This document shows positions 1 to 64,000 of a DNA stretch of 64,000 nt, in pieces (position 1 is the first letter of the stretch; each line of letters begins with the position of its first letter). The notes under the pieces are model-generated. The model was given only the letters and a program-made list of their open reading frames with translations, was not told the DNA's origin and made no database searches. Both the position numbers and the translations under genes were made by a program. This DNA comes from Methylotenera sp. (GTDB lineage: Bacteria; Pseudomonadota; Gammaproteobacteria; Burkholderiales; Methylophilaceae), in assembly GCA_031379885.1 (NCBI GenBank), contig JANNFN010000181.1, positions 1,605-65,604 of the forward strand. The letters are read 5' to 3'.

Positions 1-138
1 ATCTTCTACTGCGTTAATGAAAAAGTAATCTTCTTTACTCATTTCATTTAGTTTGGCTACTTCTTCTTTAGCCACTTCGAAGTTAAGAAATGCATACTCT
101 AGTTCGTTTTGTTTGTTGATCACTTGGTAAATAGTCAT
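1..138 (-). CDS. small acidic protein, paralog P1 of an unannotated ~50-aa family (3' end runs off the window)
   Basis: Hand translation MTIYQVINKQNELEYAFLNFEVAKEEVAKLNEMSKEDYFFINAVED...; SD AAGGAG 6 nt before ATG; ungapped alignment with the ORFs at 1130, 6143 and 7083. Confidence 0.85.
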   Translation of the reverse strand, partial: MTIYQVINKQNELEYAFLNFEVAKEEVAKLNEMSKEDYFFINAVED

Positions 139-185
139 TTTGTCGCTCCTTAAATATTTAATTTAATTACCTACAGTAAATATTT

Positions 186-201
186 AGCAATTAGCAGACC
201 A
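186..201 (-). promoter_or_regulatory. putative sigma54 (-24/-12) promoter for P1
   Basis: Minus strand TGGTCTGCTAATTGCT (GG-N10-GC), 48 nt upstream of ATG; the adjacent TATTTAGCAA is identical to that upstream of P3. Confidence 0.55.
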
Positions 202-375
202 GCAATATGATTATTTAAATTTAGTGTTATATTTCAATAAGTTAAAATAAATTAATAGGTTTTTTGATGATAGTTTTGGGTGGGTTTTAGTTAAGTTTTG
301 TTCGAGAGTTCGACAGGACTGTGCAAATTTAGACAATTTGTACTAAATGCATACACAATTAACGTATATTCAGGC

Positions 376-412
376 TGCCCTGCAACCCAATATCCATGTG
401 GCTTGCAGGGCA
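376..412. repeat. 37-bp imperfect palindrome, copy 1 of a dispersed REP-like element; may also act as a terminator
   Basis: Reverse complement TGCCCTGCAAGCCACATGGATATTGGGTTGCAGGGCA matches 6559-6595 at 31/37 positions. Confidence 0.7.
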
Positions 413-468
413 GCCGTTTTTAGCTATTTAAACCCAAACGTGTTGTTTAAACTATTTGCGCTTGTGCA

Positions 469-885
469 TTAAGCTTTAGCTGCACTGAATAAGCGTGTAA
501 ATTCCATCTGATTTTTGCTAGAAGTGGAGCGGAATTTGGTTTTTAATAATTCTTGTGCGTATTCTTCATTGCCAATTTGGTGCTGCGTTAGTACCTCACC
601 CGCGCACAAATGTAGCTCTGCATGCACCTTACGCGCGGTTTCATATTCTGGTAGGTGACCATATAAATTTTTGCCTTCGTCATAAAGCCATTTGCCTATC
701 GCACATAAATTATCCTGTGATAGTTCCGTGATATCTAAATTCTCACGGCTCGTGCCATCCATCTCTTTTAGCAGTTTTTTCTTTAAAGCATGGTGCGTAT
801 CAAGTACGTATTTAAGATTAATGCCAGATAAAGCCTCTGGCTTTGGTTTGGTTACTTTTTTATCAAACCAATCTAATAATGCCAT
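469..885 (-). CDS. stand-alone CZB (chemoreceptor zinc-binding) domain protein
   Basis: 3His/1Cys pattern DTHH...LCAIGKWLY...VHAELH; start moved to ATG 885, which follows SD-like AAAGGA. Confidence 0.8.
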   Translation of the reverse strand: MALLDWFDKKVTKPKPEALSGINLKYVLDTHHALKKKLLKEMDGTSRENLDITELSQDNLCAIGKWLYDEGKNLYGHLPEYETARKVHAELHLCAGEVLTQHQIGNEEYAQELLKTKFRSTSSKNQMEFTRLFSAAKA

Positions 886-924
886 TTTAATTTCCTTTAA
901 CATGCTGAACTTTAGAAAGGTCAT

Positions 925-940
925 AGCAAAGGCTGTGCCA
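925..940 (-). promoter_or_regulatory. sigma54 promoter for the CZB gene
   Basis: Minus strand TGGCACAGCCTTTGCT, full match to TGGCAC-N5-TTGCW. Confidence 0.8.
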
Positions 941-1026
941 CGCGCGAATTAATTAGATAACTAATTGAATTTTAAAGATTAAATATTTATTTGTTGCTAA
1001 GAGCTGATGCTTAATAAAATTGAATG

Positions 1027-1043
1027 TGCACATATATGGTGCG
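1027..1043. promoter_or_regulatory. NtrC-like enhancer (UAS) candidate
   Basis: TGCACATATATGGTGCG, 14/17 to TGCACCAwwwTGGTGCA, ~90 bp upstream of the sigma54 site. Confidence 0.5.
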
Positions 1044-1129
1044 CGTGCACTGAGCCATGCTCAGATTATATTGGGATTAGCCCATTCCAGCTGTTCTTGC
1101 GTGGGTGAATTGCAGAACTAAAAGCTAGA

Positions 1130-1282
1130 TTAGTTAGCTTCTTTCGGTTCAACTTCTTCTACATGGTAAAAGTGTTTGTTATCCAACGCGCTTAAGTCTT
1201 GTGCGGCGCGCATAGCTTGCTCTATCTCTGCAAATTCGCAGTAGAGTTGGTTATCTTCATTTAATACTTGGTATATGTTCAT
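1130..1282 (-). CDS. 50-aa small protein, paralog P2
   Basis: MNIYQVLNEDNQLYCEFAEIEQAMRAAQDLSALDNKHFYHVEEVEPKEAN*; homologous to P1, P3 and P4. Confidence 0.85.
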   Translation of the reverse strand: MNIYQVLNEDNQLYCEFAEIEQAMRAAQDLSALDNKHFYHVEEVEPKEAN

Positions 1283-1319
1283 TTCACAGCCTTTTATGCA
1301 CTTTGCAGTGCTTAGTGCT

Positions 1320-1346
1320 ACATCGGCATGTTTTTTATAATCTTTA
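1320..1346 (-). promoter_or_regulatory. sigma28 (FliA)-type promoter for P2
   Basis: Minus strand TAAA-N15-GCCGATGT versus consensus TAAA-N15-GCCGATAA; 38 nt upstream of ATG. Confidence 0.75.
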
Positions 1347-1425
1347 GATAAAAAGCAGATTTATGGTGTAACCTTATTTAAAGCGGTTGATTAAAAAGTT
1401 AACGATTGAAAATGGGCACTAAAAA

Positions 1426-1608
1426 ATGATGAATAAAGAAACCAGCGATAGCGCAATCACCACGCTAACGCAGTTAGTTGAAAATACTTGCTTTTGTAAG
1501 CTGAGAGAAGCTTGTAGCGATAAAAATAGCAGTGAATGTATGCGACATAGAAATATTTATGCGGAATTTATGCAGCAAAAACGCGAAGAGCGTTCTCGCA
1601 AAGCCTAA
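1426..1608 (+). CDS. hypothetical 60-aa protein with four Cys
   Basis: ORF track; CFC...C...C cluster; no family recognised. Confidence 0.5.
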   Translation: MMNKETSDSAITTLTQLVENTCFCKLREACSDKNSSECMRHRNIYAEFMQQKREERSRKA

Positions 1609-1612
1609 CAAA

Positions 1613-1810
1613 TTAAGGGATACCAATGACTTTAAGGTATTCCTCCAGCGTGAGGGTTAGCTTTTCTATCGAGCTAGTGACTTCATCTAGATGCGTGTTT
1701 GAATCAAGATGCAGTTTCTCTAACAAGGCTTTGTGTTTTTCAATCGCTTCTGCATGCTCTTGAAACTTAGCGTTTTTTAAATCTTGTTTAGTCATTGCTG
1801 GTTTCTCCAT
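1613..1810 (-). CDS. hypothetical helical small protein
   Basis: ORF track; amphipathic helical composition; follows DUF3617 on the same strand. Confidence 0.55.
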   Translation of the reverse strand: MEKPAMTKQDLKNAKFQEHAEAIEKHKALLEKLHLDSNTHLDEVTSSIEKLTLTLEEYLKVIGIP

Positions 1811-1823
1811 AAGTAAGTGATCA

Positions 1824-2348
1824 CTATAACGGTTTTACCGTTCCACAGCTTGCATTAATCCACTTACCATTGATATCTGCCCGCTCGTTCACTGGGTTGC
1901 CTTGCGCCTCACCTTTGAAATTGGTTTGGCCAGAGAAACTTTCTGGGCTTGTAACGGCGCCTTCTGCGGTTCCATTGCCTTTCAGCTCTGCACTGTTACA
2001 AACAAAGTCCACTTTGTAGTTGTTACCGTTGCGGGTTGCATTTTGAGAAGTACAGCCTAATTCGGTTTGGTAAAAATTGGGTAGCGTTTTTTGATTGGCC
2101 ATTTCTTGCGTAATACAAGCATTGGATATGGCGGCGCCATTTTCAATTTGTGGCATATCTAGTCCGTAATCTTTGGCTAAATCTTTTATGTTTTTCATTT
2201 GATCTGGTGGTATATGCGGCGCTAATAGCAACAAATCGGATGTGGTTGTAATTTGCCATAACCCAGGTCGCATGTTGAGTTCTGCTGCGTTTGCAGCAGA
2301 GGCTAACAGTGAGAATAATAAAGTAACAACCATAAAGATTTTGCGCAT
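1824..2348 (-). CDS. DUF3617-family exported protein
   Basis: Signal peptide, MRPGLWQITT motif, Cys spacing CIT...C...C...C typical of DUF3617. Confidence 0.75.
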   Translation of the reverse strand: MRKIFMVVTLLFSLLASAANAAELNMRPGLWQITTTSDLLLLAPHIPPDQMKNIKDLAKDYGLDMPQIENGAAISNACITQEMANQKTLPNFYQTELGCTSQNATRNGNNYKVDFVCNSAELKGNGTAEGAVTSPESFSGQTNFKGEAQGNPVNERADINGKWINASCGTVKPL

Positions 2349-2827
2349 TGAAGCTCCTAGCAAATGTGTGACGTACTAATTTTTAGAGGGCGTTTTAGCC
2401 AGTTAAGTTCAGCAAGACTAAGTTTCGCACCATTGCTGTGCGCTTTGCTAGCACTTTGAGTTGTAATTTTTGAATACCAAAAGTGTAAATAATTCGGCTA
2501 TATGCCATCACTTACTTTTGCTTAAAAGTAAACTTTATTGTATGGCGTAAATTTGTAGCTTATCGCCTACTTATTATATTTAATAAACCAAACACACTAG
2601 AAACCATATGCGCCAAGTCTTATAAAGCCTTGTTCACAGCCATTTTACGGGCACCGAATAAATAATTTTTATTTATCATTGAGTGCGTTAACGCACAGAT
2701 ACCTTTCTATTCTTGCATTTAAATTGCAGCTGTCACTTGTAAAATATCTATCATAAGTTAATTTTTTACCTGAATTATCCGATATATAAGTAGGTTCTAA
2801 ATATTTGTTCAATAGCGCAGAACGACT

Positions 2828-2843
2828 TGGAACGGTAATTGCT
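2828..2843 (+). promoter_or_regulatory. putative sigma54 promoter for the trypsin-TPR protease cluster
   Basis: TGGAACGGTAATTGCT (GG-N10-GC); palindromes at 2683-2696 (GTGCGTTAACGCAC) and 2714-2728 (TGCATTTAAATTGCA) lie at enhancer distance. Confidence 0.6.
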
Positions 2844-2959
2844 TAATAGAATTACATAGTCGCATTTTTTGATTTAATTTTTAGTGTTAGTTTTAATTTT
2901 TTTGTGAGGTGTATCAAACTTAATATGTAGATTGGCGACAATCTAAATTGGAGGCCATC

Positions 2960-3985
2960 ATGACAAAGCTCTGCTTTACGTTTTATTCGGCTTTATTTTA
3001 TTTGTGTTTTGCAACTTCAACGTTGGCAGCGCCAACCGATGAACTGGTGCATCAACTCAATGCTCAAGTACTGCGTGTGCAGGTTGGGCTTGCAAATGGT
3101 AGCTACGGGCTTGGTTCTGCCGTGGTGATTGCAAAAGATCAAGTCGTTACTAATTGTCATGTTGTGGCTAATGCTAATAGTATTAATGTTGTTAACAACG
3201 GTGCGCCACTGGCTGTAACTGCCATCAAGCCAGATTGGCATCACGATTTATGTATTTTAAAAGTAGAAAACCTAGATGCGCCAGTTGCAAAAATTGGCTC
3301 GAGCAAAAATCTTAAGTACGAGCAATCTGTTTTTACCATCGGTTATCCCCATTTTCAGGCTGTGCCCAGTAGCACTTATGGCGTTGTAAAAGGCCTTTAC
3401 CCAATGGATGATAGCGTGATTATTCGCGCTACTAGCACTTTTGGGCTTGGTGCCAGCGGCGGCGGTGTGTTTGATGACGAAGGTAATTTGGTAGGGGTTA
3501 TTACGCTAAAAAGCCCAGGTAGCAATGCTTATTACTACAACATGCCGGTAGAGTGGGTGCAGGCGCTATTAAATAAGCCAGAACAGGCCGTTACCGCTAA
3601 AAGTGAACAACCTTTTTGGGCGGTATCATATGATAAATGGCCGTATTTCATGCAGGTTGTTCAACCATTTATCACCGAAAATTGGGATTCGTTATTACAA
3701 ATCGCGACTAAATGGACGGAGCAAGAGCCAAATACTTTGGAGTCTTGGTTCTACTTGGCAACGGCTGAATATGCTGCAAAGGATTTTGATCATGCAGAAG
3801 TGCATATGCAAAAAGTGGTGGCAATGAATCATCAGCATAGCCAAGCAATCTATTATTTAGGCTTGATGGCAGAAGCAAGCGGCAAGCATACTTTAGCTTT
3901 AACGAATGTTGCGCTGCTGAATAATTTAGATGAAACAGTCGCAACCCAACTTAAAGTTGCGATGGGAATGACAACAGCAGAGTAA
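2960..3985 (+). CDS. exported trypsin-like serine protease with C-terminal TPR (paralog 1)
   Basis: Catalytic triad TNCHV / HDLC / GASGG; TPR-like helices; signal peptide; SD GGAGG before ATG 2960. Confidence 0.85.
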   Translation: MTKLCFTFYSALFYLCFATSTLAAPTDELVHQLNAQVLRVQVGLANGSYGLGSAVVIAKDQVVTNCHVVANANSINVVNNGAPLAVTAIKPDWHHDLCILKVENLDAPVAKIGSSKNLKYEQSVFTIGYPHFQAVPSSTYGVVKGLYPMDDSVIIRATSTFGLGASGGGVFDDEGNLVGVITLKSPGSNAYYYNMPVEWVQALLNKPEQAVTAKSEQPFWAVSYDKWPYFMQVVQPFITENWDSLLQIATKWTEQEPNTLESWFYLATAEYAAKDFDHAEVHMQKVVAMNHQHSQAIYYLGLMAEASGKHTLALTNVALLNNLDETVATQLKVAMGMTTAE

Positions 3986-4053
3986 CTATGCGCACATTCG
4001 GAACTTAAGTTATTTGACTTACTCATACGGTAGTCAATAATTTAGGAACGACT

Positions 4054-4587
4054 ATGCGTGTACTAGCTGGAGTAATTTTAATGTTGTTATCCCCACTTTC
4101 TGCTTTAGCCGACGAATGCCCCGCGCTACTTAATCATCAGTTTAAAACTTTGCAGGGTGAGTCTATTAACCTGTGCGATTATCGCGATAAGCCGATTTTA
4201 GTTGTGAATACCGCCAGCAAATGTGGATTTACCCCGCAATTTGAAAAACTGGAAGGCATGTACAGCCAATATAAAGACAAAGGCTTACTGGTGATTGGAT
4301 TTCCTTCCAACGATTTTCGCCAAGAGTTAAAAAACGATTCCGAAATTGGTAGTTTCTGTAAACTCACGTATGGCGTGAAGTTCCCCATGGTGACAAAAAG
4401 CTCAGTCAGCGGCCCAAACACTAATCCATTTTATAAAGAGTTAATTGCTGCAAGCGGACAGGCGCCAAAATGGAACTTTTATAAATATGTGATTACCCCA
4501 GGCGGCAAATCAGTGCAGAGTTTTGCTAGCACTACGCAACCAGATGACCCTGCTATTATGAAATTGATTGAGCCGTATCTTAAATAA
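4054..4587 (+). CDS. exported Cys-type glutathione peroxidase family protein
   Basis: VNTASKCGFTPQ, FPSNDF and KWNFYKY motifs; signal peptide. Confidence 0.9.
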   Translation: MRVLAGVILMLLSPLSALADECPALLNHQFKTLQGESINLCDYRDKPILVVNTASKCGFTPQFEKLEGMYSQYKDKGLLVIGFPSNDFRQELKNDSEIGSFCKLTYGVKFPMVTKSSVSGPNTNPFYKELIAASGQAPKWNFYKYVITPGGKSVQSFASTTQPDDPAIMKLIEPYLK

Positions 4588-4618
4588 ACTAGAAACACAA
4601 AATAGAAATGTGAATGCG

Positions 4619-5677
4619 ATGAATATAAATAAGTTTTCTTTGTGCTTTTTGTTGCTGAATACGATTGCAAGTGCTGGCGCCCAGGCTACCGTTTTGGTGG
4701 AGCCAACGGATGAGTTTTTACATAACTTAAAACAATCGATGGTAAAAATTGGTACTACCACTAAATCTGGTGGGCATGGTTTTGGTACTGGCATTGCAAT
4801 TAGTAAAGATCAGGTCGTAACTAACTGTCATGTGGTAAGTAACGCTAACGGGATTTCTATCAGCAAGTGGGGTACGGAATATCCTGTGGATTCTTTACAA
4901 GCAGATTGGAAACACGATTTGTGTATTCTTAAGGTGGAATATGCAGATTTGAAGCCAGTGACGATGGGCGACTCTTCAAAACTCAGTTATGAGCAGCCTA
5001 TTATCTCAATCTCTATGCCTAACGATTCACCTGCGCCTTATGTAGCGTTGAGCACCATTAAAGCGCTTTATCCATTAGACTATGTAGAAGTGATTCGTAC
5101 CCAAGCGGCATTTTCAATAGGCGCGAGCGGTAGCCCAATATTTGACTACGATGGCAAATTAATAGGCGTAAGTACGTTTAAAAGTCCAGGCAAAAAAGCC
5201 TATTTTTATAATATGCCAGTTAATTTGGTGAAAGCAGTCATGCAAACTCCGCTGGTGAAGTTAAATTCACAACATGATTTGCCATTTTGGGATGCGCCCG
5301 ATGAAGCCCGACCATTTTTTATGCAGATTGTGTTGCCCTTTCAAAATAATCGCTGGCAAGATGTTCAAAAAGTGGCCAGTCATTGGGTAGAAAAAGAGCC
5401 TAGCAATGCAGAAGCTTGGTATTACATGGGTGAAGCTGCGCAACATCTGGGGAACGGGCAAGCAGCAGCAATGCATTATCAAAAAGCATTAAGTTTGCAC
5501 CCAAACCACCCTGCCACATTGCAAGCTACTGCGTTACTGGCGCAAAAAGAGGGTAAGCAAGCAGAGACAAACAAAATTCGTTTAACACTAAAAGAAATTA
5601 ACCCAGAGCTTTTGGAAGATTTGGACAGCGCCGCGCAGGCGGAGTGCCTAGCATCCAGTAAAAGCGCTGAATGTTAA
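4619..5677 (+). CDS. exported trypsin-like serine protease with TPR (paralog 2)
   Basis: TNCHV / HDLC / GASGS triad; TPR region EAWYYMG...ALSLHPNH. Confidence 0.85.
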   Translation: MNINKFSLCFLLLNTIASAGAQATVLVEPTDEFLHNLKQSMVKIGTTTKSGGHGFGTGIAISKDQVVTNCHVVSNANGISISKWGTEYPVDSLQADWKHDLCILKVEYADLKPVTMGDSSKLSYEQPIISISMPNDSPAPYVALSTIKALYPLDYVEVIRTQAAFSIGASGSPIFDYDGKLIGVSTFKSPGKKAYFYNMPVNLVKAVMQTPLVKLNSQHDLPFWDAPDEARPFFMQIVLPFQNNRWQDVQKVASHWVEKEPSNAEAWYYMGEAAQHLGNGQAAAMHYQKALSLHPNHPATLQATALLAQKEGKQAETNKIRLTLKEINPELLEDLDSAAQAECLASSKSAEC

Positions 5678-5686
5678 GAACTCCAC

Positions 5687-6106
5687 ATGAAACGGCTGCT
5701 AACATTTGGCTTACCAATATTGGCAATTATTACCATGGCTATATATCGGTATGAGGATATGGGCGCTGAAAATCTATCGCAACAAATTTCGAAGCTAGAA
5801 AAAATTGGTGATGAATGTGATCTGATTGCAGAAAAGGCTGCGATGCACTTGCCCGAAGCGTTGCCATTTCAAAAATTAGAAAAGGCTGGAAGGCGAGCAA
5901 GGGTGCTAGAAGATTGTATGCATGATAGAGCTTACTTAGAAAACCCTGCTTGGACTAAGTTTGCAAAGCCAGAGGCACAAAAAAATGCGCAAACTCAGCA
6001 CATATCTTACGATGAGGCATATGAAGCCTTAAGGCGCATGAGCATGCTAGCGTTTAAGACGACTAAAGGTGAGCCGTTATATTGGGTTCAGGCTAAAGCT
6101 AATTAG
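5687..6106 (+). CDS. hypothetical membrane-anchored protein
   Basis: N-terminal hydrophobic segment, two Cys; 9 nt after the protease stop. Confidence 0.65.
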   Translation: MKRLLTFGLPILAIITMAIYRYEDMGAENLSQQISKLEKIGDECDLIAEKAAMHLPEALPFQKLEKAGRRARVLEDCMHDRAYLENPAWTKFAKPEAQKNAQTQHISYDEAYEALRRMSMLAFKTTKGEPLYWVQAKAN

Positions 6107-6142
6107 TTAAAGCGGCTGGTGCAATATTAAACCAGAAATACA

Positions 6143-6292
6143 CTACTTATCTTCGAACTCTACTGCCTCAACGTAAAAATAATGATCTTCTTGGCTCTCG
6201 TTGAGCATTTCAACTTCCTGTGTAGCATTTTGTAAGGTGAGAAATGCATAAATCGGACGATTTTGCTCATTCATTATTTGATAAATGGTCAT
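6143..6292 (-). CDS. 49-aa small protein, paralog P3
   Basis: MTIYQIMNEQNRPIYAFLTLQNATQEVEMLNESQEDHYFYVEAVEFEDK*; SD AAGGAG; closest to P1. Confidence 0.85.
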   Translation of the reverse strand: MTIYQIMNEQNRPIYAFLTLQNATQEVEMLNESQEDHYFYVEAVEFEDK

Positions 6293-6345
6293 ATTGCGCT
6301 CCTTAAATCTTCATTAATAATCTCGTACTATACTTAAACTTATTT

Positions 6346-6361
6346 AGCAAAAATCAAGCCA
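6346..6361 (-). promoter_or_regulatory. putative sigma54 promoter for P3
   Basis: Minus strand TGGCTTGATTTTTGCT (GG-N10-GC), 54 nt upstream of ATG. Confidence 0.65.
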
Positions 6362-6468
6362 AAAAATTCAATTGATTCAATAACTTATTTAAAATATATA
6401 ACTCAATTATTATTCATTGGGTTACTTATTACATTTAAGGTAAATTCTAGAAATGTACCAGGTACTTA

Positions 6469-6485
6469 TGCATCAAATTTGTGCA
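6469..6485. promoter_or_regulatory. NtrC-like enhancer candidate for P3
   Basis: TGCATCAAATTTGTGCA, 15/17 to TGCACCAwwwTGGTGCA, ~110 bp upstream of the sigma54 site. Confidence 0.55.
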
Positions 6486-6558
6486 GGCTTGCGAATATTG
6501 CAATCAATTGATGACATTTCTATGTATTTTTAGGCGATATAAAAACTTAATATATAGA

Positions 6559-6595
6559 TGCCTTGTAAGCCTCATGGATACTGCCTTGCAGGGCA
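6559..6595. repeat. 37-bp REP-like palindrome, copy 2
   Basis: TGCCTTGTAAGCCTCATGGATACTGCCTTGCAGGGCA, 5 nt after the stop of the 6601 gene. Confidence 0.7.
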
Positions 6596-6600
6596 TCCAT

Positions 6601-6993
6601 TTAGATAGCCTTAATCTCACTTTTAATCACGTTGATAACACCGGCAAAAATCATGATGTATTCCACAATTAAAAGCATAAAAAGTTTATCTTCTGGGGCG
6701 CCTGTAAGCGTGGTTAATGTCAGCGAGAGTGCATTGATGACAACGCTAATTAAAATAATGAGACCTATTAATTTGTTTCTTAAGCCAAAAAGATAAAATG
6801 GGGCTATAAAACTCAAGCCAAAAAGTGTTTGAACATCAATGCCACCGTTGATGTTTTTATTGGCGAGATTGAGCGCAATATACAAGATAATCAGTAAGCA
6901 AGCGGCAGGTAGCTTTGTTGGCATGCCTGCGCCATTATGTTTTAATCCAAGCGCAAGCCAAGCATGAGTCAATATTGCAGCAATCAGTTTCAT
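6601..6993 (-). CDS. hypothetical integral membrane protein (~4 TM)
   Basis: Hydrophobic segments; start moved to ATG 6993 after SD GGAGG. Confidence 0.7.
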   Translation of the reverse strand: MKLIAAILTHAWLALGLKHNGAGMPTKLPAACLLIILYIALNLANKNINGGIDVQTLFGLSFIAPFYLFGLRNKLIGLIILISVVINALSLTLTTLTGAPEDKLFMLLIVEYIMIFAGVINVIKSEIKAI

Positions 6994-7082
6994 TTCAGCC
7001 TCCGAATACACTTGTAAAGCGCATTTAGCGCGCATTAATCTACACAAATACCTTGAGGATGCTTATTCTGAAATCTTACAAA

Positions 7083-7232
7083 TTAGGCCAATTCCAGTGC
7101 CAGCTCTTCTACATGGTAGTAGTGTTCATCATCCCAAACGGTAAGATCTAGCGCGCAATCCAAGGCGTGATCTAAATCTGAATATTCACGATACAGTTTG
7201 TTTTCTTCATTAAGTACTTGGTAGATTTTCAT
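7083..7232 (-). CDS. 49-aa small protein, paralog P4
   Basis: MKIYQVLNEENKLYREYSDLDHALDCALDLTVWDDEHYYHVEELALELA*; SD GGAGG; closest to P2. Confidence 0.85.
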   Translation of the reverse strand: MKIYQVLNEENKLYREYSDLDHALDCALDLTVWDDEHYYHVEELALELA

Positions 7233-7271
7233 CTGACACCTCCTTAATAATCTTAAGTAGCGTTAAGTATT

Positions 7272-7298
7272 ACATCGGCATGTTTGAAATAAACTTTA
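7272..7298 (-). promoter_or_regulatory. sigma28 (FliA)-type promoter for P4
   Basis: Minus strand TAAAGTTT-N11-GCCGATGT, 40 nt upstream of ATG; same motif as upstream of P2. Confidence 0.8.
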
Positions 7299-7593
7299 GA
7301 TTAAAAGCAAAAATGATGCTTATTTATTAGTTTGGTTTATATGGCTTTCAACTTGTGTAAGTAGGGTGTAACGATAAGCTGACATTATTTTTAATTCATA
7401 TTTGTTGCTACATTCAGACAATGTTCACAACTCACAATATATAAACGCCCTATGTTATTGACGCAAAGAGGCATTTTGTGCGAGTATGAAAAACCTAGGC
7501 AATGTACGGACAGTGCGTATATGGAATTATTTGTCTTCGCCCAAGCGCGACTGAATGAATGATGATCGTTTACAAGGAGAACAGAACTTGAAA

Positions 7594-7683
7594 ATGACGA
7601 TACAACAGTATATTGAGGGGTTTAATCGCCCTGTGTGCCTGAGAGGTTATCAGGCCTTGGAATTTAAGCTTGAGTCTGCTTAA
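7594..7683 (+). CDS. possible 29-aa ORF directly upstream of the AsmA-like gene
   Basis: MTIQQYIEGFNRPVCLRGYQALEFKLESA*; AAGGAG upstream, spaced best for an in-frame TTG at 7588. Confidence 0.35.
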   Translation: MTIQQYIEGFNRPVCLRGYQALEFKLESA

Positions 7684-7701
7684 AGCTTAAACCACATAAA
7701 G

Positions 7702-10700
7702 ATGGATTTATCAGTCGTTTACAGTAAAACTGCTAAAGGGTTGCGCGCGCGCGCTTCTCTCCTCGGCGGCTTGCCCTCACATTTGATGAAGGTGCTTACG
7801 CACGTTGATGGCATATCAAAAGCCGAATCAATTCTCATTAAATTTGACGAAATTACCGAACACAAATTGATTGTAGCTTTGAATCTGCTTGAAAGGGAAG
7901 GCTACATCAAGCCAGTCATGGTGACTGTGCCTAGTGAAAATGATTGGGCACCAGCCACAATTTTCGCTCCCATGGAAGTTGAGGAGTTTGAAAATGTAGA
8001 AGAAGTTGAAGTCAAAGCCAAAGAAAACGCACAGCTACAAGCTGAGCGTAAAGCGCAGGCAGAAGAAGAAGCACGTCAGCAGGCCGAAATTAAGGCAAGA
8101 GAGAAAGAAGAACAGGCACTCGAAAAAGCGAAAATTAAAGAAAAGCTAAGAGCCGAAGCGAAAGTGAAGGCGCAGTTAGAGGCTGATCGCATCACTCGCG
8201 AAAAAGAAGAGGCGCGAAAAAAAGCGGAGGCAGTAGCTCATGCTAAAGCCGAAGAAGAGGCGCGAATCCAAGCAGAACAAAAAGCTAAAGCTGCAGAAGA
8301 AGCGCGACTGAAGGCTGAGGCAGAAGCAAAGGCTAAAGCAGAAGAAAAAGAGCATGTGCGCCGTGAAATAGAGCGTATCTCACGCGAAGCAGAAGCAGAG
8401 CATAAAAAAGCTGAAGACGAAGCGCATGCCAAGGCAGCTCTTAAAGCGCGTGAGGAACTAGAACAGGCGCATGCCAAAGCGATGGAAGAAGCACGATTAC
8501 AGGCAGAACGCGAAGCTAAAGAGATTGAGGAAGCGCGTTTGCAGGCCGAACTTAAGGCGCGAGACGAAGCAGAAAAGGCACATGCCAAGGCAGAAGCGGA
8601 AGCAAAAGAGAATGCGCGTCGTGAATTAGAACGCATTGGTCGAGAAGCTGAAGAAGCGCAAAGAAAAGCAGAGGCCGAAGCTATCGCTAAGGCAGAAGCA
8701 GAAGCGAAACTAGAAGCCGAACGCAAAGCTAAGGCAGAAGAGAAGGCGCGACTGAAGGCGGAAGCTGAAGAAAAAGCTGAAGCAGCAGAACAAGCAAAAA
8801 TAGAAGAGAAGGAAAAGGCAAGACTTGAAATAGCACGTATTGTTCGTGAAGCAGAGGAAGCACGCAAAAAATCTGAAGCTAAGGCTAAAGAAACTCGTTT
8901 GGAAACTAAGCGCAAAGCGAAAGCAGAGCAAGAGGCGCGCCTGAAGGTAGAGCGCAAGCCAAAAGCTGAGGTAAAGCAAGCAATTACAAAGACAGCGCTA
9001 GAGGAAGAAGCTAGCGTAGATGCAAATTTAAATGCTCGCCTTGAAATGGAGCGCTTTGCTCTTGAGGCTGAAGAGGGGCGAAAAAAATCTAAAGCTGAAG
9101 TCCGCGCCAAAGCCGAAGAGGCAGAAAGTAAAGCACAGGCAGAAGCAGCGCTGATTCGTGCTAAAGCTGAAGAACAGGCTAAAGCAGATGCGAAAGAGAC
9201 TTCGCGCTTAGAAATGGAACGTATCAGCCGTGAAGCAGATGAAGTGCGGAAAAAACAAAAAACTGAAGCCCACACTAACATTGAAGTAGCACTAATCAGT
9301 GAAACCAAAGGGCGATCATGGGAAGAAATTGAAGAAGAGGAAGAAAGAGCCTTTAAAGAAGAAGAAAGAGCTTTCGAAGAGGAAGGGCATGCCACAAAGG
9401 AAGATGATGTAGAGCGTGTGATTGAGAAAATAACCCGGCAAGAAGCAGAAAGGCTGGAGCGTGAGGAAATTAAACTCCAAGCGAAGGAAGAGGCCGAGAC
9501 TCTTGCCAAAGTTCAAGCCAAAATATTACTAAGAAGCATCAACTACAGGAAGTGGCTTTCAAGAGCTGGCAAGGCTATTAAGCCAATATTGGTTTATCTG
9601 CCGCTAGTGATTATATTGCTAATTGGGGTGCTGCATCTGATTAACCTAAGTATGTTGGTTGCACCTATCGAAAAGCTTGCCTCCGAGAGTGTAGGTGAGC
9701 AAGTAACCATCGAAAAAGTTTATGCATCGCTATGGCCTCAACCGCATCTTGAGTTAGGGAATGTGAGGATAGGTGTCAACTCTAGCTTAAAAATTGAGAC
9801 AGTAAATATTTCCCCAGTTACTTCAACGCTATTCCAAGAAGTCAAAATGTTGAACTCGCTTGAGCTCGAAGGAATGAAATTCACTCAGGACAATTTTGGG
9901 CAGCCTTTGCAATGGATAAATAGTTTAGGTAAGGCTGAGCATTTGAAGGTTGATCAGATAAATTTGAAAAAAGCTGTTATCCAGATTCGTGATCTCGAGT
10001 TTGGCACTTTTAGCGGTAAAGTCGAACTTACTGAAGCACGAGAACTTAAAAATATCGATTTGATTAGTGCAGAGCAAACACTTTCAGTTCAGGTAACGCC
10101 ACAAGGTAGCAATTTTGATGTTATGTTGACTGGTACAGATTGGCACTTGCCGGTAAATCCAAAATTTGTGTTTAATGAACTTAAAGCTAAGGGAACATTA
10201 AGTCAAAACCAGATTATTTTCAGCCAAATCGAGGGCAGTATTTATGGAGGAACAATCAAGGGCAAGGCGGCCGTCGATTGGTCAAGTGAATGGTCGACTG
10301 CAGGCAATTTTGAGCTATTTAATGCCACATTGCCGCAAATGCTCAACGCCTTTGGCAGCAGCGCTTCTATTGATGGTAAGCTTGCACTGACTGGGATTTT
10401 TTCTTGCAGATCACCACAAGCTATTAATTTGGTAGATTCTCCAGAAATTACAGCAAATTTCGAGCTGCATGATGGCAAAATAAATGATATTGATTTGGCG
10501 CGAGCCGTGCTATTTAAAGGTAGTCAGTCACTGGTTGGTGGCGCAACGCATTTTGACAAATTTACTGGCGGCTTACAGCTTAAGAGTGGATATTATCAGT
10601 ATAAGCAGCTAGTGCTGGAAACTAATCAATTTCACGCTAAGGGAAATTTGGATATTCTTCCGAATCAGGAGGTTTCTGGAAAGATTAGTGCCAATCTAAC

Positions 10701-10770
10701 AGCACAATCACGTCGCTTATATGCTAACTTTAATTTAGCTGGCAAGGCTGGGGACATTAAGCGGCAGTAA
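7702..10770 (+). CDS. large membrane protein: small N-terminal domain, Ala/Glu/Lys-rich coiled coil, TM helix, AsmA-like C-terminal region
   Basis: Long TolA-like EAKAKAE repeats; one hydrophobic segment (ILVYLPLVIILLIGVLHLI); C-terminus with G.I.GIDL...T.F..L.G pattern typical of AsmA-like proteins. Confidence 0.75.
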   Translation: MDLSVVYSKTAKGLRARASLLGGLPSHLMKVLTHVDGISKAESILIKFDEITEHKLIVALNLLEREGYIKPVMVTVPSENDWAPATIFAPMEVEEFENVEEVEVKAKENAQLQAERKAQAEEEARQQAEIKAREKEEQALEKAKIKEKLRAEAKVKAQLEADRITREKEEARKKAEAVAHAKAEEEARIQAEQKAKAAEEARLKAEAEAKAKAEEKEHVRREIERISREAEAEHKKAEDEAHAKAALKAREELEQAHAKAMEEARLQAEREAKEIEEARLQAELKARDEAEKAHAKAEAEAKENARRELERIGREAEEAQRKAEAEAIAKAEAEAKLEAERKAKAEEKARLKAEAEEKAEAAEQAKIEEKEKARLEIARIVREAEEARKKSEAKAKETRLETKRKAKAEQEARLKVERKPKAEVKQAITKTALEEEASVDANLNARLEMERFALEAEEGRKKSKAEVRAKAEEAESKAQAEAALIRAKAEEQAKADAKETSRLEMERISREADEVRKKQKTEAHTNIEVALISETKGRSWEEIEEEEERAFKEEERAFEEEGHATKEDDVERVIEKITRQEAERLEREEIKLQAKEEAETLAKVQAKILLRSINYRKWLSRAGKAIKPILVYLPLVIILLIGVLHLINLSMLVAPIEKLASESVGEQVTIEKVYASLWPQPHLELGNVRIGVNSSLKIETVNISPVTSTLFQEVKMLNSLELEGMKFTQDNFGQPLQWINSLGKAEHLKVDQINLKKAVIQIRDLEFGTFSGKVELTEARELKNIDLISAEQTLSVQVTPQGSNFDVMLTGTDWHLPVNPKFVFNELKAKGTLSQNQIIFSQIEGSIYGGTIKGKAAVDWSSEWSTAGNFELFNATLPQMLNAFGSSASIDGKLALTGIFSCRSPQAINLVDSPEITANFELHDGKINDIDLARAVLFKGSQSLVGGATHFDKFTGGLQLKSGYYQYKQLVLETNQFHAKGNLDILPNQEVSGKISANLTAQSRRLYANFNLAGKAGDIKRQ

Positions 10771-10786
10771 TGTGAACGAATATAAG

Positions 10787-11293
10787 CTAATTCCTAGGGC
10801 CTAGAAAATCTGACTTGCCAAGCTCAACACCGTTATGGCGCAGTATGTTGTAAGCAGTGGTCACGTGAAAATACACATTCGGATTCACCCATGACAGCAG
10901 GTAAGTTTGACCTGTAAATTTTAATTCCATTTTACGCACGGTAATAGTGATGTCGCGGGATTCACTGCCTACCATCTGTTCAGGTTTAACACTATCTATG
11001 AAAGCGATAGTTTTAGCGATGCGTGCCTGTAGCTCAGCAAAAGTGGTTTCGTCATCATCATACTTGGGGATTTCCAAGCCTGCCAATCGTGCAGCCGCAC
11101 CTTTACTCATATCTGTGGCAATTTGTACTTGTCGTGTAAGCGGGTACATATCAGGAAAAAGTCGCCCGTTTAACAAAACTGCATGCTCAATTTTTTTCGC
11201 ATCAGCGTGCTCTTCACCTTTTTTTAAAATATGCGATAAGTTTGATAAAGCACGTTTTAAAGGTGAAATTGTTGCATCGTACATAGATAGCAT
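10787..11293 (-). CDS. DUF1993 family protein
   Basis: RLFPDMYPLTRQVQIA and PNVYFHVTTAYNILRHNGVELGKSDF motifs. Confidence 0.9.
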   Translation of the reverse strand: MLSMYDATISPLKRALSNLSHILKKGEEHADAKKIEHAVLLNGRLFPDMYPLTRQVQIATDMSKGAAARLAGLEIPKYDDDETTFAELQARIAKTIAFIDSVKPEQMVGSESRDITITVRKMELKFTGQTYLLSWVNPNVYFHVTTAYNILRHNGVELGKSDFLGPRN

Positions 11294-11371
11294 CGCTGAA
11301 TCCTAACAATAATTAATGGAATTAATAACAAAAATCATACTCTAATTTGAAGTTAAAAAGGAAACCGTCGC

Positions 11372-12001
11372 ATGTTATTTCGTCTAGCGTTACTATGTAT
11401 TTTATCAATTCTATTTATTCCGGGAATCGCCATGGCCATTGAAGAGCCAAAGTTCGACCTGATTGAAAAATCAGATTCGTTTGAATTACGTGCTTATAAG
11501 CCAACAGTTGTGGCTGAGACATTTGTGGAGGGTAGCCTGAGCGAAGCTTCTAATAAGGGATTCCGGCTGATTGCAGATTATATTTTTGGCAATAATAAAT
11601 CCCAAGCAGGTGGTAGCGAAAAAATTAGTATGACAACGCCTGTCACAATGGAACCAAAGTCAGAGAAAATTAGCATGACTATGCCAGTAAGCATGCAAGA
11701 TAGTGCTGGAAAATGGCGTATGCATTTTGTGATGCCAAGTAAATACACACTACAAACTTTACCTGCGCCTAATAATCCAGAAGTGAAACTACGTGAGGTA
11801 GCAGCTAAAAAATTTGCAGTAATGCGGTTTTCTGGGTTGGCTGGTGAAGCAAAGACCGCGAAAAAAACTGAAGAATTACTTGCTTGGATGTCTGCAAAGC
11901 AACTTAAGCCCATAGGCACACCAGAGCTTGCGCGCTACAACCCGCCATGGACGCTGCCATTTTTAAGGCGTAACGAAGTGCTAATAGAGTATAAGTTGTA
12001 G
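11372..12001 (+). CDS. SOUL heme-binding family protein
   Basis: GFRLIADYIFG, KISMTTPV, YNPPWTLPFLRRNEV motifs; signal peptide. Confidence 0.9.
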   Translation: MLFRLALLCILSILFIPGIAMAIEEPKFDLIEKSDSFELRAYKPTVVAETFVEGSLSEASNKGFRLIADYIFGNNKSQAGGSEKISMTTPVTMEPKSEKISMTMPVSMQDSAGKWRMHFVMPSKYTLQTLPAPNNPEVKLREVAAKKFAVMRFSGLAGEAKTAKKTEELLAWMSAKQLKPIGTPELARYNPPWTLPFLRRNEVLIEYKL

Positions 12002-12067
12002 CTAAAATAATCACCCTATATTTACGCATCGGCCTATGATGATACGGTTATTCACTTAAGGAGAAAC

Positions 12068-12190
12068 ATGATGGCAAAAGGTCAAATTAAAAGTAACAAA
12101 GAAGTAAAAAAACCTAAGAAAAGTAAAGAAGTCGTTGTGCCGAATAGTTCGATTATCCCAATGAAATCAAGCTCTCAGACAAAAAAGTAG
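12068..12190 (+). CDS. 40-aa basic small protein
   Basis: MMAKGQIKSNKEVKKPKKSKEVVVPNSSIIPMKSSSQTKK*; SD AAGGAG; ends before a terminator. Confidence 0.65.
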   Translation: MMAKGQIKSNKEVKKPKKSKEVVVPNSSIIPMKSSSQTKK

Positions 12191-12215
12191 ATAGTAAGTA
12201 GCCTACGCGCTAAAT

Positions 12216-12247
12216 AAAAAATGCCTGCCGTACTACGGCAGGCATTT
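12216..12247. terminator. intrinsic terminator between convergent genes
   Basis: AAAAAATGCCTGCCGTACTACGGCAGGCATTT perfect hairpin, U-tract on the minus strand. Confidence 0.8.
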
Positions 12248-12273
12248 ACTTTTGACTAAAGCGTTGTCAAGGT

Positions 12274-13746
12274 TTAATCTTTAATGGCGGGTGGGCCTTT
12301 AAAGCGTTTGCTCTCACCAAACACAAACCAGAATATCGCCATTACTGCTAGCATTGCGATTGTGACATACAATACTTTTTCATTGGGTGGTTGCACACCA
12401 ACTACCACCAAGAAGCCACCACCAATCACAGCTAATACGCCAATGAGTTTTGACATACCACCTAAATCAAATGGGCCTTTGTGATTCCAAGTTTTGCCTT
12501 CTGCCAATATGCCAGCAGCAATTGGCATGATGTAAGAAATATACAAAAATACCGCACAACCCACAGCCAATACGCTAAAGGCGCCTGCGTACAAGGTGGA
12601 AGCAATTGCTAAAACGGCTGAAACCCAAACTGCAGCAACTGGTGTTTTTAAGGTTGTATGCACAGTTTTTAACATGTTAGAAGCTGGCAAACCACCATCA
12701 CGTGCAAACGCATACATCATGCGCGAAGTAGAAGTTAAGCAAGCCAAGCCACATAGATAATTAACTAAGAAAATAGACAAACCTAATATGGTTTGCAGTG
12801 CGGGCGGTAATGTTTTCAACAGCTCAGCAAAAAAGCCAAAGCCATTTTTAACACCTGTAGGAATATCTGGCAATACCAAAACAAAAGTACATATTAAGAT
12901 ATAACCAAAAATAACAGAGTAAACCACAGAACTGACAATGCCTTTAGGTACTGTTTTTGCTGCATCGCGAGTTTCTTCAGAGGTGTGTGCAGAAGCATCA
13001 AAACCTGTAATGGTATAAACCGCAAGCAAAAGGCCAAGCAAGAACGGGAACACCATACCTTCAGAAGCTGGCCATGGACTACCTTCTGTACCCGTGTAGT
13101 TAGTAAAGGTAAACAAGCGTGAAAACTCTAAAGGGCCTTGATGGTAAGCCAGCAAAGATAAAACTAGCACAATCGTAATGGCGAAAATAAGATAGCCAGA
13201 GACGTCAGTGATTTTGGTGGTAAATTTAGGAAAGCGATAAATTAATATGGCCTGCGAAATAGTAAACAGCGCAATGTAGAAAATTTGGTGCGAATAGCCA
13301 AACCCAGATACATCAACCCCTAACAGCGGCAGGGCTAAGCCTTTAAAAAAGAAGTCATATACGCCAAAATTAACCGAGGCCACCACAAAGATGAGACCCA
13401 GCAAATTAAACCAAGCAGTGCACCAACCATAGCCTTTGCCGCCCAGTATAGAGCCCCAGTGATACAAGCCGCCTGCTGTTGGGTAACTGGATGAAATTTG
13501 CGCCATAGCGAGTGCAACAATGGCTGCAAACAGGCCGCCCACTAACCAGCCGATACCAATAGAAGCGCCTCCTGCCCCACCCAATGCCAATGGGAACGCA
13601 CTAATGCCACCAGCTAAAATACAAATAATAGAAAAAGAAATGGCAAAGTTAGAAAACCCACCCATGTGCCGGTGAAGCTCCTGGTCATACCCCATTTTTT
13701 TCAGTTCTGCGGCATCATGATCCAACGCCTGATTCGTCTCGCTCAT
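12274..13746 (-). CDS. APC-superfamily amino acid/amine permease (paralog 2)
   Basis: MGY.QEL.R.MGGFSNFAISFSIICIL and GFDASAHTSEET motifs; ~12 TM. Confidence 0.9.
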   Translation of the reverse strand: MSETNQALDHDAAELKKMGYDQELHRHMGGFSNFAISFSIICILAGGISAFPLALGGAGGASIGIGWLVGGLFAAIVALAMAQISSSYPTAGGLYHWGSILGGKGYGWCTAWFNLLGLIFVVASVNFGVYDFFFKGLALPLLGVDVSGFGYSHQIFYIALFTISQAILIYRFPKFTTKITDVSGYLIFAITIVLVLSLLAYHQGPLEFSRLFTFTNYTGTEGSPWPASEGMVFPFLLGLLLAVYTITGFDASAHTSEETRDAAKTVPKGIVSSVVYSVIFGYILICTFVLVLPDIPTGVKNGFGFFAELLKTLPPALQTILGLSIFLVNYLCGLACLTSTSRMMYAFARDGGLPASNMLKTVHTTLKTPVAAVWVSAVLAIASTLYAGAFSVLAVGCAVFLYISYIMPIAAGILAEGKTWNHKGPFDLGGMSKLIGVLAVIGGGFLVVVGVQPPNEKVLYVTIAMLAVMAIFWFVFGESKRFKGPPAIKD

Positions 13747-13862
13747 TTTTTACCCCTTTAAAAGATTAACTACAAATAGTTGCTACTAGATAATAATTTT
13801 TAAAATTTAAAAACATGAAGCTCAGATGCTATTTTTATTGTAAACAGCTAACGCATAATTCT

Positions 13863-13890
13863 AGTATAGATTTAAAATGAACAATTGCAA
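13863..13890 (-). promoter_or_regulatory. possible sigma70 promoter for permease paralog 2
   Basis: TTGCAA-N16-TATACT on the minus strand. Confidence 0.4.
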
Positions 13891-13996
13891 GTACCAGTTA
13901 ACGACACTCAAGCATACCAATTGCGACATTTTTGATTTAAGTTGAGATAAATTGCAGTAAACTGAAACTACTTATGAATAATAGCGTTATATGGAT

Positions 13997-14031
13997 AAAA
14001 AAAGCCCAACTTACGCAAACGTATGCTGGGC
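13997..14031 (-). terminator. intrinsic terminator ending the riboswitch-led operon
   Basis: GCCCAGC...GTTGGGC stem followed by a 7-nt U-tract on the minus strand, after the MBL gene. Confidence 0.75.
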
Positions 14032-14093
14032 ATTAATTGTATTGAATTAATAGAACTATATTAATAAACTAACTGTAATCTATGACTTTTGCT

Positions 14094-15101
14094 CTAATTC
14101 TTAACAACTGGTAACGGTTTTTTCTTCCAGTAATCTTGCACCAATTTTAGGTTTTGCGTGTGTACATCGCGATAAGGCTCGAACACATGAATCGTGCCTT
14201 TGGCCACAAAGTCACCAATATAATCTTCCATTTTGGCATTTAAAAAATCTTTATCATGCGAATGCTTTAACATTTGTGTAATGTATGAAATGGTCGCATC
14301 GATAAACGTTTTGTCGTAACCGCCATTCATTACTACGCTTGGGTCGCCATGATTGGGGTAAATTTTAGCCACATCCCAAATGCGCATTTTTTTAAGATTA
14401 TTGATGTGCGTTGGTAAACCTTCCACTTCTACCATGTAGGTCAGCGTATCTTCTAAAGTATCTCCTGAGAGCAAAATTTTATCTTTAGGAAAGTAAATGA
14501 CGCACTGATCTTTACTATGAATGTTTATTTGCCGTAATTCAAATGGTATATCGCCTACCTTCATGGCCTTTTTACCAATAAAAGTCACATTGGGGATTCT
14601 GGTTGGTTTTATTGGCGGTAAACCCCACAATTTGCCAGATTCAATATCGTTTTTTTGCTTAAATAGCGCATCACGCGTGGCTTTAGTGGTAATCACGTCG
14701 CTATCGTCATACACCGCATCGCCCGCTATATGGTCTAAGTGCCAATGGCTATGCACCACACTAAATTTCTTAACGCCCATTTTCTCCATATAATTGCGCA
14801 CCCACTTGGCTTGTGCCACGCTGGTAAAGGTATCGTAAACCACTGCTTGGTCGCCTTGGTGAATCACATAAGTGCCCACGCCCAGCTTCATCGCCGCATC
14901 GTCGTACCAGTTCCAATCTTTGGCGTAGCGCTCGGCTGGGCGCCTGCCATCAAAAAAGTAAATCAGGTAATCGTTAAGCGCTTTTACTTGAATGGGTGGC
15001 TCGGCGACAGCGGTGGCAGCTTGCAAATTACCACTAACCAAAAACCCAAACAGCAAAACAGAAGCTGATAATAGGGACAAAAAACGCGTTAAAATATACA
15101 T
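14094..15101 (-). CDS. exported metallo-beta-lactamase-fold hydrolase
   Basis: Signal peptide; HWHLDH (HxHxDH), downstream IHS, SGDT and PNHG metal-ligand motifs. Confidence 0.85.
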   Translation of the reverse strand: MYILTRFLSLLSASVLLFGFLVSGNLQAATAVAEPPIQVKALNDYLIYFFDGRRPAERYAKDWNWYDDAAMKLGVGTYVIHQGDQAVVYDTFTSVAQAKWVRNYMEKMGVKKFSVVHSHWHLDHIAGDAVYDDSDVITTKATRDALFKQKNDIESGKLWGLPPIKPTRIPNVTFIGKKAMKVGDIPFELRQINIHSKDQCVIYFPKDKILLSGDTLEDTLTYMVEVEGLPTHINNLKKMRIWDVAKIYPNHGDPSVVMNGGYDKTFIDATISYITQMLKHSHDKDFLNAKMEDYIGDFVAKGTIHVFEPYRDVHTQNLKLVQDYWKKKPLPVVKN

Positions 15102-15157
15102 GACATTGACCTTTCTTAATGTTTGTTTGTAAAATTAGAAGCATCTACTAAAAGGCG

Positions 15158-16639
15158 CTATTCTTTAACTGCTGGCGGCCCTTTAAAACGTTTGTTCTCA
15201 CCCAATACAAACCAAAATATCGCCATTACAAGCAACATTGCAATCATCAAATAAAACACTTTTTCGTTGGGTGGTTTCATGCCAATAAATTGTACAAATG
15301 CACCACCAATCACCGCCAGCACAGCCAGTATCTTGGAAAATCCGCCTAAACTAAATGGACCTTTATGCTTCCATGTTTTGCCCTCTGCTAATAAGCCTGC
15401 CGCAATTGGCATGGTGTAAGAAAGATGTAAAAACACCGCACTACCTGCAGCCAACACAAAAAACGCATCGCCATATAAAGTAGCTGCAACAGCAAGCGCG
15501 CCTGAAACCCACACAGCAGCAACAGGTGTTTTAAGCGTGGGGTGAATTTTGCGCAAAAAACCTGAAGCTGGCAAACCGCCGTCGCGCGCAAAGGCAAACA
15601 TCATGCGTGAACAAGAGGTTAGGCAAGCCAAGCCGCATAAAAAGTTAAGAATAAATATCGTAATACCTAATATCGTTCTTAAGCCTGTTGGCAGTGAACT
15701 CATCAGCGCATCAAAAAAGCCCAAGCCTTGTTTAACGCCTTCTGCCAAGTTTGGCATGACCAATACAAACGTACACACCATGATATAGCCAAAAATCGCC
15801 GAATAAACTACTGCGTTAATGATTCCTTTTGGCACGGTTTTGGCAGCATCGTGCGTTTCTTCAGCGGTATGGGCAGAGCCATCAAAACCAGTAATGGTGT
15901 AAATGCTCAGCAATAAACCCGTTATAAATGGCAAGAACATGCCCTCCATTCTTGGCCAAATACTACCTTCTGCACCAGTGAAGTTTGTAAAAGTAAACAG
16001 GCGCGAAAAGTCTAATTTAATTGGGCTGTAAACCAATAAAGATGCTGTAAGTACCACTGCAGTAATGAAAATAAAGTAGCCCGATAAATCGGTAATCTTA
16101 GTGGTGAATTTAGGAAAGCGATAAATCATAGTGGCTTGAATAGCCGTTATTGCGGCTAAAAACGTGGTTTGAAAGGCATAATTCATGCTATCAGGGTTAA
16201 TGCCTAACAACGGCGCAATCAGCGTTTTAAACATCGGGTCATACACCCCAAAATTAACCGATGCCACCACAAAAATAATGCCCAGCAAATTAAACCAAGC
16301 GGTACACCAACCATAACCTTTGCCACCTAAAATGCTGCCCCAATGATACAAGCCACCGGCAGTGGGGTAGCTGGATGCTATTTGCGCCATGCAAAGTGAA
16401 ACAATGACCGTAAAAGATGCACCAACCAACCAGCCAATGCCAATTGATGCGCCACCGCCCGCACCCAATGCTTGAGGGAAAGCAGTAATACAACCTGCCA
16501 AAATACATATGATGGAGAAGGAAATAGCAAAATTAGAAAACCCGCCCATGTGTCGGTTTAACTCTTGCTCGTAACCCATTTTTTTCAATTCTGCGGCATC
16601 GCTATCTAATGCCGAGCTTGCACTTCTTGCATCATTCAT
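15158..16639 (-). CDS. APC-superfamily amino acid/amine permease (paralog 1)
   Basis: Same family motifs as the 12274 gene; long identical peptide blocks shared between the two. Confidence 0.9.
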   Translation of the reverse strand: MNDARSASSALDSDAAELKKMGYEQELNRHMGGFSNFAISFSIICILAGCITAFPQALGAGGGASIGIGWLVGASFTVIVSLCMAQIASSYPTAGGLYHWGSILGGKGYGWCTAWFNLLGIIFVVASVNFGVYDPMFKTLIAPLLGINPDSMNYAFQTTFLAAITAIQATMIYRFPKFTTKITDLSGYFIFITAVVLTASLLVYSPIKLDFSRLFTFTNFTGAEGSIWPRMEGMFLPFITGLLLSIYTITGFDGSAHTAEETHDAAKTVPKGIINAVVYSAIFGYIMVCTFVLVMPNLAEGVKQGLGFFDALMSSLPTGLRTILGITIFILNFLCGLACLTSCSRMMFAFARDGGLPASGFLRKIHPTLKTPVAAVWVSGALAVAATLYGDAFFVLAAGSAVFLHLSYTMPIAAGLLAEGKTWKHKGPFSLGGFSKILAVLAVIGGAFVQFIGMKPPNEKVFYLMIAMLLVMAIFWFVLGENKRFKGPPAVKE

Positions 16640-16694
16640 ATTGCTCCCCCTATTTTTTACTACTGTTAATTAGAATGTTACTTTTTTGGCAAAT

Positions 16695-17438
16695 CTATTT
16701 TGGTAATTCGACGATTTGGTTTTCTCTAAATGGCAAAGTGGAATGCTTAATCTGCCAATGATTGGTATCTACTATTTCACCAAAGGATATTTCCATGTCC
16801 AACCAGCTCAGCAACAGTTCACGTGTTGGTTTTTGAGTTTCTATGGCCTGCATTAATGAAGGCGCTTTAGGCAATGTGACTCGCCGTGGTCTGGCATAGG
16901 CCACGTGGTTGCCAGTCATCATTAAATAGGCAGGCACTTTCAGGCCTTTACTATTCATACCAGAGGTCATCTCAAAAATGAAAGGTTCTTGGCTATTATT
17001 GAGTCGCCGCCAGACCTCAAGATAAGTGTCTTCAGTACCCGTTTCAATCACCGTATCAGCATCGGTAAATACCATTTTGCCAATATCGCGCGCATCTGTG
17101 GGTGCTTGAAAATCGATTTCGCGCACCCATTGGCATACTTCTGATGATTGTGTTGTGCTTGGCGTTACAATGGTTAAACCAGCAAACCCTTGTTGAGTGG
17201 CTAATAGCAATAATTCATCTTGAGTATAATCGGCAAGCATGCTCGCAGATCCAATACCAGTGCGGCTTGCAGGCAAGCGAATATCAATGTGGTAATATGC
17301 TGTTTGCATCCATAACACTAAAGATGTGTCGTCTTTAATGCTGTCAGTTTCTAACAAATGGCGTTGCCAAACACCCATATAATTGGTGGGTACGGCATTG
17401 CTAGACGGTATTTTGGTTGGGTTTGTTGCAGATTGCAT
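16695..17438 (-). CDS. hypothetical cytoplasmic beta-rich protein (loosely resembles the fungal Hri1 family)
   Basis: GVWQR...LWMQT...IDIR...GFAG...CQW.REIDFQ...DIG...IETG...YLEVWRRL pattern; the Hri1 resemblance is from memory only. Confidence 0.6.
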   Translation of the reverse strand: MQSATNPTKIPSSNAVPTNYMGVWQRHLLETDSIKDDTSLVLWMQTAYYHIDIRLPASRTGIGSASMLADYTQDELLLLATQQGFAGLTIVTPSTTQSSEVCQWVREIDFQAPTDARDIGKMVFTDADTVIETGTEDTYLEVWRRLNNSQEPFIFEMTSGMNSKGLKVPAYLMMTGNHVAYARPRRVTLPKAPSLMQAIETQKPTRELLLSWLDMEISFGEIVDTNHWQIKHSTLPFRENQIVELPK

Positions 17439-17489
17439 GTTGACTCCATTTCAGCATAAAAGTTAGTTTAGCAGCATTTTAAAAACGCG

Positions 17490-17602
17490 CCTCCCGGGCT
17501 TTTATCCCTCCGTGTAGCCAAAACTGTGTGCATATTGCGTATTTGGCCGAGAACTCTTGGACCAGACGCTTTAATAAAATTAAAGCCGGAACCCTAGTTA
17601 TC
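17490..17602 (-). ncRNA. ykkC-yxkD: guanidine-I riboswitch (ykkC-yxkD leader)
   Basis: Minus strand GATAACTAGGGTTCCGGCTTTAATTTTATTAAAGCGTCTGGTCCAAGAGTTCTCGGCCAAA...TTTTGGCTACACGGAGGGATAAAAGCCCGGGAG carries the conserved UAGGGUUCCG, CUGGUCC.AGAG and UACACGG.GGGAUAAAAGCCCGGGAG blocks, with pairing stems (GCTTTAAT/ATTAAAGC; GCCAAA/TTTGGC). Confidence 0.92.
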
Positions 17603-17631
17603 TTTTTTGATACAATTGTGTTACAAATTGA

Positions 17632-17660
17632 ACTATAATCTTATTAAAAAATATTTACAA
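17632..17660 (-). promoter_or_regulatory. sigma70 promoter for the riboswitch transcript
   Basis: TTGTAA-N17-TATAGT on the minus strand, ~30 nt 5' of the aptamer. Confidence 0.5.
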
Positions 17661-17780
17661 CTACTTTTGTTTAAGTAATATTATTGTTTGTGGCGTTCAT
17701 TCCTTTTGGTTTTAAAAACAAGCTTGCCATACGCTTTCATTCAGTCGCATAATTAAGCTAAGTTTTTTCAAGGCTTAATA

Positions 17781-19196
17781 ATGAGTGCATATAGTTATAG
17801 TGTTGGTGTGCAGACTTTTCAGTTTGCTGATTTAAAGGGCGTGCTCGCCAAGGCAACGCCTGCGCGCTCTGGCGACTACTTATCAGGTGTTGCAGCTGAC
17901 ACTTATGCAGAACGCATGGCTGCTAGAATGTGTTTGGCGGAGATTCCGCTCAAGCGCTTTCTCGAAGAACTCATCATTCCCTATGAAACCGATGAAGTCA
18001 CGCGACTGATTGTTGATACGCATGATAAGGTAGCGTTTGCGGAGATAAGCCATTTAACTGTGGGTGATTTTCGTGATTGGTTGCTTTCAGATATTGCTGA
18101 TTCGGCTACTTTAAAGCGCGTTTCTACAGGCATTACGCCTGAAATGGCCGCGGCGGTGAGCAAGCTCATGCGTAACCAAGATTTGATTTTGGTCGCTAAA
18201 AAATGCCACGTCATTACATCGTTTCGCAATACTATCGGCCTGCCAGGCCATATTTCAGTGCGCTTACAACCTAATCATCCGACTGATGACATGCGCGGCA
18301 TAGCGGCCTCGATGCTCGATGGTTTACTGTATGGCGCGGGTGATGCGGTGATTGGCATTAACCCTGCAACTGATAGTTTGCCAGCGTTGATGGATTTGTA
18401 TTATTTGGTGGATGAAGTGATCAATCAATACGAAATCCCCACGCAGTCGTGCATTCTCACGCACGTTACCAACCAAATTCAGTTGATTGAAAAAGGTGCA
18501 CCAGTAGACTTAGTATTTCAATCGATTGCAGGCACCGAAAAAGCCAATAAAAGTTTCGGCATTGATATTGCTTTACTTAGAGAGGCGCAATCAGCCGCGC
18601 TTTCATTAAACCGGGGAACAGTTAAGAATGAATCAGGTGAGCATAACGTGATGTATTTCGAGACTGGTCAAGGTTCTGCACTTTCCGCGAATGCCAACTT
18701 TGGGGTGGATCAACAAACCTGCGAAGCGCGTGCTTACGCGGTTGCGCGGCATTTATCGCCGCTATTAACAAATACAGTCGTTGGTTTTATTGGGCCTGAA
18801 TATTTGTATGATGGTAAACAGATTATACGTGCTGGGCTAGAAGACCACTTTTGCGGCAAACTATTAGGCGTTCCGCTAGGTTGTGATGTTTGTTACACCA
18901 ACCACGCCGAAGCTGACCAAGATGACATGGACACCTTGATGACGCTACTCGCTACGGCAGGGCTGACATTTATTATGGGAATCCCTGGTGCGGATGACAT
19001 TATGCTTAATTACCAAACCACTTCGTTTCACGATGCGTTATATTTGCGCAAGGTGCTTGGCCTGAAGGCTGCGCCAGAGTTTGAAGTGTGGCTTAAAAAA
19101 ATGCATATTATGGATGCTAATGGACAAGTACAACCAATCACTAATGTGCATCACATGTTGCAGAATATGCCGAAACATTTATTAAGCGCTGCATAA
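17781..19196 (+). CDS. eutB: ethanolamine ammonia-lyase large subunit
   Basis: RSGDYLSGVAA, RLQPNHPTDD, YFETGQGSALS and GCDVCYTNH motifs. Confidence 0.95.
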   Translation: MSAYSYSVGVQTFQFADLKGVLAKATPARSGDYLSGVAADTYAERMAARMCLAEIPLKRFLEELIIPYETDEVTRLIVDTHDKVAFAEISHLTVGDFRDWLLSDIADSATLKRVSTGITPEMAAAVSKLMRNQDLILVAKKCHVITSFRNTIGLPGHISVRLQPNHPTDDMRGIAASMLDGLLYGAGDAVIGINPATDSLPALMDLYYLVDEVINQYEIPTQSCILTHVTNQIQLIEKGAPVDLVFQSIAGTEKANKSFGIDIALLREAQSAALSLNRGTVKNESGEHNVMYFETGQGSALSANANFGVDQQTCEARAYAVARHLSPLLTNTVVGFIGPEYLYDGKQIIRAGLEDHFCGKLLGVPLGCDVCYTNHAEADQDDMDTLMTLLATAGLTFIMGIPGADDIMLNYQTTSFHDALYLRKVLGLKAAPEFEVWLKKMHIMDANGQVQPITNVHHMLQNMPKHLLSAA

Positions 19197-19199
19197 ATT

Positions 19200-19985
19200 A
19201 TGGCTGATAAACCAAACGACATTACTAAAATTGACCCATGGCAACAGCTAAAAAGCTTCACGCGCGCGCGCATCGCCATTGGCCGCGTTGGCAGCAGTTT
19301 GCCAACTAAAGAAGTGCTGGATTTTGGTTTAAGCCACGCTATGGCACGCGATGCGGTGCACTTGGCGCTAGATATAGAGGCATTGGAAGTGGACATCAAA
19401 AACCATGATTTTTCTACCATGCGCGCCAAAAGCATGGCGCCAGACCGTGCCAGCTATCTATTGCGTCCCGATTGGGGACGTCGGCTACATGAACAAAGTC
19501 TGTCGAATTTACAAAATCTACATCAAGCTAAACCTATTGATTTTTTAATTGTAGTTGGCGATGGCTTATCGTCACTTGCTGTTGCTCGACATGTAGCGCC
19601 ACTGCTGGCAGAGATGCGTAACCACTTACCTAGTGATTGGCACACAGGCCACGTGGTTATTGCCTCGCACGCGCGCCTGGCGATAGGGGATGAAATAGGA
19701 CAAGCCTTGAATGCACGTATGGTTGCCATGCTTATCGGCGAGCGTCCTGGTTTGAGTTCGCCCGATAGTTTGGGCATTTATCTTACTTATAATCCTAAAG
19801 CGGGTTTAAGTGATGCAGATCGTAATTGCATCTCCAACGTGCGCCCAGAAGGTTTGAAGTACGCGGCTGCAGCAAAAAAATTAGTTTGGTTGGCGAAAGA
19901 AGCTATGCGCTTAAAAGTAACAGGTGTTGCGCTAAAAGATGAAAGTGATGTACAGGAAATTGGCGCGCAAACCAAGCTAACTTAG
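19200..19985 (+). CDS. eutC: ethanolamine ammonia-lyase small subunit
   Basis: TRARIAIGRVG, YLLRPDWGRRL, LIGERPGLSSPDSLG and RNCISN motifs. Confidence 0.95.
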   Translation: MADKPNDITKIDPWQQLKSFTRARIAIGRVGSSLPTKEVLDFGLSHAMARDAVHLALDIEALEVDIKNHDFSTMRAKSMAPDRASYLLRPDWGRRLHEQSLSNLQNLHQAKPIDFLIVVGDGLSSLAVARHVAPLLAEMRNHLPSDWHTGHVVIASHARLAIGDEIGQALNARMVAMLIGERPGLSSPDSLGIYLTYNPKAGLSDADRNCISNVRPEGLKYAAAAKKLVWLAKEAMRLKVTGVALKDESDVQEIGAQTKLT

Positions 19986-21205
19986 TGTAATTGATGTAAT
20001 TCCAAATTTCGTAATTTTGGTGCCAGTTTAGCGGTAATCCCCACTACAGTCAGCGTCATTAATCCGCCAAATATTACCGATGGCACCAATCCCATTATGC
20101 GTGCAGTTAAGCCAGATTCAAACGCACCCAACTCATTCGACGAACCGATGAAAACGCCGTTAATGGCCGTTATTCGCCCGCGCATGGCATCTGGTGTGGC
20201 GAGTTGTAAGATGGTTTGCCGCAATACTACAGATATACCGTCGCAAATTCCAGAAAGAAATAACAAGACTGCAGCCAGCCAAAAATAGGTGGTGAGTGCA
20301 AAACCGATGATACAAATTCCAAACCCAGCAACAGCACACATTAGCCAACGGCCAGCATTTAAATTGATGGGGTGATGTGTGAGCCATAAGCCAGTAATAA
20401 TCGCGCCTGTACCCGGTGTTGCGCGTAAAATGCCTAAGCCTTCAGGGCCATAATGGTAAACATCTTGAATAAACGCAGGCAACATAGAAACGGCGCCGCC
20501 AAATAACACAGCAAACATATCTAAAGACAGTGCGCCCAGCACGATTTGGTTACTAAAAACAAAGTGTAAGCCCTGTGCAATGCCAGTAAATACTGAGGTT
20601 TTTTCTGATACTTTAGGTTCTTTTATCTTAATTGAAAACATGATAAGTGCAGCTCCCAAACATAGCAAAGTTGCAATTTCGTAAGCAATCACTTTGCTGG
20701 CAAACCCCACCAGCAATCCCCCTAAAACGGGCCCAAGCACTAAACCTACCTGAAAAACAGAGCTGCCAATGCCTGTCGCTTTGGCAAAATGCTCTCGCGG
20801 AATAATGATGGCAAACAGCGTGGTGTAACTAGGCGCTATAAAGGCACGGGCAATACCTGTGAAAGCGATAGAGCCATAAATCCATAAACTCGCATTGCCC
20901 TCTACCCAACCCATAGCAATTGCGCTAAGGGTGATGGCGTTAATCAACAAAAGTATAGCGGCTAGTATGCCAAAAAAGCGGCGCGAGCAATAATGATCTA
21001 CAGCATGGCCAGCAAACAGCGCACATGCAAAATACGGAATTACTTCTGCTAAGCCGATTAAGCCAAGTGCAAGGGTATCGTGGGTAATCTCATAAATATG
21101 CCAGCCAACGGTCACCGCCATGATTTGATAAGCCAACACAATTTGGACGCGGAATGCCAATAACCTTAGAAAAGCGCGGTTGTGATAAGTAAAAATTTGG
21201 TTCAT
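19982..21205 (-). CDS. MFS transporter (EntS/DHA3-like)
   Basis: 12-TM pattern; LDMFAVLFGG and TPDAMRGR motifs. Confidence 0.85.
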   Translation of the reverse strand: MNQIFTYHNRAFLRLLAFRVQIVLAYQIMAVTVGWHIYEITHDTLALGLIGLAEVIPYFACALFAGHAVDHYCSRRFFGILAAILLLINAITLSAIAMGWVEGNASLWIYGSIAFTGIARAFIAPSYTTLFAIIIPREHFAKATGIGSSVFQVGLVLGPVLGGLLVGFASKVIAYEIATLLCLGAALIMFSIKIKEPKVSEKTSVFTGIAQGLHFVFSNQIVLGALSLDMFAVLFGGAVSMLPAFIQDVYHYGPEGLGILRATPGTGAIITGLWLTHHPINLNAGRWLMCAVAGFGICIIGFALTTYFWLAAVLLFLSGICDGISVVLRQTILQLATPDAMRGRITAINGVFIGSSNELGAFESGLTARIMGLVPSVIFGGLMTLTVVGITAKLAPKLRNLELHQLH

Positions 21206-21208
21206 AAA

Positions 21209-21823
21209 CTATTTTGGCACACGCCACAGGTACCAACTAGCAACGGTGCGGTGCGGCGACCATAATTGACCGATTTCAGCCATTTGTTTGCGGCTTGGCG
21301 CAATTTCTAGTTTTTTAAGGCGCTTGTAGCCTTCTACTACGGCAAAATCATCAACAGGCAAAATATCCATGCGCTCTAGAGTAAACATCAGCATCATTTC
21401 CACCGTCCACTGACCAATCCCTTTAAGAGTGACCAAGCGTTTAATAAGCTCAGTGTCGCTCATGCTTTCTGAATCAGTGCGCGATGGTACTAGTCCAGTA
21501 ATAGCACCATTCGCAAGGCCTTGAATGGTCTCGATTTTTCTGCCAGAAAATCCGCAAGCGCGTAAATCGTCAAACTGTGCGTGTATTAAAGCTTCTGGCG
21601 CTGGGAATCCGCCAAAATGGTTTTTGAATCTAGCAAAAATTGCATCACCTGCTTTGCCGTGCAATTGCTGATAAGCCACCGCCTGCACTAAAGCTTGATA
21701 AGGGTTAAGTGTAGGTTCGGCTTCTAACGCCAGCGTGCAGGCGCCCACCGTGTTAATTAGTTGTGCCCAATCGCTATCAATTCTGCTTAAAAACTTGGTA
21801 GCTTGCTCATATTTCGTATTCAT
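21209..21823 (-). CDS. alkA: DNA-3-methyladenine glycosylase II (AlkA family)
   Basis: HhH-GPD: LKGIGQWTVEM...LPVDD; W.PHRTVASWYLW. Confidence 0.85.
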   Translation of the reverse strand: MNTKYEQATKFLSRIDSDWAQLINTVGACTLALEAEPTLNPYQALVQAVAYQQLHGKAGDAIFARFKNHFGGFPAPEALIHAQFDDLRACGFSGRKIETIQGLANGAITGLVPSRTDSESMSDTELIKRLVTLKGIGQWTVEMMLMFTLERMDILPVDDFAVVEGYKRLKKLEIAPSRKQMAEIGQLWSPHRTVASWYLWRVPK

Positions 21824-21863
21824 TGGTTTGATTATAAACAAAAGATCTTAAAATCAAAGTACG

Positions 21864-21876
21864 AATTCAAAAGCAA
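21864..21876 (+). promoter_or_regulatory. Ada box candidate
   Basis: AAT-N6-GCAA (AATTCAAAAGCAA) in the alkA/ada divergent intergenic region. Confidence 0.55.
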
Positions 21877-21938
21877 GAGTCGGAGTGTGCGATATCGTAA
21901 ACGCGAGTAAATTGCTATTATTCACATAGGAAATCGCA

Positions 21939-23015
21939 ATGAGCATTCAAGTTAAAAGCGTTAAAGCATCAGCAATCGAAAACGATCCGCGTTGGGCACA
22001 GGTACGAGCGCGCGATAAGTCGCAAGCTAGCATATTTTATTATTCCGTGAACACCACGGGCGTGTATTGCAAGCCATCTTGTGCTGCACGTCTTGCACGA
22101 CCAGAGCATGTGGCATTTTATAGCAGTTGTGAAGAGGCTGAACGTGCAGGATTTCGCCCTTGTAAACGCTGTAAGCCAGGACAGCCAGATTTGGCAGAAA
22201 CACACTCAAAAATGGTGATAGAAATTTGTCATTTAATTGAAAATTCGGATCAAATAATTAACTTGGAAACTTTGGCGAATAAGGCAGGACTAAGTGTCTA
22301 TCATTTTCATCGTGTGTTCAAAGCTATTACTGGGCTTACGCCTAAAGCTTATTCAGTTGCGCATCAAGCAAAAAAAGTACGTAACGAATTGAGTAAAAAT
22401 ACAACAGTGACAGAGGCTATTTTTGAGGCTGGGTATAATTCTAATAGTCGTTTTTATGAGAAATCAACGCAGTTGTTGGGCATGACACCTTCGAGTTACA
22501 AGGCTGGTGGCGCTAATGCCCTTATACGCTTTGCAATTGGTGAATGCTCGCTAGGTGCAATTTTAGTGGCAAACAGTGAGCGTGGCGTTTGCGCAATATT
22601 TTTAGGCGAAAATCCTGAAAAATTAGTGCAAGATTTACAAGATATGTTTCCACGCGCGCAGCTAATAGGTGCTGATCGTGATTATGAAGCGCTCATTGCC
22701 AAGGTTATAGGTTTTATCGAAGCGCCTTCTTTAGGTTTAGATTTACCTTTGGATGTGCGTGGAACGGCCTTTCAACAACGCATATGGAAAGCGTTGCAAA
22801 AAATTCCAGCAGGCACTACTGTAAGCTATACCGATATTGCGCAGCTTATTGGTTCGCCCAAATCATCTCGTGCTGTTGCGAGTGCTTGTGCGGCGAATAA
22901 AATTGCTGTTGCAATTCCGTGTCATCGAGTGGTACGTAATGATGGCGCTCTTTCAGGTTATCGCTGGGGCGTAGATCGAAAACGGATGCTATTGGAAATG
23001 GAAGCTAAAACCTAA
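21939..23015 (+). CDS. ada: bifunctional Ada regulator / O6-methylguanine methyltransferase
   Basis: Zn site YCKPSC...RPCKRC, AraC HTH, active-site PCHRV. Confidence 0.95.
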   Translation: MSIQVKSVKASAIENDPRWAQVRARDKSQASIFYYSVNTTGVYCKPSCAARLARPEHVAFYSSCEEAERAGFRPCKRCKPGQPDLAETHSKMVIEICHLIENSDQIINLETLANKAGLSVYHFHRVFKAITGLTPKAYSVAHQAKKVRNELSKNTTVTEAIFEAGYNSNSRFYEKSTQLLGMTPSSYKAGGANALIRFAIGECSLGAILVANSERGVCAIFLGENPEKLVQDLQDMFPRAQLIGADRDYEALIAKVIGFIEAPSLGLDLPLDVRGTAFQQRIWKALQKIPAGTTVSYTDIAQLIGSPKSSRAVASACAANKIAVAIPCHRVVRNDGALSGYRWGVDRKRMLLEMEAKT

Positions 23016-23654
23016 ATGGATTTGTTTGAGAATATTCAACCTAACAAGTTAGAAATTGATAAAGATGCTTACTTTCTGTCAGGTTATGCACTAATCAATG
23101 AAAAAGCACTCATGATTGGTTTGCAGGAGATTTTAAATCAAGCGCCGCCGCGCCATATGATGACAAAAATGGGTTTTTACACTTCAGCCGAGATGACTAA
23201 TTGTGGTCAGCTGGGTTGGATTTCAGACAGCAAAGGCTATCGTTATGATGCATTAGATCCACAAACGGGAAAGCTTTGGCCTACAATGCCAATCAGTTTT
23301 TTAAAGCTAGCACAGAATGCGGCGATTGAAGCTGGTTTTGGTGATTTTAAGCCCGATGCTTGCTTAGTTAATCAATACAAAGTGGGTGCGAGTATGGGTT
23401 TGCACCAAGATAAAAACGAGCTAGATTTTACCCAGCCCATAGTCAGTGTTTCGCTCGGCATTCCCGCCACTTTTCAGTTTGGCGGCTTAAGTCGTAGCGA
23501 TAAACCGATCAAAATCCAGTTAACGCATGGCGATATTGTGGTTTGGGGCAAAGAAGCGCGCTTAAAATATCACGGAATCATGCCTCTGAAGCCCAATATC
23601 CATGCGGTGCTCGGACCATATCGTTATAACCTGACTTTTAGAAAAGCGGGTTAG
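23016..23654 (+). CDS. alkB: alkylated-DNA repair dioxygenase AlkB
   Basis: HQD (HxD), YHG and RYNLTFR motifs; MTNCG.LGW.SD..GYRY. Confidence 0.95.
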   Translation: MDLFENIQPNKLEIDKDAYFLSGYALINEKALMIGLQEILNQAPPRHMMTKMGFYTSAEMTNCGQLGWISDSKGYRYDALDPQTGKLWPTMPISFLKLAQNAAIEAGFGDFKPDACLVNQYKVGASMGLHQDKNELDFTQPIVSVSLGIPATFQFGGLSRSDKPIKIQLTHGDIVVWGKEARLKYHGIMPLKPNIHAVLGPYRYNLTFRKAG

Positions 23655-23669
23655 AAATTGTGCGTAAAG

Positions 23670-23993
23670 TTAGCCTTTAAACTTTGCAATAATTCGCCTG
23701 TACGCTTGGCTTAAGGCGTTGCCATCTAGCTGATAATGTTTATGTAGCGCTTGTTTTACTTCCCAGTTCGCAGTCATGCCTGCAGGAAAAGTCAATAAAT
23801 CTCCTTTGCCAAAACTAATAGGCGCGCCACCTATGGGTGTAATGACGCATTCACCTTCTAAAATATAAGCGACTTCTTGCTCATGAAAAGTCCAAGGGAA
23901 AACGGAAACTTCTTTTTGCCAGGTAGGCCATTTACTCACGCCTAACGACTCGAGATGACTTTGAGTGGGATTCTTTTCGATGGTGATTTGCAT
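23670..23993 (-). CDS. cupin (DUF861/cupin_3 type)
   Basis: WPTW.KE.S.FPW...E..YILEG...GKGDL..FPAG. Confidence 0.85.
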   Translation of the reverse strand: MQITIEKNPTQSHLESLGVSKWPTWQKEVSVFPWTFHEQEVAYILEGECVITPIGGAPISFGKGDLLTFPAGMTANWEVKQALHKHYQLDGNALSQAYRRIIAKFKG

Positions 23994-24074
23994 GTGTGTC
24001 CTTTAATAAAGCGTGTATTTTAGCTTATGGCAGCCTTCGGTAGTAAAATGTCATTTTGTGTTAAAAAGTAAACG

Positions 24075-25010
24075 ATGCGCGTTAACATACAACAGGCGAT
24101 TGCCAAATTAAAAAATGGTGAAGTGGTGGCGATTCCCACAGAAACGGTTTATGGCTTGGCGGCGGATGCGACTAATGACGAAGCTTTGCGTCAAATTTAT
24201 GCGATTAAACAACGCCCTGCCGATAATCCATTGATTGTGCATATTGCCGATTTAACTCAAGTGAATGATTGGGCGGCTGATTTTTCACCGCTTGCGCAAA
24301 AACTAGCGCAAACGTTTTGGCCAGGGCCTTTTACGCTGGTACTGCCAGCTAAGGAGAGTGTTTCAACAATTGTGCGCGGCAATCAGCCAACTGTGGCGTT
24401 GCGTATACCACGTCACGCTTTAACTTTGCAGTTGCTTAGAGAGAGTGGCTTGGCACTAGCCGCGCCATCTGCCAACAAGTTTACGCAATTAAGCCCTACC
24501 ACTGCGGCCCATGTTGAAGCGGGTTTGGGTAAAGACATTGCTGTGCTAGACGGCGGCGCATGCAAAGTGGGTATCGAGTCAACGATTGTGAGTGTTCAAG
24601 GCGATGATTGGCAGTTGCTGCGTTTAGGAATGGTCTCAGAGGCTAGTATTGAAGCGATTGCTGGCAGGCCTGCTTTAAAAAATCAACTCAACTTACCAAA
24701 AGCGCCTGGCCAGCATTTGCTACATTATTCACCTAAAACGCCTATTAAGTTATTTGCGACGCGTAGTGCACTGGTTAATTTTGCTAAAACTTCACAAAAA
24801 AGCAGTGTAGCGTTGTTGATTGGTGAGGGCTCTGCGCCAGTATGTAAGTCTATAAATCTGCCTAATCAGGCAGCACATGTGGCTGAACAGCTATATAGCG
24901 CCCTACATACTATGGATGCCTTTAATGTAGAGCAGTTACTAGTAGAAACGCCACCAAATGCGCCAGAGTGGCTAGCGATTTTGGATAGATTAGCGCGTGC
25001 CGCGCACTAA
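24075..25010 (+). CDS. tsaC: threonylcarbamoyl-AMP synthase (Sua5 type)
   Basis: PTETVYGL, K.RP.DNPLIVH, APSAN motifs and a Sua5 C-terminal domain. Confidence 0.92.
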   Translation: MRVNIQQAIAKLKNGEVVAIPTETVYGLAADATNDEALRQIYAIKQRPADNPLIVHIADLTQVNDWAADFSPLAQKLAQTFWPGPFTLVLPAKESVSTIVRGNQPTVALRIPRHALTLQLLRESGLALAAPSANKFTQLSPTTAAHVEAGLGKDIAVLDGGACKVGIESTIVSVQGDDWQLLRLGMVSEASIEAIAGRPALKNQLNLPKAPGQHLLHYSPKTPIKLFATRSALVNFAKTSQKSSVALLIGEGSAPVCKSINLPNQAAHVAEQLYSALHTMDAFNVEQLLVETPPNAPEWLAILDRLARAAH

Positions 25011-25093
25011 AAAGAGCACTTGTTTTTATGCTAAAAAAGGCGTAGTTTAATCGTTCCTGCTTAGCAGTATTAAGTGGCAAAAATGGGTAAATT

Positions 25094-25315
25094 ATGCCAG
25101 ACAATAAATACGGATTAGGAAGCGCCAAAGTAGCAACTGAGCATCATGAGTCGCATCATAAAACTGCGGCCACACAGCCTATTCATTGCAAGTTTTGCAA
25201 TAGTACCAATTTGACTTTAAGTCCAACCATGCATGACCATCGTTGTAATGATTGTGGCGAGTGGCAAAACGACGTTCCGCAGGGTTATTCAACAGGCAGA
25301 AGTAGCGACTACTAA
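25094..25315 (+). CDS. small His-rich zinc-ribbon protein
   Basis: CKFC-x15-CNDC and HHESHH; overlaps the convergent protease stop by 27 nt. Confidence 0.5.
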   Translation: MPDNKYGLGSAKVATEHHESHHKTAATQPIHCKFCNSTNLTLSPTMHDHRCNDCGEWQNDVPQGYSTGRSSDY

Positions 25316-26329
25316 GTCGCAACCAGTTTTGCTTAGTTTTAGCGCTTCGTTGAACTCCTCATCCAGCTCGCTATCAATGGCTTTTAGTGCGACACGTGTT
25401 TTTTCTACGTCATCAGTTTTACCTGCACGATTTGCTACAAGCCCCAACTCAATTAGCGTTGCAACATGCTGAGGATGTAGGCTTAACACTTTTTGAAAGT
25501 ATTGATTGGCTTTTGTTAAATCACCTAGTTTCTCTTCGGCTACTCCCGCATAAAATAAGGCTTCTGGGCTAGTTGACTCTTTAGCAATCCATTCCTGCGC
25601 CACTATCTTTAGATCAACCCACTTCTCGTTTTGATATGGCAGTACTACACGCATAAAAAATGGTCGTAGTAGCTCTGGTGCATCCCAAAATGGAACTTCA
25701 TCGGTTTTAAGTGATGCTGTCTCTGGCGCGTCTAATAGTGCTTTTACCCACTTCACTGGCACATTATAAAAAAACGCGCCGTGTCCAGGGCTTTTGAAAG
25801 TGCTAATAGCAATTAGCTTGCCTTCAGAATCAAACACTGGGCTACCACTAGCACCCATTACGAATGAGGCATCGGTACGTACTACTTGGCTGTCATCCAG
25901 TGAATATAAGGCTTTAATTTTACCTGTTGTAGATTGCGGTTTGGGTGGTCCACCAGGAAAACCGATTGAAAATATCGCTTGCTCGTATTTTAAATTTTCA
26001 GAATCACCTAAGTCTACTGGTTTTAAGTCTAAATATTGAAAGCGTAAAACACACAGATCATGCTTCCAATCGGCTTTCATGGCATCGGGTATAAAACTTT
26101 CGCCAAATTTGGTAATTTTAACGCCAGTAGCGTTAGCGAGCACATGGCAATTTGTTGCAACTAAATCCTTACCTACCACCACGCCCGTACCCACACCATG
26201 GCCGCCAGATTTAGTTGCCACATGCACCTTGACGACAGAAGCTTTAAGTTTGTAAGCAAGCTCGGTCACAGTTTCAGCCGTTGAGCCATGAGCAAATATG
26301 AGCCCTAGGATGGTCAGTAATATACGCAT
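25289..26329 (-). CDS. exported trypsin-like serine protease with TPR (paralog 3)
   Basis: TNCHV / HDLC / GASGS triad; TPR; signal peptide from ATG 26329. Confidence 0.85.
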   Translation of the reverse strand: MRILLTILGLIFAHGSTAETVTELAYKLKASVVKVHVATKSGGHGVGTGVVVGKDLVATNCHVLANATGVKITKFGESFIPDAMKADWKHDLCVLRFQYLDLKPVDLGDSENLKYEQAIFSIGFPGGPPKPQSTTGKIKALYSLDDSQVVRTDASFVMGASGSPVFDSEGKLIAISTFKSPGHGAFFYNVPVKWVKALLDAPETASLKTDEVPFWDAPELLRPFFMRVVLPYQNEKWVDLKIVAQEWIAKESTSPEALFYAGVAEEKLGDLTKANQYFQKVLSLHPQHVATLIELGLVANRAGKTDDVEKTRVALKAIDSELDEEFNEALKLSKTGCDLVVATSAC

Positions 26330-26480
26330 ATAAAGGCTCTCTTTGTTTAAAGTGCGAAAACTCAATATAAAATAGTTATTTCAACCAAATAGTATACTGC
26401 CAAAATTAATTGATATTGTGTGTGACAACGCTCACAAAGCTAGTAAAATAACGTTTTTAAAATAAAAATTTCTTGTCTTT

Positions 26481-27215
26481 ATGCTAGTTCAATCACACAT
26501 TGCAGATTTGCCCACACCTACTGGGGTTATGCGCACTTATGTGCACCGCCCTACACATGGTAAGCAAGTGCCAGCCATTTTGTTTTATTCTGAAATTTTT
26601 CAGCAAACGGGGCCAATTGAGCGCGCGGCACGTTTTATGGCGGGTCAGGGCTATGCAGTGCTAGTGCCTGAGGTGTTTCACGAGCTCAACCCAATCGGCA
26701 CGGTGTTAGGCTATGATAATGCTGGTCGCGATAAAGGTAATGCCGATAAAGCAGCGAAAGACGTGCAAGCTTATGATAGCGATAACCAAGCGATGATAAC
26801 GTATTTAGGCAAGCAAGATTGGTACAATGGTAATGTGGGCGCCATGGGTTTTTGTATTGGTGGCCATCTGGCATTTCGTGCAGCGCTGCAGCCAGAAGTA
26901 AAAGCTAGCGCGTGTTTTTATGCGACAGATTTACACAATAATAATATTCCCAACAAACCAAATCAACATAGTATGGATAGATTGGCCGACATCAAGGGCG
27001 AGCTGATGATGATTTGGGGTAAGCAAGATAATCATGTGCCCACGGAATGCCGCGTGTTGGTGTACCAAAAATTATTAGCATCTAATGTAAATTTCACCTG
27101 GCATGAATTCAATGGCCAGCATGCGTTTATGCGTGATGAAGATGAGCGTTATGACGCACAACTTGAGCTGATTACTTATCAATTGGCTTTGCAAATGTTT
27201 AGCAGAACATTGTAG
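26481..27215 (+). CDS. dienelactone hydrolase family protein
   Basis: GFCIGG nucleophile elbow; HAFMRDE. Confidence 0.9.
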   Translation: MLVQSHIADLPTPTGVMRTYVHRPTHGKQVPAILFYSEIFQQTGPIERAARFMAGQGYAVLVPEVFHELNPIGTVLGYDNAGRDKGNADKAAKDVQAYDSDNQAMITYLGKQDWYNGNVGAMGFCIGGHLAFRAALQPEVKASACFYATDLHNNNIPNKPNQHSMDRLADIKGELMMIWGKQDNHVPTECRVLVYQKLLASNVNFTWHEFNGQHAFMRDEDERYDAQLELITYQLALQMFSRTL

Positions 27216-27325
27216 ATTTCTTACGATTCAACTGTAAATTAAGCCTTATTATTGTGCTTTATCATCCATTTGTAATTTGATTCACAACTGTAGTATTGCA
27301 ATTACTTATTTAAAAGAGAGCTGTT

Positions 27326-28843
27326 ATGACCACGAAAAATGCTGATATTGGCCTAGTTGGCCTTGCTGTGATGGGGCAAAATCTAGCCCTAAACATTGCC
27401 GATCATGGCTATACCATTGCGGTATACAACCGTGACCCTAAAAAAATGACTAACTTCATTAAGGAGTGCAAAGCTAATGAGCCGTCACATGCTAATGTGG
27501 TGGGGCATGCTGATTTAGCATCATTTGTATTGAGCATTAAGCGTCCGCGCAAGATCGTGTTGCTTGTTAAAGCTGGTAGCGCAACTGATGTAACGATTAA
27601 CGCATTGCTACCTTTCTTAGAGCAAGGCGACATTATTATTGACGGTGGTAATTCATTGTGGACGGATACAATTCGTCGCGAAAAAGAGCTGGCAGTGAAG
27701 GGCATCGATTTTATCGGTTCTGGCGTATCTGGTGGCGAAACTGGCGCACGTTTTGGCCCAAGCTTAATGCCTTCAGGTACACGCAAAGCATGGGCCAGTT
27801 TAGAGCCTATTTGGCGCGATATCGCTGCAAAAGTGAATAACGAGACAGGCGAACCTATGGAGGGTGGCAAGCCAGGCAAGCCAGTTGTGGGTGGTTTCTC
27901 TTGTGCAGAATATATTGGTCCGGATGGTTCAGGCCATTACGTAAAAATGGTGCATAACGGTATTGAATATATCGATATGCAATTGATCTGCGAAGCTTAC
28001 TGGCTTATGAAAAACTTGCTTGGTATGCCTGCAGATGAAATTGGTAAGGTGTTTGCTGAGTGGAACAAAGGGGCGCTGTCTAGCTTCTTAATTGAAATTA
28101 CCGCCGATATTCTGAAACAAAAAGATCCGATGACTAAAGGCTTCTTGGTGGATCAAATTTTAGATACTGCAGGCCAAAAAGGCACAGGTCAGTGGACAGC
28201 GGCAAATGCGCTTGAGTTGGGCGCACCAGCCAATGCGATTGCGGCAGCAGTTTATGCACGTGCACTTTCAAGCTTAAAAGAAGAGCGTGTAGAAGCCAGC
28301 AAAATCTTAAAAGGCCCAGAAGTAACCAAAGTGACGGGCGACAAAAAAGAAATTATCGAAGCGATTAAAAATGCGTTATATTGCTCAAAAATTTGTGCCT
28401 ATGCGCAAGGCTTCCAATTGATTGATAAGGCACAAGTGGCTTATAACTGGAAATTAAACTTTGGTGAGATTGCCCAAATTTGGCGCGGCGGCTGTATTAT
28501 CCGTGCTCGTTTCTTGCAAAAAATCACCAACGCTTATGCACTTAACTCGCGTTTGAAAAACTTGATGCTAGATCCATATTTTACTAACGCAATGAACGAA
28601 GGCCAAGCTGGTTGGCGCAAGGTTATTGCCTTGGCAGTAACTAACGGTATACCAGCGCAGGGTTTTAGTGCTGCACTTGCTTATTATGATGGGTATCGCA
28701 GTGCTGATTTGCCAGCTAATTTATTGCAAGGCCAGCGTGATTACTTTGGTGCGCATACCTATGAGCGTAAAGATCAGCCGCGTGGTCAGTTCTACCACTT
28801 GGATTGGCCAGAAGCAAAGCGCCCACAGCTGTTAATTGAATAA
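27326..28843 (+). CDS. gnd: NADP-dependent 6-phosphogluconate dehydrogenase
   Basis: [29 protein letters not shown] motifs. Confidence 0.95.
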
Positions 28844-28865
28844 CCGATTAAATAACTGAACAAAC

Positions 28866-28895
28866 GTGGGCTGGCGATGTTGTCGCCCACTTTTT
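28866..28895 (+). terminator. intrinsic terminator after gnd
   Basis: GTGGGC...GCCCAC followed by TTTTT. Confidence 0.7.
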
Positions 28896-28930
28896 ATTAA
28901 GAAGTATTAATTAACTGTTTTAAGTCAAAC

Positions 28931-29122
28931 TTAAACACAGTCGCTATAAGCTTCCAGCGTAAGATTAAAGTTTTTGTGTTTTTGCAAATCTACAACGTTG
29001 GATTGTTTTACATCGACTTTATCAGACTTTTGGTTCAGCGTTGAGTTATAAACTTCGCTCACTAGTTCTGGTTTTGCTATTTGTTTTACACTGTTACTAT
29101 TTAAATTTAAAGCTTGCATCAT
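28931..29122 (-). CDS. hypothetical 63-aa protein
   Basis: ORF track; AAAGGA upstream of ATG; ends NLTLEAYSDCV. Confidence 0.55.
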   Translation of the reverse strand: MMQALNLNSNSVKQIAKPELVSEVYNSTLNQKSDKVDVKQSNVVDLQKHKNFNLTLEAYSDCV

Positions 29123-29421
29123 ATTTTCCTTTTGGGAGTTAAAATCTACAGGAATTGTGTTCCTGTAGCATGTGAGTTTAATTTATCAAATAAATTCATT
29201 ACCTTTACAGCATTAGTCGATAAATCATTAAAATCATTACATTTCTACCTATAACGCAGATAACCTGTTGCGGAATACATAAAATAACAATTATTTATTG
29301 CATGGTTAGCTATAAGCAATAGTTATACCAAAATAAACTGTGACAAAAAATAAGTTTTTAAAATTACGCATAATCTTCGCAATGGCCGTAGAATATGGTT
29401 CTTTCATGTAATTAAGAAGAT

Positions 29422-29625
29422 ATGATAATTTTTATTAATGGCAATGTTAAGCAGTTCGATAACGAGAAAATGACAATCTCTGCGCTGGTTGTGACACTTA
29501 ATTTAACTGAGAAGCGCCTTGCAATTGAAAAAAATGGAGAAATTGTCCCGCGTAGTCAGTTTTCAGAAGCGAAATTGCAAGATGGTGATAAATTAGAAAT
29601 TGTTGGCGCTGTTGGTGGTGGATAA
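29422..29625 (+). CDS. thiS: sulfur carrier protein ThiS
   Basis: Ubiquitin-like protein with C-terminal VGGG; precedes thiG. Confidence 0.95.
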
Positions 29626-29629
29626 CTTA

Positions 29630-30424
29630 ATGAGTAAGAATAAACAATTAAATATTGCGGGCAAAGATTACCACTCGCGTTTGCTGGTGGGTACAGGAAA
29701 ATATAAAGATTTTGCTGAAACGCGTGCCGCGATTGACGCGAGTGGTGCGCAGATAATCACTGTGGCCATAAGGCGTACAAATATTGGCCAAACTGCGGGC
29801 GAGCCTTCGTTACTAGAGTTTTTACCACCAGAAGAATTTACTTATTTGCCCAATACCGCAGGCTGTTATTCGGCCGATGACGCTGTGCGCACATTACGCT
29901 TGGCGCGTGAATTGTTAGATGGCCATAATCTTGTGAAGTTAGAAGTGTTGGGCGACCCAAGAACCTTGTATCCGAATGTGATTGAAACAATTGCTGCAGC
30001 AAAAGTGCTGGTGAAAGATGGCTTTGATGTGATGGTGTATACCTCTGACGACCCCATTATTGCTAAGCAGTTGGAAGATATTGGTTGTTGTGCGGTGATG
30101 CCTCTAGCCTCGCTCATCGGCTCTGGCATGGGCATTTTAAATCCATGGAATTTGCAAATTATTATCGAAAATGCAAAAATTCCCGTGTTGGTTGATGCAG
30201 GCGTCGGCTGCGCGGGTGATGCGGCGATTGCCATGGAGCTTGGTTGTGATGGTGTTTTGATGAACACCGCCATTGCATCTGCAAGCGATCCAATTATGAT
30301 GGCAGGTGCGATGAGGAAGGCCATAGAAGCCGGTCGCGAATCTTTTCTTGCAGGGCGAATGCCTAAAAAACTATATTCAGCCAGCCCTAGTTCGCCAACC
30401 TCTGGTTTAATAACATCAGGTTGA
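29630..30424 (+). CDS. thiG: thiazole synthase
   Basis: [22 protein letters not shown] and [11 protein letters not shown] motifs. Confidence 0.95.
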
Positions 30425-30432
30425 TAAGTTGA

Positions 30433-30819
30433 ATGACAGCTATAAGTAAAAAGTATGCATTTTCTGTCAGTGTTGAAACTGCTTATTTGCCAGACCAATC
30501 CAATCCTGATGAAAATAAATATGCCTTTGCTTACAAGGTAATGATTAGCAATGTCGGTAGTGTTGTAGCCCAGTTAATAAGCAGACATTGGATAATTACT
30601 GATGCGAATAATCATGTTCAAGAGGTGAAAGGTTTGGGTGTAGTGGGCGCGCAACCCTTGTTACAGCCAGGTCAACAGTTTGAATATACCAGTGGCACAT
30701 TATTAGCGACTCCAATCGGCTCAATGTGCGGTACTTATAAAATTGTGGCTGAGGATGGCACCATGTTTGATGCAGTGATTGAGTCATTTACCTTGGCCGT
30801 GCCAAAGATGTTGAATTAG
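30433..30819 (+). CDS. apaG: ApaG protein
   Basis: QLISRHWIITD, GVVG.QP and FEYTSG motifs. Confidence 0.92.
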   Translation: MTAISKKYAFSVSVETAYLPDQSNPDENKYAFAYKVMISNVGSVVAQLISRHWIITDANNHVQEVKGLGVVGAQPLLQPGQQFEYTSGTLLATPIGSMCGTYKIVAEDGTMFDAVIESFTLAVPKMLN

Positions 30820-30839
30820 GATTGAATGAATTAAGTTAA

Positions 30840-32108
30840 ATGAAAAAGTATCTAATTTTAATTTGCTTGGTTTTTCTTACACCTTCATGCGCTAAACAAA
30901 ATGTAAAGCCTGTGCAAATTGGCGCACAAAAATGTGATTGCGGGCAACCAAGTAAACCCATTGATGCACCATCAGTCCAATTGCCAGATACGTCGAAATC
31001 CAATGTGGATATCAAGCCTATTCCGTCTGTAATCATGCCTGATTATGCATTTTTAAAATCAGCTAATTGGAGCGATATTGAAGGTTTTACCGATGATGAT
31101 TTGGAATCGGCTTGGCCAGCTTGGCTTAAGAGTTGCAGTACCTTAGTTAACAAGCCGCAGTGGCAAGTCGCATGTGCTGCTACGAAAGTGCTTGATAAGC
31201 CAAACAAACAAGCAATTCAAACTTATTTTGCGCAATATTTTAATGTGTATAGTGCTACGAATTCGGATGGATCAGATACGGGCCTAATTACTGGTTATTA
31301 CGAACCTTTACTTAAAGGCAGTCGTACAAAGTCTAGCCAATATCCAAACCCAATATACAAGCAGCCCATAGATTTAATTACGGTTGAGCTAAGTGAGATA
31401 TACCCAGAACTGAAAAATAAGCGCGTGCGCGGTAAGTTGGTGAGTAATAAGCAGGGTGCTCAAAAGTTAGTACCTTATATGTCACGAGCAGAAATAGAGG
31501 CAATTCCCTCGCCACTAACAGGTAATGAGTTAGTGTGGATTAACGATATCATTGATGTGTTTTTCTTACAAATTCAAGGCTCTGGATTAGTAAAACTGGA
31601 TAATGGTGAGGAGGTTCATGTGGGTTATGCTGACCAAAATGGCCAAGCATATAACTCTATCGGCCGTATTTTAATTGAACGTGGTGAATTAACTGCTGAT
31701 CAAGCATCAATGCAAGGCATTAAAAATTGGGCGCGTAACAATTTAGCTAAATTACGTGACTTACTGAATAGTAATCCTAGTTATGTATTTTTTAGAGAAC
31801 TGCCCGCAGGTCTTCCAGGGCCACTTGGAGCGCTTGGCGTACCAATCACCGCACAACGTAGCGTTGCAATAGATCCAAAATACATTCCATTAGGCGCGCC
31901 AATATTTCTATCAACGACGCAACCTAATAGCACTGACCCTCTTAAACGCCTGATGCTAGCTCAAGACACAGGAGGCGCCATTAAAGGCGGGGTGCGGGCA
32001 GATTTCTTTTGGGGCGCGGGTGATAGCGCAGGAAAACAAGCAGGTGCCATGAAGCAAATTGGAAAGATTTGGGTGTTATTGCCAAAAGACTTTCAGTTCC
32101 CCAAATAA
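30840..32108 (+). CDS. mltA: membrane-bound lytic murein transglycosylase A
   Basis: Lipobox-like TPSC; TGYYEP, FFLQIQGSG, QDTGGAIKG..RADFFWG motifs. Confidence 0.93.
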   Translation: MKKYLILICLVFLTPSCAKQNVKPVQIGAQKCDCGQPSKPIDAPSVQLPDTSKSNVDIKPIPSVIMPDYAFLKSANWSDIEGFTDDDLESAWPAWLKSCSTLVNKPQWQVACAATKVLDKPNKQAIQTYFAQYFNVYSATNSDGSDTGLITGYYEPLLKGSRTKSSQYPNPIYKQPIDLITVELSEIYPELKNKRVRGKLVSNKQGAQKLVPYMSRAEIEAIPSPLTGNELVWINDIIDVFFLQIQGSGLVKLDNGEEVHVGYADQNGQAYNSIGRILIERGELTADQASMQGIKNWARNNLAKLRDLLNSNPSYVFFRELPAGLPGPLGALGVPITAQRSVAIDPKYIPLGAPIFLSTTQPNSTDPLKRLMLAQDTGGAIKGGVRADFFWGAGDSAGKQAGAMKQIGKIWVLLPKDFQFPK

Positions 32109-32120
32109 TTTTAAGCAAAT

Positions 32121-32147
32121 AAAAAGGGCACATAGAGTGCCCTTTTT
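32121..32147. terminator. bidirectional terminator between mltA and pqqA
   Basis: AAAAAGGGCACATAGAGTGCCCTTTTT. Confidence 0.85.
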
Positions 32148-32164
32148 AATGAATAAGAATTAAC

Positions 32165-32236
32165 TTATTTATTCATAACGTACATTGTAACTTCGAAACC
32201 GAAACGCATTTCAGTAGCAGCTGGCTTTGTCCACAT
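32165..32236 (-). CDS. pqqA: PQQ precursor peptide
   Basis: Hand translation MWTKPAATEMRFGFEVTMYVMNK* with the E-x-x-x-Y core; SD AAGGAG. Confidence 0.95.
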   Translation of the reverse strand: MWTKPAATEMRFGFEVTMYVMNK

Positions 32237-32366
32237 AATAATTCTCCTTGGTTTAAAATTCGCTAGGACTGCTTTCACAAACCCATAACGTAAAATGAAT
32301 AATACGCGCGACCAAAATTTGTATACTATTAAAACTACTTAAATAAGCCTCATGATTTTCATTAGA

Positions 32367-34613
32367 TTATTTTTTGGCATTAAATTTTTTAAACAATTTC
32401 TTAAGTCCTTTTCTACCAATGCGACGTTTTAGCCATACTTTACTATCGTATAGATAAAATAATAGACGGTATTGCCAAACGAATTTGCGTCCAGTAAGCC
32501 CTAAATAAATTTGCATAAAACGCTCGCGACCCAGCCAATCTAACTTGTGACAGGCGCGAGTGAGGTCGGCAACTCTATAGATTACAGGGAAAGGGGTATG
32601 GTTTACCGTGCGAAGTCGAGCAGTGTCAATTAATGAAAACTCCAGCTTATTTTCTTTTAGATTAACTAAAATATTACCACCCGAAAAATCTCTAAAGTAA
32701 ATTAGGCGACTGTGCATGTTATTACAAAATAATGCAAACTGCCTATAAATCTCTTCAGCATCCATTCCTAAATAGGTAGTCTGGCCAGCAGTAAATGCAG
32801 AAAAAATCTGACCAATATTGGTATCGGCCTGCACAAATTCACAAATATAAAAATTCTGCTTCAATGTATGATCATTAATTTTTTCAAAATAAGCGATAGG
32901 TCGGGCAGTACTAATGCCACGCCGCATTAGTTCCATCGCACCATTCCAACTACGTTTTGCCTTGCTATGCTTGTAACGGTCTAAAAAAGCCTTATGCGCA
33001 TACATTTTTATAGGTTGTTTGACTGTTAGCTGGTGGGTATTATTGCGTGGATCCTCTATCGCCCAAATCGCGTTGCGCGCATGACGTAAAGCGCTATCTT
33101 TAGTTGGGCTATTTAGCTGGTTCGGATGTAGTCTTTGAGCGATTATTTTTGCTTCATCTGCATCTTTAGCGAGTATCAAACCTTGCCAACCATCTTCAGA
33201 AAAAATGAAATATTGCGCATTTTTAATATGGGCATGAATAGTAAATTTTTGCGCAGAATCAATTGATTGCTGAATCAAGTTTTTATCTATTTGATCCCAG
33301 ATCAAATAGATAGGAGATTCAGTAATAAAATCTAGATTAGTTGTTAAAGTAGCACCGCTGCGGCCCAGTATCTGCGCGGTCCGTAGAGCATGATTTTGGT
33401 AAATATCATTTAATAATATAGCTTTTCCATTAATCGACCAGGCTGCATAAATATGTTTTGCACCTTGCATAAAGTGGTGAATTTCTAGGCCATTACTACT
33501 AGCGATTGCACCAATATATTGTGCACCTTGAATCATTTTTGCTACTGTTTTAACTGCATTAAAACTTGGATATGGCTGGTAGTTTGCTAGTGCGCCATCT
33601 GCACTTTTGTAGTGAGCAACGCGTTCTAAATCGGGATAATCTGATTCGCTTATTCCATCGTCGATCAAGCCTTCACGTTGGCATATTAATGCTCCCCAAT
33701 TGACTTGCTGCAGTGCCCCCGAGGCAGCTAATAACAAAAAATAGCGCGCTGCATAGTCTGCTTGTTTTTCTGTACCATCGGGCAGTCGACGCTGAATACG
33801 GTAAATCGCCCAAAAAGCGACGGGTGAAATAAGTTTTTCTATGCCAAAATCTTTTCCAATTTTTTGTAAAATGCGTGCTTTTTTAATTAAATTATATTTA
33901 AAAATACTCGCCCAGCGATACTTAAAAACACGATGATCATAGCACTCTGGCTCGCTTACGCGCTCAGAAAATAAGTTGTTGCTATGAATATCTGGTAATA
34001 GATTTTTTTGTTTAAAAGTCTTGAGTAAGCTAATGTTATAGAACGGCTCAAAATCTTGAACATTAGGCCCAGCTAGAGGGATATTACGCGCTTTAATTTC
34101 GTTAAATGCAATATTCCAGGCGGCTAAAAAACCTTCGTAACTATAGCCAGCCCAGCGTTTCCGGTTAATGGTTGTGCCTATTTCAATGAGTTTAATTTTA
34201 TTACCAAAAGTATTTAATACGCTTTGTAAAAAATCTTGCCATATTGTTTGTTCTGCTTGGCTTTGCATGTTTTTTGCTGCAGTCACTGGTTGAATAATAT
34301 GCAAGGTTACCGCAAAATTATTTGCAATGAGCGCATGCAAAAACCGTGCATTAAAGCCAGCTAAATCACCATAGCTAAAGTCTAAACGCACCTGCTTTAT
34401 GCCAAGCGCGTTTAATTGTGAGATTATGTAAGCATCAGTTGCAGGGTCAGGTGCGGACGCTACGCATACGCCAATGAAATCGTTGGGAATCGTATGAGTA
34501 TTTGGCGGTAAATGCCCTTTTTTGATGAATAAGCCACCACGGAAAATATAGCTTAAACCATCGTAAACTACCTGTTTAGTGAGCATTGACGGCTGTTTAA
34601 TGACAGAGGTCAT
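32367..34613 (-). CDS. fusion of a glycoside-hydrolase-like TIM barrel and an LPS/sugar kinase (Kdo/WaaP/InaA-like)
   Basis: C-terminal KAKRSW...RDFSGGNIL...LIDT kinase motifs; N-terminal VRLD / IEIGTT / LAGP barrel pattern; ATGA overlap with the upstream gene. Confidence 0.7.
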   Translation of the reverse strand: MTSVIKQPSMLTKQVVYDGLSYIFRGGLFIKKGHLPPNTHTIPNDFIGVCVASAPDPATDAYIISQLNALGIKQVRLDFSYGDLAGFNARFLHALIANNFAVTLHIIQPVTAAKNMQSQAEQTIWQDFLQSVLNTFGNKIKLIEIGTTINRKRWAGYSYEGFLAAWNIAFNEIKARNIPLAGPNVQDFEPFYNISLLKTFKQKNLLPDIHSNNLFSERVSEPECYDHRVFKYRWASIFKYNLIKKARILQKIGKDFGIEKLISPVAFWAIYRIQRRLPDGTEKQADYAARYFLLLAASGALQQVNWGALICQREGLIDDGISESDYPDLERVAHYKSADGALANYQPYPSFNAVKTVAKMIQGAQYIGAIASSNGLEIHHFMQGAKHIYAAWSINGKAILLNDIYQNHALRTAQILGRSGATLTTNLDFITESPIYLIWDQIDKNLIQQSIDSAQKFTIHAHIKNAQYFIFSEDGWQGLILAKDADEAKIIAQRLHPNQLNSPTKDSALRHARNAIWAIEDPRNNTHQLTVKQPIKMYAHKAFLDRYKHSKAKRSWNGAMELMRRGISTARPIAYFEKINDHTLKQNFYICEFVQADTNIGQIFSAFTAGQTTYLGMDAEEIYRQFALFCNNMHSRLIYFRDFSGGNILVNLKENKLEFSLIDTARLRTVNHTPFPVIYRVADLTRACHKLDWLGRERFMQIYLGLTGRKFVWQYRLLFYLYDSKVWLKRRIGRKGLKKLFKKFNAKK

Positions 34614-36586
34614 TGTGGAAGACGGTAGCGTTGCTCACTATAAAGCAAAGCTGGTAAAAGTGAATTTGCAAGCGAGCGTTGCTCAAGTTGTTTAGCATTT
34701 TCTGGAGGTGCGGCTTCGTTGAGATGCTTATTTTTCTGGTCATAAATGCCAAAAGCTGCAGGTTTACCTTCTCGCAAAATAACGACATTATTGCTGTTAG
34801 CTGTTTGTTCCATCCACGCAAAATTAGCGTTATATTGCATCATGGCTCGACCATAATAATCTGCAGGTTCGTTCGATAAGTCACGCCCCGTCATTGGGTG
34901 CTGCGCACTAATGCCCATTAGCGATAACAGCGTAACGGGCAAATCAATTTGGCTCACAATTGTGGTTAATTTTCTAGGCTTGATATCTGCGCCTAAAATG
35001 AGGCCAGGAATATGAAAATGTTCAATTGGCACTAGGCTATCACCACGTACTCGAATATCATGATCGGCCACAATTAAGAATAGGGTGTCTTTCCAATAAG
35101 GACTTTTTTGCGCCTTTTCAAAAAACTTGCCAATGGCATAATCGGCATATTTTACCGCGTTGTTATCAGTCGCTTTGGGTTGCTCATAAAGATCAATACG
35201 TCCATCGGGAAACTCAAATGGTGCATGATTAGATGAAGAAAAAGCTAATGTAAAAAATGGTTTACCGCTGGCATGATGTTTCAACAGTTGTTCATGAGTT
35301 TTGTTGAGTAAGTCTTCATCTGATGCGCCCCAGCTACCAACAAATATTGGGTTTTTAAAATCTTTTTCATCGGTAATTTGATTGAAGCCATTACCTAGAA
35401 AAAATCCACGCATATTGTCAAAATGTGACTCTCCTCCGTAAATAAATTCGGAGTTATAGCCTCGTTTAGATAGCAAAGCAGCAAGGGTAAAAAAGTTTTT
35501 TTGACTTAATGAAAGCTTAACCGTACTTTCAGAAGGTGTGGGTTGAAAACCTGCAGTTACAGCCTCTATGCCACGCACTGAGCGTGTTCCAGTTGCATAG
35601 AGTTGCTCTAGCCAAATACCTTGTTCTTTGAGTTTTTCTAAGTTGGGTGTTACAGGAACGCCACCAAGAGATTCTACAAAAGTTGCGCCTAAACTTTCCT
35701 GCAGAATAATCACTAAATTAAGTGGCTTGTCGCGTTTGGCGCTAGGGATAAGCGTTTTAAGTGTAGGAATGTCGGTGTCTTTTGCACCTGTGAGCTTAAA
35801 TATTTCAGCTCTATCCATTTTGCCGTAAATTTGGCTTGATTTGCTTTCGTGCTGCAGCTCATAAATGGCGTAAAAAACTGAATAGCTAGAATTAAGTACC
35901 AGACTATTCACCATGCTATCCTGCGTGAGGGCAAATAAGGCAGGGTTCGCTGGCCTGTGACCAGTAGTAGAGCGAATACCGAAAGCAATTAGCACTAAAA
36001 TTAGCGGCCAAATAAGGCTTAATTTTTTGTTAGACCAAGTGGGTGAACTCATTAGCCATGGTTGCATAAACTGGCGCATTGTCCAAATAGCCAATAGTGT
36101 AAAGCCGATGCTGGCAAAAATATCGACCTTAAAGCCGCGCCAAAGCATTCCCAATACCTCATTGGGATATTTTAAATACTCTATAAAAATGCGATTGGGT
36201 CTTACATCATATTCGGCTATAAAGCCAGGCGTGGCCGCCTCTAAAAACACCAGTAATACAATTGCCGAAATAACCCAAATGTAAGTGAACTTTCTCCATG
36301 CATTAAAAAAGTGCTTAGTAGCTAAAATTGGCGCTAACAACACTGGGATGATGCTGAGTAAACAGAGTTGAATAATATCGACGCGAATGCCTTGTAACAA
36401 AATTTCTGCTAATTTCCCTGTGGCGTTCACACGGTCTAGTTTCCATAACACTAGCCCTAGTCGTGAGGCCGAGAGTATAACTAAGCCTAGAAAAATCATG
36501 GCAACCAATGGCGCGTAGGGGCCAAATTTTTTGCTCACCTGCCAAAAAGTTTGGTGCCATTTTTTAAATAGACTTGAAAAAAGCAT
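34610..36586 (-). CDS. LTA-synthase-family membrane sulfatase/phosphotransferase
   Basis: 5 N-terminal TMs; ILQES, GTRSVRG (catalytic Thr), SNHAPF and VADH motifs. Confidence 0.9.
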   Translation of the reverse strand: MLFSSLFKKWHQTFWQVSKKFGPYAPLVAMIFLGLVILSASRLGLVLWKLDRVNATGKLAEILLQGIRVDIIQLCLLSIIPVLLAPILATKHFFNAWRKFTYIWVISAIVLLVFLEAATPGFIAEYDVRPNRIFIEYLKYPNEVLGMLWRGFKVDIFASIGFTLLAIWTMRQFMQPWLMSSPTWSNKKLSLIWPLILVLIAFGIRSTTGHRPANPALFALTQDSMVNSLVLNSSYSVFYAIYELQHESKSSQIYGKMDRAEIFKLTGAKDTDIPTLKTLIPSAKRDKPLNLVIILQESLGATFVESLGGVPVTPNLEKLKEQGIWLEQLYATGTRSVRGIEAVTAGFQPTPSESTVKLSLSQKNFFTLAALLSKRGYNSEFIYGGESHFDNMRGFFLGNGFNQITDEKDFKNPIFVGSWGASDEDLLNKTHEQLLKHHASGKPFFTLAFSSSNHAPFEFPDGRIDLYEQPKATDNNAVKYADYAIGKFFEKAQKSPYWKDTLFLIVADHDIRVRGDSLVPIEHFHIPGLILGADIKPRKLTTIVSQIDLPVTLLSLMGISAQHPMTGRDLSNEPADYYGRAMMQYNANFAWMEQTANSNNVVILREGKPAAFGIYDQKNKHLNEAAPPENAKQLEQRSLANSLLPALLYSEQRYRLPQ

Positions 36587-36644
36587 GAAGTAATGACTTT
36601 AGAAAACAAAACGCTATTATAAAGGTAACGAGCTAGCTTTTGGC

Positions 36645-37829
36645 CTAGTTTTGTTTGAGTCGCTTCGCTGCCAAAATAACGATAGAGATTAAAATAATGT
36701 TTCCAAAAACAAAAGCAGTGGTAATAGCAGGCACATTATTTTTTTCCATTAAAACATAAAGCCCGACTAAAACCATCATACAAAAGTTTTCAAAAAAGTT
36801 TTGCACCGCTACTGCATTGCCAGCACCTACAGTTTCGTGCCCACGTTCTTGTAATAGTGCGTTAAGCGGAACAACGTAAAAGCCACCAGCCATACCAATC
36901 AATACCAGCAAGGCAGTAGCGATGTATAAATTGGCGGTATGGGCGAAGAGCATAATGAATACTCCGATTAACAGCCCAGCAGGTAGTACGCGATTGATGT
37001 TTTTGAGGGTAATAAATTTTGCGGCTAGCACGGCACCAACGGCGATACCGATTGCGAGTGTACCGCTTAGGTTGGCAGGCATGCTTATGTCTGAAATGCT
37101 TAAGGCAACTGGCACCCAAGCAACTAATAGCAAACGTAAGGTCGAACCTGTACCCCAAAATATGCTGGAACCAATGAGTGAAAAACGTGCATCTTTGTTT
37201 AACGATAAAACTTTAAGCGCGTCAAAAAATTCTTTGGCGAGTTTGATAGGTTGTAGTTTTGTATCTGGCCTTGCCACGGCTAGGCGTGGGATGAAGGTGT
37301 TGGCAATAGCTGCTAAAAAGTAACATCCGCAAACGGCCAATAAAGCGATTTGTACAGAGATGCTTGCCAGTTTTCCGCCCAATATAGCCCCAATCAATAT
37401 TGCCACAATTGTCGAGCCTTCAATCAAGCTATTGGCTTTTACTAACTTATCCACGCTAACCAATTCACTTAAAATTCCATATTTAGCTGGTGAATAAGCT
37501 GCAGCTCCTATTCCAACTAAGCCATAAGCGATGAGTGGATTGAGCCCCATCAGCATGGTGATTGCACCAAGTAATTTAATGCTGTTAGCAATTAACATCA
37601 CGCGACCTTTAGGAAAACCATCCGCAAATGGCCCAACAAAAGGTGCAAGTAAAATAAATGCCAGCACAAAAAATTCTTGTAGCATGGGGATTTGCCAATC
37701 AGCTGCTTGTTGCGATTTTAACAACGCAATCGCGGCAAAAAGTAATGCGTTATCGGCCAATGCTGATATGAACTGAGCGATTGATACTGCAAGCATGCCG
37801 CGCGAAAGTAGGTTTTGCTTATTGTGCAA
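36645..37829 (-). CDS. lplT: lysophospholipid transporter
   Basis: AQFISALADNALLF, PAKYGIL and VPLNALLQERG motifs. Confidence 0.92.
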   Translation of the reverse strand: MHNKQNLLSRGMLAVSIAQFISALADNALLFAAIALLKSQQAADWQIPMLQEFFVLAFILLAPFVGPFADGFPKGRVMLIANSIKLLGAITMLMGLNPLIAYGLVGIGAAAYSPAKYGILSELVSVDKLVKANSLIEGSTIVAILIGAILGGKLASISVQIALLAVCGCYFLAAIANTFIPRLAVARPDTKLQPIKLAKEFFDALKVLSLNKDARFSLIGSSIFWGTGSTLRLLLVAWVPVALSISDISMPANLSGTLAIGIAVGAVLAAKFITLKNINRVLPAGLLIGVFIMLFAHTANLYIATALLVLIGMAGGFYVVPLNALLQERGHETVGAGNAVAVQNFFENFCMMVLVGLYVLMEKNNVPAITTAFVFGNIILISIVILAAKRLKQN

Positions 37830-38652
37830 TCGGCGCTCTATCTTGTGCTAAATGGCGTCGCATCCAGTTGTTGCGATAGACAAACAAATTGTCATCCACA
37901 TGACCCACATTGGGCACCCATTCAATATCTGTGTTTATATTAGCTTTGTTAAAAAGTGCTTTTGCGCGACTAGGTCGAATCAATGTATCGTTTAAGCCAT
38001 GCATCATGTGAACATGACCTTTTATTTTTTTTATCCATTGGTAGGCGGGTAACGGGTAACGCATGATAAAGCTTACGGGTAAGAGATTTGAAATATTCTC
38101 TTTTGCAACATTGAGTAAACTGTCATAAGCAGCGACTAGGTACACATCATGTTGCGGGTGCTGGCTAGCAGTATAAATGGCAAGCCCAGACCCAATTGAG
38201 TAGCCAAAAATAACGATTTTTTCAGGGCTCTCTTTTTTGCTAAGCCACAGGTAGGCAGCTTCAGAGTCAGCTAATAAATCAGTTTGGCTAAATAGACATG
38301 AGCTAGAACGTCCATAGCTTGGGTAATCCCAGGTCATTAGGTTGTAACCTAAATTGTGAAAGGCATAAGCATAGTCATTTATACTGGCAATACTTTCGCC
38401 ATTGCCATGGAACATCATAATGGTACCTTTGGCTTGTTTAATCTTCCAAATTACTACGTGAATTTTGCCACAACTGCTGTCCACAAGGCCTTCTAAAGCG
38501 CTATCCCCTGCAGTGGGCTGCCAATTTAAAGGTACAGCTTGAGTTAAATAGGAAGGAAATAGCATACGAGTTTGTAAAAAATATAATGCTAGACAGCCAA
38601 TGCAATAAATTATTAGTGCTAAAAATGCAAATTTTTTAATGGGTAACAGCAA
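37819..38652 (-). CDS. membrane-anchored alpha/beta hydrolase
   Basis: FHGNGE, DYPSYG.S, GYSIG nucleophile motif, HG..D and H. Confidence 0.85.
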   Translation of the reverse strand: MLLPIKKFAFLALIIYCIGCLALYFLQTRMLFPSYLTQAVPLNWQPTAGDSALEGLVDSSCGKIHVVIWKIKQAKGTIMMFHGNGESIASINDYAYAFHNLGYNLMTWDYPSYGRSSSCLFSQTDLLADSEAAYLWLSKKESPEKIVIFGYSIGSGLAIYTASQHPQHDVYLVAAYDSLLNVAKENISNLLPVSFIMRYPLPAYQWIKKIKGHVHMMHGLNDTLIRPSRAKALFNKANINTDIEWVPNVGHVDDNLFVYRNNWMRRHLAQDRAPIAQ

Positions 38653-38655
38653 ATT

Positions 38656-40788
38656 TTAGGCCGCTTCGGCCATTTGCTTCAAGGTAACATAATCTGTTTT
38701 CCCTGAGCCTAATAGCGGAATTTCTTCAATGACAATAATTTTTCTGGCCACTGCAAGTTCTGGAAGGCCGAGGTTTTTAGCAACAATTTGTAGATCTTCC
38801 CGCTTAAGTTTTTTATCGCAGGTGAATAAAATAATACTTTCACCACGTTGCGCATTGCTAATGGAGCTAGCAGCATGCAGGTGATCTGGGGCAGCTGTGT
38901 TGGCAATATGCTCTACTACTTCTAGTGACACCATTTCGCCAGCCACTTTAGCGAAGCGTTTTACCCGACCTTTAATGTGAATATAGTTTTGCGCATCAAC
39001 TTCAACAATATCACCCGTGTTGTACCAACCTTCTATTGGTGGATTTAGTTTGCCAGGGTTATCAAATAGAAAGTAGCCAAGCATCACGTTTTCACCGCGG
39101 ACATGCAATAAGCCGCCATTTGTAATGCCAGGAACTGCTTCCAGTTTGTGTTCCATGCCCGATACTAATTGGCCTACGCTTCCAATTAAATTGGCTGTAG
39201 GCGAGTTGATGGCAACCGCAGGTGCGCACTCAGTGGTGCCGTAGCCCTCTAAAATTTGGATACCAAATTTATCGGAATAGATTTTGCGCACTTCATCATT
39301 CAATTTTTCGGCGCCAGCAACAACGATTCTGAGCTTATTAAAATCGTGCGGATGCGCAAATTTGGCGTAATTTCCTAAGAAAGTGCTAGTAGCAAAAAAC
39401 ACGGTGCAGCCTTTGTTATAGATGAGTTCAGGAATTACTTTATATTGCAGTGGCGAAGGGAATATATTGATTTTTATGCCATTCAGTATTGGTACGAGCG
39501 ATCCAGTAAATCCAAAGGAGTGAAAGACGGGTAATACCATCATGAATTTATCTGTGGAATTAAAATCAATAACCGACATAATTTGCGCTACATTGGCCAA
39601 AATACTTTTATGTGAATGCACCACGCCTTTGGGTTTGCCTTCCGAGCCAGAAGTAAACAACACCACCGCTGGTTGTTCAGGCGAATTTGTTTCCATCGCT
39701 AAGCGCGGATAGTGCAAGGCATAGCCCATCAGCCAAGCGCGATCCAGCATACCAAATTGAGCACGTAAATCTTCCAAGTAAACAACGTTAAGATTTTGTA
39801 AACTGGCAACTACATTTTCAAGTTCTGCGGCTTCTATAAATTTGTGTGATGTGATAATGGTTTTTATATTGGCGGCGATACAGGCATTTTGCATGCCTGC
39901 CGTACCAGAGGTGTAATTAAGCATGGCTGGTACACGGTTAAATGCACTCATACCCAAAATAAGCGCTAGTGTATTGGTAATGTTGGGCATCAACACGCCA
40001 ACTACTTCGTTTTGGAGGCTGACTTTAGAGGCTATTCGACCTAACGCAAGGCTCTTTTTTAACAAGTCGTGATAGGTTTCTTCGACTTCGTTCATATCCT
40101 CAATGAGTTTATAGTCGCCACCATATTTATCCACTGCATCTAAAAAAGCTTCGAATAGGGTGCGACTTTTTTGTGCTTGAAACAACATTTTTTGCATGAC
40201 ACTGCGCATGCCTTCGCCAGCGATACGGCGGCGTTGCTTGCCAGTAGGAAAGCTACGATTCGTCGCTTTTGGCATCACAATATTAGTGGTGGGTAATACA
40301 GTAAGCGTGACTCGTGGAAATAAGCGCTTAAGCTGGTGACGCGATATGCGTCCAAAATATGACTCTCCTGCACCATCAATACGCACAGGTAAAACAGTTG
40401 CACCTGTCTTGCCCGCAATAAACCCAGGGCCGTCATACACTTTTTGTATTTCTCCCGTTGCGGTGGCGCGCCCTTCTGGGAAAACCACGACATTTTCGCC
40501 AGATTCAAGCAATTTAATCACTTTTTTCATGGCGATTGGATTAGCAGTATCTACTTCTACATGGCGCGTTAAACGTAAAGCTTGCCTAAATGACCATTTT
40601 TTAAGGGTAGAAGTGTGTACAACAAAGGTGGCTTTTTTAGGTAAAAATATGCAGAGCAATAAACCATCTAAAAATGATTCGTGATTGGCGACAATCAATA
40701 GCCCGTCTTCGGCAGGTACGTTTTCTAAGCCGCGCACTTCAACGCGAAATAGTATTTTACTAATAAAACGTAGGATGCTTGTGAACAT
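38656..40788 (-). CDS. aas: bifunctional 2-acyl-GPE acyltransferase / acyl-ACP synthetase
   Basis: PlsC motifs NHESFLD and FPEGR; AMP-binding FTSGSEGKPKG and GYGTTE. Confidence 0.93.
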   Translation of the reverse strand: MFTSILRFISKILFRVEVRGLENVPAEDGLLIVANHESFLDGLLLCIFLPKKATFVVHTSTLKKWSFRQALRLTRHVEVDTANPIAMKKVIKLLESGENVVVFPEGRATATGEIQKVYDGPGFIAGKTGATVLPVRIDGAGESYFGRISRHQLKRLFPRVTLTVLPTTNIVMPKATNRSFPTGKQRRRIAGEGMRSVMQKMLFQAQKSRTLFEAFLDAVDKYGGDYKLIEDMNEVEETYHDLLKKSLALGRIASKVSLQNEVVGVLMPNITNTLALILGMSAFNRVPAMLNYTSGTAGMQNACIAANIKTIITSHKFIEAAELENVVASLQNLNVVYLEDLRAQFGMLDRAWLMGYALHYPRLAMETNSPEQPAVVLFTSGSEGKPKGVVHSHKSILANVAQIMSVIDFNSTDKFMMVLPVFHSFGFTGSLVPILNGIKINIFPSPLQYKVIPELIYNKGCTVFFATSTFLGNYAKFAHPHDFNKLRIVVAGAEKLNDEVRKIYSDKFGIQILEGYGTTECAPAVAINSPTANLIGSVGQLVSGMEHKLEAVPGITNGGLLHVRGENVMLGYFLFDNPGKLNPPIEGWYNTGDIVEVDAQNYIHIKGRVKRFAKVAGEMVSLEVVEHIANTAAPDHLHAASSISNAQRGESIILFTCDKKLKREDLQIVAKNLGLPELAVARKIIVIEEIPLLGSGKTDYVTLKQMAEAA

Positions 40789-41008
40789 AGTTACTCCCCT
40801 AGATTTCGTTTTTATTTAGATATTATTTTTTATATTATTGTTCATATTTTATATATGCTAATAGTACACGCTGACACTGCTCGCCGCCTAGAGTAACGAT
40901 AAAATCAATGATATTTGTCCGTTCGTTAGGAGTGCTATTTATATAATTTTACGCCTTGTGAGGTAATATCCATGCGGCTTAAAGGACATATAAAATCACG
41001 CTACAAAT

Positions 41009-41037
41009 AAAAACGGACGCCAAAGCGTCCGTTTTTA
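41009..41037. terminator. terminator after amtB
   Basis: AAAAACGGACGCCAAAGCGTCCGTTTTT. Confidence 0.8.
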
Positions 41038-41055
41038 TTACTGCTAACTTACTGA

Positions 41056-42582
41056 TTACATATGATAAGCACGTTCGCCATGCTCTGTAGTATCTAAACC
41101 TTCGCGTTCAACTTCTTCACTTACGCGTAGACCAATTAATACATCTACAATTTTGTAAGCAAGGAAAGCCACAACGCCAGACCATACTAGTGTTGTACCT
41201 ACACCCCACGCTTGAGCAGTCATTTGCGCAGCCATATCATAAGGTGCAACCGCGTTTGCAACATAGTCGTAAACACCTGTTCCACCTAGAGCTGGATTCA
41301 CTAAAATACCCGTACTTAGCGCACCAAAAATACCACCAATGCAGTGCACACCAAATACGTCTAGTGAGTCATCGTAACCGATCATAGACTTAACTTTGGT
41401 TACAAAAGTGAAGCAAAGTGGCGAAACAAGCAAGCCTAGTACGATAGCACCCATAGGGCCGATGTAACCACAAGCCGGTGTAACAGCAACTAAACCAGCA
41501 ATGGCACCAGAAGCTGCACCTAACATGGAAGGCTTACCTTTGAAGAACCATTCAGTAAACATCCAAGCTGTGGCAGCAGCACAAGTTGCAAGTAAAGTAT
41601 TCGCGAATACCAAAGCTGCAAAACCAGTCGCTTCAAGGTTAGAACCTACGTTAAAACCAAACCAACCCACCCATAGTAAAGCAGCACCAACCATTGTAAG
41701 CGTTACGCTGTGTGGTGCCATTGCTTCTTTACCAAAGCCTATACGTTTGCCTAATACTAATGCACCTACTAAGCCCGCAATACCTGCATTAATATGCACT
41801 ACAGTGCCACCAGCAAAGTCTAATGCACCTTTTTGCCAAATGAAACCGGCTGTTGCAGAAGCGGCTGTTGCAGCATCAGCAGTAGTATAAGCATCTGGAC
41901 CTGCCCAGTACCAAACCATATGTGCGATTGGCAAATATGAAAACGTAAACCATAAAATCATAAAAAACAGAATGGCAGAAAATTTCATACGCTCGGCAAA
42001 AGCACCCACAATCAAAGCAGGAGTAATCACCGCAAAGGTAAGTTGGAAGCACATATAAATATATTCAGGGATGACAACGCCCTTGCTGAAAGTAGCAACA
42101 TTTGAATCAGGCGTAATTCCGCTTAAAAATGCACGACCAAATCCACCAAAAAACGCATTACCTTCGGTAAAGGCAATGCTGTAGCCATACAGCGCCCATA
42201 AAACCCCTAATACGCAGGTGATCATAAATGTTTGCATTAATATAGAGAGCATATTTTTTTGACGTGCCATACCACCATAAAATAAACCCAAGCCCGGTAC
42301 ACACATCATTAACACCAGTACTGTAGCAACGATCATCCAAGCGGTATCACCCTTATTTGGAACAGGCGCTGGAGCTGCGGCTGCCTCAGCAGGTGTAGCT
42401 TCTGCTGGCGCTGCGGTGGTAACAGCATCATCTACTGCCGTCGCTGCTTCTGCAACTGCTTCAACTGTCGCAGTTGCTGCTTCAGTAGTCGCGGTTGCCA
42501 TATCATCAGCAAAACTTAAATTACTAGTAAACCCAAAACCAACTAGGGCAACTAACGATAATACAGATAAAAATTTCTTCAT
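41056..42582 (-). CDS. amtB: ammonium transporter
   Basis: DFAGGTVVH, WFGFN and DDSLDVFGVH motifs. Confidence 0.97.
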   Translation of the reverse strand: MKKFLSVLSLVALVGFGFTSNLSFADDMATATTEAATATVEAVAEAATAVDDAVTTAAPAEATPAEAAAAPAPVPNKGDTAWMIVATVLVLMMCVPGLGLFYGGMARQKNMLSILMQTFMITCVLGVLWALYGYSIAFTEGNAFFGGFGRAFLSGITPDSNVATFSKGVVIPEYIYMCFQLTFAVITPALIVGAFAERMKFSAILFFMILWFTFSYLPIAHMVWYWAGPDAYTTADAATAASATAGFIWQKGALDFAGGTVVHINAGIAGLVGALVLGKRIGFGKEAMAPHSVTLTMVGAALLWVGWFGFNVGSNLEATGFAALVFANTLLATCAAATAWMFTEWFFKGKPSMLGAASGAIAGLVAVTPACGYIGPMGAIVLGLLVSPLCFTFVTKVKSMIGYDDSLDVFGVHCIGGIFGALSTGILVNPALGGTGVYDYVANAVAPYDMAAQMTAQAWGVGTTLVWSGVVAFLAYKIVDVLIGLRVSEEVEREGLDTTEHGERAYHM

Positions 42583-42593
42583 GTCATTACCCC

Positions 42594-42944
<351 letters not shown>

Positions 42945-42986
42945 TCAGTTTTAACTACAAAATAAACAAATGCCACATTTCACATA

Positions 42987-43002
42987 AGCAAAGCACGTGC
43001 CA
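42987..43002 (-). promoter_or_regulatory. sigma54 promoter of glnK-amtB
   Basis: Minus strand TGGCACGTGCTTTGCT, full consensus; NtrC-like site TGCACTAATTCGGGGCA at 43213-43229. Confidence 0.88.
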
Positions 43003-43120
43003 ACCAAAAATATGTTTATAATCAATAGTATAAATAATATATGAACAATTCTAAATTATAGTTTAGCTGCAAAAATCTGCTAAACTACAATTAAAAATCA
43101 ATAGATATTTAGGAATCGCC

Positions 43121-43363
43121 ATGTTAAATACAGAAAAAATTAATGAAATATCTAATAAAATCAATGAGATGATAAAATTAAGTCCATTGGCAGATGTCGA
43201 AAAAAACATAAATGCACTAATTCGGGGCACATTCACCAAAATGGAGCTTGTTTCGCGCGAAGAGTTTGATGTGCAAGCAGAAGTGTTGCGGAACACGCGT
43301 GAAATGCTTCATTTGTTAGAGGCAAAACTTGCCGCAATTGAAGCTCGGCTTAAGCAAAAGTAA
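43121..43363 (+). CDS. ubiK: ubiquinone biosynthesis accessory factor (BMFP/YqiC family)
   Basis: KMELVSREEFDVQAEVL..TR coiled coil; conserved position between glnK and yifB. Confidence 0.88.
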   Translation: MLNTEKINEISNKINEMIKLSPLADVEKNINALIRGTFTKMELVSREEFDVQAEVLRNTREMLHLLEAKLAAIEARLKQK

Positions 43364-44883
43364 TGAGTTTAGCCGTATTATATAGCCGCGCACTAAGTGG
43401 GATGGATGCACCAGAAGTAGTGGTGGAGGTGCATCTCGCTAATGGGTTGCCTAGCTTTACGATTGTTGGGCTTCCAGAAGCGGAAGTGAAAGAAAGTAAA
43501 GACCGCGTGCGTGCCGCGATACAAACTGCACAGTTTGAGTTCCCAGCGAGGCGCATTACTGTAAACCTAGCCCCTGCCGATTTACCGAAAGAAAGTGGGC
43601 GCTACGATTTGCCCATCGCATTGGGCATTTTGGCGGCAAGTGGCCAGATTCCAAAAGAGTCATTAAAAAATTATGAAATAGCAGGTGAATTGGCGCTGAC
43701 AGGCGAGTTGCGTCCAATCCGCGGTGCGCTGGCGATGACTTATCAAATGGTGCATGCAATTGGTATAGACAATAAACATGCACCAAATAAGCGCGCTTTT
43801 ATTTTGCCGCAATTAAGCGCACAAGAAGCGAGTTTGGTAAAAGATGCCATTATTTATCCCGCAAATTCATTACTTGAGGTTTGTGCGCATTTAAGTGGGC
43901 ATACAGCGCTTAAGCAATTTGAATCAATCACACAAAGCCAGCCCATTCATTACCCAGATTTTAATGAAGTCAAAGGTCAAAGTCAGGCCAAGCGAGCATT
44001 AGAAATAGCCGCGGCTGGTGGCCATAGCGTATTGATGAGTGGCCCACCAGGCACGGGCAAAAGTATGCTTGCCAGCCGCTTTGCGGGCATATTACCCAGT
44101 ATGACTGAAGCTGAAGCGCTAGAATCTGCCGCCATTCTATCATTAAATGGTGCCTATAAATTAGAAAATTGGAAGCGCAGACCTTTTAGAAGCCCGCACC
44201 ACACAGCATCAGGCGTAGCGTTGGTGGGCGGCGGCGGCATTCCTCGCCCTGGTGAAATTAGTTTGGCGCATCATGGCGTATTGTTTTTAGATGAACTGCC
44301 CGAGTTCGATAGAAAAGTGCTAGAAGTCTTGCGTGAGCCATTAGAAAGCGGCCACATCACCATCAGCCGCGCGGCGCGGCAGGCAGATTTCCCCGCATCG
44401 TTTCAGTTGTTCGCTGCTATGAACCCTTGCCCGTGCGGTTATTTAGGGCATTTCAACAACAAGTGCAGATGCACGCCCGATAATGTGGCGCGCTACCGCG
44501 GTAAAATCTCAGGTCCCTTGTTAGACCGAATTGACTTGCTCATTGAAGTGCCAGCCTTAAAAGAAGAGGAAATGACTTCTGCAACATTGGCCGAAAACAG
44601 TACAGTAATTCGAGCACGGGTAGAAAAAGCCCGCGAATTACAGCTAAAACGCCAAGGCAAAGCCAATTTTGCACTAGGTAGCTTGGAGATTGATGAATTT
44701 TGCCAACCTGACGATGTAGGTTTAACGCTACTTAAAACCGCCATTTCACGGCTTAATTTATCTGCGCGCGCTTATCATCGTATTTTAAAAGTCGCCAGAA
44801 CCATCGCCGATTTGGCAGGTGAAGTGGCTATTAAACCCGTGCATATTGCTGAAGCGGTGCAATACAGACGTGGTGAAATTTAA
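43363..44883 (+). CDS. yifB: YifB/ComM Mg-chelatase-like AAA+ ATPase
   Basis: GPPGTGKS, RSPHH, LFLDELPEF and NPCPCG motifs. Confidence 0.92.
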   Translation: MSLAVLYSRALSGMDAPEVVVEVHLANGLPSFTIVGLPEAEVKESKDRVRAAIQTAQFEFPARRITVNLAPADLPKESGRYDLPIALGILAASGQIPKESLKNYEIAGELALTGELRPIRGALAMTYQMVHAIGIDNKHAPNKRAFILPQLSAQEASLVKDAIIYPANSLLEVCAHLSGHTALKQFESITQSQPIHYPDFNEVKGQSQAKRALEIAAAGGHSVLMSGPPGTGKSMLASRFAGILPSMTEAEALESAAILSLNGAYKLENWKRRPFRSPHHTASGVALVGGGGIPRPGEISLAHHGVLFLDELPEFDRKVLEVLREPLESGHITISRAARQADFPASFQLFAAMNPCPCGYLGHFNNKCRCTPDNVARYRGKISGPLLDRIDLLIEVPALKEEEMTSATLAENSTVIRARVEKARELQLKRQGKANFALGSLEIDEFCQPDDVGLTLLKTAISRLNLSARAYHRILKVARTIADLAGEVAIKPVHIAEAVQYRRGEI

Positions 44884-44915
44884 AGATATAAGGCGCTTGA
44901 AACCGAAAAAATATG

Positions 44916-44952
44916 TGCCCTGCGACCCTCATGGGTACTGCCTCTGAGGGCA
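44916..44952. repeat. 37-bp REP-like palindrome, copy 3
   Basis: TGCCCTGCGACCCTCATGGGTACTGCCTCTGAGGGCA, 29/37 identical to 6559-6595. Confidence 0.65.
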
Positions 44953-45039
44953 GGTATATTATGTTAATTCATGTTTAAATTTTTGCTAGTCACCTACATC
45001 GATACCCTGCATTTGCTTTTATTCTTCTATGCTGATGCC

Positions 45040-46044
45040 TTAGACCAAAATTTTTGATAGTGCTGTAATAATGGCTTTATCGCCAAATTCATTTTGTATA
45101 GTTTCAGTGCTGTTTATTGCATTAGCATTTAAAAAAACATCACTAATCAAACTACAAAGCGCATTGACGTTTTGAGCCAAAAAAAGCAATTCTGGCAAAA
45201 TTCTAGGCTTAATCCATTTTAAAAATTTAGTTTCAACCGCAAAAACAGGCTTGCCCAATGTCATCGCGTAGAAAAAAGTACCACTCACCACGATATCTTT
45301 GTCTGAATGCGAAATAATGACAGCCTTGGCGCCAGCAACCAACTTTTGCGCTTCAGTTTCAGAAAGGTAGCCAGGCAGAAAAATAAAATTGTCTTGTTTA
45401 ATATGGCTTAAGCTGGCCGCATAATTTTTATCGCCTACCGCACCAGCAACAACAAGCACCTTATTGGCTGGAAAGTTTTTAATCAAGGATTCAATTTTTT
45501 TATAGGGTAAAATACGCCCAAAAACAATAAAGTATTCAGTAGGCAGTTTTGGCAATAATACATTCCCACTATCGGCATTATCTGCCAAGGTATATAGCGG
45601 GTGCGGACAATAAACTTTATCATTTGTAGTCTCTGCGCCAGAATGGGTGACTACCACGTCAAACAAGAGCTCATAAACGTTGACTATCATGGTTATTAAC
45701 GCAACGCGTTTAGGGTGAGTAGCATGTGGATAATGGTTATGCCGAACAAAAACAGATTGTTTAGCCAGCAAGACCATAATAGCTGTTCTCGTAAATAATC
45801 TCACAAGATTCAATAAACTCAAGCGACCAGTAGAGTTTAACAATTCATTATCGATAAAATTTACCCAAACAATGTCGTAACTTTTTAGGTTGCCTTTTAA
45901 CAGTTCAATAAGTGCTTCTTTTGGGCTGATGGCTGGTTCTATTTCGCCGAAGTTTGATAATAAAAACTGCATCCTAGCAATGTAACCATTGGTAGAATCT
46001 TTAAATGGAATGAACGCAATCCTTCGGTTATCAAGCTTGGTCAT
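45040..46044 (-). CDS. GT-B (family 4-like) glycosyltransferase
   Basis: FGRILPYKKIE nucleotide-sugar-binding motif; SGTFFYAMTLGKPV. Confidence 0.7.
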   Translation of the reverse strand: MTKLDNRRIAFIPFKDSTNGYIARMQFLLSNFGEIEPAISPKEALIELLKGNLKSYDIVWVNFIDNELLNSTGRLSLLNLVRLFTRTAIMVLLAKQSVFVRHNHYPHATHPKRVALITMIVNVYELLFDVVVTHSGAETTNDKVYCPHPLYTLADNADSGNVLLPKLPTEYFIVFGRILPYKKIESLIKNFPANKVLVVAGAVGDKNYAASLSHIKQDNFIFLPGYLSETEAQKLVAGAKAVIISHSDKDIVVSGTFFYAMTLGKPVFAVETKFLKWIKPRILPELLFLAQNVNALCSLISDVFLNANAINSTETIQNEFGDKAIITALSKILV

Positions 46045-46168
46045 AATTTGGTTCTAAAGATAAATTCAGAATCCTAAAATAGTTAAATGCTAATCACGCC
46101 TTTTGATTGCTCTTGCGATACACACCTTGCTTTAGCGTTTTAGTAGTGTAACCGTTAATGCTTAAGTC

Positions 46169-47578
46169 TCAGTAAGGAAAATATACTTCAAACTGCGCGC
46201 CTCTACCTTCACCAGCGCTCTTCACAGAAACGGAAGCATGATGTCTTTCAGCAATTTCTTGCACAATATTCAACCCCAAGCCACAACCTTCTTGTTGAGT
46301 GCCAAGCACACGATAAAACCGTTCAAATATTAGAGATTGATATTCGCTAGAAATGCCCATGCCGTTGTCTTGCACATAAAAAACTAGCTTCGCATTATCT
46401 AACCGAAATCCCACTGTAATTTTGCCATTAGTAGGTGTGTAGCGTATTGCATTATCAATTAGGTTGTTCATTAGCTCGCGCAATAGCATTGCATTGCCTT
46501 GAATTAAAGCAGTTTGTAACTCGCAAGAAAAACCTAAATCGATACTTTTTTTTAATGCTACAGACACCCAGTCACTCGTTACTTCTTGGGCTAATTTTCG
46601 CAAATCAATAGATTTAATTTCTATAAAAACTGCACCGTCAGGTTCGGCCTTGGTAAGTGTGAGCAACTGATTAACCAAATGCGATAAATTACCGCTGGCT
46701 TGGTTAATCTGATTGAGAGCATGCGATATTTTGCTCGGATTTTTTTCGCGTAAAGCCAATTCCGCTTGAGTTTTAAGGCCAGCAAGTGGTGTTTTGAGTT
46801 GATGCGAGGCTTCAGCAATAAAACGTTGTTGCTTAGCAATAGTGCCACTTACTCTAGCCAATAAATCGTTAAAAGCACTTAGCAAGGGCTGTAATTCTGC
46901 TGGCGCTTTTGTGTTGTCAACAGGACTTAAATCGTTAATATCACGGTGACCCAATTCAGATTTCAGTTTTTCTAATGGCTTTAAGCCATGTCGAATACCA
47001 AAAAACAATAACGCGCCAATCAGCAAAATAATCAGCAATTGAGGCAGCAACATACTCAATATAATTTTGTCAGCCATAAGGGTGCGTTTTTTAAGTGTTT
47101 CACCCACAAGAACATATACATTTTGATTGTTAGTATTGACTATGGAATCAGTAGAAATTGCTAGCGTATAAACAATGACGCGTATTTTTTCTGAGTTGCG
47201 CATCGTGTCGTAATAAAGAAATTTATCTGCAGCAGGATAAGTTTTAGGTAAAGGTAAAGCGGTGTGTGTGGAAATTAGATCTCCCTTTGGACCAAGGATG
47301 CGAAAATATACGTCATCTTCCTCATCGAACTCTAATAAATCTTTGGCAATCTGTGGAAGGTTGACCTGAACCCCTAATTCTTCAAGGCTTACTTGATCTG
47401 CCAACGCGAGGGCGGTGCGGTATAAAGATTTATCATAGGTTAGATTAATGTAATGATTAGTTAAAAAATAGCCTGCCACGGTCGAAATAAAAATAAGTGG
47501 TAAAAGTAGAATGAGCAGCCAACTAAAAAGTTGGTTTTTTAATGATGCCTGAGGTAAAAATTGCTTAAGTTTTAACAA
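46169..47578 (-). CDS. sensor histidine kinase (TctE/QseC-like)
   Basis: H-box ASHQLKTPL; N, G1 and G2 boxes NLIDNAIRY, DNGMGI, GCGLGL; two TMs. Confidence 0.92.
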   Translation of the reverse strand: MLKLKQFLPQASLKNQLFSWLLILLLPLIFISTVAGYFLTNHYINLTYDKSLYRTALALADQVSLEELGVQVNLPQIAKDLLEFDEEDDVYFRILGPKGDLISTHTALPLPKTYPAADKFLYYDTMRNSEKIRVIVYTLAISTDSIVNTNNQNVYVLVGETLKKRTLMADKIILSMLLPQLLIILLIGALLFFGIRHGLKPLEKLKSELGHRDINDLSPVDNTKAPAELQPLLSAFNDLLARVSGTIAKQQRFIAEASHQLKTPLAGLKTQAELALREKNPSKISHALNQINQASGNLSHLVNQLLTLTKAEPDGAVFIEIKSIDLRKLAQEVTSDWVSVALKKSIDLGFSCELQTALIQGNAMLLRELMNNLIDNAIRYTPTNGKITVGFRLDNAKLVFYVQDNGMGISSEYQSLIFERFYRVLGTQQEGCGLGLNIVQEIAERHHASVSVKSAGEGRGAQFEVYFPY

Positions 47579-48245
47579 GTGATTTTGTTTCTAGTAAATA
47601 ACCAAGGCCGCGGATAGTAAGTATATTAATGTCAGAATGATTTAATTTTTTTCGTAAGCGATGCAAGTAGACCTCCAGCGCGTTATCGCTAATATCTTCA
47701 TCAAAGTTGCACAATTTCTCTAACATTTGTTCTTTATTGACCACTTTCCCAGTTTTTAGCATTAAAATTTCTAGCACAGCTAGTTCTCTGGCAGATAAAT
47801 TTAGGCTAGCTTTATTGTATGTGGCGATGCGACTAGCGGTATCTAATTGCAGTTTACCAACCGTAACAAGCGCGCTTCCACCTGCTTGGCCGCGTCGTAT
47901 CAACGCCCGCACACGCGCCTCTAGTTCAGCCAAATTAAATGGCTTGCTTAAATAATCATCTGCGCCTAAATCTAAACCTTTTACACGGTCATCTAAGTTG
48001 TCGTTAGCCGTTAAAATTAGTACAGGAATTTTGCTACCGCGTGAACGCAAGCGCTTCAACACCTCGAAGCCGCTTAGCTTAGGTAGATCTAGATCTAACA
48101 GCACCAAATCAAATGGCTGATAGATCAGCACACCATCAGCGTCAGCACCGTTAGTAACCAAATCGATAGCATAACCAGATTGCATCAGCGAATTTTTGAG
48201 GCCATCGGCTAATACTAAATCATCTTCTACTATAAATATACGCAT
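47565..48245 (-). CDS. OmpR-family response regulator (TctD/QseB-like)
   Basis: IVEDD, LLDLDLP, GADDYL.KPF and IRGLGY motifs. Confidence 0.93.
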   Translation of the reverse strand: MRIFIVEDDLVLADGLKNSLMQSGYAIDLVTNGADADGVLIYQPFDLVLLDLDLPKLSGFEVLKRLRSRGSKIPVLILTANDNLDDRVKGLDLGADDYLSKPFNLAELEARVRALIRRGQAGGSALVTVGKLQLDTASRIATYNKASLNLSARELAVLEILMLKTGKVVNKEQMLEKLCNFDEDISDNALEVYLHRLRKKLNHSDINILTIRGLGYLLETKSLVKT

Positions 48246-48279
48246 GGGTTGAATGGTGGAGTCAAAAGAATTGGACATT

Positions 48280-48295
48280 GTAAGGTTGCAGTAAG
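48280..48295. promoter_or_regulatory. OmpR-family direct-repeat operator candidate
   Basis: GTAAG-N6-GTAAG (11-bp period) in the divergent promoter region. Confidence 0.45.
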
Positions 48296-48396
48296 TTTGG
48301 CTGCGTATAGTTTATCTCACAGGCAGCAATTAAGAGGTTGCCTTTGATGTGAACTAAGTTAAACAGGGTTAATTTTATATTGATTAGGAGTTTTAA

Positions 48397-48636
48397 ATGA
48401 ATAAATATTTATCAGTTTTAGTAACAGGATTATTTTTAGGCAGTTTGAGTGTTAGTGCTTTTGCAGTAGATACAGCAAAACCAGTCGTGGCAACAACAGC
48501 ATCAGCGTCTAAAGCAGCACCAACAGCCAAAGTTGCAACAAGTAAAGTTGTAGCCAAGAAAGATACTGGTATAAAAGCAACTGTTAAAAAACTATTTGCA
48601 CCAGACGCAAAAAAAACAGACTTAAAACTTAAGTAA
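48397..48636 (+). CDS. small exported Ala/Lys/Thr-rich protein
   Basis: Signal peptide ending SVSAFA; SD AGGAG. Confidence 0.75.
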   Translation: MNKYLSVLVTGLFLGSLSVSAFAVDTAKPVVATTASASKAAPTAKVATSKVVAKKDTGIKATVKKLFAPDAKKTDLKLK

Positions 48637-48692
48637 GCAGACATAACTAATACAAACCAATCAAATTTATTATTTATTAAAGGAAATTTATC

Positions 48693-48911
48693 ATGAACAA
48701 ATTATTGTCAGCATTATTTGCAGGTGTTTTTGCAGCAACAGTTTCAGTAAGTGCTTTTGCAGTTGAACCAGCCGCGGCGACTGATGCAACTAAAGTTGAA
48801 AAAGCTACATCAGCGGCACCAATGAAACACAAACATATGCATAAAGCGCATAAATCACACAAAGCGGAAAAAGCAGAAGCTGCGCCAGCAGCTCCAGAAG
48901 CAGCTAAGTAA
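48693..48911 (+). CDS. small exported Ala/Lys/His-rich protein, paralog of the preceding gene
   Basis: Signal peptide ending SVSAFA; KHKHMHKAHKSHK tract. Confidence 0.75.
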   Translation: MNKLLSALFAGVFAATVSVSAFAVEPAAATDATKVEKATSAAPMKHKHMHKAHKSHKAEKAEAAPAAPEAAK

Positions 48912-48925
48912 GTAGTCCTATTTTG

Positions 48926-48965
48926 AAAAGCGATGCTCCTAGCGATCCTAGGGCATCGCTTTTTT
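48926..48965 (+). terminator. terminator after the small exported pair
   Basis: AAAAGCGATGC...GCATCGCTTTTTT. Confidence 0.8.
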
Positions 48966-48978
48966 ACTAGCTATACTA

Positions 48979-49017
48979 AGATTGAAGTCACAGATTGAAA
49001 TGGCAGATTGAAATGGT
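48979..49017. repeat. three tandem 13-bp units upstream of metH
   Basis: AGATTGAAGTCAC / AGATTGAAATGGC / AGATTGAAATGGT. Confidence 0.7.
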
Positions 49018-49091
49018 TACAACATGATAAAATAAGGCTTTAGGTCACGGTCTTGATGCACTAAATCAGGGTTAAATGAACCATAAGCCAC

Positions 49092-52000
49092 ATGAACTCA
49101 AAAAATTTAGCTAACAATCACTTAGGCATTGAAGCGCAATTACGTGCTTTATTGCAAACGCGCATCCTCATTTTAGATGGTGCGATGGGTACCATGATTC
49201 AGCAATATAAGCTGACTGAAGCAGATTATCGTGGCGATCGCTTTGTAGATTTTAAAGCGCCGGCTGGTCAGCGCGAGCTGTTTGTTAAGGGCAATAACGA
49301 GCTGCTTAGCCTTACCCAGCCGCAAATCATTCAAGAAATTCACGAGCAATATTTGGCCGCAGGTGCGGATATTATTGAAACTAATACCTTTGGTGCAACC
49401 ACTGTGGCGCAAGACGATTACCACATGGCGCATTTGGTTTATGAAATGAATGTGCAAGCGGCCAAACTGGCAAAAGCGGCTTGTTTAAAGTACAGCACGC
49501 CTGATAAGCCTCGCTTCGTCGCGGGTGCATTAGGCCCAACGCCCAAAACTGCGAGCATTTCACCCGACGTAAACAACCCCGCGGCGCGCAATGTGAATTT
49601 TGATCAGTTAGTGAATGCTTACTTAGAGCAAACGCGAGCATTGGTAGAAGGTGGTGCAGATATTTTAATGGTCGAAACTATCTTCGATACACTCAATTGC
49701 AAAGCCGCGTTGTTTGCCATTGATACATTTTTTGAAGAACTTGGCTATAAATTGCCGATTATGATTTCAGGCACTGTGACCGATGCATCAGGCCGTATTT
49801 TGTCAGGCCAAACCGTGACAGCATTTTGGCATTCTGTGCGGCATGCTAAACCGCTTACAGTGGGATTAAATTGCGCATTGGGGGCGACTTTAATGCGTCC
49901 ATATGCTGAAGAAATATCCAAAATTGCCAATACTTTCGTGTGTATTTACCCTAACGCGGGACTACCAAATCCTATGTCCGATACGGGGTTTGATGAAACG
50001 CCAAATGTGACTTCTAGCTTAGTGAAAGAGTTTGCTGAAAGCGGCTTTATCAATATCGCGGGTGGTTGCTGCGGTACTACGCCAGCGCATATTAATGCGA
50101 TTTACGAACAAGTTAAAAACATTTCGCCTAGAAAGGTGCTCCAGCAGCCAATATCCATGCGCCTTGCAGGGCTAGAGCCTTTTATCATTAATGATGAGTC
50201 TTTATTCGTTAATGTCGGCGAGCGCACTAACGTCACCGGCAGTAAAGCCTTCGCACGCATGATCATTAACGAACAATATGAAGAAGCGCTTTCGGTAGCG
50301 CGACAACAGGTAGAGAATGGCGCGCAAGTCATCGATATCAACATGGATGAAGGCATGTTGGACGCCGTAAAAGCCATGACGCACTTTTTGAATTTAATCG
50401 CCAGCGAGCCTGATATTGCGCGCGTCCCCGTGATGATTGACTCATCCAAATGGAGTGTGATCGAAGCTGGTTTAAAATGCGTGCAAGGCAAATCGATTGT
50501 AAACTCGATTTCGATGAAAGAAGGCGAAAGCGAGTTTTTGCGCCAAGCCAAGCTGTGTCGCCGTTATGGCGCGGCAGTGATTGTGATGGCGTTTGATGAA
50601 AAAGGTCAGGCGGATACGTTCGCACGTAAAACTGAAATTTGTAAACGCGCTTACGATTTATTAGTTGCGCAAGGTTTTCCGCCAGAAGACATTATTTTCG
50701 ACCCGAATATTTTTGCCATTGCCACGGGCATTGAAGAGCATAACAACTATGCAGTGGATTTTATTAATGCCACGCGCTGGATTAAGCAAAACCTGCCGCA
50801 CGCCAAAATATCAGGCGGGGTGTCAAATGTGAGCTTTAGTTTCCGCGGAAATGATCCTGCGCGAGAGGCGATTCATACTGTGTTTTTATATCACGCCATC
50901 AAGGCAGGTATGACCATGGGCATCGTCAATGCGGGCATGATGGGCATTTATGATGACCTTGCGCCTGAGTTAAAAGAACGCGTAGAAGACGTGGTGCTGA
51001 ACAGGTGTGATGATGCCACCGAACGCATGATTGAAATCGCGGGCACGCTGGTGGCAGGTGGCAAAAAAGAGGCTGCAACGCTAGAATGGCGCGGCACAGT
51101 AGATAGTCCTGTGAGCGTGAATAAACGCTTAGAGCACGCCATGGTACACGGGATCACTGATTTTATAGTAGAAGATACCGAAGAAGCGCGTGCGGCGGTT
51201 GAAAAATCGGGTGGCAGGCCAATTCACGTCATCGAAGGACCGTTGATGGATGGCATGAACGTGGTCGGTGATTTGTTTGGTCAAGGCAAAATGTTTTTGC
51301 CGCAAGTAGTTAAATCTGCCCGCGTCATGAAATCAGCAGTTGCGCATTTAATCCCGTTTATCGAGGCCGAAAAGTTGCTAGAGCAAGAACGCACGGGTGT
51401 GGTCGCTAAACCTAAAGGAAAAGTGGTGATTGCTACCGTAAAGGGCGATGTGCATGATATCGGCAAAAATATCGTGTCTGTCGTCTTGCAATGTAATAAC
51501 TTCGAGGTCGTCAATATGGGTGTAATGGTGCCAGTGGCGGAGATTTTAGCCATGGCCAAAGCCGAGAATGCTGACATTATTGGCTTGAGCGGCCTGATTA
51601 CGCCAAGCTTAGAAGAAATGGCGCACGTGGCAAAAGAAATGCAGCGCGACCCGTATTTTCAAGGTCAACAAATGCCCTTGCTGATTGGTGGCGCAACCAC
51701 TTCACGTGCGCATACCGCTGTAAAAATCGCTCCAAATTATGATGGCCCGGTGATTTACGTGCCAGATGCCTCGCGCTCGGTTTCGGTGATGCAAAATCTA
51801 CTAACACCAGAAACGCGTGGCGCGTATTTGGCCGAGATTCAGGCCGATTATCAAAAAGCGCGCACGCAACATGCCAATAAAAAAGGCGTGCCAATGCTCA
51901 CAATTGCTAACGCACGTAAAAACAAAATGAAGCTCAGTTTTGATGGTGAAAACACGCCTGTGAAGCCTAAGTTTATTGGTCGACGTGTGTTTAAGAATAT

Positions 52001-52874
52001 TGATTTAAGCTTAATTGCGCAATATATCGATTGGGGTCCGTTTTTTCAAACTTGGGATTTAGCTGGCGCGTACCCTGCAATTTTGAGCGACAAAGTGGTG
52101 GGTGAAGCGGCGACGAAAGTGTTTGCAGAAGCGCAAACCATGTTGAAGAAAATCATCGATGGTCGCTGGCTTACCGCCAATGGCATAATTGCGCTAATGC
52201 CAGCAAATACAGCGAATGATGACGACATTGAAATCTACACCGATGAAAGCCGCAGCCAAGTCGCGTTTACCTATTTCGGGTTGCGCCAACAAAGCGTTAA
52301 GCCAGTCATCGATGGCGTAGCCAGACCAAACCAATGTTTAAGCGACTTTATTGCGCCTAGAGGAACTGACGATTACATTGGTCTATTTGCTGTGACTGCG
52401 GGCTTAGGCATTGAAAAAATCGAAAAACGGTTTATTGATACCAATGACGACTACAGCGGTATCATGTTCAAATCGCTGGCAGATAGGCTTGCCGAAGCCT
52501 TTGCAGAATACATGCACGAACGCATCCGCACCGATTTATGGGGCTACGCAAGCGATGAAAAACTATCAGTAGAAGAGCAAATAAAAGAACAATACCGTGG
52601 CATCCGCCCTGCGCCTGGCTACCCCGCATGCCCAGACCATACGGTTAAAGCGGATGTGTTTAATTTGCTGCAATGCGACGAAATCGGCATGACGCTTACA
52701 GAATCGTTTGCCATGCTGCCCGCTGCCGCGGTGTCAGGCTTCTACTTTGCACACAAAGAGGCTAAATATTTCAGCGTGGATAAAATCGGCACAGACCAAT
52801 TGGAAGATATGGCAAAACGTAGAAATTTGCCGAAAGACTATTTAGAGCGCTGGCTGGCACCTAATTTGGGTTAA
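49092..52874 (+). CDS. metH: cobalamin-dependent methionine synthase
   Basis: GLNCALG, GGCCGT, pterin domain, B12 motif DVHDIGKN, activation domain [10 protein letters not shown]. Confidence 0.97.
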
Positions 52875-52881
52875 CTTAATT

Positions 52882-54261
52882 ATGCATATTCACATTTTAG
52901 GTATTTGCGGCACATTTATGGGCGGTATTGCGGTGCTGGCGAAGCAGGCGGGGCATCGCGTGACGGGTTGCGATGCGAATGTATATCCGCCCATGAGTAC
53001 ACAACTTGAGGCACAAGGCATCGAGTTGATTGAAGGTTTTTCGCCTGAGCAAACCAAGCTAAACCCCGATATTTATGTGATTGGTAACGTGGTGACGCGC
53101 GGCAATCCGTTGATGGAGGAAATACTCAATCAAGGTTTGCCATATATCTCAGGTCCACAATGGCTGGCGGAGAATGTGCTGCAAGGCAAGTGGGTGCTTG
53201 CTGTGGCAGGTACACATGGTAAAACTACAACAGCTTCAATGTTGGCGTGGATATTAGAATACGCTGGTTTAGCACCTGGCTTTTTGATTGGCGGTGTGCC
53301 AGAAAACTTTGGTATTTCTGCGCGCTTGCCTCAGGTTCCAAAACAAGATGCAAAAAGCATTTCGCCATTTTTTGTGATTGAGGCGGATGAATACGATACC
53401 GCGTTTTTTGATAAACGTTCCAAGTTCGTGCACTATCGTCCGCGCACGGCGATTTTGAACAACTTGGAATTCGACCACGCGGATATTTTTGATGATTTAG
53501 CGGCAATTGAAAAACAGTTTTACCATTTGGTACGCACCGTTCCACAAAATGGCTTGATTGTGAGTAATGGTAAAGAAGCGAGTTTAAAAAGAGTTATCGA
53601 AAAAGGTTGTTGGACTCCAGTAGAGCAGTTTGGCACAGATGCTGATTGGCAAGCGGCCAATGCACATGGTGATGGAAGTTTTGATGTGCTGTTTAAAGAC
53701 AAGTTACAAGGGCGCGTGACGTGGGATTTGCTGGGTGAGCATAACCGCATGAATGCGCTTGCCAGCATTGCCGCGGCGCGCCATGTAGGTGTTTCGGTAG
53801 AAATGAGTATAGCTGCGTTGGGTGAGTTTAAAAATGTAAAACGCCGCATGGAAACCAAAGGCGTGGTGAATAACATTACCGTGTACGATGATTTTGCACA
53901 TCATCCCACTGCGATTGAAACCACTATAGCTGGCCTGCGCGCTAAGGTAGGCAAGGCACGAATTTTGGCGGTGCTAGAACCTCGTTCAAACACCATGAAG
54001 TTGGGTGTGATGAAAAATGCCTTACCTGCAAGTTTAAAAGAGGCTGATTTAGTGTTTTGCTATGAGGCGAATTTAGGCTGGGATGCAGCCGAAGCATTAA
54101 AACCTATTGCAAATAAAGCCAAAACGTTTGATGATTTGACTATGCTAGTAAATGAAATTTGCAAAGTTGCCAAATTTGGCGACCATATTTTAGTAATGAG
54201 CAATGGCGGCTTTGGTGGCGTACATCAAAAAATTCTTGATGGGCTTTTAGGAAAAATATAA
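52882..54261 (+). CDS. mpl: murein peptide ligase
   Basis: HILGICGTFMGG, GTHGKTTT, EADEYDTAFFDKRSKF and DDFAHHPTAI motifs. Confidence 0.95.
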   Translation: MHIHILGICGTFMGGIAVLAKQAGHRVTGCDANVYPPMSTQLEAQGIELIEGFSPEQTKLNPDIYVIGNVVTRGNPLMEEILNQGLPYISGPQWLAENVLQGKWVLAVAGTHGKTTTASMLAWILEYAGLAPGFLIGGVPENFGISARLPQVPKQDAKSISPFFVIEADEYDTAFFDKRSKFVHYRPRTAILNNLEFDHADIFDDLAAIEKQFYHLVRTVPQNGLIVSNGKEASLKRVIEKGCWTPVEQFGTDADWQAANAHGDGSFDVLFKDKLQGRVTWDLLGEHNRMNALASIAAARHVGVSVEMSIAALGEFKNVKRRMETKGVVNNITVYDDFAHHPTAIETTIAGLRAKVGKARILAVLEPRSNTMKLGVMKNALPASLKEADLVFCYEANLGWDAAEALKPIANKAKTFDDLTMLVNEICKVAKFGDHILVMSNGGFGGVHQKILDGLLGKI

Positions 54262-54263
54262 GT

Positions 54264-55250
54264 TTGAACGCTACGGTTCAAAAGGCAAATAAAGTGACAT
54301 CGGCGGCGCAAGTCAGCCATAAAACGATGGATGCAATGAAAATTGCCATCGTGATATCTGTGTTTGTTCACGCAATCATATTAACTATCAAATTTCAGCC
54401 AGAACTTAAAAGGCTTGCTGACCATTTACCTTCATTGGATGTTGTTCTTGTTAATTCGAAAACAAAAAATGCGCCAGATAAAGCGGAATTGTTAGCGCAG
54501 GCTAATTTAGACCGCGGCGGCAATACCGATGCTAACCGCAAAATGAAAACGGCGCTGCCAGCACCCAAAGAAAAAACCGCCGAAGTCATATTAAAACCCA
54601 ATGCCAAAGCCCAAAGTGCGGCTAAATCGGCCAAATTAAAGGCGCAAGAAGCGCGCGAACAAAAGCGCGTAGATGAGTTGGAAAAACAAGCGCAAGAGTT
54701 ACTCACACAGATTAAAGCCAGCAAACCAATTGAGTCGAACCCTACACAAAACGCAGCTTCTGCTGATCCCGAACAAGGTGAGCAAAAAGCGAAAGCAAAA
54801 TCGTTAGATCGTACGGAGTTGATTGCCGCAAGTTTAGAAATGGATAGGCTACAGGCGCAAATCGCAAAACAACAGGATGAATATCAAAAGCGGCCTAAAA
54901 GAAAGTTTATTGGCGCGCGCACCAAAGAGTATCGCTTTGCTTTGTATGTAGAATCGTGGCGACAAAAAGTGGAACGTATCGGCAATATGAATTACCCTGA
55001 GGCGGCAAAAGCGCAAAAACTATATGGTCAACTTCGCATGACGGTATCAATTAAAGCCGATGGAAGCCTAGAAAGCGTGATTATTGATCAAAAATCAAAT
55101 TATCCTGTGTTAGATGAAGCCGCTAAACGCATTGTAGAATTGGCTGCGCCGTATGCGGTTTTTCCTGAAGATATTAAGAAAGATACTGATATTTTAAGCA
55201 TCACCCGCACATGGACTTTTACCCAAGAAGATTCCTTAGAAACACAATGA
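54264..55250 (+). CDS. TonB-family energy transducer / TonB_C protein
   Basis: N-terminal TM with a His (SVFVHAII); C-terminal NYP...G.LR..V.I..DG...LDEAA TonB_C pattern. Confidence 0.8.
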   Translation: MNATVQKANKVTSAAQVSHKTMDAMKIAIVISVFVHAIILTIKFQPELKRLADHLPSLDVVLVNSKTKNAPDKAELLAQANLDRGGNTDANRKMKTALPAPKEKTAEVILKPNAKAQSAAKSAKLKAQEAREQKRVDELEKQAQELLTQIKASKPIESNPTQNAASADPEQGEQKAKAKSLDRTELIAASLEMDRLQAQIAKQQDEYQKRPKRKFIGARTKEYRFALYVESWRQKVERIGNMNYPEAAKAQKLYGQLRMTVSIKADGSLESVIIDQKSNYPVLDEAAKRIVELAAPYAVFPEDIKKDTDILSITRTWTFTQEDSLETQ

Positions 55251-55561
55251 CTAATTTTTATAAATACCACGTATTTTTCTGCTTAAATCAACGCGATAAC
55301 GGCGAGGCTTGTTGTGCAGACAAAGGTGCAGAAGCGGCGTTTGATTACATGAAAGCACAGGTGAAAAAGCTGGGTTTAAATGGCGAAGGCAAAGTGCGTA
55401 TTAATCGCTCAGGTTGTTTGGATAGATGTGGCCTTGGGCCAATTATGGTGGTTTATCCGCAAGCCGTTTGGTACACCTTTGTTGATAATGAAGATATCGA
55501 TGAAATTATCTCTAATCATTTACAGAGCGGAAAAGTGGTGGAACGATTGGCGGTAGATTAA
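55247..55561 (+). CDS. thioredoxin-like [2Fe-2S] ferredoxin
   Basis: HVFFC...CC...SGCLDRC..GP..VVYP..VWY; ATGA overlap with the upstream gene. Confidence 0.9.
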   Translation: MTNFYKYHVFFCLNQRDNGEACCADKGAEAAFDYMKAQVKKLGLNGEGKVRINRSGCLDRCGLGPIMVVYPQAVWYTFVDNEDIDEIISNHLQSGKVVERLAVD

Positions 55562-55675
55562 AGCTAATGCCTTAAGACCGCAAGCCAGTCCTTGGCTTCC
55601 CCAATTTGTTAAGCCACTAAAGTGGAAAGCAAAGTGTGAAGGGTCTTCCCAATGGAATATATGCGTTAAAGCGCA

Positions 55676-56101
55676 TTATTCACATGTGATATGCGCTTTT
55701 ATTTTGTCTTTTAGCGATAAAATTGATGCTCTGGAAGGCGCATGGATATTGGGCCGCAGGGTGTCATTTCTAGCCACTCCCCAGTGTGAATTGGGAAAAT
55801 GTTTGTCGTTTTCAAAGCGTGGAATGATATGCCAATGCAGATGCGGTGTTTTGTTGCCCAAACTGGCTAAATTGATTTTATCAGGCTGAATGATTTCACG
55901 CATGGCGGTCTCAACCGCAAACACCGTTTTCATCATACGCGCGCGCTGTGGCGGCGCTAAATCGGTCATTTCTTTGATATGTTCAATCAGCTCAACGCGG
56001 CAATAGGCTGGGTAATCCGCATCATTTAATAACACGACACGGCAAAAATCATCTTGCCATAATACTTCGTGCGGCGTTGGCTTGCATAAATCACAAGTCA
56101 T
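55676..56101 (-). CDS. HIT family protein
   Basis: HLHWH histidine triad; CDLC. Confidence 0.9.
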   Translation of the reverse strand: MTCDLCKPTPHEVLWQDDFCRVVLLNDADYPAYCRVELIEHIKEMTDLAPPQRARMMKTVFAVETAMREIIQPDKINLASLGNKTPHLHWHIIPRFENDKHFPNSHWGVARNDTLRPNIHAPSRASILSLKDKIKAHITCE

Positions 56102-57210
56102 TACGATGCAGCAAGCATGCGGTCTAACGTGAGTTTTGCTAATTTAGCATCGTGCGCTGGTACTTTGATTTGATTCACAATATTACCTTCGGCCAAGTTT
56201 TCTAGCGTCCAAGCCAAATGTTGTGGGTCAATGCGCGCCATGGTCGAGCATTCGCACACTACATGGCTCATAAATTGTACAAGTTTGCCTTCTGATTTCA
56301 TTTGCTCGGCTAAGCGATTTACCAAATTAAGCTCTGTGCCAACTAGCCATTTGGTGTTGGGGGCGGCCTCACTCACGGTGCGCAAAATATACTCGGTAGA
56401 ACCCACATAATCAGAATTTAAACACACTTCAAATGGCGCTTCTGGGTGCGAAATCACGATACCATCAGGATGATCAGCGCGAAATTTGGTGATATTTTGC
56501 AGACGGAACATTTGATGCACCGCGCAATGGCCTTTCCATAACAAAATTTTGGCGTTTTTAATTTCTTCAACCGTCAAGCCGCCTTGTGGTTGATCTGGAT
56601 CCCAAATTGGCATTTGCTCTAGAGGAATGCCCATTTTATGGCCACTCCAGCGACCTAAGTTTTGGTCCGGGAAGAACAATACTTTTTCGCGTTGCTTAAA
56701 GCTCCATTCTAAAACCTTTGGCGCGTTAGTGCTGGTGCACACAATACCGCCATGCTCACCGCAAAAAGCTTTTAAATCGGCGGCTGAGTTAATGTAGGTA
56801 ACAGGCGTGATGGTCTCATCAAAATTTAGCACTTTGCTCAGTTCACGATAGCTACGCTCGACTTTGGCTAAATTAGCCATATCGGCCATAGAGCAGCCTG
56901 CAGCAAGGTCTGGCAACACAACGATTTGTTCTGGGCGACTTAAAATATCCGCTACTTCAGCCATAAAATGCACGCCCAAAAACACGATAAATTCAGCATC
57001 TAAGTTTTCAGTATAGCGTGAGAGTTTAAGTGAGTCACCCGTGAAATCAGCGTGGCGGTAGACACCCTCATTTTGATAATGGTGGCCTAAAATCACCAAG
57101 CGCTTGCCGAGCTTAGCACGCGCAGCGATGATGCGACGCTGGCAATCGGCATCGTCAACGGCTTGGAATTTCTCAAATTTAATCGGTATTGATTGTAGAG
57201 TTGTTTGCAT
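56101..57210 (-). CDS. nadA: quinolinate synthase
   Basis: LGHHYQ, GVHFMAE, AGCSMAD, YINS and W.GHC.VH motifs. Confidence 0.95.
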   Translation of the reverse strand: MQTTLQSIPIKFEKFQAVDDADCQRRIIAARAKLGKRLVILGHHYQNEGVYRHADFTGDSLKLSRYTENLDAEFIVFLGVHFMAEVADILSRPEQIVVLPDLAAGCSMADMANLAKVERSYRELSKVLNFDETITPVTYINSAADLKAFCGEHGGIVCTSTNAPKVLEWSFKQREKVLFFPDQNLGRWSGHKMGIPLEQMPIWDPDQPQGGLTVEEIKNAKILLWKGHCAVHQMFRLQNITKFRADHPDGIVISHPEAPFEVCLNSDYVGSTEYILRTVSEAAPNTKWLVGTELNLVNRLAEQMKSEGKLVQFMSHVVCECSTMARIDPQHLAWTLENLAEGNIVNQIKVPAHDAKLAKLTLDRMLAAS

Positions 57211-57220
57211 AATTTCTATT

Positions 57221-57670
57221 TTATAACGTTAATTGGTGCAATTCACCTAATCTTTTCAAAGCATCTACATTTGTCCAAGAAAACACGCGTGTAGCAGCCT
57301 CTCGCCAATCTACCCATTCGAAGTGAACATGCTCGTTTGGTGCTAATTTGATTGGTAATTGTGACGGTAGTTCTAAACCAAATAAATGTTCCGTATTTTC
57401 TACAATGCCTGGCGCATAACGGTGACGCCAATGCGGGTAAATTTCATACACATTCGATGCATGCCAATCTTGCAAATCGTACTTAGTTGCATCTAGTCCT
57501 GTTTCTTCAAAAACCTCGCGGATGGCGGCTTGCAGCGGCGTTTCATTGCCCTCAATACTGCCCGTAACTGATTGCCAAAAACCTGCTTTATCTGCACGCT
57601 CCATCATTAATACTTGTAAATCTGGCGTATAAATAAGCACCAGCGCGGAGATAGGTGTTTTATGTTTCAA
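57221..57670 (-). CDS. nudB: dihydroneopterin triphosphate diphosphatase
   Basis: FWQSVTGS, Nudix box [19 protein letters not shown]. Confidence 0.92.
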
Positions 57671-58629
57671 AGTGATGTTTTATTGGGTGCGGAAGTTAAA
57701 TTTTTAGGTAGTTGAAACACTACGCTTTCAACCACACCATGTAACTCTTGTACTTCGTTAGCACCAAGTTGCTGTAGTTTAGCAATGACTTCTTTCACTA
57801 AAATTTCGGGTGCAGAGGCACCAGCTGAAACGCCAATTTTCTTTTTAGCCACCAGCCATTCAGCTTTTAAGTGAGAAGCATTATCTACCATGTAAGCCTC
57901 GACACCCTGATTTTGTGCGACTTCGCGCAGTCTATTGGAGTTTGAACTATTGGGCGAGCCAACGATAATGACCAAATCGCAATCTTTTGCCATGATTTTT
58001 ACTGCATCTTGGCGGTTTTGCGTTGCGTAACAAATATCATCACTCTTTGGCGCGTGGATATTTGGGAAGCGCTGATGCAACGCATTAATCACCAAAGCCG
58101 CATCGTCCATAGATAGCGTAGTTTGCGTCACAAATGCAAGTTGTTCAGCATCTTTTACTGTCAGATGCGCCACATCTTCTGGTGTTTCCACTAAGTACAT
58201 GCCCTGTTCGCTTTGCCCCATAGTGCCTTCAACTTCAGGGTGGCCTTTATGACCTATCATCACAATTTCCATTCCCGCTTTACGCATTTTTGCGACTTCA
58301 ATATGTACCTTAGTAACAAGTGGGCATGTGGCGTCAAAAGCCGTTAATCCGCGCGATTCTGCCTCAATTCGCACCGCTTTAGAAACGCCGTGTGCACTAA
58401 AAATTACCGTGCTTCCAGTGGGGATTTTATCCAGTTCATCTACAAAAATGGCCCCTTTTGCACGTAGTTCATCCACCACAAATTTGTTGTGTACAACCTC
58501 GTTGCGCACATAAATCGGCGCACCAAATTTTTCTAAGGCTTGTTCAACAATAATAATGGCGCGATCTACCCCCGCGCAGAAGCCGCGTGGGTTAGCGAGT
58601 ACAATGTCTGTTTTCTCAATCGTATTCAA
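57667..58629 (-). CDS. ispH: HMBPP reductase
   Basis: [28 protein letters not shown] and SSNSNRL motifs. Confidence 0.96.
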
Positions 58630-58700
58630 ATCGTTATCTCAAATGATATAAGGGATAGCTTAATTAGGTATAATTGCACAAATTTTTAACAAATCATTTT

Positions 58701-59555
58701 ATGAAAAATACTGCAACTCTACTCATTACTTGTCCTGATACTAAAGGTCTTGTAGCGGCAATCGCTGATTTTTTGTATCAGCACAATGCCAATATTTTAC
58801 ACGCAGACCAACATCAAGATGCAGAAAATAATCTTTTTTTGATGCGTGTGGAGTGGGATGCCTCCGGCTTTAATTTAGATGAAGCAGGTTTCGACACAGC
58901 ATTTGCGCCTATTGCGAGCAAATTTAACATGGTTTGGCAGTTAAAACTCTCGCAACACAAAACGCGCGTCGCTATTATGGTTTCGCAATATGACCATTGT
59001 TTGGCAGATTTGTTGCAACGCTACAAAAGTGGAGAATTGGTTTGTGAAATTCCACTTATTATAAGCAACCACCGTAATACCGAAAGTTTAGTAAAATTTT
59101 ATGGCATTGATTTTCATTATATTGAGGTGAATAAGGACAATAAATCGCAAGCTGAGGCTGCACAGTTTAAATTGTTTGATGATTACAACATTGATTTAAT
59201 CGTGCTAGCGCGTTATATGCAGATTTTGTCGCCCGATTTTGTTGCGCGCTATCCGCAACGCATTATTAATATTCACCACTCATTTTTGCCAGCTTTTATT
59301 GGTGCGCGGCCATATCACCGGGCGTTCGAGCGTGGCGTAAAACTGATAGGTGCTACCAGTCATTATGTGACCGAGGTTTTAGATGAAGGCCCGATTATTG
59401 AGCAAGATATTGATAGAATTTCTCACCGTGACCAAGTGGAAGATTTGATTCAAAAAGGCCGAGATTTAGAGCGCGTGGTATTAAGTAAAGCGGTGCGTTG
59501 GCATATAGAAAACCGTATTTTACTTTATGCGAATAAAACTGTAATTTTTGATTAA
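58701..59555 (+). CDS. purU: formyltetrahydrofolate deformylase
   Basis: ACT domain; LARYMQIL, INIHHSFLP and GATSHYV motifs. Confidence 0.95.
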   Translation: MKNTATLLITCPDTKGLVAAIADFLYQHNANILHADQHQDAENNLFLMRVEWDASGFNLDEAGFDTAFAPIASKFNMVWQLKLSQHKTRVAIMVSQYDHCLADLLQRYKSGELVCEIPLIISNHRNTESLVKFYGIDFHYIEVNKDNKSQAEAAQFKLFDDYNIDLIVLARYMQILSPDFVARYPQRIINIHHSFLPAFIGARPYHRAFERGVKLIGATSHYVTEVLDEGPIIEQDIDRISHRDQVEDLIQKGRDLERVVLSKAVRWHIENRILLYANKTVIFD

Positions 59556-59571
59556 CGTATCATTTGGACGT

Positions 59572-59602
59572 AAAAAAAGCGAAGTGTAAACTTCGCTTTT
59601 TT
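59572..59602. terminator. bidirectional terminator
   Basis: AAAAAAAGCGAAGTGTAAACTTCGCTTTTTT. Confidence 0.85.
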
Positions 59603-59618
59603 ATTGAATGATACTTAA

Positions 59619-59795
59619 TTATTCTGCCGCGACCATATCAGGTAAGTCTTCTACAGCTTCATCATCATACGCAGCGATTTCTGGCAAACCCCCACCATCA
59701 CTAGCACCAGAACTAGCAGATGCCCCGCCTGTTGATGCGCAGCCGCTAATAAATAACATCATTACTGCTATCAAAGCAATTATAAACTTATTCAT
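59619..59795 (-). CDS. 58-aa predicted lipoprotein with an acidic tail
   Basis: MNKFIIALIAVMMLFISGCASTGGASASSGASDGGGLPEIAAYDDEAVEDLPDMVAAE*; lipobox ISGC; SD GGGGAG. Confidence 0.8.
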   Translation of the reverse strand: MNKFIIALIAVMMLFISGCASTGGASASSGASDGGGLPEIAAYDDEAVEDLPDMVAAE

Positions 59796-59833
59796 TTAAA
59801 CTCTCCCCCAAATAATCTAACAAATAATAATTT

Positions 59834-59974
59834 TTATTCTTCTGCAGGTGCGTCAATAGGTGGTACTGCCGGTTCATCAACTGGAGCAATTTCAGGCAGG
59901 GCATCATCAGCAAAAGCGATTGGTATAGCGTTAAAAGTAAGCATGGCAATAACTACAAATAAAAGTTTTTTCAT
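59834..59974 (-). CDS. 46-aa exported acidic peptide
   Basis: MKKLLFVVIAMLTFNAIPIAFADDALPEIAPVDEPAVPPIDAPAEE*; AFA cleavage site; SD GGGAG. Confidence 0.75.
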   Translation of the reverse strand: MKKLLFVVIAMLTFNAIPIAFADDALPEIAPVDEPAVPPIDAPAEE

Positions 59975-60096
59975 ATACTTCTCCCTAGACGTTTATAAAT
60001 ATAATTTTAAGAGCAATTCTTTATGATAGTAATCCTCTCAGGGATAATTTACGCTTAAGTGCTAAATTCTGCAACTATTTTTGTGGCTTTTGAGCG

Positions 60097-61359
60097 TTAC
60101 GGTAATGTTGTTTCTGATGAAAATAAATCAGCAATTTTTTCGCGTTGGCGGATGATATGAACTTTATCGCCATCTACCATAATTTCAGCCGCTCGTGGCC
60201 GTGTATTATAGTTGCTGGACATGCTCATGCCATAAGCGCCAGCAGATTTTATGGCAAGCAAATCACCTTCTTGCAGATTTAATTTTCTGTCGTGTCCTAA
60301 GAAATCACCACTCTCGCAAACTGGGCCAACAATTTCATAAATTGTAGCTTCACTAGCATGCGAATCTTTTCTGGGATTTACTGCCACAATGTCGTGATAA
60401 GCATCGTAAAGAGCGGGTCGCATCAGGTCATTCATGGCGGCATCCACAATCGCAAAATTTTTGCTTTCGGTATGTTTTAAATACTCCACTTTGCTCAGCA
60501 ATACACCCGCATTGCCCACCAGTGCGCGGCCTGGCTCAAATAGCAGTTTTACATTTTTATTGGTTAATTTAGCTAAAATGGCTTCTGCATAAACGCTAAA
60601 TTCAGGTGGTGTTTCATCTGCATAAGTAATGCCAATGCCACCACCCACGTCAATGTGTGAGATATGAATATCTTTGGCCTCAAGTGCATTTACTAAACCT
60701 AAAATTAAATCCAGTGCCTCAATAAATGGCGCAAGCTCGGTAATTTGGGAGCCAATATGGCAATCAACACCATGCACTGCAATATTAGGCATGTTGGCGG
60801 CTTGCTCGTATACCTGAATAGCGTCTTCAAACGCCACACCAAATTTATTGTTTTTTAAGCCAGTTGATATATACGGGTGCGTTTTGGCATCTACGTTGGG
60901 GTTAACGCGCAAAGATACAGGCGCGGTTTTACCCATTTCGCCTGCTACTTTGTTTAAGCGCACTAACTCGCTGGCAGATTCCACGTTAAAGCAAAATATA
61001 TTCGCATTTAAAGCAGCACGCATTTCATCTGCAGTTTTACCTACGCCAGAGAATACAATTTTTTGTGGGTCACCACCAGCGGCAAGTACGCGCGCCAGTT
61101 CGCCACCAGAAACGATATCAAAACCAGCACCTAACTTAGCAAATAAATTTAAAATTGCAATGTTTGGGTTAGCTTTTACTGCAAAACAAATCAAGTGATT
61201 TGCGCCAATTAAACCAGCCTGAAAGCTCTTAAAAGCTTGGGTGAGCGCACTTTTAGAATACACATAACAAGGGGTATTAAATTCTTTGGCTATTTGGCTA
61301 AGTGCAATATTTTCAGCGTGTAACTCGCCATTTTTTTGTGTAAAAGCATTCACAATCAA
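60097..61359 (-). CDS. lysA: diaminopimelate decarboxylase
   Basis: FAVKAN PLP lysine, HIGSQ, EPGR, GPVCESGD and GAYG motifs. Confidence 0.96.
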   Translation of the reverse strand: MIVNAFTQKNGELHAENIALSQIAKEFNTPCYVYSKSALTQAFKSFQAGLIGANHLICFAVKANPNIAILNLFAKLGAGFDIVSGGELARVLAAGGDPQKIVFSGVGKTADEMRAALNANIFCFNVESASELVRLNKVAGEMGKTAPVSLRVNPNVDAKTHPYISTGLKNNKFGVAFEDAIQVYEQAANMPNIAVHGVDCHIGSQITELAPFIEALDLILGLVNALEAKDIHISHIDVGGGIGITYADETPPEFSVYAEAILAKLTNKNVKLLFEPGRALVGNAGVLLSKVEYLKHTESKNFAIVDAAMNDLMRPALYDAYHDIVAVNPRKDSHASEATIYEIVGPVCESGDFLGHDRKLNLQEGDLLAIKSAGAYGMSMSSNYNTRPRAAEIMVDGDKVHIIRQREKIADLFSSETTLP

Positions 61360-61362
61360 TAA

Positions 61363-61536
61363 TTATTCTTTAACAGGTGTTTGAGGAGTAGGCTTGGAAG
61401 GCCCATCAGTATTGGCTTCTGGAGCCTTTTGTGGGTAGCGCTGCTCAGGAATATACAACGGCCCTTTAGTGCCGCAGCCGGCTAAAACGGCATATGCAAG
61501 GCATATCATCACAATACACATAATCGATTTAGACAT
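61363..61536 (-). CDS. lptM: small lipoprotein LptM/YifL
   Basis: Hand translation ...VLAGCGTKGPLYIP...; characteristic CG.KGPLY.P motif directly upstream of lysA. Confidence 0.85.
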   Translation of the reverse strand: MSKSIMCIVMICLAYAVLAGCGTKGPLYIPEQRYPQKAPEANTDGPSKPTPQTPVKE

Positions 61537-61708
61537 CACTATCTCGCAACAAAACTTAATTGCGATATTTTAGCATTGAATAGCGCGGAAGGCAGAATGC
61601 AAGACTTTTTAACCGCTCATGCTGCAAAAATATCCGAATATCGGATACTACTAGACAATCCACTAGGGGCTTTGGCATGATTCAATCAACCAAAAAAGGA
61701 ACGCAAAA

Positions 61709-62128
61709 ATGAATACATTAAAACAGGCGCAAAAAGGCTTTTCGTTGATTGAGTTGATGGTGGTGGTGGCGATTATCGGCATCTTGGCATCCATAGCAAT
61801 TCCAAGTTATTCAGATTACGTAAAACGCGGCAAAGCTGCTGAGGCTACATCTACATTAGCAGACTTGCGCATTAAGATGGAGCAATGTTACCAAGACAAC
61901 CGTGCTTACAATAATCCTGCGTGTTTATGTGCCCCAACCAGCGGTGCCCAGTACTTTGCTTATAGTTGCACAGTGCAAACAGCAAGTACATATACATTAA
62001 ATGCTCAAGGACAAGCAGATATGGCAGCCTTTCAGTTTGACGTAGACCAAGATAATAATAAATCGTCAAATTTTGATGGGACTTCTGGTAACACTTGTTG
62101 GTTATCTACTAAACACGGTTCTTGCTAA
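61709..62128 (+). CDS. pilE: type IV minor pilin PilE-like
   Basis: Class III signal [11 protein letters not shown]; K.EQ.YQDN. Confidence 0.85.
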
Positions 62129-62676
62129 TGACTACTAAGTCTAAACAAATAGGCTTCTCTCTAGTAGAGCTCATGATAGTTGTGGCGCTTATCGGCATAT
62201 TATCGGCTTTCGCAATACCAAGTTATCGTGATTGGATTCAAAATACGCGCATCCGTACAACTGCAGAATCGATTCAAAATGGCTTACAAAAAGCTAAAGC
62301 TGAAGCCTTACGTAAAAATGCACGTGTTATATTTACTCTGGCTAACAATGCCAGTTGGACAATAGGCTGCGTTACCCCTGTGGCTGCGGATAATAATGGG
62401 GATGGTTTGGCGGACTGCCCAGCAGTAATTGAGTCTGCTAATGCTGCTGAGGCGTCTGGCAATATATCAATTAGTACCGACTCTGGTAATTTGGCAATAA
62501 CTTTTACTAATTTAGGTATCCGTGTCCCTGCTTTGGCGGCAAATGAGTTTCAAATTGTTTCAGTTGATATGACAGGGATGACAAATAGTCGCAACTTAGA
62601 CATTAGAGTTGGTCCAGGCGGAAATGTAAAGATGTGCGACCCTAATGTGACTGCCCCTGACTTACGAGCTTGTTAA
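62128..62676 (+). CDS. FimT/FimU (GspH-like) minor pilin
   Basis: [11 protein letters not shown]; A..EA.R.N; TAATG overlap with pilE. Confidence 0.85.
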
Positions 62677-63101
62677 TGGAAATTAAATTGATGAAAAATT
62701 TTGCAAAAAATACCAGCTATAAATTAGTAAATATTCAGCCAGCAAAACAACAGGGGGTTGTTTTGCTAGAGGCGCTGATTGCTATTTTAATTTTTTCATT
62801 CGGGTTATTGGCAATTGCTGGCTTGCAGGGGGCGATGGTTAAAAATACTACCAATTCAAATTATCGTGCCGAGGCTAGTTATGTAGTACAACAGCTAGTT
62901 GGTAAAATGTGGGCAAACCCCAATAATATTAATACCATGATAGCAACGCCACCAAACATTGCTAACCGCTTACCAAATGGCGCGATTGCAATTACTAGAA
63001 CAATTAACAACCGCCTTAATTTTAGAGTGACATGGCAAACGCCAGGTGAGTCTGTTGTGCATAATTTTGAGACTAATGCCAGCATAGATGTAAACCAATA
63101 A
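62676..63101 (+). CDS. pilV: type IV minor pilin PilV-like
   Basis: GVVLLEALIAILIFSFGLLAIAGLQ; TAATG overlap. Confidence 0.8.
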   Translation: MEIKLMKNFAKNTSYKLVNIQPAKQQGVVLLEALIAILIFSFGLLAIAGLQGAMVKNTTNSNYRAEASYVVQQLVGKMWANPNNINTMIATPPNIANRLPNGAIAITRTINNRLNFRVTWQTPGESVVHNFETNASIDVNQ

Positions 63102-63126
63102 TCAAGCCACAGGTACATTAAATATA

Positions 63127-64000
63127 ATGAATTCTTTGATAAAAAATAGATTAGAAAAACAAGCTGGTTTTAGCTTGGTAGAGCTCATGGTGGGCCTAGT
63201 AATAGGCCTGCTTGCTACTTTAGTGATTATGCAAGTATTTTCTACGTTTGAAGCGCAAAAGCGTAGCACCACAGGCACTGCAGATGCGCAAACTAACGGT
63301 AGTCTAGGCTTGTATAGCATTCAGCGTGAGGTTCAAAAAGCAGGTTTTGGTATACCGATGTTTGATGGTGATTTAACTAGCCCTAGTGTGGATAATAATT
63401 CTGCGCTTAAATGCATTTCACCTACTCCTTTACTCACACCTGCGCTTGCAGTAGATCATGACCACCTTCCTGCTTCTTTGCCGATTGATGTTTTTCCAAT
63501 TGTAATTGGCGAGGGTGGTGTAGGTGCAAGCGATACCATCACTGTGCGCTATGCCAACCCAAATGCGCATGCAAATAGAGGGACAAACCCAATACCCACA
63601 TTAGTTGTAACTCCAGTTACTGGTACGGAATTACAAGTCGTCAATAACTTAGGTTGTAAATTTGATGATATTGCAATTTACGTACAGGGTACTTCTTGCC
63701 GGTCAACGCGTGTAACAAGTACCGATGCGCAATTAAATGCAAATCCTGAGCAGATTTTTTTGGCTAGTACAGCTGGCATGGTCAACTCTGGTAGGCTAAC
63801 TTGTATTGGTGAATTCTACTTTGAAGTGGGTTTTGATGTAGTTAACAATGAGCTTAGACGTAGTGGTGTTCCAGTACTATCTGAGATTGTGGATTTGCAA
63901 GCACAGTATGGCATTGCGGCCACGGCTAACAGTAATGAAATTACACAATGGATAGATGCAACCGCTTTAACTAATAGAAACAGAATCAGAGCTATTCGTG
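63127..64000 (+). CDS. pilW: type IV minor pilin PilW-like (truncated by window end)
   Basis: Hand translation [29 protein letters not shown]...IQREVQKAGFG; position after pilV. Confidence 0.8.
   Translation, partial: MNSLIKNRLEKQAGFSLVELMVGLVIGLLATLVIMQVFSTFEAQKRSTTGTADAQTNGSLGLYSIQREVQKAGFGIPMFDGDLTSPSVDNNSALKCISPTPLLTPALAVDHDHLPASLPIDVFPIVIGEGGVGASDTITVRYANPNAHANRGTNPIPTLVVTPVTGTELQVVNNLGCKFDDIAIYVQGTSCRSTRVTSTDAQLNANPEQIFLASTAGMVNSGRLTCIGEFYFEVGFDVVNNELRRSGVPVLSEIVDLQAQYGIAATANSNEITQWIDATALTNRNRIRAIR

What the first reader, a model, noticed from the sequence alone, without database searches (positions are those of the whole stretch)
32367..34613. Pseudo-glycosidase fused to an LPS-type kinase and translationally coupled to an LTA-synthase-family gene
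Seen: the N-terminal ~450 aa follow a clan GH-A barrel pattern, but the acid/base position reads IEIGTTIN where active enzymes have [WG]NEPN, and the expected nucleophile region (LISPVAFW) has no Glu. The C-terminus is a Kdo/WaaP-like kinase with an atypical catalytic loop (YFRDFSGGNIL). The start overlaps the upstream stop (ATGA). Inference: a glycan-binding dead hydrolase that presents an envelope polysaccharide or glycolipid to the kinase, working with the phosphotransferase in an undescribed envelope-modification step.
Basis: partly seen in the sequence, partly recalled or inferred. Interest (0 to 1): 0.55.

Follow-up and report, generated by a model that had tools for sequence, protein, structure and literature searches.

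The report
Dead-glycosidase kinase with LtaS-like partner
A methylotroph gene fuses a sugar-binding barrel, derived from a PslG/GH39-type glycosidase that has lost its catalytic glutamates, to an intact WaaP-like kinase; it travels with a periplasm-facing LtaS-type transferase, and the unstudied pair most likely decorates lipopolysaccharide or another envelope glycan.

Summary

- **Lost catalytic residues:** the column that aligns with the PslG nucleophile E276 is Val265 here and is never acidic in 43 fused relatives. The acid/base site reads T147-T148.
- **Not simply "dead":** E144 and E223 are invariant, so a non-canonical activity is not excluded.
- **Domain link:** separate barrel and kinase genes lie side by side in two metagenomic contigs.
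- **ATGA overlap:** the overlap with the upstream LtaS-family gene is real.
- **Adjacency:** the LtaS-family gene lies directly upstream in only 29 of 78 related loci.
- **Co-occurrence:** in 151 Methylophilaceae genomes the two genes co-occur almost perfectly (79 both, 2 kinase only, 0 transferase only), including about 20 genomes where they are unlinked.

Elsewhere the gene sits in LPS-core clusters. The best reading is an envelope-glycan kinase, probably acting on LPS core, that works upstream of the transferase as WaaP does for EptC. The substrate is inferred, not shown.

The scan found the same module earlier in another Methylotenera genome (e1-5134896). I rate it a new variant of a known kind, of moderate interest.

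The parts
32367..34613 (-). Whole gene (P0001, 748 aa): a GH39-like pseudo-glycosidase barrel, a beta-sandwich and a Kdo/WaaP-family kinase. No signal peptide or TM segment.
   Evidence: maximum 19-aa Kyte-Doolittle hydropathy 1.3
33579..34496 (-). (beta/alpha)8 barrel, aa 40-345. Strands: b1 47-51, b2 74-79, b3 101-106, b4 142-145, b5 180-186, b6 209-213, b7 260-266, b8 303-308.
34170..34175 (-). T147-T148, at the end of strand b4 where clan GH-A enzymes carry the Asn-Glu acid/base. Never acidic in 43 fused or 24 N-domain-only relatives.
33819..33821 (-). V265, in the column that aligns with the PslG nucleophile E276. The 43 fused relatives read Y17 H16 S4 V2 A2 Q1 C1. Six distant standalone relatives carry Glu here in an 'ITE' motif.
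33168..33569 (-). Beta-sandwich domain, aa 349-482, as found after the barrel in GH39, GH30 and GH79 enzymes.
   Evidence: aligned model range reaches ~440
32370..33101 (-). Kdo/WaaP-family kinase domain, aa 505-748, with K532, E561, D642, N647 and D663. The last 30 residues form a strongly basic tail (12 K/R).
32673..32690 (-). Catalytic loop D642-F-S-G-G-N647. It aligns with the D..N of HRDLKPEN in protein kinases.
34610..36586 (-). Partner gene (P0002, 658 aa). It has five N-terminal hydrophobic segments and a periplasmic sulfatase-fold domain of the LtaS/OpgB type. The closest solved relative is the uncharacterised VP1736 (3LXQ, E 7e-145). The LQES and ADHD metal-ligand motifs are kept.
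34610..34613 (-). ATGA overlap: the stop codon of P0002 overlaps the start codon of P0001.
36645..40788 (-). Upstream same-strand genes: aas (38656-40788), an alpha/beta hydrolase (37819-38652) and lplT (36645-37829). They are tightly spaced and may be co-transcribed. This neighbourhood is seen only in part of Methylotenera and is not part of the conserved module.

Best explanation
P0001 is a cytoplasmic, probably membrane-peripheral sugar kinase of the Kdo/WaaP family. Substrate recognition has been handed to a covalently attached GH39/PslG-derived barrel. That barrel keeps much of the clan GH-A pocket (R76 on b2, H105 on b3, H210 on b6, W306 on b8, plus invariant E144, N150, R151, W154, E223, R290) but has lost both hydrolytic glutamates. 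The barrel would bind a sugar or oligosaccharide of an envelope glycoconjugate while that molecule is still on the inner leaflet of the cytoplasmic membrane. The kinase would then add a phosphate to it. The most likely substrate is the lipid A-core stage of LPS. After export, the periplasm-facing LtaS-family enzyme P0002 (VP1736 type) would modify the same molecule. It may transfer a phospholipid head group, such as phosphoglycerol or a similar group, onto or beside that phosphate. E. coli EptC does this on the heptose phosphate installed by WaaP.

Shown: the folds, the loss of canonical hydrolase residues, the intact kinase motifs, cytoplasmic versus periplasmic placement, the barrel-kinase association (fused or adjacent), and the kinase-P0002 co-inheritance.

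Inferred: sugar binding by the barrel, the identity of the glycan, the chemistry of P0002, and the order of action.
For: Fold:
- The family profile hits PslG at E 1.1e-6 and 5jvk at E 3.7e-6 by sequence.

Loss of catalysis:
- The profile motif 'iiTEtnW' aligns with PslG 'WSTEWGW', whose Glu is E276.
- P0001 has V265 there, and none of 43 fused relatives has Asp or Glu.
- The site at the end of b4 is T147-T148.

Kinase intact:
- PF06293 scores above its cut-off.
- FRDLSGGN...IDTG aligns with HRDLKPEN...IDFG.
- D663 is invariant and K532, D642 and N647 are nearly invariant in 43 relatives of 23-53% identity.

Barrel-kinase link:
- Most of the 253 50%-identity clusters that match the barrel are 730-800 aa fusions.
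- The standalone barrel P0160 is followed, with a 4-nt overlap, by a separate 279-aa Kdo kinase.
- P0174 has a divergent 270-aa Kdo kinase as its neighbour.

LPS link:
- In Methylobacillus flagellatus the gene overlaps a GT9 heptosyltransferase inside a cluster with two other Kdo-family kinases, a GT4 and an ArnT-like PMT_2.
- In Rhodocyclaceae it follows a small Kdo kinase beside a GT2, another Kdo-family kinase and an MsbA-like ABC transporter.
- 1.3-Mb streamlined genomes keep the pair as a bare two-gene module, with no extra glycan genes beside it.

P0002 link:
- The ATGA overlap.
- Co-occurrence in 151 Methylophilaceae genomes: 79 have both, 2 have the kinase only (both fragmented assemblies), 0 have P0002 only. 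About 20 of these genomes carry the genes on different contigs or far apart.
- In genus g18 the retained barrel remnant has lost both its upstream P0002 and its own 3' kinase domain. That needs two separate deletions.
- A paralogous LtaS-like domain is fused to a Kdo kinase in one 959-aa protein.

Precedent: WaaP followed by EptC (PMC6358824).
Against: - No substrate is identified, and in this window the gene is not in an LPS cluster.
- Adjacency to P0002 is limited to Methylotenera, most Methylobacillus and the streamlined genus g20 (29 of 78 loci).
- Methylophaga muralis has the kinase but no P0002 homologue at E 1e-10, so the kinase does not strictly need it.
- Where the two genes are adjacent, joint loss can be a single deletion, and related genomes are not independent samples.
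- E144 and E223 are invariant and E217 is always acidic (E37, D6 of 43). All three sit on the catalytic face of the barrel, so a non-canonical enzymatic activity is possible.
- The acid/base assignment rests on strand position and motif, not on a residue-level superposition.
- P0002 is far below the equivalog cut-offs for LtaS and OpgB, and its chemistry is unknown.
Confidence: 0.5

Rival explanations
1. The barrel is still an enzyme. It would use non-canonical residues (invariant E144 and E223, near-invariant D187, acidic E217) to cleave, transfer or isomerise a sugar, and its product would be passed to the kinase. The protein would then be bifunctional in the manner of fused TreS-maltokinase.
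For: - E144 and E223 are invariant in 43 fused relatives, and E223 is invariant even in the distant 'ITE' group.
- The catalytic-face loops are the most conserved parts of the domain.
- The distant standalone relatives keep the nucleophile Glu yet also lack the NEP acid/base. The ancestral family may therefore already have used an unusual acid/base.
- A GH-type barrel fused to a kinase with both domains active is known for TreS-Mak (PMC2885305).
Against: - The nucleophile column is variable (Y, H, S, V, A, Q, C) and never acidic in kinase-linked members. This pattern looks like relaxed selection on a lost catalytic residue.
- The PslG E165Q/E276Q variant is reported as inactive (10.1101/032714).
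- No spatial information shows E144 and E223 positioned as a catalytic pair.
Confidence: 0.15
2. The module acts on a molecule other than LPS, for example a membrane glycolipid or another exported glycan. The kinase would prime the molecule inside and the LtaS-like enzyme would add glycerophosphate outside. This chemistry would resemble Gram-positive lipoteichoic-acid synthesis or GacH-type decoration. In Methylotenera it could be tied to phospholipid turnover through the neighbouring lplT and aas.
For: - P0002 is LtaS/OpgB-type rather than EptA-type. Its best characterised PDB relatives are the LTA primase (E 3e-18) and an LTA synthase.
- In the window it follows aas, an alpha/beta hydrolase and lplT with small gaps.
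- Most loci with the fused kinase are not in LPS clusters.
Against: - lplT and aas are adjacent in only about a dozen Methylotenera-type loci.
- OpgG was not found in this 94%-complete genome, which argues against periplasmic glucans.
- Genomes of 1.3 Mb with the pair offer few glycans other than LPS and peptidoglycan.
- The only informative neighbourhoods elsewhere are LPS-core clusters.
Confidence: 0.2
3. The kinase domain phosphorylates a protein or acts as a regulator. The barrel would serve as a sugar sensor, and the pairing with P0002 would be regulatory or merely syntenic.
For: - The kinase profile scores slightly better against eukaryotic-type protein kinases (E 3e-4) than against WaaP (E 0.007) in the PDB.
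- Pseudoenzyme domains often serve as sensors (general knowledge).
Against: - The Ser/Thr-kinase Lys of HRDLKxxN is replaced by Ser in RDLSGGN.
- Pfam places the domain in the Kdo/WaaP family above the cut-off.
- Fused and adjacent partners elsewhere are LPS enzymes and LtaS-like transferases, not signalling proteins.
Confidence: 0.07

Closest known systems
PslG of Pseudomonas aeruginosa and Bacteroides cellulosilyticus GH39 (PDB 5BX9/9G17, 5JVK)
   Different: The PslG nucleophile E276 corresponds to V265 here, and the acid/base site is T147-T148. The protein has no signal peptide or membrane anchor, so it is cytoplasmic. It is fused to a kinase. It gets no Pfam GH39 hit.
WaaP/RfaP LPS core heptose(I) kinase (PDB 6DFL; Pfam PF06293), acting before EptC/CptA
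   Same: It belongs to the same Pfam family, scoring above the cut-off, and has intact catalytic motifs. It is cytoplasmic. In some lineages it is encoded in LPS-core clusters. It pairs with a periplasmic alkaline-phosphatase-superfamily transferase, as WaaP's product is the acceptor for EptC (PMC6358824).
   Different: It scores only 17.9 bits against the WaaP equivalog model, whose cut-off is 170. It carries a ~500-aa N-terminal glycosidase-like module that WaaP lacks. Its partner is LtaS/OpgB-type, not EptA-type. Its substrate is unknown.
LtaS/LtaP lipoteichoic acid synthases, OpgB, and the uncharacterised Vibrio parahaemolyticus VP1736 (PDB 3LXQ), compared with the partner P0002
   Same: P0002 has five N-terminal hydrophobic segments and an extracytoplasmic sulfatase-fold domain. 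The metal-ligand motifs align. Matches are E 7e-145 to VP1736 and E 3e-18 to LtaP.
   Different: The host is a Gram-negative bacterium without teichoic acids. P0002 scores far below the LtaS and OpgB equivalog cut-offs. OpgG was not found in the genome. P0002 is paired with a kinase.
Fused trehalose synthase-maltokinase (TreS-Mak/Pep2)
   Same: A glycoside-hydrolase-type TIM barrel is joined to a protein-kinase-like sugar kinase in one polypeptide in some organisms, and the two are encoded as adjacent genes in others (PMC2885305).
   Different: The TreS barrel is GH13 and catalytically active. Mak belongs to the aminoglycoside-phosphotransferase-like group. That pathway is cytoplasmic alpha-glucan metabolism. 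Here the barrel is GH39-like without the canonical catalytic residues, and the partner is an envelope enzyme.

Membership tests
Clan GH-A / GH39 glycoside hydrolases | (beta/alpha)8 barrel with a C-terminal beta-sandwich | tested here: met
Clan GH-A / GH39 glycoside hydrolases | Sequence homology to family members | tested here: inconclusive
   The family profile reaches PslG (E 1.1e-6) and 5jvk (E 3.7e-6) in the PDB. No GH Pfam model matches the single sequence at E <= 0.1.
Clan GH-A / GH39 glycoside hydrolases | Nucleophile Glu at the end of strand b7 | tested here: not met
   The column aligned with PslG E276 is V265 here. None of 43 fused relatives is acidic at this column.
Clan GH-A / GH39 glycoside hydrolases | Acid/base Glu (Asn-Glu motif) at the end of strand b4 | tested here: not met
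   Strand b4 is 142-145, followed by G146-T147-T148-I149. Columns 147 and 148 are never acidic in alignments A2 or A3. No residue-level superposition was available, so E144 inside the strand cannot be fully excluded as a substitute.
Kdo/WaaP kinase family (PF06293) | Profile score above the curated cut-off | tested here: met
   25.8 bits against a cut-off of 21.3, aa 521-668.
Kdo/WaaP kinase family (PF06293) | Protein-kinase-like catalytic residues (Lys, Glu, catalytic Asp, Asn, DFG-like Asp) | tested here: met
   K532, E561, D642, N647 and D663 are conserved in 43 relatives. The loop aligns to HRDLKPEN/DFG.
WaaP (heptose I kinase) equivalog | NCBIfam NF011703 score above its cut-off | tested here: not met
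   17.9 bits against a cut-off of 170. The genome has four other Kdo-family kinases, three of them on one contig.
WaaP-type LPS kinases | Phosphorylation of an LPS core sugar | not testable with these tools
   Only contextual support: LPS-core clusters in M. flagellatus and Rhodocyclaceae.
LtaS/OpgB-type transferases (partner P0002) | Multi-span N-terminus plus an extracytoplasmic sulfatase-fold domain with metal ligands | tested here: met
   PF00884 at E 2.6e-46. Five hydrophobic segments. LQES and ADHD align with LtaS metal ligands. The alignment around the nucleophile Thr is ambiguous.
LtaS or OpgB equivalogs (partner P0002) | NCBIfam equivalog score above the cut-off | tested here: not met
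   OpgB PRK12363 scores 70 against 572. LtaS NF053595 scores 41 against 970.
TreS-Mak type bifunctional fusions | Catalytically active GH domain feeding the kinase | tested here: not met
   The canonical nucleophile and acid/base are absent. This is an analogy of architecture only.

The most novel reading that the evidence does not exclude
A previously undescribed two-gene envelope-decoration module of Gram-negative bacteria, found mainly in methylotrophs and in some hydrocarbon degraders. A WaaP-like kinase, aimed by a glycosidase-derived pseudoenzyme domain, installs a phosphate on an LPS or glycan sugar from the cytoplasmic side. A VP1736-type LtaS-family enzyme then converts it in the periplasm into a phosphodiester substituent such as glycerophosphate. 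This would be the first case of a GH39-derived pseudo-glycosidase serving as the substrate-recognition domain of a kinase, and the first function for the VP1736 family.
Probability: 0.35. Interest if true: 0.65.

Novelty: new variant of a known kind. Interest (0 to 1): 0.52.

Why it matters
WaaP-family kinases and alkaline-phosphatase-superfamily transferases set the charge and permeability of the Gram-negative outer membrane. Here the kinase has acquired a whole glycosidase-derived domain, and it partners with an LtaS-type enzyme rather than an EptA-type one.

If the reading is right, four things follow:
- It gives a function to an unnamed barrel family of about 250 clusters at 50% identity, present in about 300 species genomes.
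- It gives a function to the structurally solved but uncharacterised VP1736 family.
- It adds a clear example of a glycosidase turned into a binding pseudoenzyme.
- It points to an unknown LPS or glycan substituent in abundant freshwater and marine methylotrophs, including streamlined OM43-like genomes that keep the pair despite genome reduction.

Tried and rejected
- **Single-sequence PDB searches:** the whole protein and the kinase domain gave nothing useful. Only profiles worked.
- **Pfam on distant standalone barrel proteins:** ten proteins, no family.
- **Osmoregulated periplasmic glucans as the target:** OpgG (PF04349) was not found in the own genome, which is 94% complete.
- **lplT/aas/hydrolase as part of the module:** rejected. 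They are adjacent only in a subset of Methylotenera loci. The ancestral locus in the family is glnK-amtB-P0002-P0001, convergent with mltA-apaG-thiG.
- **A link to peptidoglycan through the MltA neighbour:** rejected. The gene is convergent, and the synteny is confined to the family.
- **Kinase fusions among ~910-aa LtaS-like paralogues of genus g28:** I expected these to be kinase fusions. The one I checked is a PAP2::LtaS-like fusion. The Kdo-kinase::LtaS-like fusion exists in another genome.
- **Promoter and terminator scan of 32050-41100:** counts were not above shuffled controls. The one exception was the strong terminator after pqqA.
- **Literature searches:** nothing on VP1736/3LXQ, on WaaP with glycoside hydrolase or pseudoenzyme, or on PslG/GH39 with a kinase domain.
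- **Residue-level superposition on PslG:** not possible, because model coordinates are not exposed.
Full report
**What is there**

The minus-strand ORF at 32367-34613 encodes 748 residues. Its start codon overlaps the stop codon of the upstream 658-aa ORF (34610-36586) as ATGA. Further upstream on the same strand, with gaps of 58 nt or less, lie lplT, an alpha/beta hydrolase and aas. Beyond these are amtB and glnK. Downstream lie a 23-codon pqqA and a convergent mltA-apaG-thiG.

Close relatives of the protein come from Methylotenera and other Methylophilaceae. The protein has no hydrophobic segment (maximum 19-residue hydropathy 1.3) and ends in a tail with 12 Lys/Arg in 30 residues. I read it as cytoplasmic and possibly membrane-peripheral.

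**The N-terminal part**

Pfam and NCBIfam see nothing before residue 520. AlphaFold2 models show eight beta/alpha repeats (aa ~40-345) followed by a beta-sandwich (aa ~349-482). The full-length model has pLDDT 79.8 and pTM 0.81. The N-domain model has pLDDT 89.4 and pTM 0.88.

|---|---|---|---|
| 5jvk (GH39) | 31.3 | 2.9 A | 350 |
| PslG | 28.7 | 3.2 A | 354 |
| Next families | <=23.7 | | |

A sequence profile of 24 N-domain relatives reaches PslG at E 1.1e-6 and 5jvk at E 3.7e-6. This is therefore homology, not only a shared fold. A protein-language-model search also lands among unnamed 'glycosyl hydrolase' clusters and GH5/GH39/GH42 clusters.

**Catalytic residues**

PslG is inactivated by E165Q/E276Q (10.1101/032714). 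In the profile alignment, the family motif 'iiTEtnW' lies on PslG 'WSTEWGW'. The Glu of that motif is chain residue 250, which is E276 once the chain offset of 26 is applied.

In P0001 this column is V265 (I262-S263-P264-V265). In 43 fused relatives of 23-53% identity it reads Y17, H16, S4, V2, A2, Q1, C1, and is never acidic.

At the end of strand b4 (142-145), clan GH-A enzymes carry Asn-Glu. The family instead reads E-I-G-[STAN]-[TAV]-x-N-R-x-x-W, which is T147-T148 in P0001, with no acidic residue in any member.

Much of the clan GH-A pocket is kept: R76 on b2, H105 on b3, H210 on b6, W306 on b8. In the 43 fused relatives, R76 is invariant and W306 nearly so, H210 is kept in 38 and H105 in 28. 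The assignment of these positions to the GH-A signature rests on my knowledge of that clan. Also invariant are E144 (inside b4), N150, R151, W154, E223 (loop after b6) and R290. This is why I call the domain a pseudo-glycosidase by the canonical criteria but do not exclude another activity.

Six distant standalone relatives of 383-475 aa, several with an N-terminal hydrophobic segment, still carry 'ITE[TVM]NWP' at b7. They share the NR..W motif at b4 in place of NEP and have no kinase neighbour. They look like the still-active or ancestral branch.

**The C-terminal part**

PF06293 (Kdo/WaaP) matches aa 521-668 above its cut-off. A profile of 14 kinase domains aligns 'MHgRGvfFRDLSGGNILv...fsLIDtGRa' with 'MHkhniVHRDLKPENILL...IKIIDFGLS' of calcium-dependent protein kinases (E 3e-4). 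It also reaches WaaP 6DFL (E 0.007).

K532, E561, D642, N647 and D663 are conserved across the family. The catalytic loop is therefore orthodox for this superfamily. The genome has four other Kdo-family kinases, three of them on one contig.

**The two domains belong together**

A search of 1.84 billion cluster representatives with the barrel alone found only 253 clusters at E <= 1e-3. Most of the full-length ones are 730-800 aa, which is the fused form.

Among the standalone barrels:
- P0160 is followed, with a 4-nt overlap, by a separate 279-aa Kdo kinase.
- P0174 has a divergently transcribed 270-aa Kdo kinase next to it.

**The LtaS-family partner**

P0002 has five hydrophobic segments followed by a sulfatase-fold domain. 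It is very close to the uncharacterised Vibrio parahaemolyticus VP1736 structure 3LXQ (E 7e-145) and more distant from LTA primase and synthase. Its LQES and ADHD motifs align with LtaS metal ligands. It scores far below the LtaS and OpgB equivalog thresholds.

Of 78 related loci from species-representative genomes, 29 have its orthologue directly upstream. These are Methylotenera, most Methylobacillus and some unnamed Methylophilaceae. The Methylophaga, Porticoccus, Rhodocyclaceae and Alcanivorax loci do not.

In a sample of 151 Methylophilaceae genomes:
- 81 genomes have the fused gene and 79 have a P0002 orthologue (E < 1e-200).
- 79 genomes have both.
- 2 genomes have the kinase only, and both are fragmented assemblies.
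- 0 genomes have P0002 only.
- Within the mixed genera the same genomes carry both genes: g1 16 of 18, g20 8 of 18, g26 1 of 9, g28 9 of 18.

Two caveats apply. Where the genes are adjacent, one deletion removes both. Relatives are also not independent samples.

Three observations escape those caveats:
- In about 20 genomes (genera g3, g13, g19 and single genomes of g1, g8, g28) the two genes are on different contigs or far apart, and both are kept.
- In genus g18 (1.3-Mb genomes) the syntenic slot amtB-[...]-mltA holds only a 399-aa degenerate barrel. Both P0002 upstream and the kinase domain at the gene's own 3' end are gone, which needs two deletions.
- In an OM43-like genome a paralogous LtaS-like domain is fused to a Kdo-family kinase in one 959-aa protein. 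It is followed by a PAP2 phosphatase gene, a cytochrome b561 gene and then the P0002 orthologue.

Against an obligatory partnership, Methylophaga muralis has the fused kinase but no P0002 homologue at E 1e-10.

**What the target may be**

In Methylobacillus flagellatus the gene overlaps a GT9 heptosyltransferase gene. That gene lies in a cluster with two further Kdo-family kinases, a GT4 and an ArnT-like PMT_2. In Rhodocyclaceae the gene overlaps a small Kdo kinase next to a GT2, a ~500-aa Kdo-family kinase and an MsbA-like ABC transporter. These are LPS-core neighbourhoods.

In streamlined 1.3-Mb genomes the pair is a bare two-gene insert between amtB and mltA. The acceptor must therefore be made by core functions. 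OpgG was not found in the own genome.

The closest worked-out precedent is in E. coli. WaaP phosphorylates heptose I in the cytoplasm, and EptC then adds phosphoethanolamine to that phosphate in the periplasm (PMC6358824).

I therefore propose that the barrel binds a core or glycan sugar, the kinase phosphorylates it at the inner leaflet, and P0002 elaborates the same site after export. All of this is inference. I put the LPS version at roughly one half. The rivals are residual catalysis in the barrel (a TreS-Mak-like bifunctional enzyme, PMC2885305), a non-LPS glycolipid or glycan target, and a protein-kinase or regulatory role.

**Novelty**

Database names are only 'lipopolysaccharide kinase InaA family protein' or 'hypothetical'. 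No Pfam family covers the barrel, and full-text searches found no paper on this architecture or on VP1736.

The same module was noted earlier by this scan in another Methylotenera genome, with the same reading (e1-5134896). I reached mine before seeing that note.

- the split barrel/kinase gene pairs;
- the nucleophile-bearing sister group;
- the Kdo-kinase::LtaS-like and PAP2::LtaS-like fusions;
- the g18 remnant;
- the conserved amtB/mltA slot.

I classify it as a new variant of a known kind: a WaaP-family envelope kinase with a new recognition domain and a new type of partner. Interest is moderate.

Noticed in passing
window 32165-32236 (-), terminator 32120-32148: An unannotated 23-codon pqqA ([23 protein letters not shown]; Pfam PqqA E 6.4e-11) lies 130 nt downstream of the kinase gene. 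It is followed by a strong hairpin terminator shared with the convergent mltA. No pqqBCDE genes are next to it, so this is an orphan copy.
   Followed up: partly
L101:3222-6101 (+), genome of Methylophilales LSUCC0135: A 959-aa protein fuses a Kdo/WaaP kinase (aa 39-248) to an LtaS-like sulfatase domain (aa 584-853), a paralogue of P0002 at 36% identity. It is followed by a PAP2 phosphatase, cytochrome b561 and the P0002 orthologue. This looks like a second, related phosphate-remodelling module.
   Followed up: partly
L102:1517-4249 (+): In another Methylophilaceae genus the LtaS-like paralogue is fused to a PAP2 phosphatase domain instead (910 aa).
   Followed up: partly
L103:5175-6374 (+): Streamlined 1.3-Mb Methylophilaceae genomes (10 of 10 in one genus) keep an open ~400-aa remnant of the barrel in the syntenic amtB/mltA slot. 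The remnant lacks N150, R151, W154, W268 and strand b8, and it has no kinase domain and no P0002. It may be decaying, or it may have a new function.
   Followed up: partly
proteins P0252, P0264, P0270, P0272, P0273, P0275: A distant standalone branch of the barrel family (383-475 aa), several members with an N-terminal hydrophobic segment, keeps the 'ITE' nucleophile but has G-H-A-x-N-R instead of NEP at b4. It has no Pfam family and may be an unclassified glycoside hydrolase family with an unusual acid/base.
   Followed up: no
window 37819-38652 (-): An alpha/beta hydrolase with an N-terminal hydrophobic segment sits between aas and lplT, overlapping lplT by 11 nt. It could be a (lyso)phospholipase working with the lysophospholipid transporter and re-acylation pair.
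   Followed up: no
loci L006-L085: The fused gene occurs mainly in methylotrophs of different classes (Methylophilaceae, Methylophaga, Methyloversatilis), and also in Porticoccus, Alcanivorax, Azoarcus and one Pontiellaceae MAG. This suggests horizontal spread among bacteria that share a habitat.
   Followed up: no
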